A DNA stretch of 64,000 bases. Origin: Ascidiella aspersa. Lineage: Eukaryota. How positions within the stretch are numbered: the stretch's first letter is position 1; the number at the start of each line of letters is the position of its first letter. The notes under the pieces were generated by a model. It did not search any database and was not told the DNA's origin. It saw only the letters and a list, made by a program, of their open reading frames with translations. Positions 1 to 64,000 of this stretch are shown here, piece by piece. The stretch is taken from NCBI GenBank assembly GCA_963924565.1, contig OZ004610.1, positions 26,040,001 to 26,104,000 on the forward strand. Reading direction: 5' to 3'. A program made the translations under genes and the position numbers.

Positions 1-2844
1 GTTGCATGTTTTTTTTGGCAATCGCTGTATGCACACCATTGAATTGAGCAGGCCTATTTAACTTTCTTAGTTATTGTAAGGCAGGGGTTCCCAACCTTTT
101 TTACGTTCTCGTACCACTTCTTGCAGAACAACTAATTTGCTCGAATATTATTTTAATGTATTTTTAGCTTACAACTAGCATTATTCAACGCTATTTGTTG
201 ATTAGGATCTATCAAGAGCAATCGTGTGACATAATTCACGCCAACTGTCCCACAGCGTTGTACAGCTTTTCAAAGCAACTGTGCTGCTTGTTGACAATTG
301 ACATGACAGGTATTTTGAAGATCGTAATGGTATTCGAAACAACAGGGATAGTTACGTATCAATGGATGGGCTTCGGATTTTTTTTTGTTAACTAAACCAG
401 ATGAACAAAATATAAAGTTGTGAATAAGTACCGCAGTGGCATCTATAAGGCAAAACACGGGTTGGTTTTACAAAATTTCGAAAACACATTCGGGGCAACA
501 TTATGCTGTTCAGGTTTGCCTTTTGTTTAAAAAATACAGAAAGCTAGCCAAGTGTAGAGAGTTTTGCCTGTTTTCGTGCGGCTCTCATTACGCCAGTTTT
601 TTGGCCTGTTTAAATATGGCCTGCCCCTTAAATCGCTTTACTGTCTCAGACAGGGTTAAAGTCGTAAAAAACAGCGAATTTTGTTTTAATTCCGCCAGCG
701 CGTCTAGCCATTAAAGGAGCCGCCGCTCGGCAGTCGTGTTTTCGACAGTTTCTCTTCCCCTTTGGCGCTAATCGCATTAAGCACAGACAGCAAATCGAAA
801 ATTCGGGACCCTGGGGACAGTGGCCCGGTCGTAAACACGCTTAAATCACGGGCTCGTACCTAAAACGATTTTTTATGATGGGTCATGCCGATACTGTATG
901 ATAGGCCTACTGTATCGGCCGCGTTGTGGCCTTTATTTCAAAAGGTTACTGTATCGGCCGCCGAGAATCCCTTTATCAAGCAGAAGCCTACTAATTGTTA
1001 CTCGGGTTGTCATAAACTCGACTGGGCATGGATAAATCGGAAATATCGCGTTGCCTCGCATACGGAGCTCCATTCATTTGCGAATTTGAATAGGAGAGGC
1101 TACGATTTACAGCGGTTTTTATGTCGAATTGGCTTCTTTCTATACCCGCAATTGCGTTAAGCGGTGTACAGCGCCTCGGTTTGGTGAGTTTTTGCTAAAA
1201 TCAAGCAATATGACCAAAGTTATAATAATATCAACTTTCTAATAAAACACAGTTCAAAATACAAAAAAATCGTACAAATGAGATCTGACTCAGAATAAGA
1301 CATAATCGGCTAGGACAAGATCTTAACAATCTCTTCCTTAACGTCAACCTTCGTCACTAACTCCTATATACATTTTCACCCAGACCCGAATTCTAACCCC
1401 GCCTATTGCCCACAACTAACCCCAAAAAAGAACAAACAGCCCGGTGTTAGCGGCGCCTAAACGTCGATACCAAAACAGCCGATGCTATACCGACTGTTCC
1501 CAATAGACCAAAACCCTCTATATAGGTTTTATGTGTCATTTTTAGTGCATATAGGATGTATATCGACTAGATAAGAAACTATTCGGACAGGTTTGTGTCT
1601 TAATTCATCGGCTGTGACACTGTATGGGTGTGGCATTATAGATAATAGCGCTTTGAATATTTTTGTTTTAAAGGCATTATTGTGTGTTTTGCTTATAGCT
1701 AGAAAAGAACAATTTCTAAAAAAACAATACAAATGTTTTTGTGCTTGGATTCAGTAATGGTATAGTTTTGTTTTTATCGCCTATAAAGACTCTTCTTCCC
1801 AATAGTAAATACTCCAATTACCCAGAAAATAAAAATCATTACGCGAAAATGGTATTGGGCGTTCTAATCAGCTTTGAATGGATTTAAGGCCTTGATTGTG
1901 GTTTTAATAAATTTACAACGCACCGCAACAGACACCAATTAAAATATTTGGATTCGCTTTTAAATGAAATTGTTTTTAAATTGAATGAGTAGTGGAAAAA
2001 GTAATTGAACTGATTGGGTTATAGGAAATTGCCCGTCAGAGCATTGTATAATGAAGCGTTTGAACTAGATGCAAATCAAAAACATATAAAACGTCCAGCT
2101 GTAAAGTGCAGTGTTGTAACGAAGTCAATACTTTGACTTGCAGCCGTATCCATAAAATATTTAAATCGCCAATTATACCTGTAGTAATACATACTATTAA
2201 ACAAAAGTCTATTATCTGTGGATTAAAAAAGAAAGCTTAGCGAATTTGAAGGTAATCACCAAATCTAGAATGTTAAAGACCAAAACAACCCAAGAGAGCT
2301 AGTTTCGCCTCCCCGATTAACACCCAAGACCTTGACGTGACAATATCTTATCTCTTGTAAAATGACAGAAACATTCCTCCGTCGAAGCAATATAGCGGAC
2401 GGCCAGTAAGAAAATCAATAATTTGCATGATAAATTATACTTCTCACGGGGTGTATTACAAACTAATTACGCAAATTGAATTTTATTATACACCATAGGG
2501 TAAATGTATTGAACATAATGTAGTGTTTAATGGACGGCTAAATACGGCCGTAAAAATAGTGGATTATTGCTGATGTTCTATTGTTGTTGATTGTGGTGTT
2601 TTTAGCATTTTGAGTGTTATACAAGAAGAAATTATTTACCGTATACTATACCTGGTAACAACAGCATATTCATTAGCAGAGTAGTATTTTGAGTGACATA
2701 TCAAATTTAAGTTTTTAAATTTTTCTATACTTAAATCAGAGATTGTCAAACAGTGTACTTAAAAGATTCTTTAGTATGTCGCGGTGTTTTTATCATTTTG
2801 AAATATAACTTGTTTTTACAACTTTTGTCTATTATTCATTAGAT

Positions 2845-3295
2845 CATGGGTCGGCAACCTTTTTTGCACTGCGGACCGGTTAAAAACTAAATTTTTTTCG
2901 CGGACCGGCCTTGAAAAAACAACAAATGTTCAGGAAAGGAAACTTATTACAACTTTCAATGCTAACTTTATGCTTGTTTTGCCTGAAAGAAATGCTCCCA
3001 TCTAAGAATTATTGAACTTACTGAAACCCGCGAGCGGCATCCGGCCAGCCAAACAATTTAGTTTAACCCAGCCCGCGGCTTATTTCAATATCAATTTTAG
3101 GCCTTTACGTTATTTTCTTAAATTACACTGGTATGACATATAATTAACAATTTCTATATTCTTACCAGCTTCTCAAAATAAGGATATTTAAGTTCGTTTT
3201 TCAACAAAATTTTAATCTTACAACCCTGCTACGGACCGGTAACCAACTCCTCGCGGACCGGTACCGGTCCGCGGACCGGCGTTTGCCGACCACGG
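2845..3295. mobile_element. hAT-type MITE with 8-bp TSD
   Basis: Perfect TSD CATTAGAT at 2837-2844 and 3296-3303. Imperfect TIR CATGGGTCGGCAA / TTGCCGACCACGG. Repeated subterminal CGGACCGG motifs. Confidence 0.85.
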
Positions 3296-4589
3296 CATTA
3301 GATAACGGACAGTTTGTAATTATATTTTCATATTGTTTCGTGTCTCCGGGTTAAATGTCAAGCTATAAAATTACTGTTTTCTAGAAAGAGCGTCTCGACT
3401 TGTTTTCTTTGTTTTTTATTTATTAGAATAACAAACTTCAAAATTTCATTCAGTCGGACTTAATTAATACAGACCAGTACCGACACTCTTATTCAGCCTG
3501 CCCTACATGTTAAACGTGAAAATCGTCGAACGTTAAACGTATTTACAAATAAGCTAATTATTAATAACTTAATAAATACTAAACGCTACCACTTATTGAA
3601 AACAGTTTTGAAACCAAAAAAGTCACTATAGAGAATGACTATCTTCGAGGGTCACTGAATAAATTAGAAAGATGTGATAGAAGAAAATCTTCGTCATGCA
3701 ATCTCAAAGTTTTTTTTTAGTTTTTTTTCAAGTTTTTTATGTTGAGAAACTGCTTTTGGTGCATTTAAAGCTATCATGAACCTCTTTATTTTTTATCTGA
3801 CAGTTTATTTTACCATGCTTTACAATAAAGTTTTATTATGCATAGAGTAGAGAAAAAAACAATCTAACTTGAGAAAGAAAGAGACAAATGTTCAAACCTG
3901 CAGATAATAAACAAACGAACCTCAAGCATTTTGTTAAATACCGGTATTATAATTTATAATGCAATTGCAAAAATTTCACTGACCCCTGAAAAGTTTTCCG
4001 GTATCCATTCTCCCCCGGTTGACATGTTGACATCCACAAAACCAGCGTATACCGTTGTTTAGTAAAACTAAAAGTTTTAAAATCGAATGCAGCAATGGTT
4101 CAAACTTATAAATGTACTCGTTCACATATACTCTTCAGTGAAGCAGTGGTCGACCGACAAAAAACTGCTGCCTCTGGTTTCGGATTGTATTGAGCCCTTT
4201 TCCTACGGTTGTCAGAGGGAATGTTTTAGGGGTTCAGGATAAGGTTTTTTGAACTGAAATTTCAAACATTATGTGGTGTGTTCAAACCTCGTCGACAAAA
4301 TTCAATGTATAGCATGTTAAAGTCTGCATTTGTAGTTAAATTGTGCGGATACGTTACAGAACGTTACAAACTATATGTTTTGCTAAAAGGTACGTAGCTA
4401 TAGGAGGCTCAATGACCGCTGCCATAGAGATACATTCATCTGTCTAGCTTTTGTGCAGAGTTGGCCACAAGCTATAGGGCGTATAATCTCGTGTCAGCCA
4501 ATGCTACAGCTGGGATATTGACAACAGCAGAAAAAACAGATATATCCTTATCTGCTCACGACTGGTTGTCAAATAGACCTCACCTCAAG

Positions 4590-6978
4590 ATGCAACACCT
4601 CGACAACGAGCGAATTTGCGGCGAAAAATACGAGAGGTTCAGGCCTTCCTATCCGGATGATGTCAAGAAGACAATACTGACCTTTCTGGATGACAAGAGA
4701 GGCGGAGGAAAAGGAAAAAGGCACGGCCTCCTGGTGGACGTCGGATGCGGGAGCGGAAACACGACCAAGATATTTGCTCCGGACTTCGCCAAAGTGATAG
4801 GGATCGACATGAAGCAGGAACAGGTGAGGAAGTTAAGGAAGACCATAATGGCGTTGCTCGTATGGCGGTATAGGGCGTTACCGTTTAAATGTTTTTAGGC
4901 CCCCGCCTAAATTGTTTTTTGAGCATGAAGCAGGGTGGGCATTGCACTTTTTATGGTCACATCATAAAGTGACGTCATAAAATAAATAGAATTAAGAAAT
5001 CTGCTATTTTCGGCCAGAAAAATGTGACGCTGAAATAATGTGTAAACACATTCAAGGAAATATTTGCAACACAACACTCTATTTTTCAATTACTAACCTG
5101 TGATTTTACACCAAAAAAGGGCCACGTACCCCCAGGGGGCTACGGAATACAGTTTAAGAACCACTGCTCTAAGCTACGCAGAGGCACAACTGAGATCAGC
5201 GACAGGCCATTTGCATGCGCTGTAAAAGCTGTTTTCGCGCCCTTGCAACATCAGCAAATTTACCTATAGGCTCCAGTGACAAACCTGGGCAAAGTCTCTA
5301 GTTACATCGGAAAGCACGGAATACAGAAATTTCATGTGTCAATTAAATTACTTTGTTAGTACACAACGCAGTACTTTGTTAGTACACAACGCATTTTACT
5401 ATATTGATATGTTTGGAGCCAAATTGCTTAAAAATTCAAGAAAATGTGGAATCAATGACAAGGCTTTAATTAAAATTGGGTTTATTTATGCTTCTGTTCT
5501 ATTTGGTGTTGTTTAATTTAAGCTTATGAAAAGCTTAGTGAAGAGCGTTGGGTCACCAATGCTTTTCTGTTACAATTTTTTGGGCGGCGAAAGGTTGAAA
5601 AACACCTATGCGTGGGTCTCTTTTATTATATAGTTTTATGTTGGGAAAATTGTATGCGACACCGGGTCAGCGAGGGGCCGCAAAGCGGGCAACCCATTTT
5701 GTCGGCGTAGCAACACTTCAGGGCAGACCTGCACAACATACGACCTTTAAGGCAGTTGTTTTAACTTGGCGATAATATACAGATACAGCAGGGTCCGGAA
5801 CCCTTTGTTTGCTGAATTCATTCGCTGTGAAATGCAAATTGGTATTCATTGGCATAGACCTTAATTAGAAAAATATGAGGTAGAAAAATGGGATAGGACC
5901 TGGTTAGAAAATGATTAACCCTTTTAAAAAAAGTCAAAATAGCACTAAAAGAGGTCTTCTAATAGGTCGACGCCGCTCGGGAACGGAACAAGCTCAGTCA
6001 CGTGAGCTTCGAAGTGGGCAGGGCCGAGCGACTGGTGGGCGTGGCCGATGGCTCAGTCGACTTGGTGCTAGGCGCCGAATCCGCGCACTGGTTCGACTTA
6101 GACGCTTTTCTCTTTGAGACAATGAGAGTCTTGCGTCCGGGCGGCTGTCTCGCGCTCATCGGATACTGGATGCCGCGCGTCGTGCCCGTCAATTTCAGCG
6201 GAAACGCGGCAGAACTGCTAAAGAGCAACTTCAATCTGATCCAGGTTGGCATATGTGCTTGCCAGTATTGTAATAACTTGATTTAATTGCAGTTAAGTCA
6301 CTGTTTTCAAATGTGATTTGACTTTAGTTGAATTAAGTCTTTTGGACAAATGACTTGTCGCGGAGACAAATGACAGAGGTTAGAGTTAAAAAAAGTGCTT
6401 CGCCTTTATAAAAAAACGTCTTACACTATAGTGCCGATAAAACAAATTGTTTATCCAAACCATTTACACCCTGGCACCATTACTTCATTTTGTTTCTTGA
6501 TGCTTGCTTTAAAGTCTCATAAAAACCTCAGTCAATATGTTCCTACAGCTAATATAGCCCATATTGATCACCAACGTACTTTTCTCTTCAGGAAGCGTTC
6601 GCCGCCGAAATTCAGGAGGAATGGGACTGCTACAAGTCGGTGGCAGCCGGCTACAAGGACATCTTCGACGCAATCCCGGTTCCGGATAAGACACGCCGCG
6701 ACGAGTTTCGAACCACGCACCTCTGGAACATGGAAGAGCTCGGCGGCTTCCTGCGTTCGCGGGACGTCGCCGTGAATTCGGCGAGGAGGAGACTCCGACA
6801 GACTAGAGCGGAGAACGGAAAGCTGACGGAGGAAGATTACAGAGACGCGGACGTGGTTGCTCCCTTCGTGGAGCGCCTCGCCAAGAGCTGGGGCTTCAAG
6901 GGCGCCAAGGACCCGCGAATTTCGCTCAACGTTGAGTTTAAATATTTTGCGGTGCTCGCCCGCAAGCCTGGCGCGTGA
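4590..6978 (+). CDS. Class I SAM-dependent methyltransferase (Methyltransf_11/25-like), 3 exons: 4590-4823, 5966-6244, 6592-6978; about 299 aa
   Basis: Exon 1 has YERFRPSYP and motif I LLVDVGCGSG plus VIGID. Exon 2 has SVDLVLGAESAHWFD and RVLRPGGCLAL. Both introns are phase 0 (CAG|GTGAGG at 4824, AATAG|5966, CAG|GTTGGC at 6245, TTTCTCTTCAG|6592). TGA at 6976-6978; AATAAA at 7103 and 7203. Confidence 0.9.
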
Positions 6979-9027
6979 AGGAACCACAAACGGCAATATT
7001 TTCCAATTGGTGCATTATATAAAAACAATATTTGACCACTTGGAGTTCAATACGAAGAGTTTTCATCTCGGAAGATTGACACTCAAATCGAGAAGCGTTG
7101 AAAATAAAACTTTGTCGTGATATTAAATGTCGGTCCACTAGGGTGCCCGGTTTATTAAACAGCGCAATCAAACAAACTATCGCACTCACTCTATTGTACC
7201 ATAATAAAGACTCTGTGAGATTTGTTCTTTGCTACATTTTTAGTTCCTCTATGATTTTGTGCTTTTCCCATGTTTATACAATTTACGCGGTTTATTGCTG
7301 GACTTAATGGATAAGTAATTCTGCAAATCTAAGACAGTTAAGCGAAGATCTTATTGCACGAACGGTGTGTTGATACTGAGCATTTACTCAGTTCAATCGA
7401 CAAGTATAGAAAGACAAACAGATTGCTACCTAAACACGTGTTCTCCTTGATATGACGCCGTGTTTACGACAACATGTACGCACAAGACGACAAACTGCGC
7501 CACGAATTATCAAATCCGACTTCGCCCGAAACAAGGAACACACGACAGAAAATAAACAAACAGACACACGGTTTCCGTTAATATTGAAGGCGACGGTTTG
7601 ATTTTCGTATTTTAGCGGCGCCTTTTTACGTTCCTTTATACATTAGGCCTGTGCAGTTAGCCGCATTCTGCATCTGGCGTTGCAACAGCTTGGGGTGGTA
7701 GCCTACTATTGTATAATCATACACTTTCTCCCGATAGCAATACCTGATGTTGTTAACTAACATTTTCCGATCCGATCCGATACCAAATTACGCCATTAAT
7801 AAGTAACTACTTCAAACTTTTTAAAGTAAACATAATTGCAATCTATGAGATTATGCTATGGGGAAAGGGCACAAAAATGTTACGAACCATTCATATAGGT
7901 TATAGAGCCTAAAGCCCTAAACTATAGCTGATTGACAGCCAAAAACTCGATTTTCTTTTATTTAGCACCACAGCAGGCGAATTAATTAACTATATGGATT
8001 GATATATGGTGCCTGGTGGAATTTCTGTGTTTCGTGGCAAAAATTAATGTGCAAATCGGGAGTAATTTAAGTGGTTTGCCAATTTTGATATTCTACCTTG
8101 CTTAACACATTATTTTTGTGCATTGGCATTTTCGCAAAAATACATTTTAGTTTACGAGCTATTTGTACTGTGCTTAAAAGCTCAGCTATCTGCTGCTGTT
8201 AATTATACCTCGAGAGGTTTTATTTGGTTTAAAATCAAAGCCATTTTAGTTGTGTCGGAATGAAACCTGTCGGACAATATTTCGCTTTCAAATAATAGCA
8301 TTGTTAGCATACAACATAAACTTAATACTTAAAAACAGCTTGATTGAACAACTGCCAATTGATTTAACAAAAAACACTTTTAGCCTTTCATAGTATTTGA
8401 TATGGTCCAGTTATCGTTCGACAAATGCGACTTTTTAAGTTCTCAAATTCGGTCAGAAATATGCACATATAATAAAGGTTTATGTATAAGCTACTATTTT
8501 TTGCAATTTTTAGGCAAATGCATTGGCTATACGTAAACAATAAGGGATTTAATCTTGACAACAGATTGTCGAAATATCTGCCTAAAAATGTAAGGGGAAA
8601 GGTTTGAACCCTTTTCCTATGTAAATAATCTCCCGCAATAAAAACAAATGTAAACAAGATTTATTAAGTTTGAAAAGAGAAATATATTCTAAATTTAACA
8701 CAATACAAACTATCTGTTTATTGTGCAAAAAACGACGTTCGCTATTAAAATCAGAAAAGTGATATTGTTTGTTTGTTTGTTTTAGAAAGCGAGTTTGTTG
8801 CCTATAGTCAAATTTTTTTTCGGAAAAATTGAACGTAGCTCTAACGATCGCACAATCAAACAGAAAATTTATCTGTTTTTCAAATAATATACAAAGTAAT
8901 AACCAGGGTACCCGTGTAGTTGCCAATACTCAAGATAGGGGTGTCCACTGTTCGGTGTCCAATAATGAGAAATTTAGTTTGTGGCCTTAAACAGTGAAAA
9001 CGAGATGTTTACATAAGTTCGCCATAC

Positions 9028-10738
9028 CTGAACTCCACCCGGCTGCGCGTTCAACTGGAACGTGACGTTGCGCACAAACTCTAAAAGTTCATGGTACGTG
9101 GTGACGTCACTGGTACGATCCAGGAGAAAAACTACGTCACGAGGCAGACACGTGACAGGATTGAGCAAAGCTAGAAACAAATTTTTATTAAGCGCATTAA
9201 AAATAGCAGGTTAAAAATGTGACACGGCCCGGTAAAACGGGCCGATGAAACCTTACTGAGTTTTGTGTTGGTCCGCAAAAGATTACCGACCAGTGGACAA
9301 GATTATTGATTCTCAAACTTTTTTAACCACGTCTAAATTTAGGAACACTATGCACCGATCTGTAATGTAGCCTGATAATGAATTGCAAAGACCTGCCACA
9401 TTAACTGAATATGATACAAGCTCGTATCGAAACGTCTTAAGAAAGATGACGGATCTACTTGACCTTTTTGGCTTTGCAATTCATTATCAGGTCTCAATTG
9501 TTCTCCAATGCAAACTCAATAAAAAGAGCATGTGATGATTTATCTACCCCATAACATTACCTCAAAGAGAATACGAAAACACTACAAAATAGAAAGAAAT
9601 TACGTTTGCAATGTCTTCCGTTCCCACTGAAATACTTCATGCAGATGCACTTGTACGATCCTTGGGTGTTAAGACATTTAGCGTTGTCATGACAGCGATG
9701 CAAAGTTTGATGACGACATTCGTTGACGTCATTGCAAACTCCATGATTCTCTCTACAAAAGAGAATATCATTTAAAATATACAACAGTGATTTTGAACCA
9801 ACACTAGTTTTAAAAGCCTGATAAATTAGGTTTGTCTGTATACCTTGTAAATCCAGCGTTACACACACATTTGTAATTTCCAACTGAGTTTTGACAAGTC
9901 GACGTGAGACGATCACATTCATTCGAGCCGTTCGTGCACTCATCCACGTCACGACATGACACTCCGTCACCGTGATAACCATCACGACAAACGCAATTGT
10001 AGCTTCCTTCGGCGTTTTTGCAGTCCGAATTTATGTCACAATTGTGAGAGTGGAGTTTGCATTCATTAATGTCTTCACAATGCGAGACGTTACCTTGGTA
10101 ACCTGATTTGCATTCACATGAATAACTTCCATCTGAATTCACGCAGACGGCATTCATATGACAGTCGTGAGATGACAGCGAGCATTCGTCAATATCTTGA
10201 CAGTACGAACCGTTGCCGTAATACCCTTCCATGCAGTCACATAAATATGAGCCCATTATGTTTATACAGAAGGCATTCACATGACACCCGTGACTCTCAC
10301 GAGCGCATTCATCGTAGTCTCCACAATGAGTCCCGTTGCCGTAGAAACCTTTACGGCATTCACATGAGTAAGTCCCATTTATATTTTCACAAACAGCGTT
10401 TTCGTGACAATCGTGATTCGTGAAAAGACATTGGTTGATATCGCTACATGATACACCGCTTCCTTCATAACCTTCGTCACATTCACAAGAAAAGCTCCCG
10501 TGAGTATTCACGCAGATCGCATTTTCGTGACAAGCCTCGCGATTTTGGCACTCATCGACGTCGTTACATGATGAACCGCTTCCTTCGTAACCGTCGTCAC
10601 AATCACATGAATAGCTTCCGTGAGTGTTCACGCAGACCGAACTTTTGTGACACGCTCCGGGACTTTTGCATTCATCAATATCATGACATTCATTTCCGTC
10701 GCCGTGAAACCCGAGTGAACATAAGCAAACGTAAGAAC
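9028..10738 (-). CDS. Alternative downstream exons (9844-10738, 9604-9752, 9028-9170): half EGF + 8 cbEGF + N-terminal part of a vWA domain; 3' continuation not found
   Basis: Exon 9844-10738 starts phase 1 with GSYVCLC (second half of an EGF). Phases 1-2-1-0 are compatible. The last exon reads PRDVVFLLDRTSDVTTYHELLEFVRNVTFQLNAQPGGVQ (vWA beta-A/alpha-1). Confidence 0.75.
9343..9491. mobile_element. Penelope-like retroelement terminal fragment with hammerhead-like motif and inverted duplication (homologous pieces at 57982-58082 and about 13172-13266)
   Basis: CTGAATAT-GATAC-aagctc-GTATC-GAAACGTC core; perfect 20-bp inverted repeat at 9371-9390 / 9472-9491. Confidence 0.55.
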
Positions 10739-12790
10739 CTAAACCACGAAAGTTTTAAAAGAAAAAGAATCATTTTCACAACCACCTTTAAACAGTTTTC
10801 ACAACAATATTTAATCATTTACGAACGCCTTTGCCTATATCATTAATTTTCCAGAACTACGCCGACCTTTACCATGCTACTAAAAATGCTATAATGTTAG
10901 CTAATTCAGTGTTTCATTCTACTAGTGAATGGTTTACAATAACACCTTATATTTAAAACAAATCCGGAAGACCTGTATGCCTTTTAGTGGTCCCTAGTTG
11001 GGAACAACTGCATGAAACCAACTTCCTTGCAGACACTCGGCCCCCGATCATAGGTTTTTTAGTGTTACTGTTTTAATTTCAAGTTAAAACTCATTATATT
11101 GGACCAACAAAAAAATGCGTTTCATCTGTATTCGGGGCACAACAAATTGCCTGGCAGAATTTTTGTGAAAACCTATACTGAAGACTTGATTACTGTCACT
11201 ATAGTTTTAGAATTGAAACACTAGTTTTCTATGTTTTCACTAAACATCAAATAAATCTTTAAATAGGTGCTTACAAGCAGGGCTACCTAGTCCGGAGTCG
11301 GAACTCAACGGACTTGATTTATTTAGATGGACCCAAGCTCCGAGTCCGATGATGTACGCATGCGCAGCACTGAGTTCGAGTACAATAATGCTCACACTGT
11401 TCAACGAAAAAAAAGGAAAATATTCCTGGGGGTGGTTGAGTTGTATGTCACGCCTATTGGTGTAGTGATTCTATAAATTAAGATTTGTTGGCCATTTAAG
11501 GATTAGCATGATCCAGGTTTCTTAAAATATATTGTAAGTCACAAGCGATAATCTTCAAAAATATTACTTTAATCACTAACGTGCCAGTGGCGCACTTAAA
11601 AAAATGCGGCTACTTTCTGCGAAATCTGCTTTAAAAAAGTTGTTCTTACATTGTACAAGGAGGCATAATGTTAATACGTTATTCTTGTTTTGAATTACCA
11701 ATGATTAGTGTACACTGTACAATAATGACTCGTATGCTAACCAGCTTGACTCTTTGTAATTCGAATAGCTTTTTTTTTCCCAAAATTATTACAGAAAGTT
11801 TTGCGACACTCTCTGAAGGCACTCACTTTAAAAATTACTAATCTAAACGGACAAATCCTTTGAAAGACTTACGCTATACAGGCTAGTAATTTTTGCATTA
11901 AAGTATGCTACTTTAAATGTACTATGCAGCAAGGTAGTATAAATGCACAAAACACATTACTTCGCCTTTAAAAGCAGGATGGAAAGTAAAGAGGAAATAG
12001 CTGACAAGACACGGCACACAGTCAACAGAACAAATGCGAATAAAACACACCATACAAAAAAGTGCAATAAATAACAAGACAAGTGCATCAAAACACAAGC
12101 AAACGTGCAATTACACAATAAAGACAGCGCTGTGTGAATGAGATATTTAATCCTTGCACAGTCAAGGAAAACCGTCCAGGTGGAGTTGGGTACAACCCAG
12201 CTAACATATTTTTTGCTTGAGTGTAGGAACTCAGTTAAGAGGCTTTATTTAGTTGATATGTATAATAATTCATTGCTAAATAATTTACCAGCTCAAGTGT
12301 GATAGTAAAGTCACCGTTTCAACTGAAATACATTTTCACAGGGTTTATTAGAGAATTTTGACCCCAAGGTATATAAACTCACACCTCATGCTTATTGTTG
12401 TTACGACTACAACATATTTGAATCTATGTCCATCAATAAAAATATTGTTTTGCAAAAATATTGGTTTGGGTCAATTTTAAACTATATAGAGAAATTGAAA
12501 ATATTAATGAGATCGGTTCCACTAAATTTATTGATCAGAAATAAGGCATAATCTTTTTATTCTTTTAGGGCCTGTTTTGTGAAAAAACAAACCTTACAGA
12601 AGTATTTTTTGAATTAAAGTCGATAACATTCGAGATTAAAAAATGGTCGTCGTATGCCTTCAAATAATTCACAAGTGCACACCGCATCGGCGCAAATTCA
12701 AACTAACAAATAAATACAAAACACACAAAAAGGCAAAAACCGTGCACGTGAAAACCGACACCTCTCAACCAATCAGCAGCCGCCAAAAAA

Positions 12791-41200: not shown

Positions 41201-44200
41201 GCAGCGTCCCAACGCTGTCGTTTTCCTTTCGCTTTCCCAATTACCGCCAATTTCCAGTTTACCAAAATATGTTGTCGATACCAGGCATCGTATACTAAAT
41301 GTTTCGGCACTTATTTATTTTCTCCCACGTTTGGGCTATACCTGTGTAGGATGCCTTTATCAGGGAAAAGCAACAACACCAAGCAAAGTAAAACGAAACA
41401 TACAAAAATGGGGAAAGAAAAAATCCAAAATACGCAGTGTTGCTGCATTTCTTGAGCATGGGTTTAGCCCAGGGGTGGGCAACCTACGGTCCGCGGGCCA
41501 AATTAGGCCAGCCAACAAATATCATCCAGCCCACCACCTTCTTTACAAAATGGATAATGGGCCAATTCTCATATATTTGGGCTATTTCAACTACGTAAAT
41601 GTAAAAATTGTTAAGCTTAAAGGCGTAATATCTACTGACAACAACAGCGGAAGTTTCGTCAACTCATTGTATCTAAATGCATCATATTCAGTTAAAATTT
41701 ATCACGGTCCGAGACCTATTTGTGTTTGATTTTGGCCAGCGAATAGCAAAAGGTTGCCCCCTCTGGATAGCCGGAACGTCGGAGCAAAAAAAACAACTAC
41801 CGGAAGAGCTTCTTTTTAGTAAAGTGTTCCAGCTTACCTGTTCGAAAACAACCACTCCGTTGTAGGGATCAGAGATCGCCTCAACGGTACAGACCTCCCA
41901 AAACTGGATTGAGTCTAGGAGGCACCCTGGCGGCAACCGCATGGTCAGGGTCCACTTGCCCTCCGCGTTCGGCTTGGTGCCCCCAAGCTCGACTTGGCCT
42001 TGACCCCCCGAGCCCCATTGCGACATCCAGCGGAGAGACGGGCTGTTTGCTGTCAAGTTAAAAATAAAAAATAAAAAAGTGTTTTGATAAAAAATGTAAA
42101 TATCTTTACTGTTTTACTGTGAAAAGCTTTGTTATATAGTGATTCGCAAAAGAGTTTGGTTTTTAATTTTGCATAAGACTTAAGTCTTTTTTGTAAGAAA
42201 AATACTATTATATCATTGATGGAATTATATGTACTAAGGCTTAAATACACCCTGACCATTATGGTTAACATTCTGTTTTACGATTATGTTGATTTTTTAA
42301 ATTAACGTTGTTCATTATTGCTATAATTGCATTGAAATTTGTTTGCATCCTTTCTAACATTTCACCCAACAGTCTAGAAATTCGTTCGAAATTCAAACAA
42401 CTTATATCGACGCCTACTGTTTGTTTTAAACTCAAATTGTTTTCTTACTGTGCTTTCAATTTAAAAAGAGTCCAATATATATTATGGTTATAGTTGAGGG
42501 TAATACGGCTAATGATGATATTAAAAGTTTTGAGAATATTTGTTTCAACAGGAAAACTTTCATTAAGATATTTAACAGAAAAATTAAATTTAATTCTTTT
42601 CATAACTTTATTACAACAGTAGAACAATATTTTTCGTGGTATTGCCGAAATAATTCAGGCACAATTATAAACAAATCACGGCAAATTTCAAACCAGTCAC
42701 ATACCTGTCGAGACTGGATTGGCGGCGGGTTGCACAAAAACCGGGACTTGAGTGGCAAGTGGCTGGTTGACAAGTGGCTGAACGGCGGGCGCCTGTGTTG
42801 CCAGTGGCACGTGAACCGCAGGTAGAGTGATCGGGTTTATTTCTGCAATGGAATGTCATCTTTCCTAATTTCTATCATACATCGAATTGCATAACTGTCC
42901 TGGAAAGTTTTTTGAACTATAGTGTATTCTATGAATAAAATGTTAATACGCACAGTCGCGCAGTGCATTTAATAAGTTGGCTGAACTATATATTTCATCT
43001 ATATGATAGTAGTTGTTAATTTATGGAAAAGTGCTCATAAAGGGCTTATTTGGCAATTTTTGGAACAACATTGACAATAATATGAGATTCTGTCATTTTT
43101 TCTGGAAAGGTAAAAGTAGTATCCAGTCGAGTTGTTCACATTCTGTATGTTTTTTAATTAAAAACTATACGAACTTTATAGTGTCATTTATTCACAAATT
43201 CCTTAAATGCTACAACTTTACACTTATAAAATGTGTAATTATAATCCATACACGTAGTAAGAATATCAAAGCCCATATATAATTAGATGTTTCTATAATT
43301 ATGTTATGAGCTTTGATATTCTTACTACGTCTAACTAAAAACTCCAACAATTAAGTAAAAAATTACAGATCTGTAGGCTTTATGGCAGTATTAAAAACTA
43401 CGACAAAAACAAACAAAATCAACACTAAAGGAACATACCAAATTGCTTAGTGCTTACCGTTTATACTGGGCTGGGTAAACACTGACGTAATTGGGATTCG
43501 TTCGGGGGGCACGATGGCCTGTCTGGTGGCCACCGGAATTAGGGGCTCGTCGAACCCGCTTCCGGAACCCTCAAGGGGGTGGGGTAACTGCTTGGGACAG
43601 TTTTCGGGGCTGGCCCACCTCAGAGAAGGGGTACCTGCATAGTACGGTATCTATTATGAGGTGTGCTGACTTAAAGTCATATTTCTGTGTGCAGTCAATC
43701 GGTGAAGCGCATTAATTACTCTATGTTTGGTTTTATAACAATTTTATGTTTTTGCCTTATTTAATTTATATACTTTTAATTTGTGGACGTCCGTAGAAAA
43801 CAAATAGTTCAGTTGAATGTCTACGTGTACGTACTATGTCGAACGACAACCCCGGCTATCCTAAGGTTACTCGTTTATGACGTCCCGTTATGACGTAACG
43901 TCGTGACGTCACCTTCGAAAATTTTAATGCGTTCCGGTAAGAAACTTATTCTACTCACATTCGTGGTATCTCTATAAGGCAAGGGTGATTAATAAACTCA
44001 GGTGCATGGACCCTTGGGGGTCCGTGAAAGAATTTCAGGGGTCCATGAAGCCTAATGGAAATATTAGTGTATATTTAGAAAGTAATCAATTTCTTAAAAG
44101 AGTTTAAGTAAAAATAATACGGTTTTGCACTAAATATAGACTTCATGACACTTTCACATTTTCGGACCGAAATCATCACATTTCTGAAGTCTATTATTTA

Positions 44201-47200
44201 TTATTATTCCGGCAATTTATGACGTCATCTTTGAGAATTGCTTGCTAACCGTGGTTGTCGCTTATCGAGAATAAATTTTAAGGTTATGCGGTAAAAAAAG
44301 TTTAAGAACCCCTGGTATAAGGAAATATAGAAACAGTGGTTCAGAAACGTTTTCATGGCAAGCGGTGCGTTGGAAAATTGACTTTATTTTTACCTTTTTC
44401 GATGACCACGAATCTGTAGGACTCCTCGCGGAAGCAGTTGCGCAGGAATCGCGCCTCGCTAAATTGGAAGCGGAGTCCAATGAAGTCCTTCTGCTCCTGC
44501 CATCCGATCTGCTGGAAGATGACCTGGCGGGAGTCGAGGCCCGACTCCGGGATGTTCAGGCACGCGTTCCACGTCTGTGAATAGCAGGAGGATAAGCACA
44601 ATACGAAAGCAGAGTTCGCTGTTGGAGGAGGTGTTAAGGAATAATTAAGGATGACGAAGGAGTATTGTGTGTGAAGGTATGAATACTAAGGAGAAGCTGA
44701 AACACTTTCGAATGTAAGTAGTCTCCCGCAGACAAATGTAAAAGAGGTAACACATTTTTTCGGCATTTTATACATGTTTGTTTTTGTACAGAAGCTGATG
44801 ATACCCAACCAAAAGGCGAAATATATATATCTGTAAAATTTTAAGAAACTGTTTCATGTTCTATTCCTGTTTTCATAAACAGTCTTAACATAGTACTAAA
44901 AGAAGCTAGGAGAGGAAATGATCTTTTAAATGTTTTTATTCAATCGACTAAGAAAATACAAAGAAAACTGTTCTACAGATCATTTTGTATATAAGATGGT
45001 ATACCGTAACCTAAATGTTAGCGCAGGCAAAGTGTGGTCACTGCTGGTTAAAACGAGTAGAGTCCCATTTAAAGGTTTCTCTTTAACAGTGTATATTTTC
45101 TACAGGATTCTACACGAAAACAAATCGAAAATGAAGCTACTATAGATATGGAAATGAAGCTACTATAGATATGGAAATGAAGCTATTATAGATTTTCAAC
45201 GTATTCTATCTAATGCAATTTCGGGAGTCTTACATTATGTTAACCAAATTAGTCCAGGTACGCGAATACATTAATATTTTGCGGCCGTAAACTTTTTTCG
45301 GCGGCCAACTTAAAAAAAATTGCGGATTTTTCCAGCACCAGTTTGGCGCCTTACCCTGTTGCAACAAATATATATATAATTTGTTTTGGTATTTTATGAG
45401 TTTCTTAACGCGGCTTTTACTTTATTCGGCAATTGTATTTACTTACGTCCAGTTGGGTAAGTGGGCAGTCGTGCGGAAAGGTCATTCTCAGTTGCCAATC
45501 GCCGGTGGGTTGAAGGCTGGGTAACTTCAGCTGGATCTCGGCCCCATTACCCCAGGTGTTTACCCACTTCACTTGAGGAATCATTCCTTGGCAAAAACAG
45601 TAAAACTTGGGTCTTTTCGTCCGGTTTAAGTTGTAACTAAACTCTTACAACAGCAAAACGATGGTTTTTAATGTTCTTGATGCGAACGGTGATCAACATG
45701 GAGCAAAAATACAAAACAAAATGGCAAACTAATTTTCGTCGTATGTATAAACGAAATTAAGTTAAATTCACTTAAAACTGAAGACAAAAGTGCCTTCCTA
45801 ACGAAAGGGAAGCATATGGGTGGTTGTAATAAGGGAATAAGGCACAGACAAAAGAATTGACGCACTACGACTCCAGTGCTAGAGTTATTGCTTTGTCGTT
45901 GGCGTGTTGCTTTGGGGTAAATTAAAACTAATTAGAGACCAAATTAGGCAAATTATCTTATCGCAGCTCCAGGTTGTTTAAAATCCGTTTGTGCTACGCG
46001 ACGGCAGTCAACAAACAAAAAATATGCTCCACGGATTTTAAGGCTTTACCGAAAGAATGAAAAAGTTTTCTACAAACATATAAATAAGGTGCCCAACCGC
46101 CCGGGAATCAAATTGGATTGCACGTATATTGTAGTTATACAGATAAACATTGTCTCGTTTTTGTTAGCGCATGAAGTTTTTATTCGTTTATAAATTTTCC
46201 GATAAGTATATGGAGTAATGATTGAACAGGCTACTTATTGAGTAAAGGTTTTTTAATGGAAAAGGGGTGGTTTTCGGACGGTTCTTAAAAACAATCTACT
46301 AAAACATGGCAATTCGTTTTTGCTGCCCATTTCGCCAAAATAATAGTGAAAAAATTAAAATTAAGTCCAAAAATCAAACGTTTTTAATTGTGCAACTCAC
46401 GATGCTCGCAGTTGATTCCGAACACGTTGTCGGGGCAGGTGCAGAGATAGTTGAATCCCTCTACGCTCGAGCACTGGCCGTTGTTCTGGCAGGGATGGGA
46501 CGAACAAGCTAGGATGTAACAAAAACAACAAAGTTCTTGAATAGTGTTTCACAGCCTGTGGAATTTTTATTGTAATTTCACTTAGCAACCAAGTAAAGGG
46601 TCGTGGACCGAAAATTTCGCATTTATTTCTGTTTAAAAGATACATACAAACACCTGCGTGTAAACTGTACAGCAAAAGTGATATAGCCGAAGTTTCAGTT
46701 TGAAACTTAATGTTTTTAGACATTCAGGCTTTATAATCAGAAAAAAATGTAGTTTAGTGTTTGTTCTTTTTGTTCTTTTCGTGACGGTAACTAATTGTAT
46801 ATGTTGAGCTTGTTTTATAAAGTTTTATGCTAACATATATATCAACAGTCAATGAAAGATAAATACACATACGTGCACAACAACTGCGAACTAGCCCTTT
46901 TTAAGTCGTTTTTTGATCAACGATAACGACTTACGTATATTGTTCACCGAAAGCGACAAACCAAATTAGTCGATCAATGATGACAAGGCAGGCTAAACGA
47001 CTCGGTTAGTGTGTCGAAGGCTTACGGTGAACATACACCAACAGCTTATACTGCGAGGTTGAGGAAGATATTTATATCAGAGAGCAATTAAAGGTATCCC
47101 TTGACAGGGCATATCTACTCTAATTGTATTAAACTTTGTTTAAAATAACAACTTTCATTTTAACGTGACGTTAATCGACCGAGATACCGATCAACCCCCC

Positions 47201-50200
47201 CAAAAACGGACCTGTTTTCTGTTTGACTTTCGAAACAAGCTTACCGTCCAATTTCGACACCACAGCTCCGGCGAAAACTTGGTTGGCGATTTCTTGTGGA
47301 TCCAGGGCGACAACGGATCCACCGGTTGCAATGCTTTCCAGAAAGAGAAGCCCTGCCGCCACGGATTGAAAGGCGGAGTTGTGAAGGATGTGAGGTTGAT
47401 TACCGACGAAGTTTTTCCTGCAAAGCAATTTCGATTTATTAATCTTTATGATGTCCCATTTGGGCGGTTGTTGTCCGTTTGCCCCAACGCTAAGTGCCAC
47501 TAAAAATCATTAAAGCAAACTTTTTCAGTGTTATTTGTATATTTATTTTATTTTAGTGATAGGCCTAATTTGTCAAATTTCCGATCCCTAGCAACCTTGT
47601 ATACATTAACTATTTGTTACATGGCTATAAAACTGATAACTTTACATTTGAAGCGCTATTGATACTTAATTAGCCTATGTCAACTAAATAATTAACGTAA
47701 CGTTTTCCCTATTTTCATTATGTTGTTTGTAGCCTATTGGTTTCTTAACTGGTCGATTCCCAATATTTTGCTCTACAACAAGACACCGAACTTTCAGGCT
47801 GAATAAAACTACCTTGAATTCAACAATTTCCCCACACTAAACTCATAATACAGGGAATTATGCTATAAAAGCATCATATAGCTATGGCTTTGGTGTTCAG
47901 TTTAACTGATCAAAACGCCCTCACTTTTTGAAATATTAAACCAAACTTGCAGTTAAAATTGCTTTCCGAATCACGAAATATACAGTTAAAAGAAAAAATG
48001 TGATTCCAAGAAAGGTGATTTCTACACTCTTCTTGTACAACATAGAAATTCAAAAGGAAAGCACACCTGGAATCGACCAAGTTTCCACTGGCGTCTGGTC
48101 CACCCACAAGTGCCCCGGTAAGTTCGTAAGTGTTGCTTCCAGGTGATCCAAAGAAACCCCAGCCGCATTGCAGGGGAGGCGAGGGGCAAGAGCTGTTGGA
48201 AATAAAGTGTTGTTTTACAGTCAACCTCTCATATTTGCATATTTAATGTCAAATCTTCGCTCTTAAGGGCTAGTAATCTTTATACTGTTTTCGGACAAAA
48301 TGTAAATCGGCCGTTTTAAGATACTTGAGAGACAATTTTTACGCAATTTTGACATAACCAGTCTCTTTATTCCTGGAATAAACTTTTATTTAGTTTTTTA
48401 GGTTCTCATTATTAGTCGCCCGTTTATTTCCAAGAGGAGATGCTATCTAATATTTTTTAGTAGACATGCAGTTGCTTGCGAACGTGTTACTTTAAACTTT
48501 TAATTCAATCGGTTTCGAAAAGAATATAATCCGCCTTAATAAATAAGAATAAATCCGACACATAAAAACGTTAGGTACCCGGTGGAAAAGATTTAAAAAA
48601 ATATTTATAAACAAGGCTAGCTATTTTTATTCGTTCATTTCAATTTAGAAGTCTTTTGATTTTTGTCTATCATAGTTATTCTGTCAAGGCCTGTTAATTT
48701 CACTTCTGACTTTATCTTTGCACACAGTTTATGTTTTATTGCCGAACGAACTTCATTGTAAGTAAATTGTTGAGTTAAAATTTATTTTTGAAAAACTCAA
48801 AGTCGGAACGGTTAAAGTTAGATTTAGGTTGCATATTTTAGCGCGACATCGAACGACTTATTTTAAACGTCCCGTTATTGTAAACTTTGTACGTCATGTC
48901 TAAAAATTGTCATGCGTTTCAGTAGGAACATTTTTCATCTTTCCAGTAAAACAATTATTCTACTCTTACCCCTGATCGACAGCCTTCACTGCTTATTTAA
49001 AACCCAAAATAAGACTGACATTACGTTTATTTGCGCTACTTTTTTGACCAGGCCCTCTATAGAACATCTTTCGTTGGTCATGGCGCCCTAGTAAAAAAAA
49101 CAGTTTCCCACGTATGCCTCGTACCTTCATAAAGAACAACACACATAAGGCTCCCTACCTGTCTCTGTCGTGCAGCCGCTTCGGGTAGTCCTTGCCGTAA
49201 CCGACCATGTAGCTAACACCTGTTCCCTTGCCTAGAGCTTCGGCAACTTGCTGCTTGGCCAGCTCCTGGTAAGCGGAAGTCTGTGCCGGGTCCAGGGTCT
49301 GCTCAGACGCCAGGGCGCAGAGGAAAGCAGTGTTTGCTGAAGGAAGCAATGGGCCGTGGTTTAAATCAGTGATTCACAAACTGTGTGCCGCGGCACAGTA
49401 GAGTGCCTCAAGTGATTGTTAAGTGTGCCGCAAAACTTTTTGTAAGTTTTAAAGTTTTTGTATGGCCAATAGGCATGCAATTACACGCAAATATTTTAGA
49501 CTTTAATCGCACTATCCTTACAAATTAGTAATATTGAGAGATTTACATATAGTTTGTGTGTTAAGTGCGATTGTAAAATTACTGTTAAAAGTGTGCCGCT
49601 AAATATGTAAGATTTATTGTGTCGTAAGCTAAAAAAGTTCAATTGCTTTGGTTTTGCAGCTACGGGTTAAGACAATATTACGACTATATCAGGGTTGCCA
49701 TATACTTTCACGAAGAACAATCAGAGACGTTAAAATACTTTTGAAATAAAAAATTATAGCTTTTCAAAGATTTAAAATTGGATCACTCGACATGTTGCTG
49801 TAAATTCGCAAAAAAAAATACATTTGAAGACAAGATAGCACAATTGCAATGATCAACAGACCATAAAATAACAAATAGTTTTACAAATTGATTTTCCAAC
49901 GACAAATGTTTTTTTTTCGTTTGATTCGGAGCGTTTACAAAACCTCGTATATGGAATTTGATAACTGCTTTATGACTTCTTACTTCACATATTTGTTCTA
50001 TCTCACGCAATTTAACAAAATATAAAAACGGCGTGTTACCAACGAAGATCATTTTGTTTTTGAGCTTCTTCATAGAGAGAAGGCCGTCCGGTGATTTGGG
50101 AGCAGAACGTGAACTCCATTGGTTGCAGAATTCCGCCACAGGGGTCATGTAGAGGTCATACTCGCCAGTGATTTCCGAGAGCAGCAACTATAAAAAAGTC

Positions 50201-53200
50201 TTCAATATGTAAGTTTGCTCTAAATTTATTATTTAACAATGACCAGATGAAATATACGATCCAACAAAATGCTTGTACTGTTAAGCTGGGAAAGAGCAAT
50301 GAATGTGTGTTGTAAAAAACGGTTTTATTCTTTAGGGCTATGTTATACGTAAGTTACACTAAGATGAAATAATTTCTGTGTAATGCGACTTTCTTTTCGA
50401 TTCCAGTCCGAATTTTACACAATCCTTAGGTAGTTTTTAAACTTGTTTTTACTTTCATTTTATTTTATGTTTTTTAACAGGTATTACCAAAGAGATAACG
50501 CCTTAGCTAATCGACGTTAACGAAATGCTAAATAATACTGTTATAAACAAGTTATTTTAAACAAATTCAAGTCCAAGTCAGGTGGTCATTTGCGAAATAG
50601 CTTAAGTCCCAGTCAAGTCATTTGCAAAATACCATTAGTCCCAGTCTAATATAGTCATTAGTTACGCATGTCAATTAGAAAAAAAAACAGCATTGGAATC
50701 AAAAATTAATATTAAACGTATTAAAATGGTAAACACTTTTCATTCTGACCAATATTTCGCACAGCAAACGCAAAAAAACGAAAAAACAGCAAGTTAACAA
50801 TTATTTTACTTAATTTAACTAAAATTTATTAATTAAAACACCATAACATACGATAAGTTATTCGCTGTAAATGATTATACGAAGTACTTAAGTCAAGTTA
50901 AGTCATATTACCAAAAAGAATTACCAAGTCAAGTCATCTGAAAAGAGTGACTTAAGTGCATTTAACTCATTAACTTTAAGAATTCTCAAAAGTCATTAAA
51001 ACAATGCTAAATATCGTATTGCATTTGCTTATGCGTTTCATTTGAACTTATCGTTTCATTGAAAATGCTATCCACCAAACTATATAAACCTGGATGGCCA
51101 AAATCTTGTTATCGTAGGTAAGGCCGGTGTCGGTGTTCTTCTTGTCCAAGCTGAACTCTTTGTACTTGGCGATCGCTTCGTCCAGGTAGGCCTGCTTATA
51201 GGTGGCCTTGTGGAGCCAGATAGCGGCCCACACCAGTTCGTCACCGTAATCCGTAGACCTGACAAAACAGTTACCTCTATACTTTAATTGCGAATGGCGA
51301 CAAAAAAACACCCGAGAAAATAAGATGAAAATACATCGAACAAGAATTTCGACGGCCAAGCGACATAATTGTGGCTCCTTATCCAATAATATTAGTATGT
51401 GGCCAAAAACGAATATGTTTCTCTAATTTAATAATTTTGTACTTTAAGGTATTTTTATTTGGTGTAATTTTTAATTTTTTTTAATTTATTTTTGACACTG
51501 GCAGTTAGGCAGGGGACTTTAAAGTATAACCACGTTTTAAATTTTATAATGATATTAACCATAAATGTAACTACAAAAAGTCTCCACAAAACTTTGTATA
51601 ACTTATTTAATTTTTTTATAAATATTGACGAGGTTGCTTGCTTTTGGATACAGGCCTAAAGAGAAAAATGCATTGTCTAGGTGGGTTTGGGCGGGTCTGC
51701 AGGGGCTCAACTAAACATTGTTGTAAACCGTTATCCTTGTGCAAACTATGTTCGCACCAAATGCTGCTCAAAGCTTCAATTTTTTAATTATTAAAAAAAG
51801 TATTTTATGTCAAACCCTGCCCTCTTTACTCACGGGTAAAATCCTGCTGCACCCGGGATCGAAAACCCGTCGTATCTTCCCCGGTTGAAGTCAGCGAACT
51901 GGTAAAGCTGCTCGGCGTGACGAATCAGCTCGGCCGAATACTCGGCAGCTGCAAAAAAACTTCAGTTCGTCTGGGTATTTAGCTGCAGCAAGTACAAACT
52001 ACGGCCCGCCAAGCAATATAATCCGGGCGGTGCATTTTCAATTAAACTATTTTAGACAAAAATTAACCCTAACATTATTTTATTGATTTCCGAATATTTC
52101 ATTGAATACATTACTCTTGAAAAGCACATTACCAGCTTGTCAAAACAAGGATATTTAAAAATTATTTTAAAATGAATCCCACACTTTTTCAAGATCAGTT
52201 TTTTGACACGGCCCGCCAAGACATTTTCTGTTTCTTGGGCGGCCCGCTGTCGAAAATAATTGCCCACCCCTGGTATAGAAAAATCACAAAACGTACAAGT
52301 GGGCTCGCTCAGCCTATAGATTTTTCCTAAAACGCCGCAGCATGCATTTCTTATCCAGTAGTTCACTTTTCGCTTGGCGAAATCGTTTTTCTTTATCGCT
52401 ATAAAGGGGACTCAAATAATTTTATAAATATGAAAATAAAAAAATACAATCAAACAATATTACTTTTACTTCCAAATCAGTATTCACACAACCACTTACT
52501 ATACATACGATGTAAAATGATTTAGTATCATCAAAGCTGATTGAGAAGGACTTGCTCTGGATAATTTAATTGACAGGCCAATTTTGATAGATGTTGCATG
52601 TTCTCTTAAAACTACCATATACAACCACCACTGTTTGAGTCGAGAAGACGACAGGGTAAGTTCGAAATTGGTTTTGGGCCCAGGCGACATTTCTATACCA
52701 GATTGCCAAATTGAAAAGAGTTTCAAAATCGATTCGCAAACAATAAATGAAAAAAATAAAATATAGCAAATTCTCTTATTCTTTAAAGGTCGGTGGAATA
52801 TATTTTTGCAAGGAAGCTTATAAATTTGTAAGTTTACGTGGTAAATCTAAAAAATCACTGGCCTTTGTCTGAAAAAAATAAAACATATTTTATTCCACTT
52901 ACAGAAGAAAGCTCTAGGCCAGTGTTTTTTAACCTTTTATGGGTTGCCCCCTCCCTTCCAAGGGTCCGCAACGCTTAGTGACCCCCTGTTTACGTTTTAG
53001 AAAAACACCACTTCTCAAAGAGAGCCTTTAAAGTTACAATCAAACTAAAAAAATGTTTGACTGGATAAATAATGAAAATTATATATGTTTGCCCACAGAT
53101 TGATTTCATCGGCGTCGAGAAACCCTGGTCCATATAGGGTCGTAAAATTGTCACCCACGTTTTAAAGTTAAAGAGATCTCAATGAACGTTTTTTGGCAAT

Positions 53201-56200
53201 GACGTAAGTTGCAAATTTCGACAAAGTCGCTTCAAATTGTGTTTACCCGGTTTAAACGTTTATCACGCAAATTAGCTAATTGATTGGCCTGGAAGTATAC
53301 TGGCTTGTAATGTCATATTGATTGGGTGATGTTACAGCGGCATAATAACACAATTAGGCCCAATTAAGGTAGCTTTAGATGTGCATTAGTGTTATCACCT
53401 GGGCGTATTACCTTAATCTGAAAAACACACTGGGCTTGACTAAGTAGAAAAATGGTGAAAAAACAAATGACGTAATGCAACAAAAAAATGCTTAACGGCA
53501 GGCTCGTATCCATATACGCATTTTGGCATGTAATGTGGCCTACATATTGAAGTATATTGCCTTTAAATTAAACCCAGGTACTTCCACATTCGCCGTCAAG
53601 TTAACCCAAGATAAACTTAAAAGAAAACAACGGTATCTTTAACCTTTATACACTTTGGGGTTTATGGCATTAAACAAGAGTTTTGCAAAGCAGATGCTTT
53701 GTCAGAAATCAGAAAAACACCACATTTGCACGTTTAAATTGAAATTCTGTTAAGTTTTAGGTTGGAGAATGGAGAGGTGTTATACTTTCAATACAAAAGC
53801 TACATATTATTTGGATGTTATTTATTCGCGCAAACCGTAAAAACGACTTTATATGATTTATTTTTTTTATTTTTGCGGGTGAGATGAGATGATATTTTTG
53901 CATTTACATAGTAAAAACAAAATACAGTTTAGGGGGGCATGTGGCCACTACCTGAATACGCCCCAGGGTTAAACATTTCTAACCTTGCACATAGATGTCA
54001 AACAAATTAAAATTAAGCGTACTTAGAAAGCAAACTAACCAACTGTGGAAAAAAGCAGGCCTGCCGCGGCCAGAGCTGCAGAGGTCTCGGCGGCCAGGTC
54101 CGACCCCGGTTCGTTGGTGGTCAGTTTGTACGCTGGTCTCCTCCAGTTTATGCTACCGCCGCTCTCCCAGTGCGAGTGGTCGATAGTTGGGTCGCCCACC
54201 TTCGAGGAAAAAAATCGTTGAAAAGGAAAAGAGTCGAAATTGAAAACGATTATGTGGACAAGGGTAGTGGTGAAAGCAAGCTGGAACGACGTTTCGGTAA
54301 AAAATTAAGTGTTCTTTATTACCAGGTTGTGTCGCTTTTTACCAAGCCATCAAGCCATCTTTTTGAAATTATTAAACTAATATTTCAGTTGCATATTTGA
54401 GATTAAACGGTAACCTCAGGTTTCCTAAAGTTATTTGTTTAAAACAGTGGTTCTCGAACTTTAAAAAAATAATTACGCAACGGCCCCTCAGCAACTTTTT
54501 AAATTGCTCACGGTCCCTCAAAAATTTACACAAAATAACATTTGTTTTCAATGGTATAAATGGGACGGGTAAACTTGCTTCTTTGCTTTCAGCTCGGCTA
54601 TGTTAACCTCTAACGAATCACTTTATTTGAGTAAAGCAATCACGAACAGTTTTAAAACCGTGACTGACCGTACAGCCCACAGTGTCATCGCAGCAAGCTG
54701 TGAAAACACAATTCTCATTAGCACAATGCAACACTATGACGTCACAATGGACAAATTTAACTCTAAGCGTACAATAACTTTAATGAACAACTATATTCAG
54801 CTTTGTTTTGAAAAGTTAGTTGCCTGAAAATTTTATTGCACAAAAGCGTCGTGTTGATTTTTTGTTCGCTGCTTTGCGGTCGCCGAAAATTGTCTCGCGG
54901 ACTCCAAAAGGACCGCGGACCCCAGTTTGAGAACCACTGGTTTAAAACGCCCCTTGATGCCGACAATAATTTTTTTAACGTTCGGGTAAGAAAATTCTTC
55001 TTCTTTAGACCCTCGTCACAATAAATCAGTGGTTTTCAACAGGGGTGCCGCGACAAGCTGTGTATACTCAATTCTAAAGCTTAGGGATGTCCTAAAATAT
55101 TTCAGAATCCTATAAAGAATTTGTCCCTCTTTTAAATTTTTCTTATCTTTTATAGAGAATTTGTATTTTATGTGACTTTCGTAAGTTAAGTCAAACGACT
55201 TTTCGTCGACAGAATGAGTCCAATAATTTTTCTTATTAATGTTTCCTATTGAAAAAAAACCCCAAATATTCAGGTTGCGAATCTGTCAAATAAATTTGCC
55301 TCGTTTTATGACTTTTTTACTATTACTTTTGCTGAATATGCGTATATCCAAAAAAGGTGTAAATATTTAGTATAGCCTATCGGATCTTTTCAACGTTTTG
55401 TGCGGATCTTCTAATGTAGTCTTGAAACAATAAACTTTATACAGCATTTTCATGAGGAAAAATCAAGCATAGAACGAGACTCTCAAATGCTAATCTTTGT
55501 AAGCGTTTGAGGATATCAGTAAGCGACGGAAAGCCCCAATTCGATGCTATTGTAAGACCTAAAGTCTAAAACAGGGCGCGGCAACCTACGGCCCGCGGGC
55601 CGGATTTGCCCCGCCAATGTAATTCATTCGGTCCGCCGCCTCTTTGTTGAACTAGATACGAGTCCATTTCAAATACTTTTTGACTATTTTAACTACGTTA
55701 AGTGCTAAAATTTTTCCCGCTTCGCGCGAATCATCTTTCTACGTCCGGATAGTTTACGTTTTGATGAGGTCTTTTGAACTAGATCAGCGCTTCGTTACCG
55801 TTAATGGTAAACGCATTCAAAAATATTGGACATCAATTTTTTAATTTTGTTTTTTCGGCAATGTTGTAGGTTATATTTACACAAATAAATCACCATAAAA
55901 ATAAAAGCGTGTCCAATATGTTTGGCTGTGGTGGATCATGGCAGAAATCATTTGAACACCCCTGGCCTACTAGGTTTTTAGCCCAGTTGTATTATACTTT
56001 TGTCCTCTTTTGTGCTAAATTGCCCTCTCTTTGGGCGATGAAAACAGGGTAGGCCTGATGTGAATAATAAAAGTTACCATAGAAGTTTACATCATCTAAG
56101 TCAGGTTAAGCTCAACGTACTTTTGCCTAATCATCACATTGCGTATATACAGGCCTAAACACACGTTAAGTAACTCCAAATGTTGGAGAACAACTCACCA

Positions 56201-59200
56201 TGCCGTAGAGCACATCATCTTGCGGGTGCGCCTTCATAAAGTAGTCCGTCCCCCATTTGATTGCCTTGTACAGGTTAATGGTCTCACCCGCCTGCTGGTA
56301 GCCCCCTGCGAATGCAAGTCCACCCCAGGCCAGCTGGGTGACCGCGAAAGCCATTGGAAAACCGAACTTGACGTAATCTCCACCTGATAAGTAATTAATT
56401 ACCGTTAAAAGCTTGTTTATTGTAAAATGTCAAAACTAGTAATGGATTGCCTATTCTTAGAACTGTTTCGAAGTATAGGAGCGTTTTCTGTCTGGGTTAA
56501 AAGCTTGTTTCTTTTAAAATGTGAAACTTGGTATTCATTAACTCTTTTTGAGGACTGGTTTAGGCTACGGAGCATTTTGCCTGGAGTCTTAAAATGTTTC
56601 AAATTTCCGCGACGGAGTGTTTTTATTTTGCATTAGGTGCCGACGTTTTCCGTTAATGCACAACGCATCGAGTTAAAACCAAACTTTCTGGTAAATTCAC
56701 AAATAAAACATGAATAACTCTCGGAATTTTTTATTTAACGATATGGGAAACCGTTTATATCGTTCATTTTCGTTCAACAATATCGTGCAGTGAAGTTGTT
56801 TAATGATAATTAACATATGGAGGTTTTAAGTGAGTATAGTTTTATTAATCATTAATTTAATTTTTATTTATTAAATTCGCCAGAAACTGTTTTATTGTTG
56901 CTAGACCGGGAAATGAATGAAGTGCTGTATGCTTTCAGCAACTGCCGTGCCGCGTAAGCGTAACGTAAATTTATCTTGGAAGAGAAAAAGTACGAACAAC
57001 GCGTAAGAAAAGAACTACAAAGAAGTTTATTGTTACAGCGATGGCGGTTGGTGATATAATACCTCTCTTTCAAAGTTCTTAGACGTGCGGCGCCATGGCT
57101 AAGCGGTTACAGCGCCTGTCTAGTAAACAGGAGATCCTGGGTTCGAATCCCAGTGGTGCCTTGCTTTTTCGACTTTTAAGAAAATTAGCTTGAAATTCTT
57201 CTTGTTACGTCTTGCAAACTTTTTTGACGATATTCTAAATTCCTACCACATGTTGTCCGGGGTGTTGAATTGCTAACATTTATACACAATGAGTCCAATA
57301 ACTTATTGTGGCTGTTGCAATTAAACGTAATGCTAAATATTTCGGCAAATATATTTAGAAAAAAATGAAGTACAGACACCCTTTGAAACGGCTAACTAAG
57401 TGGGTAATGGCTGGGGTTGAAACTTGTGTCGGGGTTGGAATTATTTAGGGAGTTAGTGGTGAAGGCAGGGTTGGGATTGGGTAAGAGGTTTGTTAAATCT
57501 TGTTTTAGTCGTTTAGTTTCTGTCTTTTACCGATTTAAACCTCATTTCGACTATAAGTATTACACCTATTTTGGTCTTTTTGGGGAATCGCGTTTTATTC
57601 TTACGATGGTGTCATTTCCCAGTGTTGTTAAAACAAGTTATTTTAAAATTACTTAAGTCGAAGTTAAGTCATTTGTAAAATAACCTGAGTCCAAGTCAAG
57701 ATATTTTGAATAAATTCAAGTCAAAGCATTATTATTAAAGCAGATCAAGTTTAAGGCCTTGTAATTCAAAATTTAATGTTGAACTTTAAATTTGGTAAAC
57801 TCGTCGAATAGGGGCAATAACTCAACTAAAAACAACAAAAACCCAACATACAACAAGTGAATTGTTTTATGTTAAGATAAGAACACCTGAAAGTGCTAAA
57901 TAAAGCTCCAATTATGGAAACTCAGACCGATAACAACTGCGTCCAACCTTTTATAAGTGATGATTGAAATTACTTTTCAGTCACATTAACTGAAGATGAT
58001 ACAAGCTCGTATCGAAAGGTCTTAATAATCAAGGTGATGTCTGTCTACTCGACATTTTTGGCTTTGCAATTCATTATCAAGTACGGTAACACATTTTTAT
58101 ATAAAAAAAAAGCTTAATGAAACTACCATATTTCAACCCACGTAATTTGTTCAAAAGACTTAAGTCAAGTCAAGTCATTTAAAAACGGAGCGGTGAAAAA
58201 GTGCACTTGTGAAAATCATTGACTTAAGTCATTACAACACTGTAAAATCATTGACTTTAGTTATTACAACACTGTTATTTTGGGTCTTTTTGCTGGAGTT
58301 CCTTTAAACCTCCCCAGGGATCCCAGTTCGAGACCTATGTTTAATAAGGTCACCTACCGATATAGTAGCCCCCGGTCAAATCGACTCCTTCTGCGCCTCC
58401 ATCGTACAAAGCCGAGTCCATTTTCCAGCTGATTCGATTGTCAGCTGGCATCTTGCCAGAACGCTGGGCCTCGAAGAAAAGCAAAGACAGCTTGACTACT
58501 TTTTTGTAGTCGGTGACGAATTCTGAAACGAATTGCGCCGAAGTTTAATCCTTGAGTCGACAGCTATACTCTTGAAAACATTTATATAGCCACAGTGCGC
58601 TATAATAACAAGTTGTGTCCTATTGAGTTGCACATGCCAATTTTCTAATGGGCGATGGGGTATTACAATTTTTGAATCATTTTCAAATAAATATTACTAT
58701 AGAGTGCAAACACTTTTGGATGTAAGGACAAATAAAATGTGATAAAAAAGATTCTTGATTTCGTATCAGATGATGTTAAGACTGTTTAAAAAACGTAGCA
58801 GGTGCATTTTTAATAAAGATTTATGTTTTGTTTTATACCTGTTTTTATAAACAGTTCTATCATCATATATTGTACGATATTTTTTTTAGCTAGAATTTAA
58901 TTCTTAAAGCTACAGTGTAGTGAGTGAAGTTTAGCTTTCAACTGTTTGTGGTACGTTGAGTCTTGAGCCCTGTATTCCAGCAATTTATGTAGCCTGCCTA
59001 ACTAAAATCATTGTGTTGACATAGCCTACCCATGTTTAAAAAAATTGCCGGATAAACAATTTTACAATTAGGTATATTGTGGCGGCAATCGATAAGGAAG
59101 AAAACGCAAATAAAAACAGCACCAACCGGGTTCGTTGTCGTTCGATCCGGATTGCTTGGGACCGAAGTTCTCGCCGTGCACTTGACCTTGAAAGGTCACG

Positions 59201-60714
59201 GTGAGCGAAGGCGGTCCGTTCTGGGCGTAGCCGAGCACGTGGAAGTCAAACGTCGGGCCGTGTATGTTGCCGTTCCACGGTTGGTTGGCGATGACGTAAT
59301 AGGTGAAGTCGGGCGCTACGTCAGAGACGCGACCCTTCCACATCTGAGAGGGAAAAGGTTGGTGGTTGTTTGATTATATACTTTTACGATATACGGCTTT
59401 TCCAATATCTATTTTTTAGCTCAGATAAAAATTGTTTTGCTGGGGGGACCATCAGGGTGGTCTGCATGAATTTTTAGAGCTGATAAACACGAATGGTATA
59501 AAACAAGTAGATATAAAATGTGAAACTGAAGTATAGTATAAATACTTTCAGTGCAAAAACGTTAATTTTATTTTAATTCTTATGTTTTGAAAAAATCATA
59601 ACCTTTTAAATAATTTACTAATGTTTCAATTGGGCCTTCATGGACCCTAAAACTGTTAACGTACCCCTAAGGGATCCATAGACCCCAGCCTAAGATTTCA
59701 GAAAATCATTCAAAAGATAGTACTTACCCATTCATAAATAATAGTGTACGGTTTGTTTTATGTAAGCAATGGTCACGTTTATCCCCCCTCTTGAATTGTA
59801 AACTTATATCTCACCTGAAAGCCTTTCACCGGCTTGTTGAACGTCACCGTCATTTTCCATCCGCCAGAGGTCGGGCTTCGAACCGGCACCTTTATGTCTC
59901 CCTCGAAACCACCGTTTGAAAATGTTCCTATACAAAAGAGGCAGTTAGCAAGTTTTCCTGACCTCAAATGGATTTAAACGCCATATTAGCCTTTTCAAAG
60001 TACCGTATATGACCTATATATACTATAGGCGTTATTCAAACGGTCGTTTTCTTAACTGCTTTATTTGTAAGAAAATATGTAGAAACTAAGAACGACTGGA
60101 AGGTCCCTAATATAGGGCGACAGTCCCGGGATGGCTGAGGTCGTGAGTTCGAACCTCACCGCCAGATATTTATTTCTATAGCCTTGCAATCCTGGTTAGG
60201 CCAACTGGTTTCGTTAAGGGTCTTTTTAAAACTGAGCATAAATTTTATTTTATACGATTAGTATCAAGTTGTTTGTCAATGCCCAAAAATCTCAAAATAA
60301 CTTTCAAATTTTATATTACTATTATTTTGGTAATTTTTGTTCGAAGTTTACAAATAACTTATTCTTCTAATATTAATTCGTAAATTGTTCGTGTCAAAGG
60401 ACAACTCAGCTCTATGACCAAAAGCAAAAGGCCTCATGTCTACCCCCAAATATTTATGTTTGCAATTTTGTTGTGCAAACGAAAATATTTCTTAGAAATT
60501 CCCGGTGGTTGTCAATCGTAAAACATTATTCTATTTTTTTCTAAATAATTGTAGCCTAGCAAATAGATTACTTACTTGAAACCGTCCATAGACTTGAAAA
60601 CGGGCCCGCGAATGCATTGACAGAGCTTGACGACAACGATAAAAATAAAAACACGTGTACGATTTTTTTCAACGAAAAAGCACCAACAATTTTTCGCCCT
60701 ATCGGCGTATGCAT
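12791..60714 (-). CDS. Giant secreted multidomain protein: SP-CBM2-GH9(pseudo-enzyme)-EGF-CBM2like-linker-CBM2like-2xFN3-21xEGF; 45 coding exons, about 2241 aa (short isoform)
   Basis: All 45 exons have AG/GT boundaries with compatible phases, summing to 6726 nt with no internal stop. An in-frame TAA lies just upstream of ATG 60714; the stop TGA is at 12791-12793. There is no stop between the GH9 C-terminus (exon 47245-47417, phase 1) and the EGF exon (46401-46508, phase 1). Single-transcript continuity is inferred. Confidence 0.8.
19493..24662 (-). CDS. Eight near-identical linker+EGF exons (24513-24662, 23801-23944, 23097-23264, 22318-22485, 21717-21884, 21062-21229, 20433-20594, 19493-19642)
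   Basis: Consensus ([13 protein letters not shown])[40 protein letters not shown]; all exons are phase 1-1 and open. Confidence 0.9.
20433..23944. repeat. Tandem exon+intron duplication array, six units with periods of 601-779 bp
   Basis: Introns as well as exons are alignable, e.g. GAATTTAAATTGAC and AAACCACGCTGTATAC in the left units, and GGGCAATGTGCTA..TTCTTATCTGTT in the right units. Confidence 0.9.
25182..25254 (+). tRNA. tRNA-Val-CAC: tRNA-Val (anticodon CAC)
   Basis: 73-nt metazoan tRNA-Val sequence GTTTTCGTAGTGTAGTGGTTATCACG..CTCACAC..GGTTCGAGCCCGGGCGGAAACA. One G-U pair in the acceptor stem; TTTT follows. Confidence 0.92.
25927..25999 (+). tRNA. tRNA-Val-AAC: tRNA-Val (anticodon AAC)
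   Basis: GTTTCCGTAGTGTAGTGG..CTAACAC..GGAAACA, 73 nt, followed by an oligo-T terminator. Confidence 0.95.
26676..27261. mobile_element. hAT-type MITE with GGTTC-rich subterminal repeats
   Basis: Perfect 15-bp TIR CAGGGAGTCGAACCG; near-identical 8-bp flanks CTAAAAGG / CTAAAAAG. Confidence 0.85.
27706..27778 (+). tRNA. tRNA-Val-AAC: tRNA-Val (anticodon AAC)
   Basis: Identical to the 25927 copy; oligo-T downstream. Confidence 0.95.
28713..28785 (+). tRNA. tRNA-Val-AAC: tRNA-Val (anticodon AAC)
   Basis: Identical to the 25927 copy; oligo-T downstream. Confidence 0.95.
29366..34596 (-). CDS. Eight one-per-exon EGF/cbEGF repeats (34486-34596, 33984-34106, 33397-33513, 32764-32886, 31865-31987, 30693-30815, 30135-30317, 29366-29494)
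   Basis: Seven exons carry the DEC..C.(N/D)....(F/Y/H).C.C pattern; 34486-34596 is a non-Ca type. All exons are phase 1-1. Confidence 0.9.
35232..38524 (-). CDS. Two fibronectin type III domains (exons 38439-38524, 37222-37465, 36273-36388, 35232-35388)
   Basis: First domain: [50 protein letters not shown]. Second: [42 protein letters not shown]. Each has the classic FN3 phase 1-0-1 exon pair. Confidence 0.85.
36152..36266. repeat. CCGATA/TATCGG-rich dispersed repeat (MITE remnant; also near 13045-13145, 35790-35840, 7767-7785, 885-965)
   Basis: Recurrent GTATCGGATCGG / CCGATACC motifs. Confidence 0.55.
39044..42049 (-). CDS. Third, divergent CBM2-like module plus linker (exons 41838-42049, 40597-40711, 39839-39981, 39044-39095)
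   Basis: [46 protein letters not shown]|ISWQ aligns closely with the second module; phases 1-0-1-0-1. Confidence 0.7.
41470..41765. mobile_element. hAT-type MITE (related copies near 51985-52272 and 55572-55964)
   Basis: Left end CAGGGGTGGGCAACCTACGGTCCGCGGGCC, right end AGGTTGCCCCCTCTG; TSD degraded. Confidence 0.6.
42705..43634 (-). CDS. Pro/Val/Thr/Gln-rich linker exons (43458-43634, 42705-42842)
   Basis: Two phase 1-1 exons with clean splice sites: [34 protein letters not shown].. and [46 protein letters not shown]. Confidence 0.72.
43252..43330. repeat. Fold-back inverted repeat
   Basis: Perfect 21-bp arms ACGTAGTAAGAATATCAAAGC (43252-43272) / GCTTTGATATTCTTACTACGT (43310-43330). Confidence 0.85.
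44394..45586 (-). CDS. Second, divergent CBM2-like module (exons 45447-45586, 44394-44574)
   Basis: [36 protein letters not shown]|[14 protein letters not shown]; CBM2-like Trp spacing; phases 1-0-1. Confidence 0.7.
45129..45193. repeat. 23-bp minisatellite, about 2.8 copies
   Basis: AAATGAAGCTACTATAGATATGG repeated. Confidence 0.85.
46401..46508 (-). CDS. EGF-like domain exon immediately after GH9
   Basis: [36 protein letters not shown]; six Cys; phase 1-1 exon. Confidence 0.9.
47245..58522 (-). CDS. Glycoside hydrolase family 9 domain, predicted catalytically inactive; exons 58358-58522, 56199-56383, 54040-54199, 51834-51948, 51090-51258, 50040-50187, 49159-49336, 48067-48192, 47245-47417
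   Basis: GH9 hallmarks appear in the correct order: [112 protein letters not shown]. Confidence 0.92.
54445..54939. mobile_element. hAT-type MITE with 8-bp TSD
   Basis: TIR CAGTGGTTCTC / GAGAACCACTG; perfect TSD GTTTAAAA on both sides. Confidence 0.85.
57089..57161 (+). tRNA. tRNA-Thr-AGT: tRNA-Thr (anticodon AGT)
   Basis: GGCGCCATGGCTAAGCGGTTACAGCGCCTGTCTAGTAAACAGGAGATCCTGGGTTCGAATCCCAGTGGTGCCT has an intact acceptor stem, anticodon arm CCTGT-CTAGTAA-ACAGG and T arm, followed by TTTTT. Confidence 0.93.
57620..58274. mobile_element. MITE family rich in GACTT/AAGTC repeats (other copies near 6290-6360, 14750-15090, 24012-24461, 34860-35135, 50540-50995)
   Basis: TIR CAGTGTTGT..ACAACACTG, with the right end tandemly duplicated. 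Internal AAGTCAAGTCATTT motifs are shared among the dispersed copies. Confidence 0.65.
59127..59927 (-). CDS. N-terminal CBM2 carbohydrate-binding module (exons 59815-59927, 59127-59343)
   Basis: [37 protein letters not shown]|[27 protein letters not shown] matches the CBM2 pattern (GF.g.i.v...GW.v.v.F...W...WNG). Confidence 0.8.
60115..60165 (+). mobile_element. tRNA-derived SINE-like head fragment (second copy about 29170-29222, minus strand)
   Basis: B-box-like GTGAGTTCGAACCTCAC. About 50 nt of clear similarity between the two dispersed copies; no cloverleaf. Confidence 0.5.
60576..60714 (-). CDS. Coding exon 1: start codon and probable signal peptide
   Basis: [46 protein letters not shown] has a basic N-region, a hydrophobic core and a VNA cleavage-like site. 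The GTAAGT donor is phase 1 and matches the next exon. Confidence 0.7.
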
Positions 60715-61689
60715 TTTTTCCACCGTTTTTTAATAACTTTTCGTTTTTGCAACGTAAATTATTATCGTTTTTTTTTTATCTGAAACAGAAAAACAACTAT
60801 AAATCTATTGCTTTATCAACCGACAACACCTAGCATTCTTCACCTAACTTATCCTGAAATGTTTAAAAACGTCTGATAATTTGTAAAGTCGTTTAAAACG
60901 ATCGTTTGCAACTTGATTATTACGCCTCTTGCTATAACTGCAAAACTCAACGTAAACTTCTAACCTCGAATACTATAAATGGCCGATAATTTCGAATCGC
61001 CTATACCGATGTCAAGTAGTATCGTTACTCGTCCAATGGAGTAATATCGCAGACACGATACCAAATTACTTTGTGCAATTTAGTTACGAATTGAAAATTT
61101 ACTCAGCGTTTTCCCCTTTAAAAGATATTTTAATAGTATAGATTTACTATTGAACCACACGTTTTTTAGCGCTATTGCAAATTTTGACATATCAATCACT
61201 ACGTTTTGCAAAAGGAAACACTACGTTTGCAAACTACCTGGACTGACAGTCTGAATTTTTCCCTACAAAAATTCGGTATACGCACAAAATATTCTCATTC
61301 CTATCGGAGATCGGTCTTTCGTATTGGTTACATTACTCTAAAACGACTACCACCCATTTTTTAAACTTTCACTGCGTGTTTATTTGAAACGACAATATGA
61401 ACAGGTCCGAAATTGTATTGCCCGAAACCTAACTTCAATCGGCTGAGCACAAGCAAAAAACGAACTTCTTTCGTTGAAATGCTTTCTCTCCACTCTCCCA
61501 CTGCGCAGTCACAACAGGCAAGCAACGCAATAAACGCTTCGCCCCGCGGAAATTTATTGAACTGTAAATCAGCGCTGTCGTTCGAATTGGCCGAGACGTT
61601 GGCCGTAGGAAGTGGAACATAAACACGACAACTCAGCACGATAAATTAGGCCCTGCCTAGTGGACTTGAGGCGATTTTGTGCGGTGTCG

Positions 61690-61890
61690 AAATTCGACTG
61701 AGTTGTCCCTTGGGAGAAAATAAGCCAATTACTCTGGCGAGCGTAGATCGGCTCGTCGTTTACGACGCGACCCGGCGTTTATTGTGACGCAGCGGCGCGG
61801 GCGATTATGACGTAATTAGCAAGGTAAGTGTGTTTTGGTTTGGTGGGCAGACTGACTAAGGCGCGTGCGCTGTATTATTCAAGGTAACTG
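61690..61890 (+). promoter_or_regulatory. CpG-rich putative promoter / first-exon region upstream of the large gene
   Basis: Local CpG enrichment, a CCAAT at about 61726, CRE-like TGACGTAA at 61808, and plus-strand donors AAG|GTAAGT (61824) and AAG|GTAACT (61884). Confidence 0.35.
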
Positions 61891-64000
61891 TATTTTTACG
61901 ACTGTAGTATGCCCTCATAAAAAAGCTAGCTGTTGCGATCAGTTTATTTGAAAAAAAAAATCGCAAATTTCATATAAAAAACAGCATCATATTTAAAAAA
62001 ATCATCTTTGGATAAATAAAAAACTGTGCAACTAATATTCTCGAAATAAAACTATATAAAAATACATTTCGTAATATTGCCTATAAAGCACAATCGTTAT
62101 AAGCGATATTTCTAAAATTGGGTTTTATGGAAATGCATTTGGCACCTTTTTAGACAAATCCTTATAATATATGTTAACAAAATGCAGAAAGTTTGGTATT
62201 TTTCCTAAACTAAAAAGTGACATTTTGCCTGACGAACAAGTTTAGCAACCAAGAAAACAACTTTTTACCGATATAGTAAAAAAACGCACACTGACCAAAC
62301 GCGTAGACCTTTTTAGGCGTATACCTTATAAATATAACGCAGAAAACACAACCCTGAAATCGAAAAACTGATTAACTCCATCTAAGATCTGCAACACTTT
62401 GCTTTTCAACAGTTGGTTCTCAACATTTTATGAGTGGTGGCCCCTTCCATGGGTCTTAGATCGTAGTGAAAACGACAATTTTAAGTTTAACTGGCTAACA
62501 ATTAAAATAAGATATCTAGTACCCGCCTAAATAATGTTCCGTGAAACGCTGCCTTATACGGTTTGTTTCCTGAAGTTTCCAAATCCCTTTCTTTGCGCGA
62601 GCGCTTACATAATTAAGGTAATTGTCCACGACCCTCATTCGCCCACTCTGGCCATAATTCAAGTTAAAAGCCAGCGGACGACAATACACAATTTCGGAAC
62701 GGTCACTCGCAAAGCCGGTTCGACCACAGGCCTTTGTGTATAATTGCGACCGAACGTGATTTATTGATCCACGCATTTGCTGGAAAGTTTTTTCCTGGAC
62801 TGGCCAACCACATTGTCCGCTTTTTTTTTGAAAGTTTGCGTTCACTTTTTTATTCAAAAAATTGAACAAACCCATAAAACCTTTATTGCTACTTATAAAT
62901 CTTAACTGCTCTAAACACCATTCTAAAATTTGGCATAAATAAAACAAATCCAGTTTATTGTGGCACCAAGCAGTGACGTCATTAAACAACAACACACGTA
63001 CTGAGTCTACTTTAAAAAAACGACACTATGAATAAGTATAAATGTATATATATATATATATATAAATTTACACATTTTACAAACTATTTGTTTAGTTCAA
63101 ATCTTAGATCCACAATTACTCTATTAGATTCAGTATGAAAAGATCTGTTTTTCTCTTTTCGCGAATGAAAAGTGAAATACGATTGCTGTAACGTAACAAT
63201 ACAGACTCGGGACAAGTAACCTTCATAATGACATCGCGATTAGTCACCTGCTTTTAGGCTTAGTTGGCTAACTGTTTGGATTCCACACATTTACCACAAA
63301 GCCGCGATAACATAGCTGTGGTTTTAAATCTGCGCTTTCAATTTTTGTTATCTATAGTTTTCGCCCAAATTCTAGCACGCCGGTTAGCCGCCGGCAGTCC
63401 TTTGCCTCCTATGGGCAACAAGTTAGGTATTAGATTATAAACGTGCCTGAAATACCTGTGATTTCCATTAGTTCCAGTTTGCTGTTTATGAAACGTTCCT
63501 TACATCTTACAGTTGAAATGTGCTTGTGTTTTAAGAAACGGTTTCCCTGGTTACCTTCAAACTGACTTTACTGTTACCAAAACGCGAGCCTTTTTTACGA
63601 GAAATTGAAACTTGGCGAATTTGCAAAGCTGTGCTTGTTCTATGGTTATTAGCAAAATACTCATTTAAATATACACAAGTGTTACCAACGCCTATTCGTG
63701 ACGTAACAAAAAACGACAGAACTAAGTGTGTTTAAAATTTAAAACCTGAGTCAAAGCACTCACGCCATCCGGATTAAAAATACACAGATGGCACCCTTAA
63801 TTGTAAATAAACACAACATAATTGGCGTAATGTTTTAATCTTCTAATAAGTTAAGTCTTGGGTCCCAAAATGTAACATATTAAAGTTTAAAATTGTCATG
63901 GAGTGTTCACACAGTTCTCCTGCGAGAGGTTTCCCGCGGCCCATGAAAATATTAAAAGTTACTAAAGCTGCATTCTAACAAAATATTAAAAGCTTATGAA

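Follow-up and report, generated by a model that had tools for sequence, protein, structure and literature searches.

A GH9-like domain with a replaced general acid and a remodelled cleft, probably a pseudo-enzyme, in the ascidian Ascidiella aspersa

The GH9-like domain encoded in the window (i.e. the whole 64-kb stretch of DNA analysed here) is probably a pseudo-enzyme, in which a complete GH9 fold has been kept, its cleft has been repurposed, and the product would act as a linker or organiser of a cellulose matrix that it does not cut. In GH9 enzymes, the aspartates of the DAGD motif activate water and the glutamate of the NE motif is the general acid. In the present domain, the first of these aspartates is replaced by isoleucine, the glutamate by glutamine, and residues that contact the sugar are replaced as well, which supports, on the sequence evidence, the conclusion that the catalytic machinery is disabled. 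The same domain is almost certainly maintained by selection, as judged from its comparison with an orthologue, and it appears to form part of a large matrix protein that is probably secreted and built of many modules.

Exon structure and fold

The domain is encoded by nine minus-strand exons (58522-47245; 473 codons; table 1); the frame is open throughout and every intron has GT-AG ends. Profile and sequence searches were run exon by exon, and exons 1, 3, 4 and 5 were additionally placed with a GH9 HMM built in this analysis. In the Pfam search, PF00759 was matched by eight of the nine exons, which together take up profile positions 1-427 of 444, with best E-values of 1e-19 and 3e-14, i.e. significant similarity is found along the whole (alpha/alpha)6 barrel. 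The earlier note on this DNA had described frame and structural motifs as intact over nine exons, and the introns, the open frame and the profile matches bear this out. Exon 2 aligns to residues 56-115 of the termite endoglucanase NtEgl (1KS8; E 2e-16) and is 82% identical to exon 2 of the orthologue; exon 6 was placed through the conserved intron positions and its GLL...ANxAF flanks, and its donor (GTT G/gtaaca; here and below the slash marks the exon boundary) is the same in the orthologue. Since exon 9 ends at a donor in phase 1, without a stop codon, the gene runs on downstream.

Table 1. Features of the GH9-like domain and its surroundings, with positions in the window, in the order of transcription.
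Feature	Positions	Strand	Description and basis
Possible first exon, candidate signal peptide	60571..60729	-	ATG at 60714 and hydrophobic stretch
Putative CBM2-like module	59071..59973	-	two stop-free stretches; W..GGF..I.V and WNG motifs in translation
GH9-like exon 1	58358..58522	-	phase 1 in and out; ends GGYY-I + G; PF00759 1-54, E 3.3e-14; own GH9 HMM columns 9-60
ATC, Ile for first Asp of DAGD	58359..58361	-	exon 1/2 splice reading; NtEgl Asp54 position
GH9-like exon 2	56199..56383	-	starts (G), ends LYGM; second DAGD Asp retained; PF00759 56-119, E 1e-19
GH9-like exon 3	54040..54199	-	DH..W retained; GRPE replaced by ESGG; Pfam, own HMM, orthologue boundaries
GH9-like exon 4	51834..51948	-	Pfam, own GH9 HMM, orthologue boundaries
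GH9-like exon 5	51090..51258	-	Trp of LxWD replaced by Tyr; Pfam, own GH9 HMM, orthologue
GH9-like exon 6	50040..50187	-	3' end carries replacement of WGxLRY substrate loop; paralogue alignment
GH9-like exon 7	49159..49336	-	(A)NTAFLC start; HHR replaced by HDR; acceptor ccttcag/CA; aligns to Cel9A 1JS4 321-378
GH9-like exon 8	48067..48192	-	ends (R); aligns to 1KS8 364-403, E 1e-8
GH9-like exon 9	47245..47417	-	phase 1 end at gtaagc donor, no stop; register test
CAA, Gln for general-acid Glu	47396..47398	-	exon 9 reading and register test; NtEgl Glu412 position
EGF-like module, next downstream exon	46387..46548	-	stop-free stretch, exon limits approximate; PF00008, E 1.4e-5

Catalytic positions and substrate cleft

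Exon 1 ends, on the minus strand, with GGG GGC TAC TAT ATC G/gtaggt and exon 2 begins with ttatcag/GT GGA GAT TAC GTC AAG, so that the spliced product reads GGYY-I-G-G-D-YVKF, i.e. DAGD is replaced by IGGD. Only one donor/acceptor pair keeps the frame at this phase-1 intron, the position of which is common to the paralogues, the active ones reading GGW/YYD+G there (W or Y, then D, with G after the splice). As the GD of exon 2 aligns to NtEgl residues 56-57, the isoleucine falls at position 54 and the glycine at position 55; the former corresponds to Asp55 of Thermobifida fusca Cel9A. Of the two aspartates expected of an active GH9 enzyme, the first is thus isoleucine and the second is present.

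At the other end of the domain, exon 9 opens with ctttgcag/G AAA AAC TTC GTC GGT AAT CAA, and the alignment of exon 8 to NtEgl 364-403 places the glutamine at position 412, the equivalent of Glu424 in Cel9A. When exon 9 was tested against 16 canonical GH9 sequences, its register was well defined (z = 6.2; none of 20,000 shuffles was as good, and all neighbouring registers scored negative). Where an active enzyme carries the glutamate of NE(V/I)xxDYN, both the present copy and its orthologue read NQPHILHN. The two replacements that the earlier note had read from the letters therefore stand, the first on the splice reading and the 1KS8 alignment, the second on the exon 9 register and the exon 8 anchoring; the alignment to NtEgl, one of the two that it had proposed, is what anchors positions 54 and 412. 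In the DNA of a second individual (an independent contig of run X1, 47277-47614), five differences were found, all intronic and none in exon 9, so that CAA is unchanged and GAA, which would have restored the glutamate, is not seen. A six-frame motif search of the whole 64-kb window found no match to DAGD or NE..DYN, and hence no different exon that could supply NEVxxDYN. Alternative splicing that would restore either motif was rejected, there being no other in-frame GT/AG pair at intron 1 and no canonical motif in the window.

The WGxLRY loop and the tryptophan of LxWD, both expected of an active GH9 enzyme, are also replaced: according to the paralogue alignment, the loop position reads KLKNKMIFV (exon 6), and LxWD reads LTYD. 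Furthermore, the tyrosine of DYxxNE is phenylalanine, and the middle histidine of HHR is replaced (HDR). The changes at WGxLRY, LxWD, DYxxNE and HHR go beyond the residue losses named in the earlier note. An intronic 11-residue stretch considered as the WGxLRY equivalent was rejected, since the true acceptor is ccttcag/CA, with which phase and orthologue agree. The retained cleft residues are the second DAGD aspartate (Asp57), the histidine and tryptophan of DH..W, and the outer histidine and the arginine of HHR. In terms of Cel9A, with the numbering of the literature anchored by the exon 7 alignment, the equivalents of Asp58, His125, Trp128, Tyr206, His376 and Arg378 are kept, and those of Asp55, Glu424, Tyr420, Trp256, Trp313, Arg317 and Tyr318 changed.

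A recombinant domain would very probably be devoid of endoglucanase activity. This expectation comes from mutant studies on T. fusca Cel9A, in which single changes at these catalytic residues reportedly come close to abolishing activity, and we know of no GH9 enzyme that works without the glutamate.

Conservation and selection

An orthologue comprising exons 2-9 and the following EGF exon was found on four metagenome contigs (L035-L038); each of its eight introns has the position and phase seen in the present copy, and GT-AG ends. The comparison spans exons 2-9, as the contigs extend only about 3.3 kb beyond the 5' end of exon 2 and do not reach the isoleucine site. Per-exon counts summed over these exons (415 aligned codons) gave pS = 0.79, i.e. 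saturation, pN = 0.18 and dN of about 0.21; from the pS value, the contigs belong to another species. The dN/dS check suggested earlier thus points to purifying selection. The glutamine is likewise conserved: its CAA codon recurs in the orthologue within the longest identical run of the comparison, an 18-residue block (18/18) with seven silent and no replacement differences. In KNKMIFV and RLHDRD, too, every residue is the same and the codons differ only silently (AGA/CGT for arginine among them); altogether, conservation is highest in the remodelled motifs, with silent differences only. Three further fragments of exon 2, found in other assemblies (P0009, P0015 and P0034), are 65-69% identical to the present copy versus at most 54% to any paralogue, and, within the species, three of four exon SNPs are synonymous (codon reading by hand).

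Sequence searches for an orthologue of exon 1 returned only canonical GGYYD fragments and fragments like other dead paralogues, and the exon 7 search returned nothing beyond the orthologue already described. With exon 9, the PDB gave no GH9 chain, its one match being to an unrelated protein and due to chance (E 0.16), and a set of 5.8 billion proteins gave no candidate; as the exon-9 ORF of the orthologue lacks a start codon ahead of the motif, gene callers miss it.

The genome holds about 13 GH9 loci, six of which are without catalytic residues, and this loss took place in at least two independent events; that all the dead copies go back to one origin was rejected, as one of them (copy M) lies inside the clade formed by the active copies A and E-H (support 99/98). 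The stem branch of the present copy is very long (1.29 changes per site), which, together with the many simultaneous changes in the active site, is what a decaying pseudogene might show, i.e. a duplicated cellulase that drifts while its open frame is left over. The sole RNA-seq run of the species, sampled to about 6% (7.8 M reads), would fit as well, with no reads on exons 4-9 and 13 matching reads that all fall on intronic repeats. Decay is nevertheless extremely improbable, because synonymous sites are saturated whereas only 18% of replacement sites differ from the orthologue, all eight introns have the same position, phase and GT-AG ends in both species, there is not one stop in 473 codons, and the changed motifs are invariant in the face of silent substitutions. 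The view of the earlier note that the fold is being kept rather than decaying is upheld by the same contrast between pS and pN, the kept exon boundaries and the invariant motifs. Purifying selection is thus found after the loss of catalytic residues and, as read from the comparison of the two sequences, strong purifying selection predates the split of these two tunicate species.

Neighbouring modules and host genome

Pfam matches to EGF, FN3 and EGF_CA lie on the strand of the GH9 gene, and the EGF exon that follows the domain is 71% identical in contig L037, at the matching place after the orthologue's GH9 domain. The putative linkage of the GH9 exons to the array of FN3 and calcium-binding EGF modules is read from strand, phase and this EGF exon. 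The predicted order is signal peptide, CBM2-like, GH9-like, EGF, CBM2-like, FN3 and many calcium-binding EGFs, where the putative CBM2-like stretches were recognized by their motifs and gave no Pfam match at E <= 0.1; secretion of the protein and the joining of all exons in a single transcript are inferred.

The sole match to PF13641 (GT2; C5:19610505-19610882(+)) and the sole match to PF01341 (GH6; C5:19613851-19614090(+)) in the genome are both above the curated cut-off, with the GT2 match 3 kb upstream of the GH6 match on the same strand, which is the CesA arrangement described in tunicates (PMC10334666). Such a cellulose-synthase-like locus marks a tunicate, cellulose-making host. To our knowledge, tunicates are the only cellulose-making animals, and little is known of how their cellulose fibrils attach to cells and matrix proteins.

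Relation to known systems

The animal GH9 endo-beta-1,4-glucanases, such as NtEgl (1KS8) and earthworm EF-EG2 (3WC3), belong to the same fold family, and the present domain retains their structural motifs (GDxVKFGFP, DELxWAAxWL and GALVGGPD), as well as the barrel homologous to that of T. fusca Cel9A (E4; 1JS4/4TF4). The present domain differs from them in the isoleucine at 54, the glutamine at 412 and the replaced WGxLRY loop, and in being apparently part of a multi-domain matrix protein, whereas NtEgl and EF-EG2 are small secreted digestive enzymes.

As a kind of protein, pseudo-glycosidases are already known. In the GH18 chitinase-like lectins (e.g. YKL-40) and in Klotho (GH1), an acid/base residue has changed, in the manner of Glu to Gln or Glu to Leu, and the protein is selected for binding or signalling; these belong to other GH families and their ligand binding has been demonstrated, whereas the present domain is known from sequence. 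Closer to the host, the dead GH6 domain of tunicate CesA is devoid of its catalytic aspartate, yet is retained in a larger protein tied to the animal's own cellulose (PMC10334666). It shares catalytic-residue loss and retention in a larger protein with the present domain but is of another fold family, was horizontally acquired and has a membrane synthase as its fusion partner in place of an extracellular EGF/FN3 rod. In the larvacean Oikopleura dioica, the GH9 family is expanded, as it is here, and expressed in the cellulose-secreting epithelium, which links it to matrix building beyond digestion; in the text consulted, the genes are described as cellulases, and neither loss of catalytic residues nor EGF/FN3 fusion is reported (bioRxiv 10.64898/2026.03.31.715263).

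Function of the remodelled cleft

In a pseudo-enzyme of the kind proposed here, hydrolysis of beta-1,4-glucan would have been lost with the general acid, one water-activating aspartate and several residues that contact the sugar, namely Trp, Arg and Tyr in WGxLRY and Trp in LxWD. Since the remodelled cleft residues are the best conserved, a function at the old active-site cleft, beyond that of a spacer, is indicated. The dead cleft and the flanking CBM2-like modules would bind a glucan chain, or another component of the tunic, uncut, and bound cellulose would be tied to the EGF/FN3 protein rod, giving a linker or organiser role.

Two other readings bear on the cleft. A structural spacer or a module for protein-protein contacts, with a cleft devoid of ligand, would suit the loss of several sugar-stacking aromatics and the setting among EGF and FN3 modules, which mediate protein contacts; it is unlikely, because the former active-site loops would not then need to be the most conserved segments, and the CBM2-like neighbours and the cellulose-making host suggest a carbohydrate context. 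Still less probable is an enzyme with a different reaction (another glycan, transglycosylation or metal-dependent chemistry): it could account for cleft residues more tightly conserved than the rest of the domain, for the retention of Asp57, of the His and Trp of DH..W and of the first and last residues of HHR (His376 and Arg378 equivalents), and for the gain of conserved histidines (QPHILHN, HDRD), but the general acid is absent, Asp54 has become a hydrophobic isoleucine, the loop holding the -1/+1 sugars is replaced, and the single catalytic mutants of Cel9A are said to be nearly inactive.

For the non-cutting linker or organiser, the role may be of lectin or of scaffold type, both of which the earlier note had put forward. 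That the GH9-like domain itself binds cellulose or a related glycan can be suggested tentatively: the putative CBM2-like neighbours and the cellulose-making host provide the carbohydrate context, but the cleft has lost several stacking aromatics, so that its own binding of cellulose cannot be taken for granted. A bolder and rather doubtful extension is that tunicates have turned part of the GH9 family into non-hydrolytic cellulose-handling modules, in which the His/Asp-rich invariant cleft (DH, HDRD, QPHILHN) of the present copy may be a new site for a ligand or a metal, by which nascent cellulose chains are gripped or put in order and coupled to the EGF/FN3 rod.

Significance

In the part of the literature covered, a GH9 domain that is catalytically dead yet maintained by selection was not found described for any organism. 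Being conserved between species, fused in prediction to matrix and CBM2-like modules, and part of a wider set of dead paralogues, the present domain is a concrete candidate for cellulose-matrix coupling. For genome surveys, counts of GH9 genes taken as cellulases overstate the cellulolytic capacity of the animal. If the bolder extension is true, the GH9-like domain would be a missing protein link in the organisation of tunic cellulose.

Losses in the active site

The earlier note had claimed, from the sequence alone, that the GH9 domain of the window (copy J in the following) is a pseudo-enzyme, the frame of which is intact over nine exons and the fold of which is kept rather than decaying. 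The domain indeed consists of nine minus-strand exons (58522-47245; table), with 473 codons in an unbroken frame and canonical GT-AG introns throughout; in searches run exon by exon, eight of the nine match Pfam Glyco_hydro_9 (PF00759), jointly covering profile positions 1-427 of 444. In the single RNA run, of which about 6% was read, no reads fell on exons 4-9, so that expression and splice joints rest on sequence and conservation. The sole landing places of RNA reads were 49210-49597 and 50568-50955, where word depth reaches thousands in each of the two DNA runs; these are high-copy (transposon-like) repeats within introns 6 and 5, respectively.

Exon 1 ends with TAC TAT ATC G/gtaggt and exon 2 starts with ttatcag/GT GGA GAT, yielding the spliced peptide GGYY-I-G-G-D-YVKF, in which Ile (ATC, 58359-58361) takes the position of Asp54 of the termite endoglucanase NtEgl (1KS8), since the GD of exon 2 aligns to NtEgl 56-57. 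Intron 1 splits the DAGD motif at the same site and phase in the apparently active paralogues (GGWYD+G / CN GGN GAT), and contains no further donor/acceptor pair that preserves the frame. At the other catalytic site, exon 9, which starts with G AAA AAC TTC GTC GGT AAT CAA (CAA at 47396-47398), is by itself too divergent for scoring against the PDB or the GH9 HMM. The last residue of exon 8 aligns to NtEgl Asp403, which places the Gln at position 412, taken here, from the literature on 1KS8 and Thermobifida fusca Cel9A, to be the general acid. The ungapped register of exon 9 against 16 canonical sequences scores 31.7 versus a shuffle mean of -21.5 (z 6.2), a value that none of 20,000 shuffles reached, and all neighbouring registers are negative; paralogue F has KNFVTNEVATDYNAGFQ at the stretch of 17 residues that spans the Gln in copy J. 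Thus, both replacements proposed in the earlier note, Ile for the first Asp of DAGD and Gln for Glu, stand. As to GAA instead of CAA at 47396-47398, a contig from the DNA of another individual (run X1, 47277-47614) carries five differences, all of them intronic, and the same CAA. As to an alternative exon with a canonical NE motif, scanning the whole window in six frames returned no DAGD, no NE..DYN and no HMM match to the C-terminal columns, so that no such exon could restore either site.

The loss in the active site is wider than these two substitutions. The WGxLRY loop (Trp313, Arg317 and Tyr318 of Cel9A) is lost and replaced, because the exon 6/7 junction reads into /A/NTAFLC, LNHGPLLPS, just upstream of exon 7, being intronic. 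In the rest of the cleft, LxWD is changed to LTYD, DYxxNE to NFVGNQ, GRPE to ESGG and HHR to HDR; the second DAGD aspartate (Asp57), DH..W, FY, DE and the outer His and Arg of HHR are retained. With the acid, one water-positioning Asp and the sugar-holding loop all lost, endoglucanase activity would be very unlikely; mutants of T. fusca Cel9A reportedly provide the published basis for inferring loss of activity.

Maintenance of the domain

A search with exon 2 among 1.8 billion representatives gave one fragment with 81% identity (P0001), from JGI metagenome contigs, and contigs L035-L038 carry the orthologous locus of another species, which comprises exons 2-9 and the EGF exon after them. These four contigs, from different metagenome samples, all break 3.3-3.4 kb upstream of exon 2, so that intron 1 of that species may contain a repeat. 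Identity to copy J is 61-82% per exon, and all eight intron positions, with their phases and GT-AG ends, are the same. Per-exon counts, added up over exons 2-9, give 227 synonymous differences on 286 sites (pS 0.79, saturated) versus 173 replacement differences on 959 sites (pN 0.18, dN about 0.21). As an open frame of 473 codons, together with 16 splice sites, could not have survived such divergence neutrally, the comparison bears out the proposal that the fold is being kept and is not decaying.

The Gln is conserved in the orthologue within a block of 18 residues, the longest identical run of the domain, with seven silent and no replacement differences; an identical run of 18 is not rare in itself (P about 0.2, uniform model) and is used descriptively only. 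Also identical are KNKMIFV, RLHDRD and the G-G-D of IGGD, with silent changes that include AGA/CGT for Arg; the orthologue contigs are without exon 1, so that the comparison at the DAGD site covers G-G-D and not the Ile. Other assemblies contain three further exon-2 fragments (P0009, P0015 and P0034), which are 65-69% identical to copy J and at most 54% to any paralogue, and the lineage is therefore widespread. Among exon SNPs in the two DNA runs, three of four are synonymous (codon positions by hand; numbers too small for a test).

The GH9 family and the cellulose-making host

The 308.6 Mb genome contains about 13 GH9 loci (copies A-M), the motif states of which were read with an HMM from 17 canonical proteins, and by hand for split codons. 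Catalytic residues are missing from five further paralogues, in a different way in each (table). The glutamate is kept in seven copies (A, B and D-H), likewise DAGD where read, and by their sequences these look active. In a GH9 tree built without the motif columns, copy J and its orthologue share a long stem (1.29 changes per site), beyond which the tips are short, and copy M is nested in the active A/E-H clade (support 99/98), implying at least two independent catalytic losses. In other species, fragments that read GGYYI+G and GGYYV+C are similar to copies C and I, so that the dead lineages of these copies are also old.

Exon 9 is followed on the same strand by an EGF exon that is conserved in the orthologue, by CBM2-like stretches and FN3 pieces, and by ~30 calcium-binding EGF exons; upstream of the GH9 exons are further CBM2-like stretches and what may be a signal-peptide exon (ATG at 60714). 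Pfam confirms EGF, FN3 and EGF_CA in the window and has no match for its CBM2-like pieces. The FN3-like exons probably belong to one long gene with the GH9 domain. The calcium-binding EGF modules encoded by at least eight exons at 19470-24700 (minus strand) are almost the same in sequence, and each follows a similar 11-residue linker; recent tandem duplication within the array appears to have produced these exons. Elsewhere in the genome, the sole GT2 match (PF13641) lies 3 kb upstream of the sole GH6 match (PF01341) on the same strand; the locus is a CesA-type cellulose synthase and identifies the genome as that of a tunicate, GT2 plus GH6 being the arrangement of tunicate cellulose synthases, the GH6 part of which is without a catalytic Asp (PMC10334666).

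Positions of the exons and loci discussed, with the motif states of the GH9 copies that lack catalytic residues
Feature	Position	Strand	Remark
GH9 exon 1	58522-58358	minus	
GH9 exon 2	56383-56199	minus	aligns to NtEgl 1KS8 residues 56-115
GH9 exon 3	54199-54040	minus	
GH9 exon 4	51948-51834	minus	
GH9 exon 5	51258-51090	minus	
GH9 exon 6	50187-50040	minus	
GH9 exon 7	49336-49159	minus	
GH9 exon 8	48192-48067	minus	aligns to NtEgl 1KS8 residues 364-403
GH9 exon 9	47417-47245	minus	phase 1 at its end, no stop
FN3-like exons	35224-37522	minus	Pfam fn3, E about 1e-5; between CBM2-like region and EGF array
GT2 match	C5:19610505-19610882	plus	PF13641
GH6 match	C5:19613851-19614090	plus	PF01341
Cellulose synthase locus (L115)	C5:19610505-19614090	plus	CesA type
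Copy J	window		DAGD site IGGD; NE site NQ
Copy K	C4:26.92 Mb (L021-L022)		DAGD site DGAS; NE site NS
Copy L	C4:26.94 Mb (L022-L023)		DAGD site TGSS; NE site LH
Copy I	C4:7.6 Mb (L026)		DAGD site LSGD; NE site NG
Copy C	C1:12.56 Mb (L029-L030)		DAGD site VDGG; NE site NV
Copy M	C2:32.25 Mb (L024-L025)		DAGD site NGAG; NE site: last exon not found

A possible role

Conservation in copy J is tightest at the changed residues of the cleft, which argues for a function located there. Most plausibly, the domain acts as a non-hydrolytic glucan- or tunic-binding module, coupling cellulose to a matrix protein, since the animal makes cellulose, the neighbours are CBM2-like and the remainder is a predicted matrix rod. 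Cellulose itself as the ligand is given, at most, somewhat less than an even chance, because several stacking aromatics are lost. In Oikopleura, the GH9 family has expanded, and its genes are expressed in the epithelium that secretes cellulose (bioRxiv 10.64898/2026.03.31.715263), so that tunicate GH9 genes are already tied to matrix building. In the part of the literature covered, no description of a GH9 pseudo-enzyme was found. Pseudo-glycosidases are a known kind of protein; what is new in copy J is a dead GH9 domain, in a tunicate, with a predicted fusion to matrix modules, as one of six dead paralogues.
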